Shown piece after piece: positions 1 through 64,000 of a DNA stretch of 64,000 bases. Position 1 is the stretch's first letter, and every line of letters starts with the position of its first letter. The position numbers and the translations under genes were made by a program. Source of the stretch: Phycisphaerae bacterium (GTDB lineage Bacteria > Planctomycetota > Phycisphaerae > UBA1845 > Fen-1342); NCBI GenBank assembly GCA_050115495.1, contig JASFQK010000016.1, forward strand, positions 1-64,000, given 5' to 3'. Below the pieces are notes generated by a model, which saw nothing but the letters and a program-made list of their open reading frames with translations, was not told the DNA's origin and ran no database searches.

Positions 1-22
1 TCGCGTCGTTACTCTCGTGCAT
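1..22 (-). CDS. possible 5' end of a gene running off the window edge (MHESNDA...)
   Basis: GAGGAG SD-like motif followed by ATG at 22 on the minus strand; only 7 codons visible. Confidence 0.3.
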
Positions 23-191
23 CGGCGTACTCCTCTGCCCAGCGTGGGCGGCTCGGAACCAATCTTGATCCCGAGAGTACGCCGCCTTTTTTCATCCCGC
101 CATCAACGAAATTCGGTTATAGCTCATTGCGCGGCTGCGGCGGTCTGTCGCCCCGTTGGGGCTGTGAACTGGAATGGTTGTGGGCGTGTAC

Positions 192-237
192 CTGGGGCTT
201 ACGCCACCAGGCTATTGACTGGCGCCCCTGCGGGGCT
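192..237. repeat. REP-like dispersed repeat family D, copy 1
   Basis: ctggggcttacgccaccaggctattgactggcgcccctgcggggct; reverse-complement similarity to 35810-35853 and direct similarity to 36773-36814. Confidence 0.7.
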
Positions 238-286
238 GGTGAGGTCGGTTTGCCGAGATAGCAGAGTGTGCGTGGGGGGGCCTGGC

Positions 287-724
287 TCAGCCGGGAAAAC
301 CCACGGGGGCTGTGCGAATCTTGCCGAAGCGGCCGCGGGCCACGACCTGGCCTTCTCCCTGCCATCTGGTTAGAGGCAATTGCGCCCATTGATTCTCACC
401 GAGCAATTCGTGTCCGTCGAAGTTGTAGCCGCCGAGAACCAGGTCGTCGTTCACGACCAACAGCCAGGTCTGGTAGTGAACCAGCCTGACCGTCGCAAGC
501 ATGGCGTCGTCATCCATCCGGACACGCTGCGTGCGGCCGTCACGCGTCACCGCCAGGTATGACATGGTGTGAATGGACTGCACGTCGACGGTGACCACGA
601 AACGCGTGCCGTCGTTCGCCGTCCACGCCAGGCTGCGCCTTGGCCACAGCACCCAGACGGCCCCAAGCGCCAACAGCAGACAAGCAGCGGCGACGACCAG
701 CACAATTCGGCGTTTCGAGTGCAT
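287..724 (-). CDS. hypothetical membrane-anchored protein
   Basis: ORF with basic N-terminus and a hydrophobic helix (IVLVVAAACLLLALGAVWVLW); GGAG before ATG 724. Confidence 0.65.
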   Translation of the reverse strand: MHSKRRIVLVVAAACLLLALGAVWVLWPRRSLAWTANDGTRFVVTVDVQSIHTMSYLAVTRDGRTQRVRMDDDAMLATVRLVHYQTWLLVVNDDLVLGGYNFDGHELLGENQWAQLPLTRWQGEGQVVARGRFGKIRTAPVGFPG

Positions 725-824
725 CTGTGACTCCAACTGCTACGGCCGCAACGAAGAGGGACGCCGACGAAGCACTGACGCAGGGGCGTAACGCTCATCG
801 AGTGCCGTTGAAGCAGAACCTCCT

Positions 825-1478
825 CTATGGTCCGTCCTCTGTGGTTGTATTCCCGTTGTCGAACTCGTCGGGAAGTGGCGAAGCGCCCGGAGTCTCGTTC
901 GGCACGGCAGCTTCTGTGCCATACGTGGTCTCCATGTACTTGACGGCCATGATGCACAGCAGTGCGACACCGACAAGGAGTGCCACCCACATAATCACGC
1001 CCAGGCTGATGCCCAACAGCAGTCCCAGAATGTGAAACCGCCTGGCGAGCAGTATGCAGAGATACACGGCGCCGCCGCAGCCTGCACCCAGTATCGCGAA
1101 CACCAGGATCATGGTGCTCTGGGCTATCAGGAATCTGTGCCAGCGACCCGGTGCGCCGGCCGGGAGCCGAGCATGAACCACGAGCAGTACACACCATGTG
1201 ACCAGCGCTGCCACGCACCAGAACAGCGAGAACAGGGGCAGCCGATGCGCGAGGATCGCAAGGTAGCCGCCAACGACAAGCGCGACGCCACCGGCCAGAG
1301 CAACTGACCACGCCTTCATGTCCACCGACGAGTCGGCAGCCAGAAACGCCCGCAAGGCGGCCGGGTCGTTCTCGTGCCCGCACTCCGGGCAGCGGATCGG
1401 GTCGCCGGGAAGGCCGCGCAGGCAGTAGCCACAGCCTTCGCAGTGCAGGTCGTTTTTCGTCCCGTCTTGCACCGCCAT
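825..1478 (-). CDS. zinc-ribbon multi-pass membrane protein
   Basis: N-terminal CEGCGYCLRGLPGDPIRCPECG followed by about 4 TM segments; start taken at MAVQDG. Confidence 0.75.
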   Translation of the reverse strand: MAVQDGTKNDLHCEGCGYCLRGLPGDPIRCPECGHENDPAALRAFLAADSSVDMKAWSVALAGGVALVVGGYLAILAHRLPLFSLFWCVAALVTWCVLLVVHARLPAGAPGRWHRFLIAQSTMILVFAILGAGCGGAVYLCILLARRFHILGLLLGISLGVIMWVALLVGVALLCIMAVKYMETTYGTEAAVPNETPGASPLPDEFDNGNTTTEDGP

Positions 1479-1510
1479 TCGACGATCTCTCCGCCGCGTG
1501 ATTGCGTCCC

Positions 1511-2014
1511 CTACGGCTGCGATGGCGCTGTGGTGCTGGGGCCATTGCCCACGGCGCGCCGGGCAATCGTCACAGCCGCCTCTTCGGCGGCGTCCGCGAG
1601 CCACGGCTCGTCATTCTCGGACGAGAGCCTCAGCAGGAAGGCGACGTCCTCACACCGGTCAGAGCAACTCAATTCGGCAATCAGGCGGAGCCGGTAGGCT
1701 TTCGAGCCGTGCGTGGCGCTTTCAAGCTCAGCGCGCACAGCATCAACTAAGCCGGGAGACGCTGGCCCTGTGCTGCTCGGGTAAGTCGTCAAGTCTTCGT
1801 AACCCAGGCCCATCAACTCGCATATGCGCCTTCGCTCCGTTTCTGACATGGCCTTGGAGCCTTCGATCTCACCCAGCCCACGTGCCCAGGCGACCGTCGT
1901 GCCGCCGTACATGCCGGCCACCACGCCGATGGCAAACACGAGTACATACCGTATGGAGGCAGATGCGAACGGCCTTGTCCGGCGGCCGTGCTTAGCGTCG
2001 CGTGCCTTGCCCAT
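1511..2014 (-). CDS. hypothetical protein, N-terminal TM and helical (HEAT-like) C-terminus
   Basis: 167-aa ORF with SD-like ggag, in tandem with its neighbours. Confidence 0.6.
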   Translation of the reverse strand: MGKARDAKHGRRTRPFASASIRYVLVFAIGVVAGMYGGTTVAWARGLGEIEGSKAMSETERRRICELMGLGYEDLTTYPSSTGPASPGLVDAVRAELESATHGSKAYRLRLIAELSCSDRCEDVAFLLRLSSENDEPWLADAAEEAAVTIARRAVGNGPSTTAPSQP

Positions 2015-2032
2015 GTTCGTTCTCCGTTACCG

Positions 2033-2614
2033 TCAATTGCCGGCCCGTTCGGCGGTCCGGGGCTCCGAGGCTGACTGTTTGCCGCACTCGGGGCAAACGC
2101 CGGTGACGTTGCCGGTCAGGTCGTAGCCGCATTCGCGGCAGTGGCCGGGGGCGAAGCGGGGGGCGCGCCGCCGGCGCCAAGCGAGGTGGAGACGCCGGAG
2201 CGTCAGCCAGGCCGCCAGGGCGATGGCGATGTTGCCCAGTAGCCGGTGCGGTGCGAAGAGGGAGACCCTTCCGTTCGGCAACCGCAACCAGATCCAGCCG
2301 CAGGCGAAATCCGCCATCGCGCCGGTCGGGCCGAGGTGGCCGTTGTCCCACAGATGGTTGATGACGACCTGCTCTGCGTTTGGCGTGAGGTGCCTTTCGA
2401 TGGTGACCGGGTGGGTATTCAGGCAGCGCAGGGGCCAGCCGAATTCCGTGTATGAGCCGCCGCGGGGCCGCGGTACGACGCTCATGAGGAGGCCGAGGGC
2501 GATGCCGAACAGGATCGTGGGCAGGACGCTTCGCCGGGCGAGGCGTGTTCCGTGGTGGCGATGCTGGTAGGTCATGTGGCTGTCCGCCCGCTCATTGGTG
2601 CGTTCCCTCTGCAC
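2033..2614 (-). CDS. membrane protein with C-terminal zinc ribbon
   Basis: two TM segments and C-terminal CRECGYDLTGNVTGVCPECG; start could be 2575. Confidence 0.75.
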   Translation of the reverse strand: MQRERTNERADSHMTYQHRHHGTRLARRSVLPTILFGIALGLLMSVVPRPRGGSYTEFGWPLRCLNTHPVTIERHLTPNAEQVVINHLWDNGHLGPTGAMADFACGWIWLRLPNGRVSLFAPHRLLGNIAIALAAWLTLRRLHLAWRRRRAPRFAPGHCRECGYDLTGNVTGVCPECGKQSASEPRTAERAGN

Positions 2615-2657
2615 GCCGGGTTGTGCAGAAGATTGTACACGGAGTGGGGGGAAGAGA

Positions 2658-2716
2658 GGAGTCAGGAGTCGGAGGAGAGGAGTCAGGAGATAGGAGACAG
2701 GAGTCAGGAGTCAGAA
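2658..2716. repeat. imperfect heptamer tandem repeat (GGAGTCA)n
   Basis: units ggagtca/ggagata/ggagaca repeated about 8 times in an intergenic region. Confidence 0.85.
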
Positions 2717-2759
2717 GATGGCGGGGCGGGAGCGGGGAGGTGGGCGTGAGGTTACGCCG

Positions 2760-2785
2760 CGCACCGGATGCAATCCGGTGCCACA
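2760..2785. repeat. palindromic REP-like family A
   Basis: cgcaccggatgcaatccggtgccaca; exact reverse complement at 63576-63601. Confidence 0.85.
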
Positions 2786-2827
2786 GATGGGGGCCGGCTG
2801 TATGCGCGGAACATGCCGCGCGCGGGA

Positions 2828-2859
2828 CATGTCGGCGCTGCGCGAGGGCATGCCGCACT
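2828..2859. repeat. REP-like family B (GTGTGGCATGC...GGCATG), inverted copy
   Basis: catgtcggcgctgcgcgagggcatgccgcact, similar to 47667-47698 and to the reverse complement of 26705-26742 and 47606-47643. Confidence 0.65.
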
Positions 2860-3002
2860 GAGGGGGGCGGCGGGTGCGGGGTGGCCGGCCCGGGCGCGAG
2901 GGGGCGGCGGAAAGAGAAGAGCGCACGTACCGGGTGACAGGCCGCGAAGGCGAGTGAGCGGTCGGCCTGCACGCCGAAGGTGACGTGCGCTCTGTGGGAA
3001 CG

Positions 3003-4037
3003 TTACGGGGCCTCGTTGATCTGGAAATCGTCGAAGGGCCAGCCGCGGAAGCCTGCCATCTGGAGGTAGCTCGCGACGTCAAAGACCACGCTGCCGTTGT
3101 CGTTGAACACCTGGATGACGGCACCCGGCGTGGGGTAGCAGTCCATCTGCCAATCGGGGCCGCGCCGGAGGAGGGAGTCGTCGAATGCTGGCGACACGCC
3201 CATCTCGTCGAGCTCCTCGTCCGTGAACTCATACAGCTCACCGACTTGAGTCCGGCGAGCCGAGCCGTCGCAATAGGCGACGTTGTCCGCCATTAGCTCG
3301 CCGTGCCAGCCGGGCAGCGGCGGCGCGTTCGGATCTCCGGCGAGCATCGCGGAGTAGGCGAAGAAGAAGGGATCGCAGTACAGCACCGTCTCAGCCAGCG
3401 GGCTTTCGAGCGACGCCGCCGTGTGGCCGATAGGCGTGGTTACGCTGAACCCCGTCGCCGTGGCGCCACTCACCCAGAGGACACCGAGCCTGGTGCTGCA
3501 GTAGCTGTTGCCGAGGAAGTCGAAGCAGGGGATTCCGGCGGCTTCGGCGGGGGCACTCTGGCCCCAGGGTGCCACGAACCCCGTGTCTGCCGGGCAGTGG
3601 AAGGTCTCCAGCCCGACGGAGGCCGGTCCGGCCAGGTAGCTGTTCAGCGGCTTGGTCTTCGCTCCCCAGTAGCCGGCCGGGTCGGTCATGACCGTCACGT
3701 CGCCTTGGGCCGTGGGCATTGGCACAGTCGCCGTGCGACCGCCGAAAGAGAACGGCAACGCCGTGCGCCAGGACCATGGGGAGGGGATGCCGTCGCTCAT
3801 GTGCGTGGAGACGTGCATCCGGTGCAAAGGCACGGCCTGGTTGCGCGGGTCGTCGATGGCATAGGCCAGCGTCGCCGCGCCGATGCGATGCATGTTCTCC
3901 AGGCAGGACGTCTGCCGCCCGCGGGCACGGATCCCACGTGCCCCGGTAATAGTCATGGTCAACAGAAGCGCCCCGGCCGCCGCGACGACGACGAGTTCGA
4001 TGGCGGCCAACCCCCTGACAGAACGAGTGGCGTACAT
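3003..4037 (-). CDS. type II secretion/type IV pilin-like protein with H-X9-DG-like motif
   Basis: prepilin-like N-terminus (RG/LAAIELVVV), CLENM, FHCPAD and WHGELMADNVAYCDGSA motifs typical of planctomycete pseudopilins. Confidence 0.8.
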   Translation of the reverse strand: MYATRSVRGLAAIELVVVAAAGALLLTMTITGARGIRARGRQTSCLENMHRIGAATLAYAIDDPRNQAVPLHRMHVSTHMSDGIPSPWSWRTALPFSFGGRTATVPMPTAQGDVTVMTDPAGYWGAKTKPLNSYLAGPASVGLETFHCPADTGFVAPWGQSAPAEAAGIPCFDFLGNSYCSTRLGVLWVSGATATGFSVTTPIGHTAASLESPLAETVLYCDPFFFAYSAMLAGDPNAPPLPGWHGELMADNVAYCDGSARRTQVGELYEFTDEELDEMGVSPAFDDSLLRRGPDWQMDCYPTPGAVIQVFNDNGSVVFDVASYLQMAGFRGWPFDDFQINEAP

Positions 4038-4355
4038 GGCACATACTCCCCAGCGGCACGACGCGGACGAGAGACGTCTCGCGCATCGCCACGCTTACCC
4101 CGCGGAGCCAGAAGATAGAACGGTATGAGTACGCGTCGCGGCCGCCGGCGCGGACACACCCCGCGGGTGGTGCTCCCACACCGTAAACCGCACCTGTCTA
4201 CAGATCGTTCCGTCTAGCCCAACCTTTCAGGAGAGTGCCGCTGTCCCCAGACTAGAAGGTCCAAACTGGCCGATCAAGGCCGATTGGGGGATGTCCGCGG
4301 GGATTCGCGGTCATGAGGCCTGTTGCTGTGGGGCCCGAGTCGCCGGTCGGGGCCG

Positions 4356-6890
4356 TCAGGGGTTCGCGACGAGCGAGACGAACGGGCCGATGTCGAAGTT
4401 GTCGACGGCGCCGTCCTGGTTCAGGTCGCCGTTCAGGTGGTTGCAGTTCGGCCAGCCGGCGTAGTACTCCGGGTAGTCCGGCGGCGTGCTGGTGAGCAGA
4501 CGCACGAACGGGGCGATGTCGAAGTTGTCGATCACGCCGTCGCAGTTCAGATCGCCGGCCAGACCCTCACACTCGTCCGGCACGCCGTTGCCGTTCTGGT
4601 CGGGTGAGAGCGGGTCCTGCGGCAGCATCAGCGACAACACGACGCCGTCTTCAACGGCTCCGTGCTGGTTGTACGACCACATATGTCCGCTGCCGCTGTC
4701 AAACTGGAAGCCGATCGTGGCCGAAGCGCCGACGTCGATGGCAGGATCGCCGAAGTTGACATCGAGGTAGAGGAACTGGGCGAAGGCTCCGTCGACCGGC
4801 GTCTCGAAGATCTGCACCTGGAAGGTCGCGCCGTCGCCGGTGCCGGGCCAGTGCCGGCGGTCGTACCACTCGACGATGAAGGTGCGGTGCGGCGCCGTGC
4901 CGATGGTGGCGTAGCAGACACGGCCGGTGTTGGCGGAGAGGTCGTCCCAGTAGGGGGCCAGGGAGAGCGCGCCGGGGTAGTAGAGCGAGTCGGTCGGCAT
5001 CTCCTGGTTGTTGAAGTACAAGCCGAAGGCGGCTGCGAAGCCGATGGCCCCGTCGTTGCCGATGCGGACGGCCGAATTCGGGAAGACATCGTTCGTGAAG
5101 GGCATCACCACATCCGCCGTGCCGTTGTCCCAGAGCGATACGGTCGTGCCGGTCGTGGCGATCTCCTGCCAGCCGAGGACGAAGGGGCCGTCTTCGACGA
5201 CCTGGGCCGGGATCTCGGCGACGTCGCATTCGTCGGGAACGTCGTTGCCGTTGCAGTCGAAGCTCGTGCCGGCGGCGAGTTCGCATTCGTCGGGCACGCC
5301 GTTGCGGTGGCAGTCGCCGCTGTCGCCGCGGGCGATGTCCAGGATGTCGGGGACGTCGTTTACGTTGCAGTCCTGGAGCGGGGCGTAGGCGTTGATGATG
5401 CCGTAGCCCTGCACGTACAGCGGGTCGAACGTCTCCATGGCCACGTACTGGCTGGCGGTCTGGAAGAGCTCGGCGCGCATCTGGTCGACGGTCCATTCGG
5501 GCCGGGCCTGAAGGACGCAGGCGACCGCTGCGGCCACGAGCGGCGTGGAGAGCGAGGTGCCGCTGGCGGTCGTGACGCCGTCGGGGGCGTAGGGGTCGAC
5601 GGAGAACGTGTTCACGCCGAGGGCGAGCAGCTCGGGCTTCACGCGGCCGTCGGCCGTCGGCCCGTCGGAACTGAAGTCGGCCATGCGACCGTTGGTCTGC
5701 ACGGCGCCGCAGGTGATGACCTGGAACGCGTCGGCGGGAGCGATCAGGCTGGACGTCTGCGGGTTCGTGTCGTGGCCCTCGTTGCCGGCGGCGTTGCAGT
5801 GGATCACGCCGTTGGCCGTGAGCAGGTTGACGGCGATCGTGCAGGCCGCGGTCAGGCCGTCTAGATCCTCCTGCGTGTACCAGTCGATGTAGCCGAGAGA
5901 CGCGGTGGAGATGTCGACGCCCTGGGCCTCGACGTACTCGATGCCGGCGACGTAGTCGTCCTCCTCGGCCGGGTACTCGCCGGTCGGGTCCTCGGTTTTG
6001 GCCAGGACGTACGCGGCGTCGTACGCGCCGCCGACGATGACGCCCGGCTGATAGGCGCCGAGGCAGCCGAGGATGAGGGTGCCGTGCTCGTGCTGCTCGG
6101 GGGCGTCGCCGGGCTGGATGCCGGTGTTGCCGTCGTTGTCGACGAAGTCGTGCTCGGCGATGACTTGCAGGGGGTGGCCGGGGTAGTTGAAGGCGGCGTG
6201 GGAGCGTTCGAAGCCGGTGTCGAGCACGCCGATGATGATGCCCTGGCCAGTGAAGCCGTCATCGTGGAGTCTGATGAGGTCCATCTGCTCCAGTTGCTGG
6301 GTGGCGTCGCCGTAGTCGAGGCGGCCGGCGCGGGCGGGGTCCACGGGGGAGGGCTGGCCGGGGGCCACTGGCGTTACGTCGATGGGGTCGGTGTGCCTGA
6401 ACCGCCGGACGGGCTCGAGGCGGCTGACGCACGGCAGGGCGGCGATCTCGCGGGCCTGGTCGAGCGTCACCCAGGCGCTGACGGCGTTGAGCCAGCGGCT
6501 GGTGACGTGGATGTCGGCGCCGGCGGCGGTCACGGCCGCAATGTAGTCGGCCGAAACGGGCAGGTCGTGCTCATCGAAGACCTGGCCGGCCTGCTTGGCG
6601 GGGCTGCCGCGGAGGAGGCGGCGCTCGATGGCGTGGCGGTCGTAGGTGGCGGCGACGCGGTCGAGGGCGGCGGCCATGTCCCGACCGGGGGCGACGCCCT
6701 TGTCCGTGAAGAAGATCCAGGCTTTGACCGGGCCGTCAGCTTCGGCGAAGCGCTGGATAAGGGCCGGGTGCAGGTCGGCCGTCGCCGGTGAGGCCGAGGG
6801 GGAGGCGATCTGCCCGCCGGCTACCGAACCCGCCAGGCACGCCAGGACGACCAGGCATGGCAGAACGCTGCCCTGCATATGGGTATTCAT
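4356..6890 (-). CDS. secreted S8 (subtilisin-like) serine peptidase with Cys/Asp repeats and dockerin-like C-terminus
   Basis: catalytic motifs VLDTG, HEHGT, SGTSLSTP; signal peptide; DCNxNGVPDEC repeats; GDLNCDG...FDIxPFV twice; AAGGAG SD before ATG 6890. Confidence 0.9.
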   Translation of the reverse strand: MNTHMQGSVLPCLVVLACLAGSVAGGQIASPSASPATADLHPALIQRFAEADGPVKAWIFFTDKGVAPGRDMAAALDRVAATYDRHAIERRLLRGSPAKQAGQVFDEHDLPVSADYIAAVTAAGADIHVTSRWLNAVSAWVTLDQAREIAALPCVSRLEPVRRFRHTDPIDVTPVAPGQPSPVDPARAGRLDYGDATQQLEQMDLIRLHDDGFTGQGIIIGVLDTGFERSHAAFNYPGHPLQVIAEHDFVDNDGNTGIQPGDAPEQHEHGTLILGCLGAYQPGVIVGGAYDAAYVLAKTEDPTGEYPAEEDDYVAGIEYVEAQGVDISTASLGYIDWYTQEDLDGLTAACTIAVNLLTANGVIHCNAAGNEGHDTNPQTSSLIAPADAFQVITCGAVQTNGRMADFSSDGPTADGRVKPELLALGVNTFSVDPYAPDGVTTASGTSLSTPLVAAAVACVLQARPEWTVDQMRAELFQTASQYVAMETFDPLYVQGYGIINAYAPLQDCNVNDVPDILDIARGDSGDCHRNGVPDECELAAGTSFDCNGNDVPDECDVAEIPAQVVEDGPFVLGWQEIATTGTTVSLWDNGTADVVMPFTNDVFPNSAVRIGNDGAIGFAAAFGLYFNNQEMPTDSLYYPGALSLAPYWDDLSANTGRVCYATIGTAPHRTFIVEWYDRRHWPGTGDGATFQVQIFETPVDGAFAQFLYLDVNFGDPAIDVGASATIGFQFDSGSGHMWSYNQHGAVEDGVVLSLMLPQDPLSPDQNGNGVPDECEGLAGDLNCDGVIDNFDIAPFVRLLTSTPPDYPEYYAGWPNCNHLNGDLNQDGAVDNFDIGPFVSLVANP

Positions 6891-7079
6891 GACGCTCCTT
6901 CCTTGGTTGGGAACGCGGGTACACACTACTGCTCGCCCCACCAATCCGTAATATACGGCGGCACCCGATCAGGTCCAAGTGCTTATTGGGGCGGGACATC
7001 GCGACGGGCGGGGGGTCGCCAACGCCGGGGCTTGGCCCTAGAATCGCCCGCGGTATCGACGTAGAGGAGGTCTGGGACC

Positions 7080-7622
7080 TTGGCGACCGAATGGCAGGTG
7101 ACACGAGCGGGCCGGGTATGCCGCCAGTGCGAGCGGACCTTCGAGGTCGGCGAGGTGTTCCGGGCGGTTCTGTACGAGACGCGGGCCGGCTACGAGCGTG
7201 AGGATTACTGCCAGCAGTGCTCCCCGCCCGCCGACCGCGAGCCGGTGGGGACGTGGCAGGCTCAGCGGGCGGCGCCGACGACGGCGAAGACGCCCTCATT
7301 CGACCGTGAGGCCATTTACAGCTTCTTCATGCGGCTCGAAGACGAGGACCAGCCGGAGAAGGTGCAGTTCCGGTTTCTGCTGGCCCTGCTGCTGTGGCGG
7401 AAGAAGGTGCTCAAGTTCCGGGAGACGGCCGAGGCGAACGGGCGGGAGTGCTGGGTCTTCTCGGTCACTGGCGGCGATCAGACCTATCGCGTCGTCCGGC
7501 CCGAGCTGGACGAGGCGCAGCTCGAAGAGCTCAGCAGCCAGTTGGAGCAGGTTTTGGCCGGCGGAGTGGTGGACCTGGAATCCCCGGCAGCGGCCACGCC
7601 GGAGGAGTCGGTCGATGGCTAG
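7080..7622 (+). CDS. conserved hypothetical protein with CxxC...CxxC
   Basis: 180-aa ORF with GAGGAGG SD; stop overlaps the start of the next gene. Confidence 0.75.
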   Translation: MATEWQVTRAGRVCRQCERTFEVGEVFRAVLYETRAGYEREDYCQQCSPPADREPVGTWQAQRAAPTTAKTPSFDREAIYSFFMRLEDEDQPEKVQFRFLLALLLWRKKVLKFRETAEANGRECWVFSVTGGDQTYRVVRPELDEAQLEELSSQLEQVLAGGVVDLESPAAATPEESVDG

Positions 7623-8589
7623 CCGTCCGTCGAAAAAGGGGACAGGCACCTCACTTCGTGGGGGCTCCGTGCTCGTGCGCATGGTTCGGCTCGGAGCCAG
7701 TCCCCTTTTTCGACGGACTGCGCGTCGCGGCGTGTTGAGCCTGTGCGGACTGCTGTTGGTGGTGGCGGGTTGTGGGCCGAAGCGTGCGTGTGTACCGCCG
7801 AGCAATGAGCGCGTGGCGCTGGCTCGCGTGAATGACAACTTCGCGGCGCTGACTCAGCCGCTGCAATACAAGGCCCTGGTCTCGTTCAGATTTCGCGATG
7901 CCGACGGGCGGGATCGGCGGTTCATCGGTCACGAAGCGGCGTTGTTCTTCCGCGAGCCGCGTTGGCTGCGTTTTGACATTCGCTCGCTGACCGGCACGGT
8001 TGCCGGCTTTGGGGCGAATGATGAGCGGTACTGGCTGTGGATCGACCCGGAGGTGAACAAGCTGTGGTGGGGGAGCTGGGCGGTGCGGGACGCCGGCGTG
8101 CGGAGCGGGCTCGTCATCGACCCCGCCGACCTGCTGGACGCCCTGATGTTGCGGCCGCTGCCAGAGGCTCTGGCTGGCGGGCTCAACATGATGTTGCGCG
8201 TGGAGGGCGGAGATTACCGTTTGATGTACAACCGGCTCGGGCCGGACGGCCGCCTGCACGGCTGGCGTGAGATCCGCCTGGATCCGTACGAGCCGTACCT
8301 GCCGTTGGAAATCGTGGACCGCCTGCCGGACGGCCGCGTGCAGATGCGGGCGGAACTCAAGAACTATCGCCGGATTGGGGCCGACGGTCCCTACACGGCT
8401 CGCAATTACGTTGTGGTCTGGCCCGTGGATCACGCCGAGCTGCGCATGGACGTGACGCGCGCGGTGCTGCGGCCGGATCTGCCGCTCGACGCCTTCGCCT
8501 TCCCGGATGCCTGGGAGGGCGACGTGGAATGTCTGGATACGCCGACGGAAGACTGGTCTGTGCCCGGCACGCTGGAGGACGAACCCTGA
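7615..8589 (+). CDS. hypothetical lipoprotein
   Basis: GGAGGAG SD, ATG overlapping upstream stop, lipobox LVVAGC. Confidence 0.75.
   Translation: MASRPSKKGTGTSLRGGSVLVRMVRLGASPLFRRTARRGVLSLCGLLLVVAGCGPKRACVPPSNERVALARVNDNFAALTQPLQYKALVSFRFRDADGRDRRFIGHEAALFFREPRWLRFDIRSLTGTVAGFGANDERYWLWIDPEVNKLWWGSWAVRDAGVRSGLVIDPADLLDALMLRPLPEALAGGLNMMLRVEGGDYRLMYNRLGPDGRLHGWREIRLDPYEPYLPLEIVDRLPDGRVQMRAELKNYRRIGADGPYTARNYVVVWPVDHAELRMDVTRAVLRPDLPLDAFAFPDAWEGDVECLDTPTEDWSVPGTLEDEP
7625..7718. mobile_element. MITE/REP-like miniature inverted-repeat element
   Basis: perfect 19-bp terminal inverted repeat GTCCGTCGAAAAAGGGGAC / GTCCCCTTTTTCGACGGAC. Confidence 0.7.
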
Positions 8590-10253
8590 ACGCGACCACC
8601 GGCCAGAAACGCGGCGCCGCCGGCGCCATTCGCCTGCTGGGCATCGCCGTGGTGGCTCTCGCCGCCGGTCTCGCAGCGCCGCGGGCGGCTGCTCAGCCCA
8701 CGTCGCAGCCGACAACACAGCCGACCCGCGCTGCGCATGTTGTGGCGACGGAAGGTCGCTTGTGGATGGCGTGCGTGGAGGGCGAGCAGACGTCGTTCAC
8801 GTACACCGAGCCCGCCAGCACGCCGAAGGCCATCGACTCGCTGAGCGCCCGGGCGGCACTTCTGGCTTCGGCGGGGAAAGACCTGTACGCGTTCATGGAG
8901 GACGGCTCGCTCTATTGCTATGCGGACACGTGGCAGCGGGGCATCGATTTGCCGGAGAGTCGGCGGCTCGATCACGCCGTCGTCGTGAGCCGCATTCTGT
9001 ACGGGATTGTGCCTTCAGCCGTTGCCGCCGGATTGTCGCCGCGCGATGCGGCGCAGTCTCAGCCGACGTCGCAGCCGTTTGAACCCGGTCGGGCTCCGCT
9101 CAGCGTTGTCCGCTGCGACAATCGCGGCTGGTCGGCGGTGGTGCCGTGCCCGGTCATCGTGCCGGCCAACACGCCGACGCCGGTGGCGCCGCGCCTGTGC
9201 TATGCGAACGGCAAGATCATGCTGTTCTGGCTGGCCCAGCCGCCGCAGCAGATCAGCTACTTCACGTATGAGCCGACCAGCCGGAGCTGGACGCCTGGGG
9301 TGACCATCGGCGTGCCGGGGTTGACGGCGTTCTGGGTGGCGGAGGTCAACCGCACGCTCACGCTGGTGGCCGCGGTGAGCCACCCGGGGAAGCCCGATCA
9401 ATTGGTCGTGTACCGATTGACCGGTTCGATGGGCGGTGTCGACGACTGGCGGCCCGTGGACGTCGCGCTGTCGCCGCTGCCCGAGGGCGTCGGCGATGTG
9501 CGCCACGTCGACGCGGTCGGTTTCAATCAGCATCTTGGCGTGCTGGCGAGCACGGCGGACGGAACGGCGTGCCTGCAATGGGGACGCCTGGACGGCACGC
9601 CGGCCATGGAAACCACCGACGTTTTCGCCATCCCGGAGGCGATGCAGCAGCCGGTCACCATCTACCAGGGCGTGCGAGCCGCGGTGCTGCTGGCGATCCT
9701 GGTGTGCCTGCTGGCGTTTCGCCGGGGCAGCATCGTCACGGCGGCCAAGCTGCCGCCCGACCTGGCCATCGCGCCGGTTCTCCAGCGGCTGTTCGGCTGC
9801 GCGATTGAGCTGGTGCCGGCGTCGCTGCTGGCGGCGATGATCCTGGGCGTGGGGTGGTTTGACGCCCTGGGGCAGATGCTACGCTGGGCCTTCGAGCCGC
9901 AACTCAACGACACGGGCTTGCCCGACATGCCATACTTGCAGTGGTGGGCGCTGACAGCAGGCATCTACGTCGTGTACAGCTTCGTCATGGAGCTGGCTGT
10001 CGGTCGCACGCTGGGGAAGATGTTGATGCGGCTGGAGCTGCGGGATGAATCCGGCGCGGCGCCGGCCGTGTGGCAAGTCGTGGTGCGGAACGTCGTTCGG
10101 CTGGTGGAGGTGGCTCCACCGTTCTGGCTGCTCGGCTTCTTCATCTTGCTGACGCGGAATCGGCAGCGCGTAGGGGACATCCTGGCTCGGACCGTGGCGG
10201 TGCAACACATTTCGCCGCCGGCCGGCCCGGACGAGGACAAGCCCGCCGAGTGA
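8529..10253 (+). CDS. RDD family membrane protein with large exported N-terminal domain
   Basis: C-terminal RDD motifs (GRTLGKMLMRL, RNVVRLVE, RQRVGDILARTV); signal peptide; true start probably near 8586. Confidence 0.85.
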   Translation: MSGYADGRLVCARHAGGRTLNATTGQKRGAAGAIRLLGIAVVALAAGLAAPRAAAQPTSQPTTQPTRAAHVVATEGRLWMACVEGEQTSFTYTEPASTPKAIDSLSARAALLASAGKDLYAFMEDGSLYCYADTWQRGIDLPESRRLDHAVVVSRILYGIVPSAVAAGLSPRDAAQSQPTSQPFEPGRAPLSVVRCDNRGWSAVVPCPVIVPANTPTPVAPRLCYANGKIMLFWLAQPPQQISYFTYEPTSRSWTPGVTIGVPGLTAFWVAEVNRTLTLVAAVSHPGKPDQLVVYRLTGSMGGVDDWRPVDVALSPLPEGVGDVRHVDAVGFNQHLGVLASTADGTACLQWGRLDGTPAMETTDVFAIPEAMQQPVTIYQGVRAAVLLAILVCLLAFRRGSIVTAAKLPPDLAIAPVLQRLFGCAIELVPASLLAAMILGVGWFDALGQMLRWAFEPQLNDTGLPDMPYLQWWALTAGIYVVYSFVMELAVGRTLGKMLMRLELRDESGAAPAVWQVVVRNVVRLVEVAPPFWLLGFFILLTRNRQRVGDILARTVAVQHISPPAGPDEDKPAE

Positions 10254-10359
10254 TGTGCCGATGGGAACCAGCGGCAGCGTGTCGGCTTCCCGTCTTGCGC
10301 GCTGTCGCCGCCGCTTGACGGATTGTCCTGGGGAGACACCGACAAGCAGGAGGTTCCCA

Positions 10360-13257
10360 ATGTTGCCACAAGGCTGGAACGTTCGTTGCACGCTGGCTGC
10401 TGGCTGCGTCGCTGTTGGGCTGGTCGTGACGGCCGCAGCTCAGGCGAGCGGGGTGGGATCGCTCCCGGAAGTTGTCCATCGTGGCGCGGGGACGCTACGT
10501 CCGGAAACGTCGCCGGATGCCAGTCGGCCACAGGGCTACGAGGGGTACCAGGTTGTCGAGGTGCTCATTGAGACGGAGCGGGAACTGGAGGCGCTGCGCG
10601 GCCTGCTGAACGCCGGGCGGGAGTTCGAGCTGTGGTCTGAAGTGCTGATGCCCGGGCGGATGAAGGTCCGGGTGGCGCCGGCGGGCCAGGACGCATTCGC
10701 CGCCAGCGGCCTGCGCAGCGAGGTCGTCGTCGCCGATCTTCAGGAGTACCTCGACGAGCGCTTCGGCGGCGACCGTGGCGGCGATTTCTTCTCGACGCTG
10801 CGCACGTACGCCGAGCACGAGCAGTTCATCGACGAGTTGGTCGCGCAGTACCCAACGCTCACGGAGAAGTTCTCGCTGGGTACGTCCGTCGAGGGCCGGC
10901 CGATGTGGGCTTTGCACATCAAGGGCTCGGGCACGGACAAGCCCGGCGTGATGTTCCACGGCAGTCAACACGGCAACGAGCAGGCCGGAGCTTCCGTCGT
11001 CGCTTACCTGGCGAGCCACCTGCTCAGCAACTACGGGACGGACGACGAGCTGACCTGGCTCGTCGATCACGTCGATTGGTACCTGCTGCCCATCATGAAC
11101 CCGGACGGCTATGTCGCTTTCCGGCGGCGGAACTCCAACAACATCGACCTGAACCGCAACTGGGGCGGGCCGGGCAGCGGCCAGGACGCCACGGGTGGCT
11201 ACTACCCCTTCTCCGAGCCGGAGACGGCGGCGATGCGTGACTTCTTCCTGAGCCACGCTGACGTCCGCGTGCATGTTGACGTGCACGGGTACGTTAACTG
11301 GATCATGTGGCCGTGGGGACACTCGCCGGAGCTCTGCCCCCGCCACTATTCGTTCGCTCCGCTTGGCCGGGAGATCCACGATCGACTGCTGGCCTCGGGT
11401 GGAGGTGAGTACGATTGGGGGCCCGGCTACGTCGTCAGCTACTGGGTCAGCGGCGGGTCGATGGACTACTCGTACGGCGTGCTCGGCCTCTGGTCGTTCA
11501 CCTTTGAGGTCATCGACGACGACATGCCCGAGACCTGCGAGGAGTTCCTCTCCAGTCTCCTCTTCCTCGGCGGGTGGATCGCCGACTGCAACGAGAACGG
11601 CGTGCCGGACGTGGAGGAGATCGCCGCCGGCACGTCGCTCGATGTCAACAGCAACCAGGTACCCGACGAGTGCGAGTCCGACTGCAACGACAACGGTGTG
11701 CCGGATGAATGGGAACTGGCCACGGGGGCGGTCGGTGACTGCAACGGCAACGCCTACCCCGACGATTGCGACGTCGCCGACGGTCTCGGTACCGACGTGA
11801 ACGGAGACGGCCTGCTGGACGATTGCGTGCTCTGCGAGGCCGGTGCCGCGCCTCGCGTTCTTGTTCCTGGCGGCGCCGCCCAGCAGCAGGCCGGCTGTGC
11901 GGTGGGCGTATCGGGCACGACGGCGGTGATCGGCGCTTTCGGCGACGCTGACCTGGGCTTCTTCACCGGCGCGGTGCACGTGTGCGAGTGGGACGGCGCG
12001 ACCTGGGTCCCACAGGATGAACTGCACGCCGCGGATGCCACGGTCTTCGCCTCGTTCGGTTGGTCCGTGGCGATCAGCGGCAATGTGCTCGTGGTCGGTG
12101 CCGAGAAGGAGGCGGAAAACGGCACGCTCGCGGGAGCGGCCTACGTGTTTCGGCGGTCGGGCGGTTCATGGCAGCAGGAGGCGAAGCTCCTGGCCGCGGA
12201 CGGGGTGACGGGTGATCACTTCGGTTGCAGCGTTGGGTGCTCAGCGAACTTGGTAGCCGTCGGGGCGTGGGGGGATGATGATCTCGGCAGCACGTCCGGG
12301 GCGGTCTACGTCTTCGCTCGTCAGGGTGGGAGCTGGGTGCAGGTGGCCAAGCTGACGGAACCGGAAGGAGATGCGGACTACCGGTTCGGCGAATCGGTGG
12401 CCGTATGCGGCGATACGATCGTCGTCGGGGCCAGTAGTAGCGATGCGCAGGGAGAGAGCTCCGGCGCTGCGTACGTGTACGTCTGTGATGGGCTGGCCTG
12501 CCAGCCGCAGGGTCAGTTGCTCCCCGCTAACGGCGGAGCGGGTCACGCTCTTGGCACGTCGATAGCCGTGAGCGGTGACACGGTCGTCGTCGGCGCGCTG
12601 GGCTACCTGGATCCGTGGCACGAGGGTGCTGCTCACGTCTTTCACCGTGACGGGGCGCAGTGGTCCGAACAAGCTACGTTGCTGATGACGGACCCTGCCT
12701 ACGTGGGCGGCCTTGGGCAAGCGGTGAGCATCGCCGGGAATCCGGCTCAACAAATACTGGTCGGCGCCGATGGCGCCGCCTACCTCTACCGCCAGACGGG
12801 AGACGGCTGGTACAACACGGGGCGTTTCGCTCCCGCGGATGTGGCCAGCACCGACCAATTCGGCACTGCGGTGGCGCTCTCCGGCGTGGCCGCGCTGGTC
12901 GGGGCGCCCGGGGACGACACACTGGGGCAGGCCGCCGGGGCTGTGCGCGTTTTCCAGGGCGTCGGCGACTGCAACGAGAGCGGCCTGCCGGACGCGTGTG
13001 ACCTGGCTGCCGGGACCAGCGTGGACGCCAACGGCAACGGCGTGCCGGACGAGTGCGAGTGGTCGCTGGGCGACCTGAACTGCGATGGCGAGGTCAATAC
13101 CAGCGACGTGCGGCCGTTCGTGCTGGCGGTCGCCGCGCCGCAGACCTACGCCGTCAGCTACCCCTACTGCCACCGGGAACTGGCGGACTGCAACGGCGAC
13201 GGCATAGTGAACAACTTCGACATTGCGTCCTTCGCCGCGCTGCTGGCGGAGCGGTAG
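10360..13257 (+). CDS. secreted M14 zinc carboxypeptidase with FG-GAP repeats and dockerin-like C-terminus
   Basis: HGNE zinc motif, NPDGY, DLNRNW, SEPET; FGxSVA...VVGA repeats; DCNxNGVPD repeats; GDLNCDG; AGGAGG SD before ATG 10360. Confidence 0.9.
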   Translation: MLPQGWNVRCTLAAGCVAVGLVVTAAAQASGVGSLPEVVHRGAGTLRPETSPDASRPQGYEGYQVVEVLIETERELEALRGLLNAGREFELWSEVLMPGRMKVRVAPAGQDAFAASGLRSEVVVADLQEYLDERFGGDRGGDFFSTLRTYAEHEQFIDELVAQYPTLTEKFSLGTSVEGRPMWALHIKGSGTDKPGVMFHGSQHGNEQAGASVVAYLASHLLSNYGTDDELTWLVDHVDWYLLPIMNPDGYVAFRRRNSNNIDLNRNWGGPGSGQDATGGYYPFSEPETAAMRDFFLSHADVRVHVDVHGYVNWIMWPWGHSPELCPRHYSFAPLGREIHDRLLASGGGEYDWGPGYVVSYWVSGGSMDYSYGVLGLWSFTFEVIDDDMPETCEEFLSSLLFLGGWIADCNENGVPDVEEIAAGTSLDVNSNQVPDECESDCNDNGVPDEWELATGAVGDCNGNAYPDDCDVADGLGTDVNGDGLLDDCVLCEAGAAPRVLVPGGAAQQQAGCAVGVSGTTAVIGAFGDADLGFFTGAVHVCEWDGATWVPQDELHAADATVFASFGWSVAISGNVLVVGAEKEAENGTLAGAAYVFRRSGGSWQQEAKLLAADGVTGDHFGCSVGCSANLVAVGAWGDDDLGSTSGAVYVFARQGGSWVQVAKLTEPEGDADYRFGESVAVCGDTIVVGASSSDAQGESSGAAYVYVCDGLACQPQGQLLPANGGAGHALGTSIAVSGDTVVVGALGYLDPWHEGAAHVFHRDGAQWSEQATLLMTDPAYVGGLGQAVSIAGNPAQQILVGADGAAYLYRQTGDGWYNTGRFAPADVASTDQFGTAVALSGVAALVGAPGDDTLGQAAGAVRVFQGVGDCNESGLPDACDLAAGTSVDANGNGVPDECEWSLGDLNCDGEVNTSDVRPFVLAVAAPQTYAVSYPYCHRELADCNGDGIVNNFDIASFAALLAER

Positions 13258-13449
13258 CCGCGGGGAGCGCAGGCCGGCCGCTTGACCGGACGTGCGACGG
13301 CGGGTAATGGTGACCGAAGATCGTGCAGATAGCTTCAGCCGCGGCGCTGCAGGTCGCGGTTCTGTCACTGCGCTCCGGTTGCCGACGTTGCCGGTCGATG
13401 CCCGCACGGCGAGCCGGTTGCGCTGCCTCCTGCTCATGGGAGACCGCCG

Positions 13450-14415
13450 GTGAACATCCGCGATTTCATGCAGAAGCACTACAGGCACTTCAATGCGGCG
13501 ACCGTCGTCGCGGCGGCGGAGGCCTACGAACAGCACCTCGCTCAGGGTGGGCGGATGATGGTCACGCTCGCCGGCGCCATGAGCACCGCCGAACTTGGCT
13601 TGTCGCTGGCGGAAATGATCCGTCAGGACAAGGTGCACGCCGTCACGTGTACCGGGGCCAACCTCGAAGAGGACGTCTTCAACCTCGTCGCCCACGATCA
13701 CTACGTCCGCATTCCGGAGTGGCGCGACCTGAATCCGCAGGACGAGCAGGAGCTGCTCGATCGCCATCTCAACCGGGTGACCGATACGTGCATTCCGGAG
13801 GAGGAGGCCATCCGCCGGATCGAGCACGTTTTGCTGGAAGAGTGGGTCAAGGTGGCGAAGGCCGGGCAGCGGCTGTTCCCGCACGAGTTCTTGTACGGAC
13901 TGCTGCTGAGTGACAAGCTGAAGTCATCGTACCAGATCGACCCGCGGGATTCGTGGCTGCTGGCCGCGGCCGAGCGCAACCTGCCCATCTTCGTGCCTGG
14001 GTGGGAAGACTCGACGCTGGGTAACGTTTTCGCCGCCCGCGTCATCGACGGGGCAATCGAAACGCCGCTCGCGGTCAGGACCGGCATCGAGTACATGCTC
14101 GGGCTCTCCCGGTGGTACGAGACGACGTCGGCCAAGGCCTCGATCGGCTTCTTCCAGATTGGCGGCGGCATCGCCGGCGACTTTCCGATCTGTGTTGTGC
14201 CCATGCTGCGGCAGGACCTGTGCAAGGATGTCCCGCTGTGGGGTTACTTCTGCCAGATCAGCGACAGCACGACGAGCTACGGTTCGTACAGCGGGGCGAT
14301 CCCGAACGAGAAGATCACCTGGGAGAAGCTCAGCCCGGATTCGCCGCGCTTCGTGATCGAGTCGGACGCGACGATCGTGGCGCCGCTCATCTTCGGCTAT
14401 CTGCTGAAATGGTGA
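13450..14415 (+). CDS. deoxyhypusine synthase family protein (homospermidine-synthase-like)
   Basis: motifs LAGAMSTAELG, TGANLEED, IGGGIAGDFPICVVP, SYGSYSGAIPNEKITW. Confidence 0.9.
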   Translation: MNIRDFMQKHYRHFNAATVVAAAEAYEQHLAQGGRMMVTLAGAMSTAELGLSLAEMIRQDKVHAVTCTGANLEEDVFNLVAHDHYVRIPEWRDLNPQDEQELLDRHLNRVTDTCIPEEEAIRRIEHVLLEEWVKVAKAGQRLFPHEFLYGLLLSDKLKSSYQIDPRDSWLLAAAERNLPIFVPGWEDSTLGNVFAARVIDGAIETPLAVRTGIEYMLGLSRWYETTSAKASIGFFQIGGGIAGDFPICVVPMLRQDLCKDVPLWGYFCQISDSTTSYGSYSGAIPNEKITWEKLSPDSPRFVIESDATIVAPLIFGYLLKW

Positions 14416-15575
14416 GGGGCGTCCGCGGGGGCCGCGACCTCGGCGTGAGACTGGGCGTGGTTCTGCTCGCCCTGGTCGCTGGCGGCTGTGCGGGGCGGCA
14501 CCACCACCATCACTGCCGCGCTAGCCACGATGACGTCCCCGCCGCCTTCTTCAAGAGCTCGATCCTCGTCCCGGGACGCGATCTGGTTACGGCAGACCCG
14601 CTGTGGCGGCTCATGTTCGGCGGGGAGGCTCGTGACGACGGGACCGACGGCTCTCCGTTTCACGTGGTTCGTACGCCCGAAAAGCTTCTGCCGCAGCGCG
14701 TCGCCCTGGGGGCGTGCACCGCTCCGCCGCCGGAATTGCCCCTGAAGATCCTCAAGCCGAAGAAGGGCGGGGCGACGCCGGGGTTCATTGGCGAGGATGC
14801 CGGCGGGCGGAAATTCCTCGTCAAGCTCGACCATCCGGATTACCCGGAGTTGGGCTCGACCGCCGAAGTCGTCGGCTCGCGCCTGCTGTGGGCGCTGGGC
14901 TATCACGTTCCGCCGGTGTACCTCGTGCAGATCAGCGGCACCGGCGATCCGCGTTTCGACGGGCAGCGGGCGACGGCCACGTTGTTCATCGAAGATGCCC
15001 GCGGACACTTCCATTTCGACTGGTTCCGCGACCGCCGGGAGGTGCGCGGGTTGCGTTTGGCGTGCGCGTGGCTGAACGACACGGACCGCGTCGGCCCGAA
15101 CACGCTCGTCACCGTGACCGACGACGTGGTTCAATACTACCTCATCGATTTCAACTCGTGCCTCGGTTCGTGGCAGGGCCGGCCGAAGGAGGTGTGGCGC
15201 GGCTGGCGGCACCAGGGGCATGTCGGCTGGTGGCTCGCCGGTGTGGTGACGCTCGGTCTCGTTCATCCGGAGCCAGACCCCACCCAGCCGATCGTCTCGG
15301 CCGCCATCGGTCGGTTCACCGCCGACGGGTTCGATGCGCGGCGCTGGCGTCCGCAGTGGCACAACGGCGCGTTCAAGCGGATGACGGCGAAGGATGCGCG
15401 CTGGCTGACGGCGCAGCTCGCCCGCCTGGACCGCCCGCAGATCGAGGCCGCTGTCGCCGCCGCGGAGCTGAGCGATCCGCGAGATGCGGCGTACCTCGTA
15501 CAGACGCTGCTTCGGCGGCGAGACATCATCTTGCAGACGTTCGGCGATGGGACCGACGCGCCGCCGACGAGGTAG
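14409..15575 (+). CDS. hypothetical lipoprotein with atypical kinase-like motifs
   Basis: ATG overlaps upstream stop; lipobox LVAGGC; FLVKLD, AEVVGSRL, DTDRxxPN, IDFNS. Confidence 0.7.
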   Translation: MVRGVRGGRDLGVRLGVVLLALVAGGCAGRHHHHHCRASHDDVPAAFFKSSILVPGRDLVTADPLWRLMFGGEARDDGTDGSPFHVVRTPEKLLPQRVALGACTAPPPELPLKILKPKKGGATPGFIGEDAGGRKFLVKLDHPDYPELGSTAEVVGSRLLWALGYHVPPVYLVQISGTGDPRFDGQRATATLFIEDARGHFHFDWFRDRREVRGLRLACAWLNDTDRVGPNTLVTVTDDVVQYYLIDFNSCLGSWQGRPKEVWRGWRHQGHVGWWLAGVVTLGLVHPEPDPTQPIVSAAIGRFTADGFDARRWRPQWHNGAFKRMTAKDARWLTAQLARLDRPQIEAAVAAAELSDPRDAAYLVQTLLRRRDIILQTFGDGTDAPPTR

Positions 15576-16175
15576 CTACTTTCGGCGGGAGGGGGGCTTG
15601 CTGATGAAGGGGTTGTCGGCGACGAGGAAGCGGAGCGGCAGATCCTGCGCGACGCTGATGCCGACACGCGGGACCGCGATAATCTCGGGATCTGCCCATT
15701 CGTCATCGCCGGCGTCGGCGATCCAGAGCGTTTGCCCGAGCGTGAGGTCCCAACCGTCGAGACCGCGGTCGATGTTCAGCGCCTCACAGAGCCGGCCGGG
15801 TCCGCGGGCGAGATCGCGCACGCGGTCGATGCCGCGCGACTCCGCCATGCGCTCCATACCAGAAAGCGGCTCCACGGCGCGAATCAGCACGGCACTGGCG
15901 ACGTCTGTTGCCTCCGTGACCGCATTCAGACAGAACCGCGTGTGTATGGTGTAGACATACGCATGGCCGGGCGGGCCGAACATGGCGGCGTTCCGCCGAG
16001 TGCGACCGCGGTAAGAGTGACTGGCGGGGTCGTGCTGGGCGAGATAGGCTTCGGCTTCGACGATTCGTCCGATAAGCACGTCGTCGCCGACGGTTCGGAT
16101 CAGGCGTTTGCCCAGCAGCGCGCGGGCTACGGTGGCGGGGTCGCGGGCGTAGAACGTGCGGGGTAGGGGGGCCAT
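15576..16175 (-). CDS. mpg: DNA-3-methyladenine glycosylase (MPG/AAG family)
   Basis: GRIVEAEAY, MFGPPGHAYVY, AVLIRA, GPGRLCEAL, RVGIS motifs. Confidence 0.92.
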   Translation of the reverse strand: MAPLPRTFYARDPATVARALLGKRLIRTVGDDVLIGRIVEAEAYLAQHDPASHSYRGRTRRNAAMFGPPGHAYVYTIHTRFCLNAVTEATDVASAVLIRAVEPLSGMERMAESRGIDRVRDLARGPGRLCEALNIDRGLDGWDLTLGQTLWIADAGDDEWADPEIIAVPRVGISVAQDLPLRFLVADNPFISKPPSRRK

Positions 16176-16221
16176 TGGGCGCGGTGCCGCTCTGCCGGCT
16201 CGACGGGCCACGTCGGCGGAG

Positions 16222-17340
16222 CTAGGTCAGGTTTTCGGGGTTCAGTGGCGCCAGGTCGTCGGTCACGAAGCGGCCGTCCTTGCGGATCAGCTTGCCGTCG
16301 AGGTGGATCTCGCCGCCGCCGTACTCGGGCGTTTGAATGAGCACGATGTCCCAATGGACCTCGCTCTTGTTGCCGTTGGGGCACTCATCGTACGAGCCGC
16401 CGGGGGTGAAGTGGATGCTGCCGGCGATCTTCTCGTCGAAGAGGGTGTCCTTCATGGCCCGGGTGATGTAGGGGTTCACGCCGAAAGCGAACTCGCCGAC
16501 GTAACGGGCGCCGTCGTCGGTATCGAGGACCTCGTTAAGCTTGTCGGTGTGGTTGCTGGTGGCTTCGATGATCCGGCCGTTGCGGAAGACGAAGCGGATG
16601 TTCTCGTGGGTGGTGCCGCGGTAGACGGTCGGCGTGTTGTAGTGCATGACGCCGTTGATGCTCTCGCGGATCGGGGCGGTGAAGACCTCGCCGTCGGGGA
16701 TGTTCTGCCGGCCGGCGCAGGTGATGGCGGGCAGGCCCTTGATGGAGAAAGTGAGGTCGGTGTCGGAGGGGCCCTTGATGCGGACCTGGTCGGTGGCTTC
16801 GAGACGGGCCTTGAGGGGCAGCATGGCCTTGCCCATCCTGCTGTAGTCCAGCGTGCAGACGTTGAAGTAGAAGTTCTCGAAGGCCTCGGTGGACATGTCG
16901 GCCAGTTGGGCCATGCTCGGGCCGGGCCAGCGGATGACGACCCACCGGGTGTGCGGGACGCGCACCTCGAGGTGGGCCCGCTTCCACACGGTCGATTCGT
17001 AGAGCTTCTGCTGCTCGGCGGTCACGTCGGAGAGCTCGGCCACGTTCGAGCTGCCGCGGGCGCCGATGTAGCACTGCACGCCGCGCATCTGCAAGGCCTC
17101 GACATCGGCCAGCAGGTCCCAGCTCTCGCGCGTGCCGAACTGCATCTGGGCCCGGCTGATCGGGCTGCTCTTGAGCATGATGAGTGGGTGAGCCCCGATC
17201 TCCCGGCAGGCGCGGGCGCACTCGACGGCGAACTCGTTCGGGACGTCGATGGCCTCGATGAGAACCTTGTCGCCGGCCTTGCCTGCAACCGAATATTGAA
17301 CAAGCGAGCGGGCCAGCGTGGTGATACGTGGATCAAGCAT
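16222..17340 (-). CDS. M29 family aminopeptidase
   Basis: NIPDGEVFTAP, GEFAFGVNP, LFDEKIAGSIHFTPG, SEVHWD. Confidence 0.92.
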   Translation of the reverse strand: MLDPRITTLARSLVQYSVAGKAGDKVLIEAIDVPNEFAVECARACREIGAHPLIMLKSSPISRAQMQFGTRESWDLLADVEALQMRGVQCYIGARGSSNVAELSDVTAEQQKLYESTVWKRAHLEVRVPHTRWVVIRWPGPSMAQLADMSTEAFENFYFNVCTLDYSRMGKAMLPLKARLEATDQVRIKGPSDTDLTFSIKGLPAITCAGRQNIPDGEVFTAPIRESINGVMHYNTPTVYRGTTHENIRFVFRNGRIIEATSNHTDKLNEVLDTDDGARYVGEFAFGVNPYITRAMKDTLFDEKIAGSIHFTPGGSYDECPNGNKSEVHWDIVLIQTPEYGGGEIHLDGKLIRKDGRFVTDDLAPLNPENLT

Positions 17341-17498
17341 GGTGTCCTCCTATCGGCACTAGAAACACATAGCTCACCATTTCCGACGGCCGCTGTCAAT
17401 GCGGCGGTGCCCGAGACCGCCGGAGAGCTTGACGGCGCCCCCTCGCGCTCCTACGATCGATGACTGGAGAAGGTCTGCACATACGCGGAGCGGTGGTT

Positions 17499-17999
17499 AT
17501 GGGGCTATGTGAACGGTGTCAAAAGGCGCAGGCGACGTTTCACCTGACGAACATCGATCCGTCGGGCACGAAGCAGGAGCGGCACCTCTGTGAACGCTGC
17601 GCAGTCGAGGAGGGGCTCATCCAGGTCCCCAACACCGTCATGAACATCGAGGACGTCCTGCAAACCGTGGTCAGCAAGGGCAAGAGCAGTACCTCCGCCC
17701 TGGCGGACCTGGTGTGCGAGGAGTGCGGCATCAGCTACGTCGAGTTCCGCAACCACGGCCTGCTCGGCTGTCCGGCGGACTACGACGCCTTTGAGAGCCA
17801 GCTCAAGCGCCTGCTCGAACGGGCGCACGACGGCGGGACGCATCACGTGGGCAAGGTGCCCAAGGGGGCCGGGGAGGTGCGAACGTCCCAGCAGGATCTG
17901 CACCGGCTCAAGCGCCTGCTGAACGAGGCGGTCGCCGCCGAGGACTACGAGCGGGCCGCCACGTTGCGCGATCAGATCCGCGAACTGGAGGAGGCATGA
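17499..17999 (+). CDS. mcsA: McsA-like UvrB/UvrC-motif zinc protein
   Basis: three CxxC motifs plus a degenerate CPAD; GLLGC; C-terminal UVR motif AAEDYERAATLRDQI; overlaps mcsB. Confidence 0.9.
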   Translation: MGLCERCQKAQATFHLTNIDPSGTKQERHLCERCAVEEGLIQVPNTVMNIEDVLQTVVSKGKSSTSALADLVCEECGISYVEFRNHGLLGCPADYDAFESQLKRLLERAHDGGTHHVGKVPKGAGEVRTSQQDLHRLKRLLNEAVAAEDYERAATLRDQIRELEEA

Positions 18000-19054
18000 G
18001 CTCGTTTGACGAGGTTGTCCGTCAGGCGGGCGAGTGGCTGCGCGGCGACGGTCCGCTGAGCGAAATCGTCATCTCGACGCGCATTCGCTTGGCCCGCAAT
18101 CTGAGCGGCTACCGTTTTCTCTCCCGGGCCGACGAGGCGACCCGCCGGGAGATCGCCGAGACCGTCCAGCGGGCGGTGCACCGTAGCCGGGCGCTGCAGG
18201 ACCTCATTCATCTCGACGTCGAGCAGCTCGACGAGCTCGACCGCAACCTGCTGGTCGAGCGTCACCTGATCAGCCGGCAGCACGCCGAGAGCAGCGGGGC
18301 CCGGCGGATCGCCTTCAATACGGCCGAGTCGGCGGCGCTGATGATCAACGAGGAGGACCACCTCCGCACGCAGGTCATGCGCAGCGGGTTGCGGCTCGAC
18401 GAGGCGTGGGAGCAGATCAACTCGCTCGACGACGCCCTCGAAGAGCACCTCGATTTCGCGTTTCACCCGCGGTACGGCTACCTGACCGCCTGTCCGACGA
18501 ACGTGGGGACGGGCATTCGCGTGTCGGTGATGCTGCACCTGCCGGCGTTGCGCCTGACGAACGAGCTCGAGAAGGTCGTCCAGGCGGCCCGCGACATGAA
18601 GCTCGCGGTCCGCGGGCTGCACGGCGAGGGGACCGAGGCCCTCGGCGACCTGTTCCAGATTTCCAACCAGATCACGCTCGGTCGGTCTGAGGCGGAGATC
18701 ATCGACCTGTTCCGCGGCGTGGTCATGCCGCGCATCGTGGAGTACGAAAAAGCCGCCCGCCGGAGCCTGCTGAAGAATCGGCTGCACGCGCTGGACGACA
18801 AGGTCTGGCGTGCGCTCGGGGCGTTACAGAACGCCCGGTTGATTAGTTCGAGCGAGGCGATGCAGTATTTGTCGCACGTGCGTATGGGCGTCCACACCGG
18901 CCGGCTGAAGTCGATCGAGCTGAAGACGCTGAACGAATTGCTGCTGCACACCCAGCCGGCCCACCTGCAAAAACTCGAAGGCCGCCGACTGAGCGGCGAA
19001 CAACGCAGCATCGCCCGGGCGAATTTGATTCGGGCGCGGTTGTGTAGTAACTAG
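17996..19054 (+). CDS. mcsB: protein arginine kinase McsB
   Basis: STRIRLARN, NEEDHLR, GYLTACPTNVGTG, RGLHGEG, QISNQITLG. Confidence 0.95.
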   Translation: MSSFDEVVRQAGEWLRGDGPLSEIVISTRIRLARNLSGYRFLSRADEATRREIAETVQRAVHRSRALQDLIHLDVEQLDELDRNLLVERHLISRQHAESSGARRIAFNTAESAALMINEEDHLRTQVMRSGLRLDEAWEQINSLDDALEEHLDFAFHPRYGYLTACPTNVGTGIRVSVMLHLPALRLTNELEKVVQAARDMKLAVRGLHGEGTEALGDLFQISNQITLGRSEAEIIDLFRGVVMPRIVEYEKAARRSLLKNRLHALDDKVWRALGALQNARLISSSEAMQYLSHVRMGVHTGRLKSIELKTLNELLLHTQPAHLQKLEGRRLSGEQRSIARANLIRARLCSN

Positions 19055-19161
19055 AGAGTGAGGTGTGTTTCTTGCGCACGCGACGGCAGCGTTCAGTTTG
19101 GCACAGGAATGCTGTCGCTCGAGAATGACTGATTCTCATACCTCCGCCGCTCAGTTGTGCT

Positions 19162-20169
19162 TCATACGCTAGCGCTCGTCACCAGCCAGTCAATTGCATC
19201 TGCGATCTGGCTACGCTGGTCCTGATTCAGCCTATCCATCGCCTCCCCCGCACGCACGCGCTGGCCAAACTGCCTCAGTGCGCTTGACTCGTATTGGCCG
19301 CGCAGGTCAACATGTAGGCGGTCGGACTCCAGCTTTATGGTGTCCAGCGGAGCGACCGCCCCTGGGCGTTGCGCGTATTGTGCAACACACTCAAACCACA
19401 CCGCGAGCAGCTCATGTGACTTCGGCAATGGTCTGTGGTCGCTTCTGAACGGCTCACGATATCGCATAACCTCTGTAGCACATTCCGTGCACTTGTCTAG
19501 CAGAAGGTAAGCTTCTGCTAGGTTTAGTCTGTCGACGCAGTATCTGGAACACGTAGGTGATTCCAGAGCTTGCCTGTAATACTCTATGGCGTCCTGTATG
19601 TCTGTCTCTGTCACGCTCTCCTGCATCATTGCCGCGGCGCCGTAGAAATGCGGCGCCTCCCATGCATCGCCACGCAGTTCCTTTAGTTTTGTGGCGATCG
19701 TGCGCAACTCCTCGGCATCGGACATGAAGAAGACCGCATGGGCTTGAGCCGTATATGCGGCGTAGAGCATTTCACTTGTGGCTGATTCAAAATCGCCGTG
19801 CACCGAGAGCAACGGACTGTCCTTGCCGTGGTAGACCTGTTCAGTTGCGCGGAGGGCGCGAATTCTGGTCAGTTCCGTGTTGAGTAGTTCGGATGCTCTT
19901 CTCGCGTATTCCTCTGCCTCGGCGAAGCGTTGCCGCAGAGTTGTCTGATACGACAGAGTCAATAGGGCCTCCGCCTTCTGAAGAGTGACAAGCAAGTGAG
20001 AGAACACCTCCCCTGTGCTACCAAGAACAGCTTGGATTGACTCTGTTCGCTCGATCCCCCGTCGCAATTCTACGAGGCCATACTGGCCGTAGAGCTGCCC
20101 TAGGCCGATTGCAGCCACCAGTAGCGTACACAGCGTACACATCACCGCAACATACTTCTCCATGTTCAT
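19162..20169 (-). CDS. hypothetical protein: N-terminal TM, coiled coil, TPR-like helices (atypical codon usage)
   Basis: long ORF in visibly AT-richer DNA; GGAGG SD; TPR-like AIEYYRQALE...NLAEAYLLL. Confidence 0.7.
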   Translation of the reverse strand: MNMEKYVAVMCTLCTLLVAAIGLGQLYGQYGLVELRRGIERTESIQAVLGSTGEVFSHLLVTLQKAEALLTLSYQTTLRQRFAEAEEYARRASELLNTELTRIRALRATEQVYHGKDSPLLSVHGDFESATSEMLYAAYTAQAHAVFFMSDAEELRTIATKLKELRGDAWEAPHFYGAAAMMQESVTETDIQDAIEYYRQALESPTCSRYCVDRLNLAEAYLLLDKCTECATEVMRYREPFRSDHRPLPKSHELLAVWFECVAQYAQRPGAVAPLDTIKLESDRLHVDLRGQYESSALRQFGQRVRAGEAMDRLNQDQRSQIADAIDWLVTSASV

Positions 20170-20246
20170 GATCGCGCCTCCACACGCTGGGGCCGATACT
20201 GCGCAACAGTCGTCGCTCGGCAACGCTGCCGAGCATATTCGATGTC

Positions 20247-20276
20247 ATCATACACGGTGTTTGCAGTTGGATGCAA
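20247..20276 (-). promoter_or_regulatory. putative sigma70 promoter for the 19162-20169 gene
   Basis: TTGCAT-N18-TATGAT on the minus strand. Confidence 0.4.
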
Positions 20277-20762
20277 GAACTGTGTACGCCATCGGAATGC
20301 TAAGTCGTGTGAAGCGTTGTAACTCGTGCGAAGACAGTCAGTTGCGAGCCGTTGTCGCGGTTCACGGGGCGGGCCGCGAACAACGTTCGACGAGTATGCG
20401 AATAGACGGATCGGGTGCAGGTCTTCGTGCTAGTGTACGTGCAAGGGGACTATTGGAGCGACTTGACATCACCGCCACAGGTGACACGCTAGACGGGAAC
20501 CGGGTTTGCAGGGGCGGATCAGAATCGGTGCGGAGGCCCTTCGGCACGCTCAGGGCAGCCTTCTCCATGGTGCGAACGTGACGATGACGCGCGAGGCTGC
20601 GGCCGTCCTGGACGATACCGGGTGCCTACGGTGCGGTGTGAATCGCATGCGGCTTTGCAGATGGTGGATCAGACCGATACATGCTGTTCATGTCAAGGGA
20701 AGCTGTGTGAGTTCGCTGTGCCCGCGCCGGTAAGCTAGCTGGTCGGCATTAGGTACGTGGGG

Positions 20763-21620
20763 TTACTGGAGCAACAGATCCCGCAGCCGCGCTTGGGTTT
20801 CTGAGGGGACGCCGAGGTCGGTGAGGAAGGGTTCGATGCCGCCGGCGGAGTCGATGGCGTTTAGGAGGGTCTCCATCGCGGGGAGGTTGCCGGGGGTGTT
20901 GACTTGTTCGGAAAGGCGGAAATCGGCGATGATCGTGGCGCGATCCACGCCGAGAAGTGACAGAAGCAGCGCGGTCATGACGCCGGTGCGGTCGGTTCCC
21001 GCCGCACAGTGGTAGAGAAGGGGCAATTTCTCATCGTCGGCCAGCAGGCGGAAGGTGTCGCGGAAGGCGTCGGCGTTGTCGCGCAAGCCGAGGAGGTACC
21101 GCTCCTCCGGCGGGCCTTCCTTGCGGAAGCTCACGGGGTAGCCGTGCACGCCGGCGACTTGGTGGATACAGAACACATCGCCGTTGTACAGCGGCAGCGG
21201 CGACAGGCGGTTGCGGTAGTCTACAACCGTCCTGATGCCAAGCTGGCGGAACATGCCGCAGCCGGTGTCGGTGACGTGCGACAGCGTGCCCGAACGGTAG
21301 ACGGTGTGCCGTTTGACGGTGCGGTTGTCGCGGGTCGGGTAGCCGCCGATGTCGCGCGTGTTCTGCGCCCCATCGATGAAGATCCAGCGGCCGGGCTCGG
21401 CGTCCGCCGGCGGCGGCGTGACGTCGGCGGGTCGGCCCTGGCGATACAACCCGAGGCCGACGACGAAGCCGGGTACACCGAGGAGCAACACCGCGAGAAT
21501 CCAGCGGGCCCGGCGGCGGCGGCGCAATTTCGCGAGGGCAGGCGCAGCGGCAGCGGATGGCTCGACGGGCGGCCCAGCTTCAGCCGGCGACGGATTGGTC
21601 GGCGAGTCGGCGTTCATCAT
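20763..21620 (-). CDS. membrane-anchored tyrosine-protein phosphatase (MptpB/Y_phosphatase3-like)
   Basis: NTRDIGGY, YRSG, active-site HCAAGTDRTG; N-terminal TM. Confidence 0.88.
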   Translation of the reverse strand: MMNADSPTNPSPAEAGPPVEPSAAAAPALAKLRRRRRARWILAVLLLGVPGFVVGLGLYRQGRPADVTPPPADAEPGRWIFIDGAQNTRDIGGYPTRDNRTVKRHTVYRSGTLSHVTDTGCGMFRQLGIRTVVDYRNRLSPLPLYNGDVFCIHQVAGVHGYPVSFRKEGPPEERYLLGLRDNADAFRDTFRLLADDEKLPLLYHCAAGTDRTGVMTALLLSLLGVDRATIIADFRLSEQVNTPGNLPAMETLLNAIDSAGGIEPFLTDLGVPSETQARLRDLLLQ

Positions 21621-21676
21621 CGGGGCAGCATACCGGACCGGTTGGCGATGGGGTATGCGTCGCGCGATAGACTGCG

Positions 21677-21766
21677 CCAGGATTCGCCGGTCAGCGACAG
21701 GCGCCGCCAGAATTCGCCAGTCGGCGAGAGAGGCCACCAGGATCTGCCAATGGGCGTGACAGGTCG
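21677..21766. repeat. imperfect 30-bp tandem repeat, three copies
   Basis: ccaggattcgccggtcagcgacaggcgccg / ccagaattcgccagtcggcgagagaggcca / ccaggatctgccaatgggcgtgacaggtcg. Confidence 0.7.
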
Positions 21767-21842
21767 CCACCGGCGAACCGCCCGTCTTGCCGCGGCACGG
21801 GAAAACGGCGACGCTACGCGGAGTACAGTCCGGAGGACCGCC

Positions 21843-24191
21843 GTGAGAATCTCCCGCCGCCGACCGTTGTTGCCCGTTGCGTTTGCTGCGGCGTTCGCTG
21901 CCGTCCTGTGCCCGCCTGCGGTACACGGCGGCCGGCACCCGTGCCTGCTGATTTCGGCGGACGATTTGCCGCAGTTGCGGGCGGCGTGTGGCGTGGCCGC
22001 GGCTCCGGCCGATTCCGCCGCCGAGTCGCAGCCCGCTTTGCGAGCCGGTCATCGGGCCAGCGAGTTCAACGCCCTGCGTGAGTACTTCGCCCGGCGGGCC
22101 GACGTGGGCCTGCTGCCCGGCGAGATCAGCGCGGCGGCGTTCCTTCACCTCGTCGCCGCCGAGAACGGGCTCGAACAACGCCGACTCGACCTGATTAATG
22201 AGGCACTTCGCGAGCCGCTGTGGGTGGGTCCGGACCCGTTCGAGCTCATGCTCGCCGTCGACTGGTGCTGGGACGCACTCGATCCCGAGGCGCGGCGCGA
22301 CTTCCTGCTCGCCGTCCGCGATGCGGCCAGTCCGTTCACGCCGGCGGACAGCCCGTTCGACCATCGGGCGTTCGCCGCCAAGCTGCTGGGCGTGGCCGCG
22401 GCCGTCGCGATCGACGAGCACGACGAGCCGGCACCGAGCTGGGCGGAATGGCGGCAACCGGTGCTCGACGCTGCCCGCGAGTACTTCCGCAAGACGCTGC
22501 CGACGGTGATCGCGTGGCGTGGCCTGACGCCGACGAGCCCGTCAGCCGGCCCGTGGGAGGAGCGCGACGTGGTACTGGCGCTCGAACTCGCGGGCGCGGT
22601 GCTGTCGAGCGACGTCTGGAGCGGGCAGCGCAACGGCGTCGGCCGCTGGCTCGAACATTACGTGTACGCGTCGTTCTCGCATCCGGCTCTGCAACACCAT
22701 TTCATCCGGGATGACGGGCAGCTCGCCCCGCTCTCGCCGGCGTGTGATTGGGCGGAGATGCTGCCGGTCACCGCCCACCTGATCGCCGCCCGGACGCACG
22801 ATCCAGCGGCGGTGTTCATCGCCCGGCGGGTCGAGCAGCGGCTGCGTGGTCCGACCGCCGACCCGTTGGCCCAACCGTGGCAATGGGTGCCGATCGCGCT
22901 GGAGACGCGTGGCCTGGCCGGGTGCGATTTCAGCCGGCTGCCGACGGCTCGCAATCTCGGTGGGGCGGTGGTGTTCCGCGGGCCGGCGACGGCGACCGAG
23001 ACCGGTATCTGGATCGAGGCGGCGCAGCCGTTCCTCCGCCGACGGCAGCACTTCGACGCGGGTCACTTCCTGCTGTACAGCGATGGACAGCTCCTGGTCG
23101 GTGCCGGCGACGACGTCGTGTACGAGGCCGTGCAGGTGAAGCAGGGGGCCCAGCATCTCGGCGACGGGCGCGATCCGTTCGACTTCGACCAGTATTTCAC
23201 CGCCACGATCGCCCACAACTGCCTGCTGCTGTGGGATCCGTTGCGCGCCCCGCGCTGGCACGGGAACCGGTACGAGGCCATTGGCGGTCAGCGGCTCATC
23301 GAGGATACGTGCACCGACTTCACGACGCCGCTTGCGGAGAATGAGCGGCTTACCGGGCGGCAGGTCGCCTACGGTCAGCACGACGGGCACGCGTACGTGG
23401 CGCTTAACCTTCAGTCGGCGTACGAGGCCCGCAGCGTCTCGGCGTACACGCGCGAGTTCGTTTTCCTCGCCGGCCGGACGCTGGTGGTGATCGATCGGCT
23501 GCACACGCGCAGTCTGCGTTGTCAGCCGATCTCGGTGGTCACGCTGCCGGCGTGCCCGTTGCCGGACGGCCAGCCGCTGACGCAGTGCAAGCTGCTCACC
23601 GATGATGAGCAGCAGGACCGCGGCATCTGGCAGTGCGACCAGGCGCAGTGGTTCCAGTGGTCCGACGCCGACGGGACGCTGCGAGTCTTCCCGCTGTTGC
23701 CCGAGCCGCGGCGGGTGCATGTGTGCGGCGGGCCAGCGGAGAAGTCGGTGGTCAGCGACGGGCCGCACGCCGGCCGGCTGTACGTCGGTGGCAGCGCGAC
23801 GGGGTTTGAGCGGCTGGTTCGGCCCGCCGGTCATGCCAAGCCGGCCAACGCGTGGTATGAGCTGGGTCGGCCGACAGTGCTCGGGCCGGCGGTGGGGGCG
23901 GTGCCGCTGTGGGGTCGGCTGGAGATCGAGCCGCTCGACGAGCAGAGTGACCACGTCTTCATCACCGTGTACACGGTCGAGTCCGCCCGGCAGCAGCGCA
24001 CGCCGACCGCGGAGCTTAAACGCGAGCAGGACGAACTGCGCATCAACATCGACAACGGCGAAACGCGCACGACGCTCTGGCTGCGGGCGGACACGTCCGT
24101 CGGCGGGCGCGTGCTGCGCGACGCTCCGGGCGCCACGACGTGGACGCTGCCGAAGACGGTGGAAGCCGACACGGCGTTGCCGACGGATTGA
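21843..24191 (+). CDS. secreted heparinase II/III-like (polysaccharide lyase-like) protein
   Basis: GGAGG SD, signal peptide, HPCLL N-terminus, QHFDAGHFLL and TIAHNCLL motifs. Confidence 0.65.
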   Translation: MRISRRRPLLPVAFAAAFAAVLCPPAVHGGRHPCLLISADDLPQLRAACGVAAAPADSAAESQPALRAGHRASEFNALREYFARRADVGLLPGEISAAAFLHLVAAENGLEQRRLDLINEALREPLWVGPDPFELMLAVDWCWDALDPEARRDFLLAVRDAASPFTPADSPFDHRAFAAKLLGVAAAVAIDEHDEPAPSWAEWRQPVLDAAREYFRKTLPTVIAWRGLTPTSPSAGPWEERDVVLALELAGAVLSSDVWSGQRNGVGRWLEHYVYASFSHPALQHHFIRDDGQLAPLSPACDWAEMLPVTAHLIAARTHDPAAVFIARRVEQRLRGPTADPLAQPWQWVPIALETRGLAGCDFSRLPTARNLGGAVVFRGPATATETGIWIEAAQPFLRRRQHFDAGHFLLYSDGQLLVGAGDDVVYEAVQVKQGAQHLGDGRDPFDFDQYFTATIAHNCLLLWDPLRAPRWHGNRYEAIGGQRLIEDTCTDFTTPLAENERLTGRQVAYGQHDGHAYVALNLQSAYEARSVSAYTREFVFLAGRTLVVIDRLHTRSLRCQPISVVTLPACPLPDGQPLTQCKLLTDDEQQDRGIWQCDQAQWFQWSDADGTLRVFPLLPEPRRVHVCGGPAEKSVVSDGPHAGRLYVGGSATGFERLVRPAGHAKPANAWYELGRPTVLGPAVGAVPLWGRLEIEPLDEQSDHVFITVYTVESARQQRTPTAELKREQDELRINIDNGETRTTLWLRADTSVGGRVLRDAPGATTWTLPKTVEADTALPTD

Positions 24192-24345
24192 GGCGCGCGT
24201 CCCAGAATCTCAGCACTGCGCGCCCCCAGCGCTGGACACGCATTACCCACATCTGTCACGCCGGCGCAGCGACGGCGTGGGGGAAACGCATGTAAGTCAT
24301 TTCGCAGAAATCAATTGCGCGACGCATCCTTCCCGGTGGCGCCGC

Positions 24346-24361
24346 TGGCACGAGCCTTGCA
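24346..24361 (+). promoter_or_regulatory. sigma54 (RpoN) -24/-12 promoter
   Basis: TGGCACGAGCCTTGCA matches the consensus TGGCACG-N4-TTGCW exactly; AT-rich tract just upstream. Confidence 0.7.
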
Positions 24362-24372
24362 CTTCATGCCCA

Positions 24373-24570
24373 GTGGATCGATCAGCCTTTGGGAGCCTGG
24401 CAGATACGATCCGAGGGCCGAGGGCCGAGGGCCGGGGTCCGCGTAATGGACCCCCTGACATGGCGTCCGCTCTTTTGGAGGGGCGGAGGCCCGAGTTCGC
24501 CGGGGACCTCGTCGGCTTCAATGGAGATCGGAGCCCGGCAGTTGCCGATTGAGGTCCCCGGCTCTCTATT
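24373..24570 (+). ncRNA. candidate sigma54-dependent structured small RNA
   Basis: hairpins 24434-24454, 24466-24487 and 24499-24562 (12-bp perfect outer stem) followed by a pyrimidine tract; no convincing ORF. Confidence 0.4.
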
Positions 24571-24595
24571 CCCCTCGCTACGGTGTGGCGACCGG

Positions 24596-24624
24596 TTGAC
24601 CGACTCGGGGCGACCTCGCAGAAT
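24596..24624 (+). promoter_or_regulatory. putative sigma70 promoter of the UbiA-family gene
   Basis: TTGACC-N17-CAGAAT. Confidence 0.5.
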
Positions 24625-24713
24625 GCCCGCGTGTTCCGACGGGTTTCTGCCGGGCGGCGCTCCGGGGTGGGTGCGGTCCGGCCACGGCAGGTGACCGGCG
24701 AGTGGATAGGTCG

Positions 24714-25637
24714 ATGGCCTACGTGCGTCTGCTGCGGCCCACCCAGTGGTCCAAGAACGTCTTTCTGTTCGCCGGGTTGGTCTTCGGCCACAAGCTGATG
24801 GAGCTGCACGCGGTGCTGCTGGCACTGCTGGCCTTCGTCTGCTTTTCCCTCCTGAGCAGCACCGTCTACATCATCAACGACATCCGCGACCGGAACGAGG
24901 ACCGGCTGCACCCGCGCAAGTGCCGGCGGCCGGTGGCCAGCGGTGAGGTGAGTGTCGGCGCGGCGGGGACGCTGGCGGCCGGGTTGCTCGTGGCGGGTGT
25001 GGGCGGAAGCTTCGCGCTCAGCCCGGGGCTGTGCGTGGTGGGGCTGGCCTACCTCGTGCTCCAGATGGCGTACACGTTTGCCCTGAAGCACGTGGTGCTG
25101 CTGGACATCATCTGCGTCGGGCTCGGGTTCGTGCTACGGGCGGTGGCGGGAGCGGTCGCGGTCGACGTGGAGATCTCGCACTGGCTGGTGATCTGCACGT
25201 TCACACTCTGTTTGTTCATGGGCTTCAGCAAGCGACGCTGCGAGCTGATTACGCTGACCGAGAACAACGGCGGCGACGCCGGCCGCCATCGGCGGACGCT
25301 GGCCAGCTATACGCCGGACATGCTGAACCACTTCACGACATTGACCGCGGGGATCGCGGTAGTGACTTTCATGCTGTACGCGACGGACGATCGCACGGTG
25401 CGGGAGTTTCAGTCGTACTACCTGGTCTACACGCTGCCTATCGTCGTGTACGCGATCTTCCGTTTTGCCTACCTGGTCGAGCATGGGCGGGTGGACGGCC
25501 CGACGGACGTGATGGTGCGCGACCGCCCGTTCCAGGCGGCGCTGCTGCTCTGGACGATCGCGGCGATTCTCGTCGTCTATCGCGGACAAGAGCTCAAAGC
25601 GTGGATCACCCAGTTGTTGCAGCAGCCCCCGCCGTAG
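24714..25637 (+). CDS. UbiA family prenyltransferase (decaprenyl-phosphate phosphoribosyltransferase-like)
   Basis: LRPTQWSKN, YIINDIRDRNEDRLHPRKCRRPVASG, KRRCE; multiple TM segments. Confidence 0.9.
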   Translation: MAYVRLLRPTQWSKNVFLFAGLVFGHKLMELHAVLLALLAFVCFSLLSSTVYIINDIRDRNEDRLHPRKCRRPVASGEVSVGAAGTLAAGLLVAGVGGSFALSPGLCVVGLAYLVLQMAYTFALKHVVLLDIICVGLGFVLRAVAGAVAVDVEISHWLVICTFTLCLFMGFSKRRCELITLTENNGGDAGRHRRTLASYTPDMLNHFTTLTAGIAVVTFMLYATDDRTVREFQSYYLVYTLPIVVYAIFRFAYLVEHGRVDGPTDVMVRDRPFQAALLLWTIAAILVVYRGQELKAWITQLLQQPPP

Positions 25638-26553
25638 GACCCAGCGGGGCGATGTCGGCGGCGAAGTCCTGGGCGGCGGCGCGGATGCAGGCCACCCAGT
25701 CGTCGCCGCAGCGCTGCTGGTAGCTCACCTGCTCGTAAGCGTAGATCACTGAACGTGACGCGTTGACGACTGCTCCGCCGCCGTCGGCCCGGAAGCAGGG
25801 GCGGCAGGATTCTGCGCCGGCGCCCTGGGCGCCGTACCCCGGGACGAGCCAGGGCGTGTGCGGGAGCCGGGCGCGCAGTGCCGCCGTGCTGGCCGGGTCT
25901 TTCGGAGCCACCACCGCCCCGACGCACGACAGACCGCACTCGCCGATCAGGTTCGCCGCCGACCCCCAGCGATGAACGAGGTCGGCCATGTGCTCGTAGA
26001 GCCGCCGATCCGGGCAGAATTCGTGGATGACGTCGGCACCGGGATCCGACGGCCGCACGAGGACGTACAGACCGCGGCCCGCCTCGCGCGCCGCTTCGGC
26101 GAAGGCCCGCACGGCGCTTTCGCCGAGGTAGCCGGCGACGGTCACCGCGTCGGGCATGCGTTCGTCGCCGGCGTCGGTGAAGCGCGGCGTGGCCAGATGC
26201 CCGCGCGCATACAGCCGGGCCGTCGAGCCGATGTCCCCGCGTTTCACGTCGCCGATGACCAGCAGGCCGTGTTCGTGGGCGGCGGCGATCAGCCGATAGT
26301 AAGCACCGACGCCCGCCTCATGCAGGACCTCGAAGAACGCGGAGTTGATCTTGACCGCCGGCACGATCCCGGCGACCGCGCCGAGCACCTCATGCCCAAA
26401 GGTCTCCAGCGCGCTCGCGGCGCCGGCGAGGGTCGGCTCATCAGGCTGAAGGGCGGCGGGCAGACGCTCCAGCACGGGGTCGATTCCCACCACGGCCGGC
26501 GCACCGCAACGGCGCCCAGCTTCCGCCAGTCTATCCGCGTAATGAACGGGCAT
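25606..26553 (-). CDS. pyrF: orotidine-5'-phosphate decarboxylase
   Basis: VVGIDP, DVKRGDIGST, LVPGYGAQG, VVNASRSVIYA. Confidence 0.93.
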   Translation of the reverse strand: MPVHYADRLAEAGRRCGAPAVVGIDPVLERLPAALQPDEPTLAGAASALETFGHEVLGAVAGIVPAVKINSAFFEVLHEAGVGAYYRLIAAAHEHGLLVIGDVKRGDIGSTARLYARGHLATPRFTDAGDERMPDAVTVAGYLGESAVRAFAEAAREAGRGLYVLVRPSDPGADVIHEFCPDRRLYEHMADLVHRWGSAANLIGECGLSCVGAVVAPKDPASTAALRARLPHTPWLVPGYGAQGAGAESCRPCFRADGGGAVVNASRSVIYAYEQVSYQQRCGDDWVACIRAAAQDFAADIAPLGPTAGAAATTG

Positions 26554-26641
26554 GACACATCCCCTGCATGAAGCAGCTACGGCGGGCGGCTCGTCCCGTC
26601 GAATGTCTTCTGCTGGCCGCCCCGCCCCGCCGGCGCCTGGT

Positions 26642-26709
26642 CGAGAGCCAGGCGCGATCGAGCCGGGCCAGCACTTCTTTCCGGTACTCCTCCGGACGCA
26701 CGTACCGGA
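26642..26709 (-). pseudogene. diverged duplicate of the 3' end of the bcp-fusion gene
   Basis: gapless 53/68 identity to 26824-26891; translates RYVRPEEYRKEVLARLDRAWLS versus RNVRPEGHEQEVLAWLDRNWLS. Confidence 0.75.
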
Positions 26710-26742
26710 GTGTGGCATGCCCAGGCCGCAGGCGCGGGCATG
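26705..26742. repeat. REP-like family B
   Basis: ccggagtgtggcatgc...ggcgcgggcatg, similar to 47606-47643. Confidence 0.75.
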
Positions 26743-26814
26743 AATAGCTGTCTGTGTCGCCGCACGATCCATGTGCGGGAACCCCGTGGTTCGCTTCGCG
26801 GTCCGGCCCGGCGA

Positions 26815-28038
26815 TCACTTCGCCGAGAGCCAGTTGCGATCGAGCCAGGCGAGCACTTCCTGTTCGTGTCCTTCCGGACGGACGTTCCGGAAGATCTCGG
26901 CGATGCGTCCCGCTTCATCGATGATGAACGTCGTCCGCAGCAGGCCCTCGCTCTTCCCGCCGGGGCGGGACTTCATGCCCCAGGCACCGTAGCGCGCGGC
27001 CACGGCGTGGTTCTCGTCGGCCAGCAGGGGGAAGGTAAGGCTGTATTTGTGGGCGAAGCGCTCGTGCGACGCCGGCGAGTCGGGCGAAATGCCGAGCACG
27101 GCCGCGTGGCGATCATCGAAGCCGCTCAGCGCATCGCGGAAGCCGCAGGCCTCGCGCGTGCAGCCGGGCGTGTTGTCACGGGGGTAGAAGTACAGGACGA
27201 CCTTGCGCCCGCGGTAGTCGCGCAGGGCACGCTGCCGGCCCTGCTCGTCCGGCAGCTCAAAATCGGGGGCCGGCTGGCCGACCGCCACACCGCCTTGCGC
27301 CGCAGGCGGCGGCTGGGCCAGTGGCCCCCGCGAACAGTCTTCCTCGTCGTCCTCCTCGCCTTCCTCTTCCTCGTCGTCGCCGAAGGCCTCGTCATCCAGA
27401 TCGGCGTCGACGTCGTCAGGTTCGGTGCGGACGCTCTCGGTGTCGTAGAAGGGACGATCGCGCTCGTGGTCCTCGTAGTACGGCCCTTCGACATCCGGCC
27501 GGGCCGTGCCGGGCATGTCGTCCGGCTCGAAGAAGCGCGGCCCGCGATCCTCCATGTCCATCGGCTCGGGCCGAACCGGCGGCGGCGGCGTGGGTTCCAC
27601 GTCGATCACCGGGGCGGGCGTCGTGACGGGTTCTTCGATCTGCGGGGCAACCGGCGGCGGACGCTTGGCAGGTCGCCGAGTGACGGCCGGACGCTTGGCC
27701 GGGGCCTTGGCGGCGCGCTTCGGTGCGGCCTTGGCCGCGGGCTTCTTCGCGACGGCCTTGCGCTTGGTGACCTTCCTGGTCACTTTCTTCGCGGCCTTTT
27801 TGGTGGCCTTCTTCGCAGTCTTCCTGGCAGCCTTCTTCACGGCCTTCTTGGCGGTTTTCTTCGTGGTCTTCTTGACCGCCTTCTTGACGCGCTTGGCAGC
27901 CGTTTTCTTAACGGCCTTCTTCACGCTGCGCTTGACGGTCTTCTTGGCGACCTTCTTCTTCGCCGCCTTCGCGACCTTCTTCTTGGCGGTCTTTCGGCCG
28001 GCCGCCTTCCTGCCACCTTTCACCGTCTTCTTCGCCAT
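26815..28038 (-). CDS. bcp: histone H1-like Lys/Ala-rich domain, Pro/acidic linker and Bcp (PrxQ) peroxiredoxin in one ORF
   Basis: about 120 aa of KKAVK/KKTAK repeats; poly-D/E tract; C-terminal APDFEL, YFYPRDNTPGCTREAC, RTTFIID. Confidence 0.85.
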   Translation of the reverse strand: MAKKTVKGGRKAAGRKTAKKKVAKAAKKKVAKKTVKRSVKKAVKKTAAKRVKKAVKKTTKKTAKKAVKKAARKTAKKATKKAAKKVTRKVTKRKAVAKKPAAKAAPKRAAKAPAKRPAVTRRPAKRPPPVAPQIEEPVTTPAPVIDVEPTPPPPVRPEPMDMEDRGPRFFEPDDMPGTARPDVEGPYYEDHERDRPFYDTESVRTEPDDVDADLDDEAFGDDEEEEGEEDDEEDCSRGPLAQPPPAAQGGVAVGQPAPDFELPDEQGRQRALRDYRGRKVVLYFYPRDNTPGCTREACGFRDALSGFDDRHAAVLGISPDSPASHERFAHKYSLTFPLLADENHAVAARYGAWGMKSRPGGKSEGLLRTTFIIDEAGRIAEIFRNVRPEGHEQEVLAWLDRNWLSAK

Positions 28039-28215
28039 GGCGCACCCTCGTTAGGACTCGATCAAACGAATCACCGCCGATCTCGCAAGTGGCGAGTAGG
28101 TTCGCTGATTGTGTCCGGCGAGCGTCTGGACCCGCACGGGGCCAGCAGTCGCCGCCGCCTTCGTCAACTCTGTCTGACCCCGCTCGTGCACCACCGGCCG
28201 CGGTGCCCGCAGCGC

Positions 28216-28785
28216 TCAGGGTTCAGACCGGGTCTCATGAATTGCCACGCGCCGGACGGGATTCACCCGCACTTCAACACCCGCGAGCCCGCCGATCCCC
28301 GTCACCGATGTCGCGCCGGCATACGCGCGGTAGCGCACGTCCAGGTCGTGGTGCACGCCCTGGATGTCACCGCGTGAAAGGCCGATGCGAACCACCGGAT
28401 CGTAGTGATCGAAGCCCAGCTCCGGGCCGCCCATCCCGCTAACGCCGGCCGACACGCCGCCCAAGTCCGCCGCGATGCGTTGCACCGCCGGCTGCGGCCG
28501 GTAGAACTCCAACCAGTCAATCGTCTGGGGCTGTTCGCCCATCGCCGCCCGCTCCTCCGCCGTCAGCTCGGGCTCCTCGAACTTGGGCACGAGCGTAACC
28601 AGCAGGGGCTGCTCCTGCCCTTCGACCTTGACGGATACGGGCAGGACGCGTCCGCGCTCGGGGATGTTCGGCAACTCGTCTTCGGTTGGCTTAATGGCAG
28701 TGACGTCCTGCCGGGCGCAACCGGCAAGAAGCACCATCCCCATCCCCAGCAGGATCAACGACATCAGCGGTACAGCTTTTCGCAT
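28216..28785 (-). CDS. hypothetical lipoprotein
   Basis: lipobox LLAGC; in operon downstream of trpG. Confidence 0.7.
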   Translation of the reverse strand: MRKAVPLMSLILLGMGMVLLAGCARQDVTAIKPTEDELPNIPERGRVLPVSVKVEGQEQPLLVTLVPKFEEPELTAEERAAMGEQPQTIDWLEFYRPQPAVQRIAADLGGVSAGVSGMGGPELGFDHYDPVVRIGLSRGDIQGVHHDLDVRYRAYAGATSVTGIGGLAGVEVRVNPVRRVAIHETRSEP

Positions 28786-28794
28786 GCGCGTCAA

Positions 28795-29373
28795 TTAACC
28801 GATCCCAAGAAAATTGGCAAGCAGTTTGTAACCCTCGACGGTGAGGAAGCTCTCCGGGTGAAACTGCACGCCATCGAGCCGCAGCTCGCGGTGGCGGACG
28901 GCCATGATTTCGGTCGGGTCGTCCTCCGCTGTCGCCGACACCTCGAACGTTTCCGGGAGCGTTCCCGGTTCGATCACCAGGGAGTGGTACCGGGTGGCTT
29001 CGAAGGGGTTGCTCATGTCGGCGAAGATGCCTCGGCCGTCGTGCCGGATCAGGCTCGTCTTGCCGTGCATCAGCCGCTTGGCCCGCACCACCGACGCCCC
29101 GAACACATACCCCATGCACTGGTGGCCCAGGCAGACGCCCAGCAGGGGGATCCGGCCGGCGAAGTGGCGGATCACGTCGTTGCTGATGCCGCCTTCCCGG
29201 GGCGTGCAGGGGCCGGGGGAGACGATGATGTGGTCGGGGGCGTCCGCCTCGATCTGCTCCAGCGTCACCTGATCGTTGCGGTACACCCGTACCGGCAGGC
29301 CGGCATCCAGCTCCCCGATCCGCTGGACGAGGTTGTACGTGAACGAGTCGTAGTTATCGATCAGGACGACCAC
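28795..29373 (-). CDS. trpG: anthranilate/aminodeoxychorismate synthase component II (glutamine amidotransferase)
   Basis: [33 protein letters not shown]; cannot separate trpG from pabA. Confidence 0.92.
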
Positions 29374-29380
29374 GGCAGCC

Positions 29381-30418
29381 CTACCAGCCCGGTGCCCAGA
29401 GATACATGAAGCCCGGCGAAACCTGCCCCAGCCAGCCGGGTAACTCCACGTTGATCAGGTTGACCTGCGCGGGGGGCGTGTCGGTGCGGGCGTAGACGTT
29501 CGGACGATGGGCCAGCGGCCGGGCGTATTCGACCACGACGATCCGCCGATCGCCCAGGCCGGCGGCGACACGAACCGCGCGGATGGCGTCGTCGAGCGTG
29601 CCGGTCTCATCGACCAGGCCCAGCGCCTGGGCCTCCTGACCCAGGTAGACCCGGCCGTCCGCCAGCTTGCGTACCTGCGTTTCGTCGAGCTCCGGCCGGG
29701 CGGCGGCGACCACCGACACGAACCGGTTGTACATCTGGGCGACGATGCGCTCGAAGACCTCGCGGTCCGCCGGCTCCATCTCGCGGAAGAGCGAGCCCGC
29801 ATCCTTGAGCGCCCCGCTCTTGATCACGTTGGCCCGGATGCCCAGTTTGTCCATCGTCCCGCTGAATTCCGGGGCGAACATGATCACGCCGATGCTGCCC
29901 GTCACGCTGGTCGGGTGGGCGTAGATCCGGTCGGCGGCGCAGGCGATGTAGTAGCCCCCGGACGCGGCGACATCGAGCAGGCAGGCCACGACCGGCTTGC
30001 CCGTTCGCTCGCGGAACTGCTTCAGTTCGGTGTACATCATGTCGCTGGCGGTCACGCCGCCGCCCGGCGAGTTGATCCGCACCACGACGCCGCGAACGCG
30101 GCTGTCGGCGGCGGCCCGGTCCAGCTTCTCCTTGAACAGTGAGACCGGGTTTTCGCCGGGAATGCCCATCAGCGAGTTCGGCCGCGCGTTTTGCAGCAGG
30201 CCGTCCACCTCGACGAGGGCGATTCGGTCGCGCGCCCACGGCCCCTCGCGCACGAGCACGTTCTCGCAGAGGTTCTGTGACGCCGGCATCGGCGTGATCA
30301 GGAATGACGTCGGGCCGCAGCCGGCGAGCAGGGCGCACAGGAACGCGCCACAGGCCGCCAGTAGACCGCACGGTGTGTGTCGCCCCGCCGCCCGAATTGG
30401 CCAAGACCACCGCATCAT
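29381..30418 (-). CDS. sppA: signal peptide peptidase SppA (S49), lipoprotein
   Basis: [30 protein letters not shown]; lipobox LLAGC. Confidence 0.92.
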
Positions 30419-30492
30419 CTATACTCCACTGGCGACGCCGGCGGAGGCGCCGGCTCTCGCCCGGCCGAGACGGTTCATCAACGCAGAGCAGG

Positions 30493-30864
30493 ATGATACG
30501 CGTTTCCCCCGCCCAGTTCGACCGCGCCGTCGAGGAAGCCCTGGCCGAGGTTCCCGACGAGTTCAAACCGTATTTGGACAACGTCGTGGTCGAGGTGTGG
30601 GAGCGGCCGGATCCGCGCCGGCTGGGACAGGAGGACGCTCCGCCGGACCTGCTTGGGTTGTTTGTCGGGCTGCCACTCGAAGAGCAGGGGCCGGAGCTGG
30701 GGCACGCCTTGCCGAACCGGGTGCTGATCTTCCGGGAGCCGCTGTGCGAGATGTGCGAGTCCCGGGAGGAACTGGTCGAGGAGATCCGCATCACGGTGCT
30801 GCACGAGATCGGGCACCACTTCGGCCTGGACGAGGACATGCTCGACGAGTTGGGCTACGCCTGA
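30493..30864 (+). CDS. minimal zincin-like metallopeptidase (Zincin_1)
   Basis: LLGLFVG, TVLHEIGHHFG. Confidence 0.9.
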   Translation: MIRVSPAQFDRAVEEALAEVPDEFKPYLDNVVVEVWERPDPRRLGQEDAPPDLLGLFVGLPLEEQGPELGHALPNRVLIFREPLCEMCESREELVEEIRITVLHEIGHHFGLDEDMLDELGYA

Positions 30865-30991
30865 TCCACAGGCTGGTCGGCCGGTATAATTCCCGCGTGA
30901 ACGTTGTGACTCGCCGTTGGTGGCCCGGTACGCGGTGGGGCCGTCGGCGGATGGATCAGGACTGGCTGCGATTCAGGGAGGTACGCGACCT

Positions 30992-32221
30992 ATGAAACGT
31001 TACGGCATGCTGTTGGCGGGTTTGTTGCTGGTGGGGCAGGTGTTTGCACAGACCGATAACTCGCGGCAGCCGAGTCCTCCGGCCGCTGCCGCCGAGCAGG
31101 AGCGGGCGGACGTGGTCGCTCAGGCCGCCGACGCGCATGCTCGGCAGACGGCGCGGAAGCTCGCCGCCGGCGGGGCCCGGTTCCTGCTCAGTGGGCAGGA
31201 GGAAAGTGGCGGCTGGGCAGGGGAGAGCGGGCCGGGCGTCACCTGCCTCGTTCTGAAGGCTCTGATCCAGGAGCCGACGGTCGGGCCGCGTCATCCGGCC
31301 GTGGCCCGCGGCGTGGCGTTCGTTCGCCAGTCGCTCCAGCCGGACGGTGGTCTGTACGCCACCGAGGGGTTCTACAAGAACTACGAGACGTGCGTGGCGC
31401 TGTCGATGTTCGCGGCACTGCACGATCCGGAGCAGGCGGAGGTCGTCGCCGGCTTGCAGGGCTTCCTCAAGAAGAACCAGTGGGACGAGGATGAGGGGAA
31501 ATCGCAGGACGACGCGTGGTACGGCGGGGCGGGCTACGGCAGGCACAAGCGACCGGACCTGTCCAACACGCAGTTCATGGTCGAGGCCCTGCACGACAGC
31601 GGCCTGCCCGAGGACGATCCGGTATACCAGAAGGCGCTCGTCTTCATCAGCCGGTGCCAGATGCTCGGCGAGAGCAACGACCAGCCGCTCGCCAAGGGCT
31701 CGACGCAGGGCGGGTTCATCTACACGGCGGCCAATGGCGGCGAGAGCAAGGCGGGGACCGTTGAGGAGGGCTCGTCGGAGCTGCGCTGCTACGGGTCGAT
31801 GACGTACGCCGGCTTCAAGAGCATGGTCTACGCCGGCCTGAAGCGTGACGATCCGCGGGTGCAGGCGGCGCTGGAGTGGATCCGGCAGCACTGGACGCTG
31901 GAGCACAATCCGAACATGCCGCTGAAGCAGTCGGAGGAAGGGCTCTACTACTACTACCACGTGTTCGGCCGGGCGCTCGATGCGTTCGGTGAGGACAACA
32001 TCAAAGACGCTCGCGGCGAGCCGCGCTACTGGCGTCACGAGCTGGTTGACAAGCTGGCCTCGTTGCAGAAGTCGGACGGACGCTGGGTGAACGAGCGGGA
32101 CCGGTGGATGGAAGGATTGCCGGCGCTGACGACGGCGTATGCGATGTTGGCGCTGGAGGCGGCGTATCCGGAGGAGGCGGCGGCGAGTCAGCCGGTCGCG
32201 GCGCCGGCGCGGGATCAGTAG
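30992..32221 (+). CDS. exported prenyltransferase/squalene-cyclase repeat protein
   Basis: QW-like repeats (QEESGGW, QPDGG, QKSDGRW), DLSNT; signal peptide; GGAGG SD. Confidence 0.8.
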   Translation: MKRYGMLLAGLLLVGQVFAQTDNSRQPSPPAAAAEQERADVVAQAADAHARQTARKLAAGGARFLLSGQEESGGWAGESGPGVTCLVLKALIQEPTVGPRHPAVARGVAFVRQSLQPDGGLYATEGFYKNYETCVALSMFAALHDPEQAEVVAGLQGFLKKNQWDEDEGKSQDDAWYGGAGYGRHKRPDLSNTQFMVEALHDSGLPEDDPVYQKALVFISRCQMLGESNDQPLAKGSTQGGFIYTAANGGESKAGTVEEGSSELRCYGSMTYAGFKSMVYAGLKRDDPRVQAALEWIRQHWTLEHNPNMPLKQSEEGLYYYYHVFGRALDAFGEDNIKDARGEPRYWRHELVDKLASLQKSDGRWVNERDRWMEGLPALTTAYAMLALEAAYPEEAAASQPVAAPARDQ

Positions 32222-32232
32222 GGCAGCGGGAC

Positions 32233-32285
32233 AAGGCACAGGAGCAGAGGAACAAAGGAGCAAAGGGGCAAAGGGGCAAAGGGGA
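32233..32285. repeat. imperfect octamer tandem repeat (GGCAAAGG)n
   Basis: aggcacaggagcagaggaacaaaggagcaaaggggcaaaggggcaaagggg. Confidence 0.8.
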
Positions 32286-32313
32286 AGATTGCGCTGGGTG
32301 CGTCGTTCGGTGA

Positions 32314-32399
32314 TCGACGTCGGCCACGGGGGGCCGACGCTACGGGCGAGTACGCGGCCGGTTTGGCAATTGACGGCCGACGCGGAGGTCGGCCGCTAC
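32314..32399. repeat. two GTAG-class REP palindromes (family C)
   Basis: 32314-32343 is the reverse complement of 63624-63653; 32372-32399 resembles the reverse complement of 47759-47786; each is a palindrome followed by CTAC. Confidence 0.8.
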
Positions 32400-32578
32400 G
32401 TCGATGCGCGGTGCGTTGCGGGCGGTGGGGGGCCGTGCTAGCATCCGCCGTCAGGATCTGTCGCCGACGCTGCGTGGTCTGACCGTGGCGGCGCGTGATT
32501 TCGCGTGTTCGGTTTTCACAGTGATGGCCGGCGCGTGGAGGCGCTTGCGGCAGCGGCCACGGGCTATCGCCCAGGGCG

Positions 32579-32593
32579 CGGCACGGGGTTTGC
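32579..32593 (+). promoter_or_regulatory. putative sigma54 promoter upstream of putA
   Basis: CGGCACG-GGGT-TTGC with correct GG/GC spacing, about 60 nt before the ATG. Confidence 0.45.
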
Positions 32594-32653
32594 CAGTCTT
32601 CGTTGTGGGACCCCGGCGATACGATCCCGGTCCACGGCCCGCAAAGGTGTTTC

Positions 32654-35600
32654 ATGCCCGCCAGACTCACCGCTGAGCAGATCGAGCAGCGTACCCAGCG
32701 CCTCGGCCGCGAGATGTTCGAACGCATCCGCGGGGCGCAGCCCTCCGTTGTCCGCCGGGAATGGTGGCAGGAGCGGTTGCTCGAACAGTGCATGGCCGAC
32801 GAGTGGTTTAAGGTCCAGGCCTTCCGGTTTGTCGACGCCTTGCCGATGCTCGGCGACGACGTCGAGCTCGCCCGTCACCTGAAGGAATACTTCGTCCTTC
32901 CCGAGCATCGCGCCGGCGACAACGGCCACCACGACCCCCACGCCAGCAACCAGGCCGCCCTCCGCGAACTGGACGGGGCTGGTCCCCGGTGGTTTGTGCG
33001 CTGGGTGAGCTACTGGATGAACTTCAAGCGGTTGGACTCGCTCTGGGCCCGCATCGCCGCCCAGTCCGCCCGACGCAGCGCCCTGCTCATGGCCGGCAGC
33101 TTCATCGCCGGGTCGACCGTCGAGCAGGCCGAGCGGGTGATCCGCCGAATGCGCAAGCAGCAGATGGCCTTCACCATCGACGTGCTGGGCGAGGCAGCGA
33201 TGTCGCGGCAGGAGGCTGAGGCGTACCAGGAGACGTACCTCGACCTGATCCGCAACTTGCCGAAGCACGCGGCCCAGTGGTCGCGCGTGCCGCTGGTTGA
33301 CGAAGCCGACGGCGAGCAGATCCCGCGGGTGAACGTCTCGGTCAAGCTGACCTCGCTGCACCCGGGGTTTGATCCGATCGCTCCCGGGCCGGCCAAAGCC
33401 CGGGCCAAGGAAGTGCTTCGCCCGCTGTTCCGCCTGGGGATGGAAGGCGGCGTTCACGTCCACGTGGACATGGAGCACTACGCGATCAAGGACCTGACGC
33501 TGGAGGTGTTCGAGGAGCTGCTGCTCGAGGACGAGTTCCGCGACTACCCGGACCTGGGCATCGTCCTTCAGGCGTACCTCCGCGACGGCGACCGCGATGC
33601 GGCCCGCATGATCGAACTGGCCAAACGCCGCGGCACACCATTCTGGGTCCGGCTGGTCAAGGGTGCGTACTGGGACTCAGAGACCGTCTGGGCCGACCAG
33701 GCCGGCTGGCCGTGGCCCGTGTGGGAACAGAAGTGGATGTCCGACGCGTGCTACGAGCGCATGACGCACGCGCTGCTGGCCAACCACGAACACCTCTGCA
33801 CGGCCTTCGCCAGCCACAACATCCGCAGCCTGGCGCATGCGATGGCCCTGCGCGAGATGTGGGAGATCCCCGGCACGGCGTTCGAGTTGCAGATGCTGTA
33901 CGGCATGGGCGACCCGATCAAGCGGGCCGCCATCGAGCTGGGCCAGCGCTGCCGCATCTATACGCCATACGGGCCGCTCCTGGCCGGTATGGCCTACTTC
34001 ATTCGTCGTCTGCTGGAGAACACCGCCAACGAGTCTTTCCTCCGTCAGGCTGCCGACGTCCCGGAGGACGACCTGCTGCGTAACCCGGACACCATCGGCG
34101 CTGCCACGCCGCCGTTCGAGCGGCCGCTCGTTGTCCGTTATGAATTCGAGGAACCCCTGATGGATGCGTTCACCAACGTGCCCAATAGCGACTTTTCCCA
34201 GGAGCAGAGCCGCCAGCAGATGCTGGCCGGCCTGGCCCAGGTTCGTGCCGATCTCGGCCGCCGAATTCCGCTGCTGATCAACGGCCAGCGGGTCGAGACC
34301 GAGACGTGGGCTGATTCGTTGAACCCCTCCCGGCCGGCGGAGGTCGTGGCCCGCGTCGCGCAGGCCGACGGTCCCGTCGTCGAGCAAGCTGTGCAGAGCG
34401 CCGTCGAGGCCGGCAAGGCCTGGCGCCGTGTTCCGCCGCACGAACGGGCGGATTACCTGTTCAAGGTCGTCGAGCTCATGCAGGGCAAGCGGGCCGAGTT
34501 GGCGGCGCTGGCGGCGATCGAGTGCGGCAAGCCCTGGCGCGAGGCTGACGGCGACGTGTCCGAGGCGATCGACTACTGCAACTACTACGCCCGGGAGATT
34601 ACCCGCGTCGCCGAGAATATCCGCGAACGCGATGTGCCGGGCGAGACGAACCTTTACTTCTACTCGCCGCGCGGCGTGGTGGGCGTCATTTCCCCGTGGA
34701 ACTTCCCGCTGGCCATCCCGGCGGGCATGATCGCCGCGGCGGTCGTGACCGGAAACGCCGTCGTGTTCAAGCCGGCCAGTCCGGCGGCGGCGGTCGGGGC
34801 GGCGCTGGCTGACCTGTTCGCCGAGGCCGGCGTGCCGGCCGGCGTGGTTAACTATGTGCCCGGCCCCGGCCCGATCGTCGGCGAGGCGCTGGTCCGCCAT
34901 CCGGACGTGGCCACGATCGCCTTCACCGGCTCACGCGAGGTGGGCCTGCATCTGAACGCCCTGGCGGCGCAGACGGCGACGGCGCGGCCCGGACTGAAGC
35001 GAGTCATCGCCCAGATGGGTGCCAAGAACGCCATCATCGTCGATTCCGACGCCGACCTCGACGCCGCCCTGGGCGCCGTCGTGCAGGGTGCGTTCGGCTA
35101 CGCCGGGCAGAAGTGCACGGCCTGCGCGCGGGTCATCGTGATCGAGCCGGCGCACGACCGCTTCGTCGAGCGCCTCGTCGAGAAGGTGCGTACGTCGAGC
35201 GTCGGGCCGGCGGAGGAGCCGACGACCTCGATCCCGCCGCTGATCGACCAGGCGGCCTTGGACCGCGTGCGCGAGTACGTCGCACTCGGCAAGAAGGAGG
35301 CCCGTTGCGTCCTCGAGGTCGACGCCAAGCCGCAGGTGGACGAGTTCGGCGGGTACTACCTCGGCCCGGTCATCTTCGACGATGTGCCGCCGGCGGCCCG
35401 CATTGCCCGCGAGGAGATCTTCGGGCCGGTGCTGTCCATCGTTCGCGCTCGGGACATCGACGAGGCGATCGCCGTGTTCAACGACACGGATTACGCCCTC
35501 GCGGGCGGGATCTACTCGCGCAGCCCAGCGAACATCGACAAGGCTCGGCGGGAGTGCGAGTGTGGGAACTTCTACATCAATCGTCCGATAACGGGCTCGC

Positions 35601-35767
35601 ACGTCGATCTTCAACCGTTCGGCGGGCTGAAGATGTCGGGGACCGGGGCCACGGCCGGCGGGCCGGACTACCTGATCCAGTTCTGCGAGCCGCGGACGAT
35701 TACCGAGAACACGATCCGCCGCGGCTTCGCCCCGAGTGAGGAAGTTCTGGAGACGCTGGGGCAGTAG
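32654..35767 (+). CDS. putA: bifunctional proline dehydrogenase / P5C dehydrogenase
   Basis: PRODH motifs SVKLTSL, RLVKGAYWD, YFIRRLLEN; ALDH motifs ISPWNFP, GQKCTAC, EEIFGP, PFGG. Confidence 0.95.
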   Translation: MPARLTAEQIEQRTQRLGREMFERIRGAQPSVVRREWWQERLLEQCMADEWFKVQAFRFVDALPMLGDDVELARHLKEYFVLPEHRAGDNGHHDPHASNQAALRELDGAGPRWFVRWVSYWMNFKRLDSLWARIAAQSARRSALLMAGSFIAGSTVEQAERVIRRMRKQQMAFTIDVLGEAAMSRQEAEAYQETYLDLIRNLPKHAAQWSRVPLVDEADGEQIPRVNVSVKLTSLHPGFDPIAPGPAKARAKEVLRPLFRLGMEGGVHVHVDMEHYAIKDLTLEVFEELLLEDEFRDYPDLGIVLQAYLRDGDRDAARMIELAKRRGTPFWVRLVKGAYWDSETVWADQAGWPWPVWEQKWMSDACYERMTHALLANHEHLCTAFASHNIRSLAHAMALREMWEIPGTAFELQMLYGMGDPIKRAAIELGQRCRIYTPYGPLLAGMAYFIRRLLENTANESFLRQAADVPEDDLLRNPDTIGAATPPFERPLVVRYEFEEPLMDAFTNVPNSDFSQEQSRQQMLAGLAQVRADLGRRIPLLINGQRVETETWADSLNPSRPAEVVARVAQADGPVVEQAVQSAVEAGKAWRRVPPHERADYLFKVVELMQGKRAELAALAAIECGKPWREADGDVSEAIDYCNYYAREITRVAENIRERDVPGETNLYFYSPRGVVGVISPWNFPLAIPAGMIAAAVVTGNAVVFKPASPAAAVGAALADLFAEAGVPAGVVNYVPGPGPIVGEALVRHPDVATIAFTGSREVGLHLNALAAQTATARPGLKRVIAQMGAKNAIIVDSDADLDAALGAVVQGAFGYAGQKCTACARVIVIEPAHDRFVERLVEKVRTSSVGPAEEPTTSIPPLIDQAALDRVREYVALGKKEARCVLEVDAKPQVDEFGGYYLGPVIFDDVPPAARIAREEIFGPVLSIVRARDIDEAIAVFNDTDYALAGGIYSRSPANIDKARRECECGNFYINRPITGSHVDLQPFGGLKMSGTGATAGGPDYLIQFCEPRTITENTIRRGFAPSEEVLETLGQ

Positions 35768-35809
35768 CCAACGACGGACCGACGTCCGCACAGAGGGCGG
35801 CGACCCAGG

Positions 35810-35853
35810 GCCTCCGGGGGGGCGCCAGTCAGTAGCCAGGGACGTAAGCCCCT
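35810..35853. repeat. REP-like family D, copy 2
   Basis: gcctccggggggcgccagtcagtagccagggacgtaagcccct resembles the reverse complement of 192-237. Confidence 0.7.
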
Positions 35854-35965
35854 GAAATTGAGGTCCGCACGCGAATGAGCCCCGAAAGGGCGCTGGGGTT
35901 TGGCCATTCTAATAGCAGCGTGGGTCGCGCTTCCGCGTATAGAAACGGCCGGATGCCCCGTGCCG

Positions 35966-36571
35966 TCACAATTCGGCCCGTTTCCTCCGACGGATCGCTC
36001 GGTGCGTCAGGAAGGCGAGAACGAACACGTACAGAAAGGAGACGATACTGCCATAGATGGCCACCGCGCACCACGTTTTCTCTCCAAGATCTCGCAGAAG
36101 CGTGCGCTGCGCACGAAGGAGGGCGTGGCTATCAGCGACATCAGCGAGCACCCACGTTACCGGCATTTGGAGAACAAACAGCGCGAACGGAAGCGGAACA
36201 AAGATGAGACCCTTCGCAACCCGGTGCCCCTGGATTCCACGATACACGAGATACGCAAGGATGAGCAGGACGATTCCCGTGACCACACCGTACGGAAGAA
36301 CGAACTCCTCGTCGATCATGCAGACGAAGGGGGGCCCGACAAACGACCAAATAGCGCAGCCCACGAGAAGGCCGAAGACAGTCTCGGCGTGACCTCGCCA
36401 ACCGAGCATCACGGCAGCGATCAGAAGTACCGCACTCGGGAAGGAACTCAAGCTTATTTGGTCGGGTACGACGTCGGGCATGGAAAGCACCCAGATAGCC
36501 ACATAAACCATCGCAATCAAGCCAATGGCCAATCGGAGGCCCGGCGAGATAGTCGACTTGTCTCCAGTCAT
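35966..36571 (-). CDS. orphan multi-pass membrane protein (atypical codon usage)
   Basis: about 6 hydrophobic segments; visibly lower GC; start at MTGDKS. Confidence 0.7.
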   Translation of the reverse strand: MTGDKSTISPGLRLAIGLIAMVYVAIWVLSMPDVVPDQISLSSFPSAVLLIAAVMLGWRGHAETVFGLLVGCAIWSFVGPPFVCMIDEEFVLPYGVVTGIVLLILAYLVYRGIQGHRVAKGLIFVPLPFALFVLQMPVTWVLADVADSHALLRAQRTLLRDLGEKTWCAVAIYGSIVSFLYVFVLAFLTHRAIRRRKRAEL

Positions 36572-36772
36572 GACTTGCTCCGGCAGCGTCTCGTCAACCT
36601 GTACCAGACCGCAGCGTCGAATTCCCAAGGCATCCGAAACGAAGAGCACACATTGTCCGTTGGCCGGACCACAGCGTCAACGTTTCGGGAATACGACCGT
36701 TGCCAATGAGGAGTACGATACGTGATTCTCCATCAACTCTCTGGCCCCGCCGCCCGCATGTGTTGAGCAACG

Positions 36773-36814
36773 AGGACTCACGCCTCCGGGTACTGACCTG
36801 TGCCCCTCCGGGGC
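36773..36814. repeat. REP-like family D, copy 3 (degenerate)
   Basis: aggactcacgcctccgggtactgacctgtgcccctccggggc aligns to 193-236. Confidence 0.55.
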
Positions 36815-36999
36815 ACGGAGACTCGCTCGGTGTCTGCGCAGCGCCATCCACACGCCCGCGGTGCGCTTGGGCATGCCCACCACGCCGGATGGCACTGCCG
36901 ACTTGCCCGCCGGTGCCGGCACCGCCGCGCAACCACCGGCAGAGGCGTACCGTCGTAGTACCAGCGCCACCGCGATCGCCGATATACTCTCCTGGAACC

Positions 37000-37239
37000 A
37001 TGAAGACGCGCTGCGAGTGCCGTGGTCTGTCGTTCGTCGGGCTGATGAAGTACGCCCGGCGGCATGGGATCACCACGCTGGAGGAGCTCATGAAGGCCAC
37101 CGGTGCCGGGACGGGATGCGGCACGTGTCGGCCGTATCTGGAGGAGCTCTTGAAGTCGGGCAAGCTGCGCGTTGGTGATGTGCTGATCGACCTGCCGGTG
37201 GATGATCCGCCGGCGAGCCCGTCGGAATCGCCGGAGTGA
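37000..37239 (+). CDS. BFD-like [2Fe-2S]-binding protein
   Basis: CxC...GAGTGCGTCRP motif. Confidence 0.85.
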   Translation: MKTRCECRGLSFVGLMKYARRHGITTLEELMKATGAGTGCGTCRPYLEELLKSGKLRVGDVLIDLPVDDPPASPSESPE

Positions 37240-37339
37240 GCGGTGATGTGGCAGGGAGGGTCCCTCGTTTGACCGTCATGGAGGGGCCGGCTACGCTGAT
37301 GAAGCGTTTGTGTGCGTGAGAAGAGGTATACAGCCGCCC

Positions 37340-38986
37340 GTGAGCCGTAAGTCCGCCAACGCCCGTTCAACCGCCCCGGCCAAGGATGCCGCTCGCGCCG
37401 GCAAGGAGCCGCTCCTCGAGCAGCTCTCGTCGTTCGTGGGGTTCTTCGTGTACCTGCTGGTGCTGAAGAGCTTCTTCCTGCCGCTGTTCATCATCCCGAC
37501 GGGGTCGATGGCGGAGACGCTCTACGGCGAGCACGCGACGCACACGTGTCCGAACTGCGGCACGGAGTACGCGGTTTCGCTGCCGTTGCGGATACCCGTG
37601 TTGCAGTGTCCGAATTGTCGCTGGCGGGAGAACGTGCCGTCGGACATCGGGCTCGACAAGCTCGAGGCCGCCGGCATGGCGCCCGACGCGACGTTGCGCG
37701 AGGCGCTGCACCCGCGGGCCGGCGACCGCATCATGGTGCACGGCTGGCCCTACGTGCTCGGCGGGTTCTTCGCCCCCGAGCGGTGGGAAGTCGTCGTCTT
37801 CAAGGTCCCCACCGAGGGTCAGACGAACTACATCAAGCGGCTCATCGGCCTGCCGGGCGAGACTATCGAGATCATCGACGGCGACATCTTCGTCACGCCG
37901 CCCGAGGGAGGCGAGGCGCGCATCGCCCGCAAGCCGGCACACGCGCAGCGGTCGCTGTGGTTCCCATACTACAACCACGATCATCCGGCCCGCGTGCCGG
38001 CGGCTGGCGGCCGGTTTTACCCGCGCTGGGTCGCCTCCGGGGGCGGTGACGGCTGGCAGCATGTCGAGACCCGCCGGCCGGCGTTCGATGGCCGCGATGG
38101 CGAAGGCGAGATCCTGTTCGTGACCGACCCGCGCTCCGTGACGCAGCCCGGCGAGGTCGCCGACGTTTATGGTTACGACGGTCCGATCGCCACTCATGTC
38201 GTCAGTGACGCCCGGCTGAGCTGCACGCTGAAGGTCGAGGCGGGCAGCGAGGGCGGCTACGTCGAGCTGCGCAGCTCGAAGTACACCGACCAGTTCTCTG
38301 CCCGTTTCCACGTGGGGGCGGATGGCCGACTGACGCGCGTGACGCTGGGTCGGGCGACGGCGCCCGGCGGCTCGCCCGAGATCTGGGCCGAGGCGGACGT
38401 TCCCGCCGGCACGCCTGACGAAGTGACCGTTGCCCTCGGCATCGCCGACTACCGCGTCAGCGTCGAGGTCGACGGCCGGCCGCTGATCGTGACCGAGCCG
38501 TCGTTGTATGACGTCACGCCCGAGCAGGCGCGGGCTCGCTCGGCCAGCCCCACGTCCCCGCGGCTGGCGGTCGCCGCCCGCGGCGTGAAGGTCACGCTGG
38601 ATCACCTGCTCATCGAGCGCGACGTGTATTACACGAGCAACCTCCCCAGCGGGCACGGGCAGGAGGCCGACTTCGGCACGCAGGGCCACGCCATCACGCT
38701 GCGTGACAACGAATGCTACGTGCTCGGCGACAACAGCCCGGCCAGTCTCGATTCACGCTATTCCTTCGCCCAGGGCAAGGACGATCCCGTGGGGCCACAC
38801 CTGAAGGACGCCTACGCTCAGGGCGAGTACCACCGGGGCACCGTGCCGACCGACCAGCTCATCGGCCCCGCCTTCCTCGTTTACTGGCCCGGCACCGACG
38901 CGTTGCTGCCGGACCGCTACTTGCCGCAGTGGCTGCGCCTGTTGAACCAGTTGCCCGGCCCCGGGCGCATCCGCTGGATTCACTAG
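37340..38986 (+). CDS. lepB: signal peptidase I with zinc-ribbon and large insertion
   Basis: PTGSM catalytic Ser, YIKRLIGLPGE catalytic Lys, GDNSPASLDSR; two CPNC motifs. Confidence 0.9.
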   Translation: MSRKSANARSTAPAKDAARAGKEPLLEQLSSFVGFFVYLLVLKSFFLPLFIIPTGSMAETLYGEHATHTCPNCGTEYAVSLPLRIPVLQCPNCRWRENVPSDIGLDKLEAAGMAPDATLREALHPRAGDRIMVHGWPYVLGGFFAPERWEVVVFKVPTEGQTNYIKRLIGLPGETIEIIDGDIFVTPPEGGEARIARKPAHAQRSLWFPYYNHDHPARVPAAGGRFYPRWVASGGGDGWQHVETRRPAFDGRDGEGEILFVTDPRSVTQPGEVADVYGYDGPIATHVVSDARLSCTLKVEAGSEGGYVELRSSKYTDQFSARFHVGADGRLTRVTLGRATAPGGSPEIWAEADVPAGTPDEVTVALGIADYRVSVEVDGRPLIVTEPSLYDVTPEQARARSASPTSPRLAVAARGVKVTLDHLLIERDVYYTSNLPSGHGQEADFGTQGHAITLRDNECYVLGDNSPASLDSRYSFAQGKDDPVGPHLKDAYAQGEYHRGTVPTDQLIGPAFLVYWPGTDALLPDRYLPQWLRLLNQLPGPGRIRWIH

Positions 38987-39016
38987 GCCTGGTACCGGCG
39001 GGCGAACAAGGCGACG

Positions 39017-40498
39017 TTGTTGAGCGACACCGGCCATCCGACAGACCGTCACGAGACACCGGCCCGCGCGCCGGTCCGGCCGCCCGCTTCCCCCTCGACG
39101 GCGCTCCAGGTCATCGAAACGGTGGAGACGGTCCTCACCGCCCTGATGCTGGCGTTCATTTTCCGTGCGTTCCTGGTCGAGGCCTTCATCATCCCGACGG
39201 GATCGATGGCACATTCGTTGCTCGGGGCCCACGCCACACGCACGTGCCCGACGTGCGGCTGGGAGTTTGACTACGAGGTCGATGGTCAGCCGCTGTGTCC
39301 CAACTGCCACCAGCGTCTCGCGGACGAGCATCCGGTCCGCAAGGACGGCGACCGCATCCTCGTGCACAAGTGGCCGTTCGCGATCGGCGGTTTCCTTGCG
39401 CCTCGGCGCTGGGACGTCATCGTCTTTCGCAGCCCCGCTAACCCGTCGGAGAACTTCATCAAGCGGCTGGTCGGGCTGCCGGGCGAGACGCTCGAGGTCG
39501 TCGACGGGGACCTGTACATCGACGGTCGGATCCAGCGCAAGCCGCAGGCGGTGCAGAGCGTGCTGTGGTTCGTGGTCTTTGACCAAGGGCATTTCCCGGA
39601 GGGGGACGCGGCGTCGCCGCGCTGGTTGTGCGAAACCGCGCCAGAGGACGTGGGTGGGGGATGGACGGGAAACCAGACCCGAATTATCCACTACGGCGGC
39701 ACGGACGCGGTCGAGCGTCGGCTGCGATTTGCGCCGGCGGATGTCCGCTATTTCCAGGATGTGTACGCCTACAACCGCGGGCCGACGCTCGAAGACACGC
39801 CTTTCGTTGGCGACATGCGGATGGAGGCGGAGGTGGTCTTCGACGGCGGCGACGGCGCGATGCAGTGGGTGATCGTTCACGACGGCACGCGCTTCACCGC
39901 CGAGCTGCACCGCGACGGTGAGCTTTCGCTGACGATGGGTAGGGGTTTGCGTGGCGAAGCGCACAACGTCGATTCGACGAATGTGCCGCGGTTTGTCGCC
40001 GGTCGGCCGTACCTGGTGGAATTCGGACACCTCGATTATCGCGTGTATTTGAGCGTGGATGGCGAGGAACGGCTGACGACGCGCGACACGGATTACACGC
40101 CGCCGGACATCGCTCGCCGCCACATGAGACGAACCGCGCCACTGGACTTGTCGATCGCCGCCAACTCGCTCGAGTTCGAGCTGCGTGGCTTGCGCGTGGA
40201 TCGCGACGTGTACTACACGGAGCGCGCGGGCTACGCGCGGCGGGGGACGGCCGGCTTGCCGTTCGTGTTGCGGGATGACGAGTACTTCGTTCTCGGCGAC
40301 AACAGCCCGGGCAGCCGCGACAGCCGGGAGTGGACGGAAGCGGGCCCGCACCTGCCGGCGGGTTATCGGCCGGGGACGGTGCGTGGGGACCAGATTGTGG
40401 GGCCGGCGGCGCTGGTGTATCTTCCGGGGCTGCTGCCGATTGATGCGGCGGGCCGGTGGCGGTTACCGGACGTGGGCAGCGTGCGTTTCGTTCGCTGA
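39017..40498 (+). CDS. lepB: signal peptidase I paralogue
   Basis: IPTGSM, FIKRLVGLPGE, GDNSPGSRDSR; CPTC and CPNC. Confidence 0.9.
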   Translation: MLSDTGHPTDRHETPARAPVRPPASPSTALQVIETVETVLTALMLAFIFRAFLVEAFIIPTGSMAHSLLGAHATRTCPTCGWEFDYEVDGQPLCPNCHQRLADEHPVRKDGDRILVHKWPFAIGGFLAPRRWDVIVFRSPANPSENFIKRLVGLPGETLEVVDGDLYIDGRIQRKPQAVQSVLWFVVFDQGHFPEGDAASPRWLCETAPEDVGGGWTGNQTRIIHYGGTDAVERRLRFAPADVRYFQDVYAYNRGPTLEDTPFVGDMRMEAEVVFDGGDGAMQWVIVHDGTRFTAELHRDGELSLTMGRGLRGEAHNVDSTNVPRFVAGRPYLVEFGHLDYRVYLSVDGEERLTTRDTDYTPPDIARRHMRRTAPLDLSIAANSLEFELRGLRVDRDVYYTERAGYARRGTAGLPFVLRDDEYFVLGDNSPGSRDSREWTEAGPHLPAGYRPGTVRGDQIVGPAALVYLPGLLPIDAAGRWRLPDVGSVRFVR

Positions 40499-40519
40499 TG
40501 TGCCGGCGTTCCGGGCGTG

Positions 40520-40764
40520 TTTTCAACATCGACTGCCCAGTCCTGAGGCCGCGGTCGGTCCGCAGCCCGGAGGAACCGGAGACAGGGCTTTCGGAATGTC
40601 TTCATGGGGCGCTTACGGAACGTAAGTTGTTTATTTTCAATGTCGTGCGCGATTGTGTATGAAAAGTGTGTGGTTAGATATGGGACATAAGGGTGTGAAT
40701 CGGGCAGTACGGGCCAACAGCAGACGAGAGCCACACTTGCGCACGTATCAACAACTTGTCCACA
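40520..40764. promoter_or_regulatory. AT-richer intergenic cluster of IHF-like and DnaA-box-like sites
   Basis: IHF consensus TATCAACAACTTG (40746-40758) and a near match at 40623-40635; 9-mers TTGTCCACA, TCATACACA(-), CTAACCACA(-), CGATTCACA(-), GTATCAACA, TTTTCAACA. Confidence 0.45.
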
Positions 40765-40798
40765 ATTCCGCGGTCGCGGCCGCCAAGGAAGCCTTGAC

Positions 40799-41545
40799 AT
40801 GCTGCTAACGGTCGAGAATCTCGTGAAGTCCTATAATGGCCGCACTGTCGTCAACCACGTCAGTTACTGCGTCGACGAGCGCGAGATCGTTGGTTTGCTC
40901 GGTCCGAACGGTGCGGGGAAGACCACCAGCTTTCGTATGACCGTGGGCATGATCACGCCCGATGGCGGTAAGGTGCGGTTCGACGAGCGGGATATCACGT
41001 CGCTGCCCATGTACAAGCGGGCCCGCCGGGGGATCGGCTATCTCTCGCAGGAACCGAGCGTCTTTCAGCGGCTGACCGTCGAGGAAAACCTGATGGCGAT
41101 CTGCGAGACGCTGCGCGCCTCGCGACGCCAGCGGCGGGCGCGGGTGGAGGAGCTGCTCGAGCAGTTCGGGCTCGCCATCGTGCGGAAGAACCTGGCGAAA
41201 AACGTCTCCGGTGGCGAGCGGCGGAAGTTGGAGATCGCTCGAGCACTGCTGACCGAGCCGCGGCTGATCCTGCTGGACGAGCCGTTCAGCGGCGTGGATC
41301 CGCGGGCGGTCGAAGAGCTGCGCCATGAGATTCTGAAGCTGCGCGAGAGCGGTATCGCCATTCTGCTGACCGACCACAACGTGCATGAAACGTTGCGGGT
41401 GACGGACCGCAGTTACGTGATTCACGAGGGCAGCGTGATCAGCGCGGGGCCGCCCAGCCAGTTGGTCAACGACCCGCGGGTACGCGAGACGTACCTGGGC
41501 AACACGTTCCGCGGCGACGAGTTTGGACCCCCCGATGCTCAATGA
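40799..41545 (+). CDS. lptB: LPS export ABC transporter ATP-binding protein
   Basis: GPNGAGKTT, GYLSQEPSVF, SGGERRKLEIAR, LLDEPF, TDHNV. Confidence 0.93.
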   Translation: MLLTVENLVKSYNGRTVVNHVSYCVDEREIVGLLGPNGAGKTTSFRMTVGMITPDGGKVRFDERDITSLPMYKRARRGIGYLSQEPSVFQRLTVEENLMAICETLRASRRQRRARVEELLEQFGLAIVRKNLAKNVSGGERRKLEIARALLTEPRLILLDEPFSGVDPRAVEELRHEILKLRESGIAILLTDHNVHETLRVTDRSYVIHEGSVISAGPPSQLVNDPRVRETYLGNTFRGDEFGPPDAQ

Positions 41546-41837
41546 ACCCGATCTGTTCGAGGTGATCGAGCATGAGGGTGGGGTGGAATTCCACGTTAAG
41601 GTGGTGCCCGGGGCCTCCCGCACGCGGGTGATGGGACTGTGGGGCACGGCGCTGAAGGTGGCCGTGGCGGCTCCGCCCGAGGGCGGGAAGGCCAATGCGG
41701 CGGTCGTGGCTCTGCTGGCGAAAACGCTGGAGGTGAGCCGCGGGGCGGTGCGGATCGTCTCCGGCCAGACCCAGCCGCGGAAGCGCGTGTCGGTGGCCGG
41801 ATTGACGGCCGAGGCGGTCCGAGAACGGCTACCCTGA
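41535..41837 (+). CDS. DUF167 (YggU-like) protein
   Basis: VKVVPGASR, APPEGGKAN, IVSGQT. Confidence 0.88.
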   Translation: MLNEPDLFEVIEHEGGVEFHVKVVPGASRTRVMGLWGTALKVAVAAPPEGGKANAAVVALLAKTLEVSRGAVRIVSGQTQPRKRVSVAGLTAEAVRERLP

Positions 41838-41941
41838 GCACGTCGCGAGGCCAGCGGGCAGGCCGCTGGTAATCCCTAGGGGGGGGAGTGGAGTTGAAAT
41901 CGTACCTGCCCGATGCTATATTCTCAAGCGGAGGCGAGCCT

Positions 41942-42403
41942 ATGCTGGCGCTGACGAAAAAATCGGAATACGCGCTGGTGGCTGCGTGCCACATGGCCCG
42001 GCTGGGTGAGCGCGTCGTGAGCGCCCGCGAGATCGCCGAGCAGCAGGATGTTCCGCTACCGCTGCTAATGAATGTCCTGAAGAAGCTGAACCAGGCCGGG
42101 CAGATTCGGTCTGTGCGCGGGGCCCGGGGCGGCTACAGCCTGTGTGTGCCGCCGGCGGAGCTGTCGCTGGCGGCTATTATCGAGGCGGTGGAAGGCCCGG
42201 TGCACCTGGTGAGCTGCGTCGCCGGCGCGAGCAACGCGCGGCGTGTATGCCCGCGGATGGCCAAGTGCGCCCTGCGGCGGCCGGTGCGGAAGATCCACGA
42301 TCGGCTGATGGAATTCCTGATGAACGTCACCGTGGCAGACCTGGCGTTTGACGCGGATTACGGTGAACGCCGCGGCGCGGGTGAGAAGGCGATGGCACAA
42401 TGA
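41942..42403 (+). CDS. iscR: Rrf2 family regulator (IscR-like)
   Basis: [16 protein letters not shown], three C-terminal Cys; first gene of the isc cluster. Confidence 0.8.
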
Positions 42404-43611
42404 GAAGAGTGTACCTGGACAACAACGCCACGACGGCCGTGGACCCCCACGTGCTGGAGGTGATGTTGCCCTATTTCTGTGAGAAGTTCGGGAACGCGGC
42501 TTCGCGCAGCCACAGCTTCGGGTGGGAGGCGGAGGAGGCGGTCAGCCGCGGCCGTGAGCAGATTGCCGACGTGATCGGGGCCGACGCGAAGGAGATCATC
42601 TTCACGAGCGGGGCCACCGAGGGGAACAACATCGCCCTGAAGGGTGTGGCGGCGATGTACGGCGAGCGCGGCAAGCACATCATCACGCAGGTCACCGAGC
42701 ACAAGGCGGTGCTGGACCCGTGCGGCTGGCTCGAACAGCACGGTTTCCGCGTCACGTACCTGCCGGTGGACAAGGAAGGGCGGATCGATCTCAACCAACT
42801 GGCCGACGCCATGGCGGAGGACACGATCCTCGTCTCGATCATGCACGGGAACAACGAGATCGGTACCGTGCAGCCGATCGGCGAGATCGGCCGGATGTGC
42901 AAGGAGCGGGGCATCCTGTTCCACACGGATACGTGCCAGACGTTCGGCAAGCTGCCGATCGACGTCCAGGCCATGGGTATCGACCTGCTGACGTGCAGCG
43001 CCCACAAGATTCACGGGCCGAAGGGCATCGGGGCGCTCTACGTGCGGCGGAGGAATCCGCGGGTTCGCTGCGAGGCGGTGCTGCACGGCGGCGGCCACGA
43101 GCGGGGCATGCGCTCCGGTACGCTGAACGTGCCGGGGATTGTCGGCCTGGGCGAGGCGGCGGTGCTGTGTAAGCAGCATATGGATACGGAACCGGCGCAG
43201 ATGGCGGCGTTGCGGGACCGGTTACGGGACGGGCTGCTGAAGGAACTGGATGCCGTCCAGGTCAACGGCCACCTGACCGAGCGCACGCCGAGCAACCTGA
43301 ATATCTCCTTCGCCTACGTCGAAGGCGAGAGCATGATGATGGGGGTCAATGAGATCGCGGTGTCGAGCGGGTCGGCGTGCACGAGTGCGTCGCTGGAGCC
43401 GAGCTACGTGCTGCGGGCGCTGGGCGTGGGGGACGACCTGGCCCACAGCAGCATCCGGTTCTCGCTGGGGCGCTTCAACACGCAGGAAGAGATCGACTAC
43501 ACGATCGAGCGGGTCGTCGGCGAGGTTCGCCGGCTGCGAGCGATGAGTCCGCTGTACGAAATGGCCCGCGAGGGGGTGGATCTATCCAAGGTACAATGGG
43601 CCGGACATTAG
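42400..43611 (+). CDS. iscS: cysteine desulfurase
   Basis: [46 protein letters not shown]. Confidence 0.95.
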
Positions 43612-43651
43612 CGGCATCGCCGGGAGCGGCGCGGGCCGCAGGAGTACGTTG

Positions 43652-44059
43652 ATGGCTTACAGTGAGAAGATCATCGACCACTACCGGAATCCGCGGAACG
43701 TCGGTTCGCTGGATCGGTCCGACGCCAACGTGGGTACGGGCATCGTCGGGGCGCCCGAGTGCGGCGACGTGATGAAGCTCCAGATCCAGGTCGATGAGAA
43801 CAACAACATCGTGGACGCCAAGTTCAAGACGTTCGGCTGCGGGTCGGCGATCGCTTCGAGCTCGCTGGCGACGGAGTGGTTGAAGGGGCGGTCGCTGGAC
43901 GAGGCGATGGAGATCAAGAATACGGACATCGTGCGGGAGCTGGCGCTGCCGCCGGTGAAGATCCATTGCAGCGTGCTGGCCGAGGACGCGATTCGGGCGG
44001 CCGTCGAGGATCTGAAGAGCAAGAAGAGCGGTGAAACCAGCAAGGCCAAGGCCGGTTAA
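43652..44059 (+). CDS. iscU: Fe-S cluster scaffold
   Basis: GAPECGD, KTFGCGSAIAS, LPPVKIHC. Confidence 0.95.
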   Translation: MAYSEKIIDHYRNPRNVGSLDRSDANVGTGIVGAPECGDVMKLQIQVDENNNIVDAKFKTFGCGSAIASSSLATEWLKGRSLDEAMEIKNTDIVRELALPPVKIHCSVLAEDAIRAAVEDLKSKKSGETSKAKAG

Positions 44060-44087
44060 GTCGTGGCCCGAGAGGAGTAGGACGTTC

Positions 44088-44504
44088 ATGAACGATGCGC
44101 AGCAGCAAGCCGCCGGCTCGTCCGCCCGGCAACGAGCGCAGTCGCCGGCGGAGGGGCAGGGGATCCGGTTGACGGAGAAGGCCGCCGGTCAGATCCGGGC
44201 TATTCTCGACAAGGAGAGCCTGCCGGAGACGATGTACCTGTACGTCGGCGTGAAGGGCGGCGGGTGCAGCGGGTTGCAATACGTGCTGGACCTGCGTGAC
44301 GAAACCCAGGCGCCGGCTGCCGAGACGGACGAGGTGTTCCTCTCGCAGGACATCATGATCGTCTGTGACCTGAAGAGCTTCGTGGCCGGCAACCTGGCCG
44401 GGACGACGATCGACTATCAGGACGGTCTGATGGGCGCCGGCTTCATCTTCAATAACCCCAACGCAAAGCATCAATGCGGCTGCGGGGCGAGCTACTCGGC
44501 CTGA
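44088..44504 (+). CDS. iscA: A-type Fe-S carrier
   Basis: GGGCSGLQY, NPNA...CGCGAS. Confidence 0.9.
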   Translation: MNDAQQQAAGSSARQRAQSPAEGQGIRLTEKAAGQIRAILDKESLPETMYLYVGVKGGGCSGLQYVLDLRDETQAPAAETDEVFLSQDIMIVCDLKSFVAGNLAGTTIDYQDGLMGAGFIFNNPNAKHQCGCGASYSA

Positions 44505-44562
44505 CCGAGCCGGCTGGATCGGCGTCGGCGCTGGGCCGGACCCCGCAGAGGAAGGGGCAGCA

Positions 44563-45180
44563 ATGTCCACCGAAACGCCGCTCGGACGGAAGGCCATGCC
44601 GGCCAAGTGCCGGAGCTGTAACCGGCCGATGTACAGCCCGCTGTTCTGTGCGGATTGCCGGACGCTGCATCCGGCGGAGGGGGTCGACCATTTTGCGCTG
44701 CTGGGCGTGTCGGCGAGCTACGACCTCGATCCGGCCGAGTTGCGACAGGCGTACCTGCACTGCTCACGCGACATCCACCCGGACCGGCATGGGGAATGTG
44801 CAGCCGATGCGGCCCTGAGCATGCGATCGAGCGCTCGGCTGAACGAGGCGTACCGCGTGCTGAACGATCCGGTGCTGCGGGCGGAATACCTGCTGGAGCT
44901 GGCCGGTGGGGCGTCTTCCGCCGAGGACAAGAGCGTTCCGGAGGGGGTGCTGGCGCAGGTGCTGATTCTCCGCGAGGAGATCGAAGAAGCCCGGGCGGCG
45001 GGCGATGCGGTGACCCTGACGAACTACGTTCGGCAGGTGCACGAGTTGCACGAGGACGCGGTCGGCCGACTGGGTGACCTGGCTCGGCAGCTTCCCGGCA
45101 CGGAAGAGCTGCGCCAGTCGTTGCGGCAGACCTTGAACGCCGTCCGCTATTACCAGAAACTGCTGGAACAGATTCAGTAG
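44563..45180 (+). CDS. hscB: Fe-S co-chaperone HscB with N-terminal CxxC-CxxC
   Basis: J-domain HPD, LNEAYRVL, RAEYLL; position in operon. Confidence 0.9.
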   Translation: MSTETPLGRKAMPAKCRSCNRPMYSPLFCADCRTLHPAEGVDHFALLGVSASYDLDPAELRQAYLHCSRDIHPDRHGECAADAALSMRSSARLNEAYRVLNDPVLRAEYLLELAGGASSAEDKSVPEGVLAQVLILREEIEEARAAGDAVTLTNYVRQVHELHEDAVGRLGDLARQLPGTEELRQSLRQTLNAVRYYQKLLEQIQ

Positions 45181-45192
45181 GGCTTCGCCGGT

Positions 45193-47133
45193 ATGAGCGA
45201 CCGTGAGACCATCATCGGCATCGATCTAGGCACGACGTTCTCGCTCGTGGCTTACGCGGACGAGAGCGGTGCGCACGTGCTGCGGGATGAGAACGGCGAG
45301 GGGCGGCTGCCGTCGGTCATCGGCGTGGTTCCAGGGGAGGCCGGCGAGGCGCCGCGGGTGACGGTCGGTTGGCCGGCGCGGGAGCACGCCGTCGAGAACG
45401 CCCGTACGACTGTGTATTCGGTGAAGCGGCTGATCGGCAAGGGGATGGAGGACATCAGTCGGGAGCTGCCGTTCCTGAGCTACGCCGTGCAGGGCGGACC
45501 GCGGGACACGGTGCAGGTCGAGATCGACGGGCGGCGGTACACGCCGGAGGAGATCTCGTCGGTCGTGCTGCGCAATCTGCGGGAGCGGGCGGAGCAGCAG
45601 CTCGGCCGGCCGGTGCGCAAGGCGGTCGTTACGGTGCCGGCGTATTTCGACGATACGCAGCGGCAGGCGACGCGCGACGCCGGGCAGGCGGCGGGACTCG
45701 AAGTCGTTCGCATCGTCAACGAGCCGACGGCGGCGGCGCTCGCTTATGGGCTGGGGTTGCGGGGGCAGGCGGAGGAAGCTCCGCCGGCGCGGCCGACGGG
45801 TTCGTTCGCGTTGCCGACGGCGCAGTGTCCGTCGGGGGCCGATCGGCAGGGCGGCCGTGGCGGGGCCGGGCAGACCGTAGCCATCTACGACCTCGGTGGC
45901 GGGACGTTCGATGTATCGATCCTGCACATCGAGGAGGGGGTCTACCAGGTGCTGAGCACCGCCGGCGATACACATCTCGGCGGCGACGATTTCGACCGGG
46001 CCATCATCACGCTGGTGACGCATGAGGTGGCCGAGCAGTTCGGCGTGTCGATCGCTTCGCCGGCGGCCAAGCAGGCGCTGCGGAGTATGGCCGAAGCGGT
46101 GAAGATTCGGCTGGGCACGCAGGATCAGGCGGGGATCGAGCTCGATCTCGGTGAGGGACGCATCTACGAGCGGCGGATTACGCGGGACGAGTTCGAGGGG
46201 CTCGTGGGCGAACTCGTCGAGCGGACGCTGACGTTGTGCGCCCGGGCGCTGGCGGACGCCGGTCTGGGGGTGGGAGATCTGGATCGCGTCATTCTGGTGG
46301 GCGGGTCGACGCGGATGCCGCTGGTTCGCCGGCGCGTGGCGGAGCGTTTCGGCTGCGAGCCGTATACGGCGCTGAATCCGGACGAGGTCGTCGCGGTCGG
46401 GGCGGCGATTCAGGCGTCGATTTTGTCGGGGGCACATCCGGACATGCTGCTGCTCGACGTGATCCCGCTGTCGCTCGGTATCGAGACGATGGGCGGGGCG
46501 GTCGGCAAGCTCATCCTGCGGAACACGACGGTGCCCTGCCGGGCGACGGAGATGTTCACGACGTTCGTCGACGGGCAGACGGCGATCAAGCTGAACGTGC
46601 TCCAGGGCGAGCGCGAACTGGCCCGCGATTGCCGCAGTCTCGGCGAGTTCGAGCTGCGCGATCTGCCGCCGATGCCCGCCGGCATGCCCAAGGTGGAGGT
46701 CGAGTTTCTGGTCGATGCGAACGGTATTCTCGACGTGTCGGCGACGGAGCAGCGCAGCGGCCGCCGGGCGAGCATTCAAATCATGCCGAACCGCGGGCTG
46801 ACGCGGGCCGAGGTCGAGCAGATCACGCGGGAGAGCATCACGCATGCCCGCGAAGACATCGACGCTCATCGCCGCATCGACCTGGTGAACCAGGTGGCGT
46901 TCGATACGGCGAAGACGGAGCAGATGCTGGTGGCGGTGGGGGAGCGGCTCGAGCCGGGGGAGCGTCAGCGGATCGAAAAGGACATGGCCGATTTGCGGGC
47001 GCTGGCGCAGCAGGATTGCGATCTTGACGCGCTGCACGAGGCGTTGAGCGCGTTCGGCCGCAGCACGCTGCGTCTGGCCGAATTGGGCATTCGCGAAGCA
47101 CTGGTTCGGCCGGACAAGCCGGCGGCCGGCTAA
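45193..47133 (+). CDS. hscA: Hsp70-family Fe-S chaperone HscA
   Basis: GIDLGTT, TVPAYF, DLGGGTFDVS, LLLDVIPLSLGIETMGG; lies between hscB and fdx. Confidence 0.88.
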   Translation: MSDRETIIGIDLGTTFSLVAYADESGAHVLRDENGEGRLPSVIGVVPGEAGEAPRVTVGWPAREHAVENARTTVYSVKRLIGKGMEDISRELPFLSYAVQGGPRDTVQVEIDGRRYTPEEISSVVLRNLRERAEQQLGRPVRKAVVTVPAYFDDTQRQATRDAGQAAGLEVVRIVNEPTAAALAYGLGLRGQAEEAPPARPTGSFALPTAQCPSGADRQGGRGGAGQTVAIYDLGGGTFDVSILHIEEGVYQVLSTAGDTHLGGDDFDRAIITLVTHEVAEQFGVSIASPAAKQALRSMAEAVKIRLGTQDQAGIELDLGEGRIYERRITRDEFEGLVGELVERTLTLCARALADAGLGVGDLDRVILVGGSTRMPLVRRRVAERFGCEPYTALNPDEVVAVGAAIQASILSGAHPDMLLLDVIPLSLGIETMGGAVGKLILRNTTVPCRATEMFTTFVDGQTAIKLNVLQGERELARDCRSLGEFELRDLPPMPAGMPKVEVEFLVDANGILDVSATEQRSGRRASIQIMPNRGLTRAEVEQITRESITHAREDIDAHRRIDLVNQVAFDTAKTEQMLVAVGERLEPGERQRIEKDMADLRALAQQDCDLDALHEALSAFGRSTLRLAELGIREALVRPDKPAAG

Positions 47134-47144
47134 GGAGATACGTA

Positions 47145-47561
47145 GTGGGCGGACGTAATCCATACATCGACCAGCCCGACGCGCCGCTGCCGACGAAGAA
47201 GTACACGATCACATTCATTGATGAAGAGCAGCAGCGGCACGTGGTCGAGGTCGATCCGGCCAATCCGCCGGCGAAGGTGACGGGTCGGCCGGGGAGCATC
47301 TTGTCGATCGCGCTCGCCCAGGGCGTCGAGCTGGATCATGCGTGTGGCGGGGTTTGCGCGTGTGCAACATGCCACGTGGTCGTGCGGGAGGGGTACGATT
47401 CGTGCAGCGAGCCGACGGACGCCGAAGAGGACCAGCTTGACGAGGCGTACGGTCTGACGGCGCAGTCGCGGTTGGCGTGCCAGTGTGTGCCGAACGGGGA
47501 GGAGGATTTGGTGGTGGAGGTGCCGAGCTGGAATCGGAATAAGGTGCGGGAGGAGCATTGA
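47145..47561 (+). CDS. fdx: ISC-type [2Fe-2S] ferredoxin
   Basis: HACGGVCACATCHV, SRLACQ; AAGGAG SD. Confidence 0.92.
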   Translation: MGGRNPYIDQPDAPLPTKKYTITFIDEEQQRHVVEVDPANPPAKVTGRPGSILSIALAQGVELDHACGGVCACATCHVVVREGYDSCSEPTDAEEDQLDEAYGLTAQSRLACQCVPNGEEDLVVEVPSWNRNKVREEH

Positions 47562-47574
47562 GGGGGGGAGGGGG

Positions 47575-47870
47575 GAGCCGTCAGCCGTCAGGTACGGGCC
47601 GTGAGCCGGAGTGTGGCATGCTGAAGCCTCTGGCGCCGGCATGTCTTTTTCTCGCGTCGGGGACTACATGCCGGCGCTGCGCTTCGGCATGCCACACTTC
47701 TGTCGATCATCGGTGGATGCTGGCACTGGTGGGCAAGCCACCGGTGGCACCCGGCGATGTAGCGGCCGACCTCCGTGTCGGACGTCGTTGGGCAACGCGT
47801 GTTTCGATCGGCGGTTGACGGATGGTTGGTTCAGCGCGCTTCGAAGCACACTGCTCAAGAGCAGTGGCAC
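47575..47870. repeat. mosaic cluster of REP-like palindromes (family B inverted pair, plus families C, E, F)
   Basis: 47606-47643 and 47667-47698 inverted; cactggtgggcaagccaccggtggcacc; gtagcggccgacctccgtgtcgg; cactgctcaagagcagtggcac (also at 63704-63726). Confidence 0.75.
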
Positions 47871-47903
47871 ACCGGGAGATCACTCCGGGGGCGGGTTGGG
47901 CGC

Positions 47904-47945
47904 AAAAAAGCGGCCCGCCGGGGATAATGCCGGCGGGCCTTTTTT
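47904..47945. terminator. bidirectional intrinsic terminator
   Basis: A6, GGCCCGCCGG/CCGGCGGGCC stem, T6. Confidence 0.85.
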
Positions 47946-48205
47946 CTGGGGGCTGCCACTACGCAGCCACGTTCGCTGCGCTAGGGCAGCCACCGTTTAT
48001 CACTAGGCACTGGACCACCTCCTTTCGGAAAGGGCAACCTACGGCCTTCGCGGTCCAATAGCGACAGGCCGCTAAGCCCCGTCCGCCGGCCGTCGCCCGC
48101 GGACACAACGCGCGATGAACATCGCATCGCTCGGCCGGGCCTCCGTCACGTCCGCATCCCTCGCCCGTTGTTTGAGAGATGTCGGGGGGCGTACGGTGGC
48201 CCTGC
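47904..48205 (-). ncRNA. candidate ~300-nt structured transcript carrying a 9-codon sORF (MPSDKRWLP, 47981-48010)
   Basis: own promoter and terminator; extended SD GAAAGGAGGTGGTCCAG; hairpins around the SD and the stop codon. Confidence 0.5.
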
Positions 48206-48211
48206 ACTATA

Positions 48212-48240
48212 AGTGTAGCCCGTTCAGCGTGTCCCGGCAA
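48212..48240 (-). promoter_or_regulatory. sigma70 promoter
   Basis: TTGCCG-N17-TACACT with an upstream T-tract on the minus strand. Confidence 0.6.
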
Positions 48241-48334
48241 AAGAAAAGCGCGCCGGTCCCCCAAACGGCGCAATAATTGCTCGTTTCGGTCCTCGAACGT
48301 CCGCTTCAGTTCCGGCAGTCGGCGTCGCCCGCCG

Positions 48335-50245
48335 CTACTGCACGCCGTGCATCATCCGTTTCAGCGGTCGGATCAGCAGCGCCATCAACGCCGCCCCCAC
48401 GCCGCACATCACGACGAACATCAGGAAGTAGTTCGTCGGCGGCATCTGACCCCACCACGCTCCGAATACCTGGGCAAGCTTCTCGGCGATCGCCGTCGCC
48501 AGGAACCACCCACCCATGAAGAGGCCCACGTGCTTGGCCGGCGCCAGCTTCGTTACCAGCGACAGACCCACCGGGGACAGGCAGAGCTCGCCCATCGTCA
48601 GCACCATGAAGAACAGAATCAGCCACCACACGCTCACCCGGAACGTGGCTGAGGTCAGATACACGTAGTCCACCGCAGCCTTGAACGCCGGCTCGGCGGC
48701 CGCCGCCAGGAACTCGGTGCGGGCTCGCTCCTTCACTTCCGACAGGGCGGTCAGCGTCTTCGTCGCCGGATCCCACCGCAACACCGTCTTCCGGTTCTGC
48801 CCCTCGCCTTCCTCGATCTCGAGCACGCCTTCGGTTGCCGGCCCGTCCTCGAGCTGTATCGTCGGCGACTCGTTCGCGAAGGCGTCCTTCTCCGCTGTAC
48901 GCTCTGCGAATGCCTTCACCGCCTCGATGACCTCGGGCGGCGCGGTCTCCGCCAGCAGCCGGAACCGGTCGAGGTCGGTGAGCACGCCGTGCATGGTCAA
49001 CTGGTGCTGCTTCGCGTCGTACCGCAGACGTTTGGCTCCGTAGTACGTGCGCTTCTCCTGCTCTGCGGTGTACACGTGACCGTCGTCATCTACCGCCAGG
49101 CTGTCGGGCAGCGCCGACAGGGCGGCACTGCTCGCCCCGTTTTCCAGGTGCGCCGCCGGCCACATCACGCCGAACGCCACCGCCACCAGCGCCAGCCCCA
49201 TCACCATCTTCGTCGGTGTCGACGGCTGCCGCTTCCGCCGGTCCAGCCAGACCCAGAAGAACGCGGCCACGGGTGCCAGCGTGATGATGAAGAACGGGTT
49301 GAACGATTGCGTTTGCCCCGAGGTCATACTCGGGTTTCGGAACCAGCTTCCGATCGCCGCACCCCACCCACCGGCCGCCTGCGTCGTTGTCGCCTCCGCC
49401 TCGCTCAGCGTCACCGGTGGGGGTGTGGTCGATGCCAGTTGCAGATTCGTGTGCTTATCGGCCCACACCAGCATCGCGTTCGGGCTCTGCTCGAACGCTG
49501 TCCAGAACAGGATAATGAACGCGAAGACTACCAGCAGCACGATGATCCGGTCGCGCACCACGTGTGGCGGGTGCACTTCCGTTGGGTGTGCCTCCTCGTT
49601 CAGCTCGGTGTTGCCCAAGTCCTGGTTGAACTCGACCAGTTTGCGCTGTCCGATGATGTACACGATCAGGCCCGCCACCATGCCCACACCGGCGGCCCCG
49701 AACCCGTAGTGATAGCCGTAGTGCACGCGCAACCAGTCGCAGATGAGCGGACCGATCAGTGCCCCCAGGTTGATCCCCATGTAGAAGATGGTGAACGCCC
49801 CATCCCGCCGCGGATCCCCTGGCTTGTACAGGGCACCCACCTGCGTCGACACGTTCGGCTTCAGCAGCCCCACGCCAGCGATGATGAAGCCGAGCGCCGT
49901 ATAGAAGAACGGCAACGGCTCGAAAGCCATCAGGAAGTGCCCGATGGTCAGCAGGATCGCTCCGACCACCACCGCCCGCTTGGCGCCCAACCAGCGGTCG
50001 GCGACGAAGCCGCCCACCACCGGCAGACCGTATGCCAACGCCGCGTACGTCCCCAGCAGTCCCGAGGCGTCCTCCTGCGACCAGAAGAAGTGGTTGATCA
50101 TGTACAGCATCAACAACGTCTTCATACCGTAGAAGCTGAAACGCTCCCACAACTCTGTGAAGAACAGGACGTAGAGGCCGCGGGGATGACCGAAGATCTC
50201 CCCCGACCGCGTGGGAGCGGCGGGGTTGGCCGGTTGGGTGGACAC
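48335..50245 (-). CDS. POT/PTR family proton-dependent oligopeptide transporter with extra soluble domain
   Basis: ELWERFSFYGM, GLLKPN, FYMGINLG, GELCLSPVGLS; GTG start after AGGGAG. Confidence 0.92.
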   Translation of the reverse strand: MSTQPANPAAPTRSGEIFGHPRGLYVLFFTELWERFSFYGMKTLLMLYMINHFFWSQEDASGLLGTYAALAYGLPVVGGFVADRWLGAKRAVVVGAILLTIGHFLMAFEPLPFFYTALGFIIAGVGLLKPNVSTQVGALYKPGDPRRDGAFTIFYMGINLGALIGPLICDWLRVHYGYHYGFGAAGVGMVAGLIVYIIGQRKLVEFNQDLGNTELNEEAHPTEVHPPHVVRDRIIVLLVVFAFIILFWTAFEQSPNAMLVWADKHTNLQLASTTPPPVTLSEAEATTTQAAGGWGAAIGSWFRNPSMTSGQTQSFNPFFIITLAPVAAFFWVWLDRRKRQPSTPTKMVMGLALVAVAFGVMWPAAHLENGASSAALSALPDSLAVDDDGHVYTAEQEKRTYYGAKRLRYDAKQHQLTMHGVLTDLDRFRLLAETAPPEVIEAVKAFAERTAEKDAFANESPTIQLEDGPATEGVLEIEEGEGQNRKTVLRWDPATKTLTALSEVKERARTEFLAAAAEPAFKAAVDYVYLTSATFRVSVWWLILFFMVLTMGELCLSPVGLSLVTKLAPAKHVGLFMGGWFLATAIAEKLAQVFGAWWGQMPPTNYFLMFVVMCGVGAALMALLIRPLKRMMHGVQ

Positions 50246-50474
50246 GAGTCGATTCTCCCTGGTTCGTACTGTGCCGAACCGGCTCGCGACGAGCCGATCC
50301 TGCCTTGCTGATCCGCTCGGAATCGTGATGTGCGGGCCGGCGGGGCCCGCTTGGTGCGACAGCATACGCGATCGACTGCCCATTGGCCAGCAACCGCGAC
50401 CGGTGCCTCGCTCCCCATTCTGCGGTATAAACGCGGTAGATTTCCTTGGCCCCTGAGCAACCCGGGAGCGATAT

Positions 50475-53144
50475 ATGCCTGCCGCGCAGAAGTCGTCTAT
50501 CTGGAAACAGATCCGTGGGCTGTCCGCCAACTTCTGGTTCGCCAACATCATGGAGATGTTCGAACGCCTGGCCTTCTTCGGCGTCCGGGCGATCGCGCCC
50601 CTGTTCCTGGTGGCCAGCGCGAACGAGAACGGCCTGGGATTGTCGTACAAGGAAAAGGGCGTCATCTACACGGTTTGGGCACTGCTGCAATGCCTGATTC
50701 CCATGGTGTCCGGCGGGTACACGGATCGCTACGGCTATCGCAAGAGCCTCGCCGTCGCCTTCGTGATCAACGTGCTCGGCTACCTGCTCATGGCCCAGTC
50801 GAAGCCCCTGGCCGACAGTTTCGCCGCCAGCGGGTGGGCTGGCGGCGGATTCTGGGTGTTCATGCTGGCGGCCTGTTTTGTGGCGACCGGTACGGCAATT
50901 TTCAAGCCGCCGGTGCAGGGCACCATCGCCCGGGCGACGACGGATGAGACGTCGTCAGTGGGGTGGGGCCTGTTCTACTGGGTGGTGAACATCGGTGGGG
51001 CACTGGCCCCGATGGGAGCGGCGATCCTGCGGGCGGACATCGACTGGCAGCTCGTGTTCTACGCGGCGGCCGCGGTGACCGCGTTCAACTTCATACCGGC
51101 GTTCGTGCTGTACCGGGAACCGGAGCGGGTTCCGCCGGCGGAGGGCGAGGAAGACAAGCCCCGCGGGCCGCTGGACGTGCTCGTCTCGTCGGTGACGAAC
51201 ATCGCCAAGGACGCCCGGTTGTGCATCTTCCTGCTGATCTTCTCCTGCTTCTGGCTGATGTTCATGCAGCTCTGGGACCTGCTGCCGAACTTCATCGACG
51301 AATGGGTGCAGTCACGCGACGTGGCCGGCTTCTTCGGCTGGTTCAGCAGCGGCTGGCTCCTGGCCGACGGGCAGGTCAAACCCGAGATCATCATCAACAT
51401 CGACTCGATCTCGATCATCCTGCTGGTGATCCCGCTGTCCTACCTCATCAGCCGGCTGCACAAGGTGGCGGCGATGATCATCGGCATGGTCATCGCGCTG
51501 TTCGGGTTCGTTGGGGCGGGGGCGACGAGTATCGGCCTGGTGTGCTGCATCATGGTCTTCATCTTCTCCATCGGCGAGATGGCGTGCAGCCCGACGTTCA
51601 GCGCGTACATCGGGCTCATCGCGCCGAAGGACAAGAAAGCCCTGTATATGGGCTACTCGAACATCCCGTTCGCCATCGGCTGGGCGCTGGGCAACCTGGT
51701 CGGCGGCTTCTTCTATGACGATTACGGTGCGAGGGCGACGCTGGCCCTGAAGCACCTGGCCGCTCATGTGGAACTGGTGGATCAGGCGGCGCCGGCGACG
51801 GACTGGAGTGACTCGCTGGAGAAGCTCCCGCCCCTGCTGCGGATCCAGCGCGACCAGGCCTTCGAAATCGTCGCGCGGGAGAACTTCGGCGGTGACACTG
51901 CCGCCGCCGCCAGCTACCTGAGAGACAGCTTCCGCTGGGACCGCGGGCAAGTGGCCAGCTTGGCCCTGGTGCATATGGCGTGCGAGCCGGTCGACCATGA
52001 CGATGTGGCCAAGGGGCTGGTCGAGGCCCTCACGAAGCAGGCCGAGGAGCCCGCGGTGAGTGAATACGTCGTACACCTAGCCACGTTGCTGGGCCCGGCG
52101 ACGAGCGCCCCCGCGACGAGCGCTCCCGCCACGAACGCCTCAGATCCGCTTCCCGCGGTCAGTCAGGCGTTGACGAAGGGCGACTTGAAGCTCGACGCGA
52201 TCGGGCTGGCCCGCGTCGTACAGCTTCTGCCGGGCATCGTCGGGAAGACGCGGGATAGCGCGGTCAGCGACTTGCGGAAAGAGCTCAACGCCGACCGGCC
52301 GGAGGGGCAGGTGCTCGAACAGGCTGATGTCGTCCGCCAGCTCTGGGATGAACTCGGCGACGATCCGGCGGTGCTGGATAACCTGGCCCTCGAATACCTT
52401 GCCCAGGCCAGCGGCGAACTCCAAACGGTCCTGGCCAACCTTCAGTACGAGTCAAAGGACGGGGACATCAAGGGGCGGGTGGAGGAGCTGACCGAACGGC
52501 TGGGGCTCGATCAGGGCAAGGCGTTCTACGCGCTCGGCGTGGCGATGGGGTGCGACGCGGCCGAGGTACAGCGCCGCCTGGACGATGAGGCTCTGGCCAG
52601 CGTACCCGAAGAGGATCGACCGCTGGTCTGGCTCGTTATGCAGCCGAAGTGGCGAGCGGTGGCCACGGCCTCCGCCAAGTGGCAGGATAACCTCGGCCTG
52701 CTGCGAGACCTGATCCAGGACGACCAGACGGCGCGGGAGATCGTGGCGGCGGAGATTGATCGCGAGAGCTGGCTGGCCCGCGCCCTGGCGGGGCTGCGGC
52801 GGCTGACTGGCTCGGCCACGGCCCGGACGCTCGTCGTGGACGGCATCAACTACACGCGTCTGGCGGCCAACCGCGACCTGATCGACAAGGCGCTGACAGC
52901 CAAAGACTGGAGCCAGCGGCCGGACGACGCCGCGCGGTTCCTGCAACTCAGCCGTTTCGAGGCTCGCGCCCTGGTCCGGGCCGACATCGACCGGGCCCGC
53001 CAGACCCTGTGGGACGAGCACCAGCCTTACATGGTTTGGGTGTACCTGGGGTTGTTCGGGCTCGGCGGCACCGTGGGCATGATCATCTTCTACTTTGTGA
53101 TTCGGCGGGGGATAAGCGGAGGAGCGGAAACGACGGCGGCCTGA
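50475..53144 (+). CDS. POT-like MFS transporter with large insertion before the last TM
   Basis: EMFERLAFFG, DRYGYR, AIFKP, FYWVVNIG, IGEMACSP; long hydrophilic helical insert. Confidence 0.85.
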   Translation: MPAAQKSSIWKQIRGLSANFWFANIMEMFERLAFFGVRAIAPLFLVASANENGLGLSYKEKGVIYTVWALLQCLIPMVSGGYTDRYGYRKSLAVAFVINVLGYLLMAQSKPLADSFAASGWAGGGFWVFMLAACFVATGTAIFKPPVQGTIARATTDETSSVGWGLFYWVVNIGGALAPMGAAILRADIDWQLVFYAAAAVTAFNFIPAFVLYREPERVPPAEGEEDKPRGPLDVLVSSVTNIAKDARLCIFLLIFSCFWLMFMQLWDLLPNFIDEWVQSRDVAGFFGWFSSGWLLADGQVKPEIIINIDSISIILLVIPLSYLISRLHKVAAMIIGMVIALFGFVGAGATSIGLVCCIMVFIFSIGEMACSPTFSAYIGLIAPKDKKALYMGYSNIPFAIGWALGNLVGGFFYDDYGARATLALKHLAAHVELVDQAAPATDWSDSLEKLPPLLRIQRDQAFEIVARENFGGDTAAAASYLRDSFRWDRGQVASLALVHMACEPVDHDDVAKGLVEALTKQAEEPAVSEYVVHLATLLGPATSAPATSAPATNASDPLPAVSQALTKGDLKLDAIGLARVVQLLPGIVGKTRDSAVSDLRKELNADRPEGQVLEQADVVRQLWDELGDDPAVLDNLALEYLAQASGELQTVLANLQYESKDGDIKGRVEELTERLGLDQGKAFYALGVAMGCDAAEVQRRLDDEALASVPEEDRPLVWLVMQPKWRAVATASAKWQDNLGLLRDLIQDDQTAREIVAAEIDRESWLARALAGLRRLTGSATARTLVVDGINYTRLAANRDLIDKALTAKDWSQRPDDAARFLQLSRFEARALVRADIDRARQTLWDEHQPYMVWVYLGLFGLGGTVGMIIFYFVIRRGISGGAETTAA

Positions 53145-53245
53145 TTGCGGCCCGCCAGCGGCGATGGACAAACACCCGTCCCCCATCAGGTTGATGGTGG
53201 ACGGGCGCTGTCCTTTGTGGGTTGGGCGTTTGTCGAGAAGCGGCG

Positions 53246-54397
53246 TTACTTGATGCTCAGCAGCTCGACGTCGAAGATCAGCGTGGCCTTGGGCGGGATG
53301 CGCGGCGGTCGGCCGGCTTCGCCGTAGGCAAGGTCGAAGGGGATGATGAGCTTGCGCTTCTCACCGACCTTCATCAGACCGACACCCTCGGTCCAGCCCT
53401 TGATGACCCTGTTGAGCGGGAACGCCGCCGGCTGACCGCGGTCGACCGAACTGTCGAACTTGGTTCCGTCGACGAGCCAGCCGGTGTAGTGCACCTCGAC
53501 GGTGTCGGTGGCCGCGGGCGAAGGGCCGGCACCGTCTTTCAGGATCACGTACATCAGGCCCGAGTCGGTCTTCTCGATCTTCTTGCCCGTCTCTTCTTCG
53601 ATCTTCTTGAGCAAGTCCTGCAACTTCTTCTCCTCTTCGGCCTGGGCCCGGCTCTCGGCCTCACGAGCGGCCTTTTCCTGTTCCTCGAGTACCTGGCGGA
53701 CCGCGTCACGGTCGTATTCACTTACCACTTTCACCGCCGTGATCACGGGTGGTTCGTTGGGGATGGACTTCTCCGGCGGGTGAGCCGGCCGGCTGGCGGC
53801 CAGCGCCGCCTCGTAGCGTTGCTGCTGGCGGGGGTCGGGGTGCGTATCGAGCTGCCGGATGGCGTCGACGACGTCCATGCCTTCGACGACCTTGCCGAAG
53901 ACGGCGTAGGCTGCTCCGCCGCGCGGCATGTCCAGCATGGCGTTGTCCACCACGTTGATGTAGAACTGCGACGTCGCCGAATCGGGCATCGCCGTGCGGG
54001 CCATGGCGATGGAGCCGCGGACGTTCTTCAGGCCGTTCTGCCACTCGTTCTTGATCGGTGGCCGCAGCCCGTCATTTTTCGGCTTGAACTCGGGTGTCAT
54101 GCCGCCGCCCTGGATCATGAAGTTCGGCATCACGCGGTGGAAGATCGTGCCGCCGTAGTAGCCGTCCTCGGCGTAGCGGATGAAGTTGTCGACGCTAACC
54201 GGGGCTTTCTCGGCGTCGAGTTCGACGGTGATGTCACCCAGCGTCGTCCGGATCGTCACGCGCGGGTGCAGGCCCGGGTTGGCCGGCTGGCTGGCGGCGG
54301 CGCCGGTTTCCGGCGGCGGCTCACTATTGGTTTCATTCTGGGCCAGCACTGGCGAAGCCAGCAAGAGCACGACCAGCGACGCGAGCAGACGGTTCAT
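53246..54397 (-). CDS. exported dual-domain peptidyl-prolyl isomerase (cyclophilin + FKBP)
   Basis: [51 protein letters not shown]. Confidence 0.92.
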
Positions 54398-54498
54398 AGC
54401 AAGCCTTTCCGTGTGCAGGTGAAATGGCCGCCGGGCCGGGCCTCGATACACGGGCGCCTCCGCCGACGGGCCGGAATCCGGTGAGTCAGCATACCCCA

Positions 54499-55299
54499 TC
54501 AGCCCGAACCGCGAAATGGAGCGTGGCCTCGCCCGGTGCGGGTCAGCCAGAACGGCAGGTAACAGACGCCGAACAGCAACACGCCCAGCACCGCCATTGA
54601 CGCGATCGGCCACGGCCAGGGTCCGAGATGGTCGTACAGCGACGGTCGGCCGGGCGGCCCGCACAGGTACATGTAGTTCGTGCCCAACGCCCAGTCGATC
54701 AGCCCCACCGGAATCGCCGCCAGGCCCGTGATCAACCATGTTCGCCAGACGGCCCCCGGTAGCGGCCGCCAGCGCAGGCCGATGGTCATCACCAGCACCG
54801 TGACGATGATCCCGCCGTGCGTCGCGAAGTAGCGCACGAAGGCGAAGGTGGGGAAGTCATCCTCCAGGTCGGGTGTCAGCAGGGCCTGTGACGTGCCGGC
54901 CAGGCCCCAGAAGTACGCGAGCTCGCACAAGACCTGTTGCAGGCGGCGGGCGCGGCTGAGCACCGTTCCCGCTGGTGGCGGTGGGGTGGGAACGTTCACC
55001 GTCGCCACGATGCACACGAGCAGGGCCAGGTCGCACAGGTGTAGCGGCAGGGCGTCGTCGAGCGCGCCATAGCCGCACAGCGCGGGTGAGACATTCTCGG
55101 TTAGCCAGGCCCACAGCAGCCCGGCCGCGAGGAGGTGACACGTCAACAGGGCGAGCAGCGGGCCGTGGGGCGTGGAGCCCGCACGGCGCAGCAACAGCCC
55201 AAGGGCGAGGCCGATGGCCACAATCGTCAGGAGCGCACCGACGTGGGTGGCGCTGTAGGACACGAACGCGTCGGCGGTGGTGACGGCCGGAGTAAGCAT
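54499..55299 (-). CDS. TIGR02206/YwaF-like integral membrane protein
   Basis: LPLHLCD, YFWG, ALLTPD, NYMYL, LGPWPW. Confidence 0.85.
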
Positions 55300-55313
55300 G
55301 ACGAGACGCCGAG

Positions 55314-56120
55314 CTAGCCGAGCTTGGCCATCAGGGCGGCGACGCGAGCCCGATCCACGGGCGCCGTCGAGATCCCCCCTTGCTTGAACGATGTTCCGAT
55401 AATGAAGCCGTCGGCGAGGCCGGCGAACTGCGCGACGTTCGCCGATGTTACGCCGCTGCCGACGAAGACGGGCGTGCCGTCGGCGGCGTCTTTGACTTGG
55501 CGGACATCGTCTGGGGGCGTGGGGCGGCCGGTCGCGCCGCCGGTGACGAACAGGGCGTCGGCGCCGCCACGATGGACGAGGTCGGCAACTTCTTCAGCGA
55601 CGGGGCGGGGCGGGCCCAGCGGGGCGGAGTGCTTGACGTTCACGTCGGCGAAGATGCGGATGGCCTCGGCGCCGAGCCATTTCCGCTCGCGCAGCAGCTC
55701 GTAGGCGATGCCCTCGATGATGCCCTGGTCCGTGACGCGGGCCCCGCACAGGACGTTCACGCGGATGAACGCGGCCCCGACGGCTGCGGCGACGGCCAGC
55801 GCGCTGCGCCCGTCGTTTCGCAGCACGTTGATCCCGAGCGGCAAGTCGAACCGCCGGCGGACCTCGCCGGCGAGCACGGTCATCCAGCTCACGACGTAGC
55901 GGGGCACGCGGCGGGCGGTGAAGGGGGTGTCGCCGAAGTTCTCCATCATCAGGGCGTGCACGCCGCCGGCGACGAGGGCTTCGGCGTCGCGCAGCAGGGC
56001 GTCGCGGAGCGCGGCGGTGTCACCGGCGAAGCCGGGGCTGCCGGGCAGCGGCGGCAAGTGCAGCATGCCGATGACCGGGCGGTCGAAGGCGGACCGGTTC
56101 GGGAAGAGCGGGGCGGACAT
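55314..56120 (-). CDS. BtpA/SgcQ family protein
   Basis: IGMLHLPPLPGSP, ENFGDTPF, GINVLRND, ADVNVKH, VGSGVT. Confidence 0.9.
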   Translation of the reverse strand: MSAPLFPNRSAFDRPVIGMLHLPPLPGSPGFAGDTAALRDALLRDAEALVAGGVHALMMENFGDTPFTARRVPRYVVSWMTVLAGEVRRRFDLPLGINVLRNDGRSALAVAAAVGAAFIRVNVLCGARVTDQGIIEGIAYELLRERKWLGAEAIRIFADVNVKHSAPLGPPRPVAEEVADLVHRGGADALFVTGGATGRPTPPDDVRQVKDAADGTPVFVGSGVTSANVAQFAGLADGFIIGTSFKQGGISTAPVDRARVAALMAKLG

Positions 56121-56294
56121 GGCTGGCAGACTAGCGGCAGGCGGGACGCAAGGGAAGCGGGGGACGTGGGGCGGGCTCGGCCCGTCGATTGCGTTTTGAC
56201 CGAGTGGGCGTCGCATGCGCAGGCGTTGGATCGGCGGGTGGAACCCGCCGCAATGCGGTACGGGCGGCATGATCCGCGGCGTTGCGGGCACGAG

Positions 56295-56334
56295 AAAAGC
56301 CCCGGACGCGGGGGAGAACGCCGTCGTCCGGGGC
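56295..56334 (-). terminator. intrinsic terminator downstream of the TlpA-like gene
   Basis: GCCCCGGACG/CGTCCGGGGC stem followed by TTTT on the minus strand. Confidence 0.6.
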
Positions 56335-56364
56335 CTACTTCATGCTGGCGGCGTGGCCGCCGGC

Positions 56365-57330
56365 TTACTTCAGCTTGTCTTCGTATTCCTTGAGGGTCTT
56401 TTCGAGGGCGGCTTTCATCTCGGGGTTGTCGGCGACGAGCTCGATGGCCTTCTTCTGGAGCTCGATGGCGGCCTGCTTGTCACCCGTGTCCCACAGGGCC
56501 CGGGCGTAGGTGTCGATGATGGCCGGGTGCTTGCTCTCGGTGAGCTCATCCGCCAGCTTGGCCAGTTTGAGGGCGAGCTTGAGATCACGGTAGCGGAAGT
56601 CCTCGTTGGTGAGGATTTCCCAGGAGATGGAGTTGAGCACCATGGAGTCCTTGTCGATGAGCGGGACAAACTGCTCAGCGAGCTCCCGGCACACCTTCTC
56701 GCCATCCGGGCTGCACGCCGCCTCGACGTACTTCTCGAGCAGCGGGAGGGCCTTGGTGCGGTTCTCCTCGCGCTTCTGCTGCTCGGCGTAGTCCTTGCGG
56801 GCCTTGGCCAGGTCCCACTTGTCCGCGAGGACGGCCTCGAGCACGGGGTCCATGCTCATGGGATGGCCGAGCCAGGCGATGCGGCCTTCCTTATCGATGA
56901 TGAACGCCGTGGGGATGCCGCGCTGCTTGAAGGCGACCATGTAGGCGGCGTTGGTCTTGCCCTTCTCATCTTCCTCGTAGGCGACGGCGTAGTCCATGTC
57001 GTCGCCCCGGTCCTTGACGAAGTTCTGCACGACTTCGAGGTTCCTGTCGTCGGAGCTGATGCCGACGATGACCAGGCCGTCCTTCTCGTACTTCTTCTGG
57101 AGCTTGGTGAGGTGGGGGATGCTCGTGCGGCAGGGCCCGCACCAGGTGGCCCAGAACTCGATGACGTAGACGTTCTTACCGCGGCCGTCCTTCATGTCGA
57201 TCGGGCCGCCCTTGACCCACTCCTTGACCTGGAGCGGCGGGGCCGGGTCGCCGATTTCGATGGCCATGGCCAGCGTGGCAGCGCAGAAAACGCACAGGAC
57301 AGCCAGTAGACTGGTCCGGACGCGAAACAT
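56365..57330 (-). CDS. exported TlpA-like thiol-disulfide oxidoreductase with TPR-like C-terminus
   Basis: FWATWCGPC, GIPTAFIID; signal peptide; AAGGAG SD. Confidence 0.9.
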   Translation of the reverse strand: MFRVRTSLLAVLCVFCAATLAMAIEIGDPAPPLQVKEWVKGGPIDMKDGRGKNVYVIEFWATWCGPCRTSIPHLTKLQKKYEKDGLVIVGISSDDRNLEVVQNFVKDRGDDMDYAVAYEEDEKGKTNAAYMVAFKQRGIPTAFIIDKEGRIAWLGHPMSMDPVLEAVLADKWDLAKARKDYAEQQKREENRTKALPLLEKYVEAACSPDGEKVCRELAEQFVPLIDKDSMVLNSISWEILTNEDFRYRDLKLALKLAKLADELTESKHPAIIDTYARALWDTGDKQAAIELQKKAIELVADNPEMKAALEKTLKEYEDKLK

Positions 57331-57561
57331 ACAGACTCCTTTTCAGCGCCAGTGGTCGAAGCGCCCCGTGACGTTAAGGTTTACTGGAATAACCATATCG
57401 TAGCGGGGCCTATTCCCGCAAGCGCTACTGCTCCGGCGCGGGCGGCCGGGCCGGTGAGGCGGCCGAGTTTGGGGGCCGTGCCGTCGGGAAGTCGCCCGGG
57501 CCGGCGAGCGGGCGTATAGTGGTCGCGATGACGGGGGTGAGTTGTCGGTGGAGCATGGTCG

Positions 57562-57966
57562 ATGGTCGAGCAGATCAGCATTCGCACATCCGGCCAGGGG
57601 CTACGCGAGATCACCTCGGAAATACAGGCTGTGGTACGGGCTGCCGGCGTGCGGGAGGGGTTGTGTACGGTGCTCGTGCAGCATACGTCTGCGAGCCTGC
57701 TCATCCAGGAGAACGCCGACCCGAGTGCCCGGCGGGATCTGGAGGCGTGGCTGAATCGGCTGGTGCCGGAGGATGACCCGCTGTACACGCACACGGCGGA
57801 GGGCGGGGACGATATGCCGGCGCACGTGAAGGCGGCGCTGACGGCGACCAGTTTGTCGATTCCTGTAAGCTCCGGGCGGCTGGGGCTGGGGACGTGGCAG
57901 GGGATCTACGTGTGGGAGCACCGCCGACGGGGCGGCCAGCGGCGGTGCCTGGTGCACGTGGCGTGA
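57562..57966 (+). CDS. yjbQ: YjbQ family (secondary thiamine-phosphate synthase) protein
   Basis: HTSASLLIQENAD, DMPAHVK, LGTWQGIY. Confidence 0.9.
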   Translation: MVEQISIRTSGQGLREITSEIQAVVRAAGVREGLCTVLVQHTSASLLIQENADPSARRDLEAWLNRLVPEDDPLYTHTAEGGDDMPAHVKAALTATSLSIPVSSGRLGLGTWQGIYVWEHRRRGGQRRCLVHVA

Positions 57967-57998
57967 CTGAGATCGGGATTGCCGCGGGCCCGTGCGGG

Positions 57999-58616
57999 TC
58001 ACTTCGTGTCGTCGCCGGAGCCGATGGTCGATTCTCCACACTCGGGGCAGCGGTCGCCGAAGTGGCCGGTGAGGTTGTAGCCGCAGTGCCGACAGGCCCG
58101 GTAGGCCCTCCAGGCAACGCCGCGACTCGCCGCCGTCATGACGATGAGCCAGAGCAGCAGACCGAGCAGCCAGGCACCGTACAGGCCATACAACTGGCCA
58201 CGCGTCATGGGTTCCAGCACCCCGCCGCTGCCCAGCGGCGCGTACAACTCCTTGAACTTCAGCAGGATGACAAACGCCGGTGAGATCAGCACCAAGGTCA
58301 GAGCCCAGCATAGCCGGCTGAAGCGGCGGAAGTGGTCCCACGTGGACTTCCATCTCGCTCCGTGCCAGAACGCTACCAGTTGCCCGATCGCCAGGCCGAC
58401 CGTGATGACGCCGCTGTAGAGCACAGCCCGAAACACCAGATCTCTCGCCAGCGAAGCGGCCGTTCCACGGTCGTTCCTGGTCTCGCGCGCGTGCCGGTCG
58501 GCGACGATGAGCACGGGTATGCAGGCAAGAAGGACAACGCCGACGATGAGCCGCTGTCGGGCGCCTCGTGCAGGCGTGTTCCCTCCGCCCCGCGGCTGTT
58601 TCCCAAAGACGCTCAT
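57999..58616 (-). CDS. membrane protein with C-terminal zinc ribbon
   Basis: 4 TM segments; CRHCGYNLTGHFGDRCPECG. Confidence 0.75.
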   Translation of the reverse strand: MSVFGKQPRGGGNTPARGARQRLIVGVVLLACIPVLIVADRHARETRNDRGTAASLARDLVFRAVLYSGVITVGLAIGQLVAFWHGARWKSTWDHFRRFSRLCWALTLVLISPAFVILLKFKELYAPLGSGGVLEPMTRGQLYGLYGAWLLGLLLWLIVMTAASRGVAWRAYRACRHCGYNLTGHFGDRCPECGESTIGSGDDTK

Positions 58617-58799
58617 CGGACGTGACGTCCTTGCCCTGGACTGGTCGGGCGGGCCGACGCGGCGTCCCGCTCGCCCCGCAACCAGTATAGGTGCCGCGCG
58701 GCCGTCCAGTCAGTCCGCCGGCCTACTGGCATCGGCGGCGCAGAAGGGTTACAAACCTCGCAGTGGCCGCCATTCTCGCGGCCGGAATGGGGATCATCA

Positions 58800-59591
58800 A
58801 TGCCGAAGTACCTCCTGGCTGTCGCCATCGTGCTCGCGCTGCTCGCTGTGCTGCGTTTTCTGCGCTGGCGACGGATGCGCAAGCTGGCCGCGGGTATCCT
58901 GAATGACCTGGAGCGGATACACGTCCCGCGGCACGAGTACCGGCCGGCGAATCCGGGCGACTTCCCTCACGTGGACCAGGACTTCTACGACGGCAACAGC
59001 GCGTTCCTGTCGCAGAATGGTTTCAGGTTCCTCGCAGACATGGAGAACGTTACCGTCAACGCCGCGTGTCACGTGGTGCGCACGTACATCCGCACAATGC
59101 TGGCCGACGATGGAACGACCGCCGTCAGCCTCTACGACCCGAGGCGCGCGCCAGAGCCTGGTCAGCCGGCGGTCGAAGCGGTGACGAAGCTGGGCGGCGT
59201 GGCCGACTTCGGCACGGACTTCACAGACGGCACGTTTATCGGCACCAGCAACGCCCCGGACGCCGACGTCTGGGAGTTGCCGCCGCAGATGCAGACCGAG
59301 CACCTCGGCGCGGATGCGACGCTCACGGAGCTCATTGTGCGCCATGCCGAACGCGTCGTGCAGTACGCCGACGAGCGTCCGGACGCCCACCCGGTCGTGT
59401 TCCATTCCCTGGAGGACGTGCTGGCCTCCGCGCAGCAGACGCAGGCCGTCCGGGCGGCCCACCGGCGTTCGTTGGGCATGATCACGCGGGAGGAACTGCG
59501 GCGGTTGGCCGGCGGTCGGCAGGGCTTCGCGGACGAGCTGTATGCGGAAATCCAGCGGTTGCGGGCCAAACGCCGTCCGGCAGGGGAGTAG
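58800..59591 (+). CDS. hypothetical protein with N-terminal membrane anchor
   Basis: 263-aa ORF with genome-typical codon usage and an N-terminal TM. Confidence 0.7.
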   Translation: MPKYLLAVAIVLALLAVLRFLRWRRMRKLAAGILNDLERIHVPRHEYRPANPGDFPHVDQDFYDGNSAFLSQNGFRFLADMENVTVNAACHVVRTYIRTMLADDGTTAVSLYDPRRAPEPGQPAVEAVTKLGGVADFGTDFTDGTFIGTSNAPDADVWELPPQMQTEHLGADATLTELIVRHAERVVQYADERPDAHPVVFHSLEDVLASAQQTQAVRAAHRRSLGMITREELRRLAGGRQGFADELYAEIQRLRAKRRPAGE

Positions 59592-59654
59592 CCCGGACCA
59601 CCCGCCGGCCGGCGACGCGCGTTGCCCAGATAAGGGCCAAGCCGGGCCCGGCGC

Positions 59655-59682
59655 TTGACTTGACGGGCTGGGGTGGTACGCT
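59655..59682 (+). promoter_or_regulatory. sigma70 promoter of the tRNA gene
   Basis: TTGACT-N16-TACGCT with extended TG. Confidence 0.55.
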
Positions 59683-59718
59683 AAGTGTCTGTCGGCGGTC
59701 GTCCGAACGCCCCGCCGA

Positions 59719-59786
59719 TCCCCAATAGCTCAATGGTAGAGCGAGCGGCTGTTGACCGCTTGTAGGTTCGAGTCCTACTCGGGGAG
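59719..59786 (+). tRNA. degenerate tRNA-Asn(GTT), probable pseudogene
   Basis: D arm GCTC-AATGGTA-GAGC, anticodon arm AGCGG-CTGTTGA-CCGCT, T arm GTAGG-TTCGAGT-CCTAC; variable region reduced to 1 nt, G at 37, one acceptor-stem mismatch. Confidence 0.85.
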
Positions 59787-59831
59787 CTTGAGTTTTGACG
59801 GGGTATTTCCCCGACCTGATAGTTGACGGAG

Positions 59832-59861
59832 AGCCCCGGAGCGAAAGCCGCCGGGGCTTTT
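59832..59861 (+). terminator. intrinsic terminator after the tRNA
   Basis: AGCCCCGG/CCGGGGCT stem followed by a T-tract. Confidence 0.75.
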
Positions 59862-60093
59862 CTGTAACCTATTGGAACCAAAGGGTTATGGCCAGTTTCG
59901 AACGACAACCCGATTCTCTGTTTCGCAAGAGACTGACTGGGGTCCAAGAGCAACCATCGTGGTTGCTTTCGGCAGCGCGGAAATTTGGCCGCGAACTCTC
60001 GCACTCTCTCGTGAACAGATCGAGCCGCGTTAACCGCCAGGTTGCTTCCGCACCCCGTAGCGATTTCGGACTCTCTGGCGAGTGAGGCCCCGA

Positions 60094-60633
60094 ATGAACT
60101 CATCGCAGTCCACCGAAGCACCTCGCGCCCTGATTCTGGCCGGCCCCAACGGCTCGGGCAAGACCACGTTCGCCACGGAATTTCTGACGGCCGAAGGCTA
60201 CTGCCCGACATTCCTCAACGCCGACCTGATCGCCGCTGGTTTGTCGCCGTTCGCCCCGGAAAAGGCCAACATCACCGCTATGCGACTGATGGCCGAACGT
60301 ATCCGCGAGTGTGTCGATCAGCGGCTGGATTTTTCGGTTGAATCAACGCTGGCCGGTCGAACCTACGCCAACCTGATCCGTGAATGGAAACAAGTTGGCT
60401 ACGTCGTGAAGATCGTTTTCTTGCGACTGGATTCTCCGGAAATGGCCATCGCCCGTGTTCAACACCGCGTGCGGATGGGCGGGCACAACATCCCTGAACC
60501 GGTCATCCGGCGGCGATTCGAACAGGGCTGGTCGAACTTTCAGAACACCTACAAGGCACTGGTGGATAGCTGGCAGGTCTATGATGCAACCAGAACTCCG
60601 CCGGCGCTCATTGACGAAGGAGGCCAGGCATAA
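60094..60633 (+). CDS. zeta-toxin-like / COG4185-type P-loop ATPase
   Basis: LAGPNGSGKTT, NADLIA, ESTLAG, RVxHRVRMGGHNIP. Confidence 0.85.
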   Translation: MNSSQSTEAPRALILAGPNGSGKTTFATEFLTAEGYCPTFLNADLIAAGLSPFAPEKANITAMRLMAERIRECVDQRLDFSVESTLAGRTYANLIREWKQVGYVVKIVFLRLDSPEMAIARVQHRVRMGGHNIPEPVIRRRFEQGWSNFQNTYKALVDSWQVYDATRTPPALIDEGGQA

Positions 60634-60827
60634 TGAATTGGTCAGACAAGAATAAAGACATGGCTGGCACACAAGCGGCAATGCTTCGCGCCACCCGCAA
60701 GGCGATCAGCGAAGCCAAGCTGCGCGGCGAACTCGTTCCTCAATGGCGCGACGGCAAAGTTGTCTGGGTACGCCCGGAAGAGGTCGAATTGCCCCCGGCA
60801 CAAGGGGACCAGTCACCGGAGAGATAG
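60633..60827 (+). CDS. small partner protein (putative antitoxin)
   Basis: TAATG overlap with the ATPase gene; WRDGKVVWV motif typical of partners of this ATPase family. Confidence 0.7.
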   Translation: MNWSDKNKDMAGTQAAMLRATRKAISEAKLRGELVPQWRDGKVVWVRPEEVELPPAQGDQSPER

Positions 60828-60835
60828 GTGCAGCC

Positions 60836-61786
60836 ATGACAGTCGATTTGCAGCCGTGGGCGAAGCCTTTGAAGGCTTTCTCCGACTGGATCGATGCTGT
60901 AAACCAGACCGCCGGCAAGCATTGGTTGCGAAGGCTCAAATCAAACCAGTCCGAGCAAGTTGAGAGTGCTGTTGCTGAGGCTGTCGTCTGGGATTTCATA
61001 GGACGCCGCTGTGATTCGACTTTCTTGAATGAATCGCCAGGCACGGGTGGGATTGATTTCGGGTTCGTCATTGATGGTTACAGCTTCTTCGTCGAAGTCA
61101 CAAACATTTCGACCAAGGCTGCATCAACAGCGAGTGCTATGCCGGATAGAGACCCTTTTGCCGGACACTACGGTTTGCTCACGAAAAACATTCGGCAGAA
61201 AATCAGAGGCAAGCTGAAGCAAGCGCGATGTCGATCGGATCGTCCCCTACTTGTAGCGGTGACAACACTGCACTGGAATGCGAGTCACGCGTGCATCAAT
61301 CGAATGGCAGTTGAGTTTGCGATGGGGTCGCCACCGAAAATAACGGGTAAGTTCAATCCGAATACGGGTGAAGTCGAAGGGGATCTCTACCAGTCCACGG
61401 ATCTGAGTCAGTCGGTGTTTCTCTCGCCGCGGCCAGTGAACGGGCCGGACGGTTTGCCGATCGCGCAGGCGAGACATCAACCGATTTCTGGATTTCTCGT
61501 TGGCAGCTTTGGTCTCAGCCCTAGGAGTGTTTGTGTTTTGGGCGCGCTCAATCCTGAAGCATCCCGACCATTTAATCCCGCTATGCTTCCGGATATTCCG
61601 TTCTGCTCGTTTCGAGAGTGGCCGGTGACAACGGAGATGGGTTTTAATTGGACCATATCAGAGGCCGATGAGCGAGAGCGCCAACAGCAGGCTGCTGAGC
61701 AGCGTCTTCGCGCTGCGGGATACGGCGAAGTTCTGGACGCCATACGCAAAGAGATTGTGCGTCAATCCGGGAGCTACGCAGACTGA
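60836..61786 (+). CDS. hypothetical protein with PD-(D/E)XK-like motif
   Basis: AEAVV...GIDF...FVEVT spacing; lower GC, atypical codon usage. Confidence 0.65.
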   Translation: MTVDLQPWAKPLKAFSDWIDAVNQTAGKHWLRRLKSNQSEQVESAVAEAVVWDFIGRRCDSTFLNESPGTGGIDFGFVIDGYSFFVEVTNISTKAASTASAMPDRDPFAGHYGLLTKNIRQKIRGKLKQARCRSDRPLLVAVTTLHWNASHACINRMAVEFAMGSPPKITGKFNPNTGEVEGDLYQSTDLSQSVFLSPRPVNGPDGLPIAQARHQPISGFLVGSFGLSPRSVCVLGALNPEASRPFNPAMLPDIPFCSFREWPVTTEMGFNWTISEADERERQQQAAEQRLRAAGYGEVLDAIRKEIVRQSGSYAD

Positions 61787-62222
61787 CCGCCCCATGGCCG
61801 CTCAATCTTCACTCCGCTACGCCAGGATCGCTGGACCGTGCCGCGACTGCACCTCTGGCTGTGTCGGCTCTTTTTCCAGGTATACCGCCGCGGAGCCGCA
61901 GTGCGGACAGCGTCCTGCGCGTTGTCCGCCAAGGTCGCCCGCTCCGCCAAGGCCAGCGGCAACGTGGCCTGGGCCAGAGTCTCGACCTGGTCCTCGAAGT
62001 CCGCGAACGTGGCCCCCTTCAGCGGGATGGTCTCGTCCGTCGGAATGACCCGGTCCAACTGGGCGGCGAACGCCGCCAGAACCCGGGCCCGCGCCTCCCC
62101 TCGTGTCGTCCGTGCTGGCATGTCTGCTTCCTCCTTGAAGCACTCCCACTCGCTCGGCTCGCCGCCGGGCCCAACCGCCTCCTATCCTACCCCCAGAACC
62201 CCGCCCCAAGTGTCACGCACCC
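61787..62222 (-). pseudogene. truncated, frameshifted IS remnant (ISKra4-like ORF)
   Basis: MPARTT...TFADFEDQVE frame shifts into RCPHCGS...SRHGPAILA then stops; possible terminal sequence GGGTGCGTGACA at 62222; family recalled from motif style only. Confidence 0.5.
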
Positions 62223-62382
62223 GGCGACGCGGGAAGGCTGGCGGGGGGGGGGGGCTCGCGGGGGTGGCCGGGGGTGTGGTACACTGCTGGATTCTAGAAA
62301 CGGCTCCGCTGGCGGTGCCGCCGATGTGGTGCAGAAGACGTAGGCGGCCGGGCGGCTTGATGAACCCTGTGGAGGTTGGGAC

Positions 62383-63564
62383 GTGTCCAAGCGTACGATC
62401 GTGGCCATGCCGGGCGACGGCATCGGCAAAGTAGTGCTGCCCGAGGCGCAGCGTGTGCTCCAGGCGGCGGGTTTCGAGGCTGAATACGTCCACGGCGACA
62501 TCGGCTGGGATTTCTGGATCAGCGAGGGCAACGCCCTGCCCGATCGGACGATTAAGCTGCTCGAACAGCACAAGATCGGTCTGTTCGGCGCCATCACGTC
62601 CAAGCCGAAGGACAAGGCCGACGCCGAGCTGTCGCCGGCGCTGCGCGGCAAAGGCTACGTGTACTACAGCCCGATCGTCACGATGCGGCAGCACTTCAAC
62701 CTCGACATCTGCATCCGGCCGTGTCGGTCGTTCCCGGGCAACCCGCTGAACTTCGTCCGGCGGGAGGGCGACGGTTTCGTCGAGCCTCCGGTGAACGCGG
62801 TCATCTTCCGCCAGAACACCGAAGGGCTGTACAGCGGCGTCGAGTGGACAAACCCGCCGGACCCGGTGTACGCGGCGCTGGCCACGCATCCGCGGTTTGC
62901 CAACTACAAGAGCTGCCCGCGGGCCGACCTGGCCGTCTCGACGCGGATCTTCACCCGCAACGCCTGCCGGCGGATCGCCAAGGCGGCGTTCGAGTACGCG
63001 AAGAAGTTCGGTTATCGGTCCGTCACGATCTGCGAGAAGCCGAACGTCATTCGCGAGACGTCCGGCATGCTCACGCTCGAGACGCGGGCCATCGGCCGCG
63101 ACTACCCGGGCATCGAGATCTGGGAGACGAACATCGACGCCCAGATGATGTGGCTGACGAAGAACCCTGAGGACTACGGCGTGATCGTCGCCGGCAACAT
63201 GTTCGGCGACATCGTGTCGGACGGCTTTGCGGGCCTGGTCGGCGGGCTCGGCTTCGCGTGCAGCGCGAACATCGGCGACGAGGTGGCGGTCTTCGAGCCG
63301 ACGCACGGCTCGGCCCCGAAGTATGAGAAGCTCAATCCGCCGATCGTGAACCCAATCGCCATGATCCTGTCGGCGTGCATGATGCTGGATCACATCGGCG
63401 AGACGGCGAGGGCAACGAAGATCCGCGACGCGATCGCGGCGGTCGTACAGGAAGGCAAGGTCCGCATGTACGACATGATGAAGCTGAAGGGCGGCCCGGA
63501 CGTGATCGGCCAGGGCGCCGCCACGACGTCGCAAATGACGGACGCGGTCATCGCGAAGCTGTAG
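62383..63564 (+). CDS. isocitrate/isopropylmalate (beta-decarboxylating) dehydrogenase family protein
   Basis: PGDGIG, RQNTEGLY, NMFGDIVSD, FEPTHGSAPKY, NPIAMILS; substrate not assignable. Confidence 0.92.
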   Translation: MSKRTIVAMPGDGIGKVVLPEAQRVLQAAGFEAEYVHGDIGWDFWISEGNALPDRTIKLLEQHKIGLFGAITSKPKDKADAELSPALRGKGYVYYSPIVTMRQHFNLDICIRPCRSFPGNPLNFVRREGDGFVEPPVNAVIFRQNTEGLYSGVEWTNPPDPVYAALATHPRFANYKSCPRADLAVSTRIFTRNACRRIAKAAFEYAKKFGYRSVTICEKPNVIRETSGMLTLETRAIGRDYPGIEIWETNIDAQMMWLTKNPEDYGVIVAGNMFGDIVSDGFAGLVGGLGFACSANIGDEVAVFEPTHGSAPKYEKLNPPIVNPIAMILSACMMLDHIGETARATKIRDAIAAVVQEGKVRMYDMMKLKGGPDVIGQGAATTSQMTDAVIAKL

Positions 63565-63575
63565 CGGGCGGGCCA

Positions 63576-63726
63576 TGTGGCACCGGATTGCATCCGGTGC
63601 GTCGCTTGACGCCCGCGTCGGATGTAGCGTCGGCCCCCCGTGGCCGACGTCGAGTACGAAAGACGTTGGTTTTCGTGGCGGGCCTGCGGTCGTTCGTTGA
63701 ATCGTGCCACTGCTCTGTGAGCAGCG
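63576..63726. repeat. mosaic cluster of REP-like palindromes (families A, C, F)
   Basis: 63576-63601, 63624-63653 and 63704-63726 each have counterparts elsewhere in the window. Confidence 0.8.
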
Positions 63727-63801
63727 TCTTCTCGCGCAACCAGCGATCGGCCTTGGTCGGAAGGCAGCCGCGCGCGTAGCCCAGTCAACCAGGATCGTCC
63801 G

Positions 63802-64000
63802 ATGCCAGGGCAGTCCAGACCGCCGCTGCGACGCAAGACGACCCCCAAGGTCCAGGGTGGCAAGCCCCTGCGCAAGAGCCGGACCGCACTGACGCCGCAT
63901 CCACTGCAGATCCCCTCATCGGTTCCCTGGATCGACCGCGAACGCCCCGGTCCCAGCCACCGCCACTTTCTACGCAAGAAGGACATCCTGGAGTTCATCG
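63802..64000 (+). CDS. hypothetical protein, 5' part (runs off the window)
   Basis: open frame from ATG 63802: MPGQSRPPLRRKTTPKVQGG...IDRERPGPSHRHFLRKKDILEFI. Confidence 0.6.
   Translation, partial: MPGQSRPPLRRKTTPKVQGGKPLRKSRTALTPHPLQIPSSVPWIDRERPGPSHRHFLRKKDILEFI

What the first reader, a model, noticed from the sequence alone, without database searches (positions are those of the whole stretch)
47904..48240. Stand-alone transcript with a 17-nt complement of the 16S rRNA 3' end before a 9-codon ORF
Seen on the minus strand: promoter TTGCCG-N17-TACACT, a ~190-nt leader, then GAAAGGAGGTGGTCCAG running into GTG-CCT-AGT-GAT-AAA-CGG-TGG-CTG-CCC-TAG (MPSDKRWLP), a long hairpin over the stop and an intrinsic terminator. 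The plus strand reads CTGGACCACCTCCTTTC, one base from the conserved 16S-end sequence CTGGATCACCTCCTTTC, and the difference still allows a G-U pair. The SD is itself folded into stems (TATTGGACCGC/GTGGTCCAGTG and CCTTT/AAAGG). No same-strand gene follows, so it is not an ordinary attenuator. Inference: a conditionally exposed ribosome-binding or sequestering RNA, or a tightly regulated micropeptide gene.
Basis: partly seen in the sequence, partly recalled or inferred. Interest (0 to 1): 0.75.

Follow-up and report, generated by a model that had tools for sequence, protein, structure and literature searches.

The report
Small mRNA with 17-base Shine-Dalgarno
This is a real, expressed stand-alone mini-gene whose RNA can pair with the whole free tail of 16S ribosomal RNA just before a nine-codon frame; it is a planctomycete version, with a long folded leader, of the published 'rre' small mRNAs, whose purpose is still unknown.

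Summary
On the minus strand, 48026-48010 complements the genome's own 16S 3' end over 17 bases (16 Watson-Crick pairs plus one G-U). Its last G starts a GTG nine-codon frame (48010-47981), followed by a long hairpin and a terminator.

It is a discrete gene. A promoter about 190 nt upstream is conserved in relatives. Four metatranscriptome runs hold identical contigs covering 47938-48199. No same-strand gene follows, and the neighbourhood is shared only within the genus.

It is not a new kind. An extended Shine-Dalgarno that includes the G of a GTG start, then a tiny frame and a terminator, defines the 'rre' small mRNAs (Hahn et al., RNA Biol 2016, PMC5711450). The Rfam family CC2171 begins with the same motif but matches below its threshold.

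Two things are new. The host is a Phycisphaerae planctomycete, whereas rre was reported only from Alphaproteobacteria. A roughly 180-nt leader with covarying helices is conserved across the class and detectable in other Planctomycetota.

The frame, the start codon and its spacing are always kept, but the peptide is not. The likely function is docking on the ribosome, not a micropeptide. No binding test was possible, and the physiological role is unknown.

The parts
48212..48240 (-). Sigma-70-type promoter, TTGCCG-N17-TACACT
   Evidence: Sequence, coordinates. It aligns with TTGACC-N17-nATAAT boxes at the same distance in family relatives. The consensus scan instead picked the overlapping GGGACA-N18-TATAGT. 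RNA contigs begin at 48196-48199.
47903..48205 (-). Whole transcript, about 300 nt. The 5' end is inferred from the promoter and the 3' end from the terminator.
   Evidence: Contigs 100% identical to the window were found in four metatranscriptome runs: 47939-48199 (X2), 47938-48196 (X3), 47999-48196 (X4) and 48000-48197 (X5). Contigs show neither strand nor exact ends.
48027..48205 (-). Structured 5' leader. Own-sequence stretches that hold the helices: P1 48181-48155 (fold only), P2 48132-48110, P3 48104-48081, P4 48080-48032 with apical loop 48060-48052.
   Evidence: RNAalifold recovered P2 and P3 on 31 family sequences. In the model-fitted alignment of 71 distinct rows, P3 and the P4 stems have compensatory changes in all 17 of their pairs. 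P1 rests only on single-sequence folds. No Rfam hit in the leader except one E=7.1 match, BjrC174, reaching in to 48067.
48010..48026 (-). Extended Shine-Dalgarno: 17 nt complementary to the own 16S 3' tail (16 Watson-Crick pairs plus 1 G-U). Its last base is the G of the start codon.
   Evidence: The duplex with the 16S tail is -30.4 kcal/mol, against -9.2 for AGGAGG alone. AGGAGGTG is present in all 68 distinct class members, where complementarity including G-U runs 12-17 nt.
47981..48010 (-). Small open frame: GTG plus 8 codons plus TAG (MPSDKRWLP)
   Evidence: A start codon lies 6-7 nt after GGAGG in 67 of 68 class members (GTG 58, ATG 7, TTG 3; one row ambiguous), with frames of 6-18 codons. 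The three insertions inside the frame are each 3 nt long (L009, L185, L191).
47951..47991 (-). Long hairpin over the stop codon: an outer stem GGCTGC.../...GCAGCC that covaries, and an apical hairpin at 47979-47963 that is nearly invariant
   Evidence: all 10 outer-stem pairs show compensatory changes, and the inner stem is 99% paired. The apical 16-mer has a single exact copy in the genome.
47902..47939 (-). Intrinsic terminator: a 10-bp G-C stem with an 8-nt loop and a T run. It also reads as a terminator on the plus strand.
   Evidence: A terminator at this position is conserved in relatives (columns 364-397).

Best explanation
This is a single-copy, stand-alone gene for a small RNA of about 300 nt. 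It is the Phycisphaerae (Planctomycetota) counterpart of the 'rre' small mRNAs.

Steps shown here:
- It is a discrete unit with its own promoter and terminator.
- It occurs as an RNA-library contig of its own.
- It carries 17 bases that can pair with the entire free 3' tail of the cell's own 16S rRNA, ending in the G of a GTG start.
- The start codon, its spacing and a tiny open frame are kept in all relatives.
- A covarying leader and a covarying 3' hairpin flank this site.

Steps inferred, by analogy with rreB:
- The exposed AAA at the 5' edge of the site acts as a toehold for the 30S subunit.
- The 16S tail then displaces the leader pairing and forms a helix of about 17 bp. This holds the subunit on the GUG start and at the foot of the 3' hairpin.
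- Such a helix favours binding but hinders departure, so translation of the 9 codons is weak.
- The useful output is therefore the ribosome-RNA encounter itself, which sets the RNA's fate or occupies subunits. The peptide is not the product that matters.
- The long leader, absent from the alphaproteobacterial versions, most likely sets when the site is open.
For: Motif and its rarity.

Known kind:
- The Rfam CC2171 consensus begins with the same motif.
- PMC5711450 (abstract and sections 13, 18 and 19 read) describes rreB. It has a 17-nt SD that includes the first base of GTG, a 14-codon frame, 30S co-sedimentation, weak translation and start-codon-dependent stability.
- The paper also reports analogues with 16-17 nt of complementarity in four alphaproteobacterial orders.

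Link between motif and tiny frames: in 113 of 120 public genome loci with the 18-nt motif, the GTG opens a frame of at most 27 codons.

Discrete RNA:
- Four RNA runs from four studies hold identical contigs confined to 47938-48199.
- None has a loose end at those limits.
- The X2 contig has word depth 9979, while contigs touching the flanks are below 10.

Conservation:
- BLAST of the 316-nt element hits 45 of 61 genomes of the family at E<=0.01. By my count of that table, 37 of 61 reach E<=1e-7.
- Covariance model R1 hits 34 of 151 genomes of the class, one copy each.
- R1 also hits 17 genomes of other classes in a 151-genome sample of the phylum.

Structure: 92.4% of cells are paired against 32-53% in slid controls, and 29 of 32 pairs carry compensatory changes.

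Translation signals: 67 of 68 distinct members have GTG, ATG or TTG 6-7 nt after GGAGG, with frames of 6-18 codons. All three indels inside the frame are 3 nt long.

Selection acts on the RNA and not the peptide:
- In the 31 family rows, the codons GGT-GAT-AAA vary mostly non-synonymously: G to S in 6 rows, D to G in 5 and D to N in 2.
- Only 2 changes are synonymous (AAA to AAG).
- These counts are my own, read from the list.

Energetics: -30.4 kcal/mol for the duplex with the 16S tail, against +8.9 to open the site.

Toehold: the AAA is predicted unpaired in the own RNA and in 19 of 30 family rows. One row was dropped because it was mis-anchored.
Against: - No experiment or data set here shows ribosome binding, initiation at the GUG, or even the strand of the RNA. 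Contigs cannot show strand or true ends, and an RNA library can contain DNA.
- Similarity to the alphaproteobacterial rre genes is limited to the 18-nt motif. The rest differs, so common descent and convergence cannot be told apart.
- The Rfam CC2171 score is 30.8 bits against a cut-off of 75.
- Full 17-nt complementarity is not required in the clade. Counting G-U pairs, 10 of 68 members have only 12-13 nt, and same-genus relatives have 13-15.
- For rreB, overproduction did not change growth. The authors argue from this against simple ribosome titration.
- The leader's gating role is inference. The partner of the SD differs among single-sequence folds.
Confidence: 0.65

Rival explanations
1. 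It is an ordinary gene for a functional micropeptide (here MPSDKRWLP), and the long SD merely ensures or tunes its translation.
For: An open frame with a proper start codon is present in all 68 distinct relatives, and indels inside it keep the frame. In one family of the class (L149-L152) an 18-codon frame is conserved with synonymous changes. RreB and RreR are conserved peptides within their clades.
Against: Frame length varies from 6 to 18 codons, and the residues are not conserved across the class. Within the family the conserved codons change non-synonymously but almost never synonymously. The C-terminal residues are simply what the conserved hairpin strand GGCTGC encodes. Synthetic RreB and RreR were unstructured. 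A 17-bp SD helix and a GTG start lowered translation in rreB.
Confidence: 0.1
2. It is a trans-acting regulatory or sponge RNA. Its purine-rich stretch or invariant apical loop pairs with other RNAs or binds a protein, and the frame and the resemblance to an SD are incidental.
For: The size, the own promoter and terminator, the strong covarying structure and the very high contig depth in one RNA run all fit an abundant non-coding RNA. The apical hairpin GCAGCGAACGTGGCTG is almost invariant in the family, which suggests a specific partner. CC2171 is filed in Rfam as an sRNA.
Against: The start codon changes among GTG, ATG and TTG yet stays 6-7 nt from GGAGG in 67 of 68 rows, which is hard to explain without ribosomes. 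The complementarity follows the 16S tail base by base, including a G-U-compatible A/G polymorphism. rreB was shown to sediment with 30S subunits. The apical motif has no second copy or evident target in the genome: 1 exact match, and near matches 16 against 8 in the reversed control.
Confidence: 0.12
3. It is a cis-acting leader (attenuator or riboswitch with a leader peptide) that controls a downstream gene.
For: A long structured 5' region, a short frame and then a terminator is the layout of a ribosome-dependent attenuator.
Against: No same-strand gene follows; the next real gene is a convergent ferredoxin. The neighbourhood is shared only with two same-genus genomes among the loci compared. 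The terminator is a strong 10-bp G-C stem with no alternative anti-terminator evident. RNA contigs stop before or at it. No Rfam riboswitch matches the leader.
Confidence: 0.03
4. It is a chance match or a decayed antisense fragment of a 16S gene end.
For: The motif is by definition the reverse complement of a 16S end. Weak CC2171-model hits elsewhere can be 16S antisense.
Against: Similarity to 16S stops after 17 nt: CCAGTG here against CCAGCC in the gene. Expected chance matches are 0.01 per window. The element is single-copy, conserved with covariation across a class, and present in RNA libraries.
Confidence: 0.01

Closest known systems
rreB, small mRNA of Bradyrhizobiaceae (Hahn et al., RNA Biol 2016;14:1353, PMC5711450)
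   Same: Both are stand-alone small transcripts with their own promoter and terminator. Both have a 17-nt stretch complementary to the whole single-stranded 16S 3' tail that includes the first base of a GTG start, followed by a very short frame. In both, only the first few bases of the site are predicted single-stranded. The genomic context is not conserved outside close relatives. The function is unknown.
   Different: rreB is 165 nt with the SD near its 5' end and a 14-codon frame encoding a clade-conserved peptide. This RNA is about 300 nt, has a covarying leader of about 180 nt before the SD, and has a 9-codon frame (6-18 across the class) whose peptide is not conserved. Its host is a planctomycete, not an alphaproteobacterium. 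There is no sequence similarity beyond the 18-nt motif. Ribosome binding was shown for rreB and not tested here.
rreR, small mRNA of the Rhodobacter/Roseobacter clade (same paper)
   Same: The same extended SD ending in GTG, a tiny frame, and a structured 3' part followed by a terminator. Many copies were recovered by the same 18-nt pattern.
   Different: rreR has a fixed 18-codon frame with a conserved peptide (34 of the 97 small-frame loci not flagged as non-alphaproteobacterial have 18 codons) and a short leader. Its downstream sequence is unrelated.
Rfam RF01867, CC2171 sRNA (Caulobacter; Northern-validated in Methylorubrum, bioRxiv 10.1101/2022.01.24.477521, passages seen)
   Same: The family consensus begins with the same GAAAGGAGGUGAUCCAGUG and ends in a terminator. 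It is the only Rfam model with E<0.001 on this strand. Its function is unknown according to the preprint.
   Different: The score is 30.8 bits against a gathering score of 75. The long closing helix of the family (UCUCAUUGUC with GACAAUGG) is not formed here; the alignment marks those pairs as non-canonical. The model has no leader. In the papers I saw, the Rfam entry is not linked to the rre work; that link is my own reading.

Membership tests
rre small mRNAs (Hahn et al. 2016) | At least 16 nt of contiguous complementarity to the 3' end of the organism's own 16S rRNA, spanning the canonical SD | tested here: met
   17 nt, with 16 Watson-Crick pairs and one G-U, against the 16S end read from G000:C11.
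rre small mRNAs (Hahn et al. 2016) | The last base of the complementary stretch is the first base of a GTG start codon of a small frame | tested here: met
   The G at 48010 is both the end of the motif and the start of GTG, and a 9-codon frame follows.
rre small mRNAs (Hahn et al. 2016) | Stand-alone small transcript with its own promoter and terminator | tested here: met
   The promoter is conserved in position among relatives. The terminator was found. RNA-library contigs are confined to 47938-48199. No downstream same-strand gene exists.
rre small mRNAs (Hahn et al. 2016) | Small frame whose peptide is conserved within the clade (RreB 14 aa, RreR 18 aa) | tested here: inconclusive
   The frame is present in 68 of 68 members, but its length is 6-18 codons and its residues vary. 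The conservation looks nucleotide-level.
rre small mRNAs (Hahn et al. 2016) | SD close to the 5' end of a transcript of about 165 nt | tested here: not met
   About 180-190 nt of conserved, structured leader precede the SD, and the whole RNA is about 300 nt.
rre small mRNAs (Hahn et al. 2016) | Only the 5' bases of the site are single-stranded (proposed seed) and the rest lies in a helix | tested here: met
   In the own RNA, the unpaired probability is about 1 for the three A's and at most 0.45 for the other 14 positions. The AAA is open in 19 of 30 family rows. This is prediction only.
rre small mRNAs (Hahn et al. 2016) | Physical association with 30S subunits, weak translation, and start-codon-dependent turnover | not testable with these tools
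   This needs gradients, reporter fusions and half-life measurements. It has been shown only for rreB.
Rfam RF01867 (CC2171) | Bit score at or above the curated gathering score (75) | tested here: not met
   30.8 bits, E=1.5e-4, at window 47912-48034 on the minus strand. There was no match in the gathering-threshold scan.
Rfam RF01867 (CC2171) | The family's consensus long-range helix that encloses the body of the RNA | tested here: not met
   The alignment marks those pairs as non-canonical and largely deleted here. Only the 5' motif and the terminator align well.
Ribosome-dependent transcription attenuator (leader peptide) | A regulated gene downstream on the same strand | tested here: not met
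   No such gene exists. The region downstream holds a plus-strand ferredoxin gene.

The most novel reading that the evidence does not exclude
The extended-SD mini-genes may not be an alphaproteobacterial curiosity. They could be one widespread class of ribosome-docking RNAs found in at least Planctomycetota, Acidobacteriota, Methylomirabilota, Gemmatimonadota and Betaproteobacteria as well.

In Planctomycetota the RNA may have acquired a conserved sensor domain of about 180 nt that opens or closes the 17-nt docking site. The RNA would then act as an abundant, regulated trap or gauge for free 30S subunits. It might equally act as a chaperone or blocker of the 16S 3' tail during late maturation or hibernation. 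In either case it would not be acting as a messenger.
Probability: 0.2. Interest if true: 0.8.

Novelty: new variant of a known kind. Interest (0 to 1): 0.45.

Why it matters
The rre small mRNAs carry the longest natural Shine-Dalgarno helices known, and ten years after their description they still have no assigned function.

- The same design occurs far outside Alphaproteobacteria.
- In one whole phylum it sits behind a conserved, covarying leader.
- It can be among the most deeply covered contigs in an environmental RNA library.

Together these argue that the ribosome contact is an old and selected function. They also give a second, structurally richer system in which to test it. The leader is a candidate ligand- or condition-sensing domain.

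The design also bears on how far the 16S tail can be engaged in vivo, and on whether cells use RNAs to gauge or hold free small subunits.

Tried and rejected
1. Leader loop pairing with the SD or with the GGTGAT box in the frame.
- In many family members the P4 apical loop reads (A/C)TCACC, like the 16S tail.
- Loop-SD duplex energies averaged -8.6 kcal/mol against -5.5 for shuffled loops. A swap among species gave p of about 0.003 for the SD and 0.013 for the frame.
- However, loop picking failed in several rows, and same-genus relatives (L168, L183) lack the box.
- The box was also not visible in the 45 nt before the SD in most rows of other families.
- I do not claim this pseudoknot.

2. 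Single-sequence folds do not agree on what pairs with the SD.

3. RNAalifold on the 5' third of the MAFFT alignment recovered only P2. P1 therefore rests on single folds alone.

4. The invariant apical 16-mer elsewhere in the genome: 1 exact copy, and 16 near matches against 8 for the reversed control, so no second site is evident.

5. Neighbour conservation: tblastn of five neighbouring frames against 59 related loci hit only the two same-genus loci. There is no conserved partner gene.

6. RNA contigs.
- X4 and X5 hold shorter contigs ending at 47999/48000, inside the frame. Contigs cannot show RNA ends, so I make nothing of this.
- Likewise, the absence of high-depth cover on the flanks is not evidence on its own.

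7. Earlier notes by place and by sequence returned nothing.

8. A literature search for the exact 15-nt strings found only an unrelated wasp taxonomy paper. Searches for rreB/rreR and 'ribosome-regulated expression' found no follow-up on function or on other phyla in the held library. Subscription journals are not covered.

9. The relatives search with the Rfam CC2171 model mixes true hits with antisense 16S ends, so I did not count from it.

Full report
**What is in the sequence**

The minus strand of 47902-48240 holds a compact unit (coordinates).
- A promoter, TTGCCG-N17-TACACT, lies at 48240-48212.
- About 180-190 nt of leader follow.
- The stretch GAAAGGAGGTGGTCCAG lies at 48026-48010, and its last G begins a GTG codon.
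- A nine-codon frame (MPSDKRWLP) occupies 48010-47981.
- A long hairpin at 47991-47951 lies over the stop codon.
- A terminator has a 10-bp all-G-C stem at 47939-47912, followed by a T run.

The genome's only detected 16S gene ends in CTGGATCACCTCCTTTC. The stretch therefore complements the whole free tail over 17 bases, with one G-U pair.

The motif is rare. It occurs once in the window against 0.01 expected. It occurs twice in the 5.97-Mb genome at up to 1 mismatch, once being the 16S gene itself, and never for the reversed control. The 311-nt RNA folds far better than shuffles, z = -5.8.

**It is a discrete gene, and it is in RNA libraries**

The neighbours are as follows.
- Upstream on the same strand, a POT/MFS transporter gene ends at 48335.
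- Downstream there is no minus-strand gene.
- The plus strand carries hscB, hscA and a 2Fe-2S ferredoxin gene (44563-47561), which converge on the same terminator.

Twelve public runs hold part of the region. I laid four metatranscriptome runs, from four studies of one year and one habitat type.
- X2 holds a contig at 47939-48199 (261 nt), and X3 one at 47938-48196.
- X4 holds one at 47999-48196, and X5 one at 48000-48197.
- All four contigs are identical to the window, and each is covered from its first letter to its last.
- No loose ends occur at these limits.
- The X2 contig has a word depth of 9979. The few contigs that touch the flanks are partial matches with depth below 10.

Contigs cannot give strand, exact ends or expression level, and RNA libraries can hold DNA. 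By the tool's own standard this is a hint and not proof. It does fit a stand-alone RNA that starts a few bases after the promoter and ends at the terminator.

**It is a known kind**

A permissive Rfam scan gave one relevant hit, CC2171 (RF01867), at 30.8 bits against a cut-off of 75, with E = 1.5e-4. Its consensus begins with the same GAAAGGAGGUGAUCCAGUG. According to passages of a 2022 preprint, CC2171 is a Caulobacter sRNA of unknown function.

A literature search and two earlier notes of this scan both led to Hahn et al., RNA Biol 2016 (PMC5711450). I read the abstract and sections 13, 18 and 19. The paper reports the following.
- rreB of Bradyrhizobium is a 165-nt stand-alone mRNA.
- It co-sediments with 30S subunits and is weakly translated. 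Both the long SD and the GTG lower translation.
- It becomes more stable when the start codon is removed.
- Analogues with 16-17 nt of complementarity occur in Caulobacterales, Rhizobiales, Rhodobacterales (rreR, 18 codons) and Rhodospirillales.
- The function was left open. Overproduction did not affect growth.

I found no later work on function or on other phyla.

**How widespread the design is**

- In 113 of the 120, the GTG opens a frame of at most 27 codons.
- The 7 exceptions are one locus cut by its end and six ordinary long frames.
- Most loci are alphaproteobacterial: the CC2171 type, rreR and rreB.
- Loci with small frames also carry labels from Planctomycetota, Acidobacteriota or Terriglobia, Methylomirabilis, Gemmatimonadota, Krumholzibacteriia and Burkholderiales.

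These labels are as deposited, and a few may reflect binning errors. One 'Cytophagales' locus, for example, carries an rreR-type sequence.

**The host and the clade-specific form**

Two named MAG loci are identical to loci of genomes in the same class as the window's genome. They are labelled Phycisphaerae and Phycisphaeraceae, so the host is a Phycisphaerae planctomycete.

Conservation was measured in several ways.
- The exact motif occurs in 22 of 401 genomes of the class, with 0 for the reversed control.
- The whole 316-nt element finds matches in 45 of 61 genomes of the family at E<=0.01. By my count of that table, 37 reach E<=1e-7.
- A covariance model of the region from P3 to the 3' hairpin finds exactly one copy in 34 of 151 genomes of the class. 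That includes all 4 sampled in the own family and all 6 in a sister family, but none of 16 and none of 14 in two other families.
- In a 151-genome sample of the phylum, the model also hits 17 genomes of other classes.
- Of eight such loci inspected, six show the SD, a start codon at the usual spacing and a 10-18-codon frame.

**Anatomy supported by comparison**

In 31 family sequences the promoter boxes (TTGACC-N17-nATAAT) sit at the same distance from the SD, so the long leader is real.

RNAalifold recovers leader helices P2 and P3, the nested 3' hairpin and the terminator. The model-fitted alignment has 71 distinct rows.
- 92.4% of cells are paired, against 32-53% when partners are slid by 1-3 columns.
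- 29 of 32 pairs have compensatory changes.
- All measures exceed all 500 shuffles.

That alignment leans towards the model, so these figures are an upper bound.

The apex of the 3' hairpin, GCAGCGAACGTGGCTG, is almost invariant in the family. It has no second exact copy in the genome.

**Ribosome signals**

Among 68 distinct class members:
- AGGAGGTG is always present.
- Contiguous complementarity to the 16S tail, allowing G-U, is 12-17 nt. It is 17 nt in 22 members and 16 nt in 21.
- A start codon lies 6-7 nt after GGAGG in 67 of 68 (GTG 58, ATG 7, TTG 3). One row is ambiguous.
- The frame is 6-18 codons long.

The three insertions inside the frame in the family alignment are each 3 nt long.

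The peptide itself is not conserved.
- Its codons GGT-GAT-AAA change non-synonymously in 13 rows and synonymously in 2. These are my counts from the list.
- Its C-terminal residues are simply what the conserved hairpin strand encodes.

I read this as selection for initiation and a short run of translation at a fixed place in the RNA, and not as selection for a product.

**Likely mechanism**

The duplex with the 16S tail is -30.4 kcal/mol, against -9.2 for the canonical hexamer. Freeing the site in the own RNA costs about 8.9 kcal/mol.

The three A's at the 5' edge are predicted open, and the rest is paired with the leader (P4 loop TATTGGACC, and CCTTT). This resembles the seed-and-melt model proposed for rreB.

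I therefore think the RNA captures a 30S subunit by toehold and strand displacement. The subunit then sits on the GUG and at the foot of the 3' hairpin. The encounter, and not the peptide, is what has been selected. All of this is inference.

The leader's role as a gate is the weakest step. A tempting pairing between a 16S-like loop and the SD has only weak and patchy support.

**Verdict**

- The ribosome-binding reading agrees with published work on the same kind of gene, but is untested here.
- The element fails Rfam's threshold for CC2171 and differs from rreB and rreR in having a long conserved leader and a non-conserved, shorter frame.
- I file it as a new variant of a known kind, in a phylum where it had not been reported.

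Noticed in passing
window 191-237 (+): Acido-Lenti-1 RNA (RF01687) matched above its gathering score: 44.5 bits against 37.
   Followed up: no
window 44563-47561 (+): This is the end of an iron-sulfur cluster operon: hscB (DnaJ plus HSCB_C), hscA (Hsp70) and a 2Fe-2S ferredoxin. The long antisense frame 45226-47163 hits Pfam NAD-GH (PF10712). From memory, that family is known to arise from the reverse strand of Hsp70 genes.
   Followed up: partly
window 47610-47698: An 18-nt inverted repeat (94% complementary, 53 nt apart) lies between the ferredoxin gene and the small RNA gene. It draws chance hits to microRNA models. Low-depth metatranscriptome contigs match pieces of 47666-47874 with joints and loose ends, as a dispersed repeat would.
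   Followed up: no
window 47902-47948: The terminator is symmetric (A run, hairpin, T run) and scores as a terminator on both strands. It may also end the convergent plus-strand operon.
   Followed up: no
L044, L055, L099, L138, L142; L026, L060; rreR-type loci such as L029: In several unrelated clades the tiny frame contains a second SD-like box 10-35 nt after the start. It reads GTGAGGTG in the Acidobacteriota/Methylomirabilis-type loci, GAGGTGGT or GGGGTGGT in Planctomycetia-type loci, GAGAGGTGTC in rreR, and GGTGAT in the window's own family. It remains unexplained and was not tested against chance.
   Followed up: no
L149-L152 (same class, another family): Here the frame is 18-19 codons (pattern MSxxSQDLxxxSNDxxLR) and shows synonymous differences between genomes. 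In this family the peptide may be under selection.
   Followed up: no
L063, L074 (labels Burkholderiales and Bordetella): The same 18-nt motif is followed by 24-26-codon frames that begin alike (VRD-QG). This suggests a betaproteobacterial group of such mini-genes.
   Followed up: no
window 59719-59786 (+): A tRNA gene, 51 bits.
   Followed up: no
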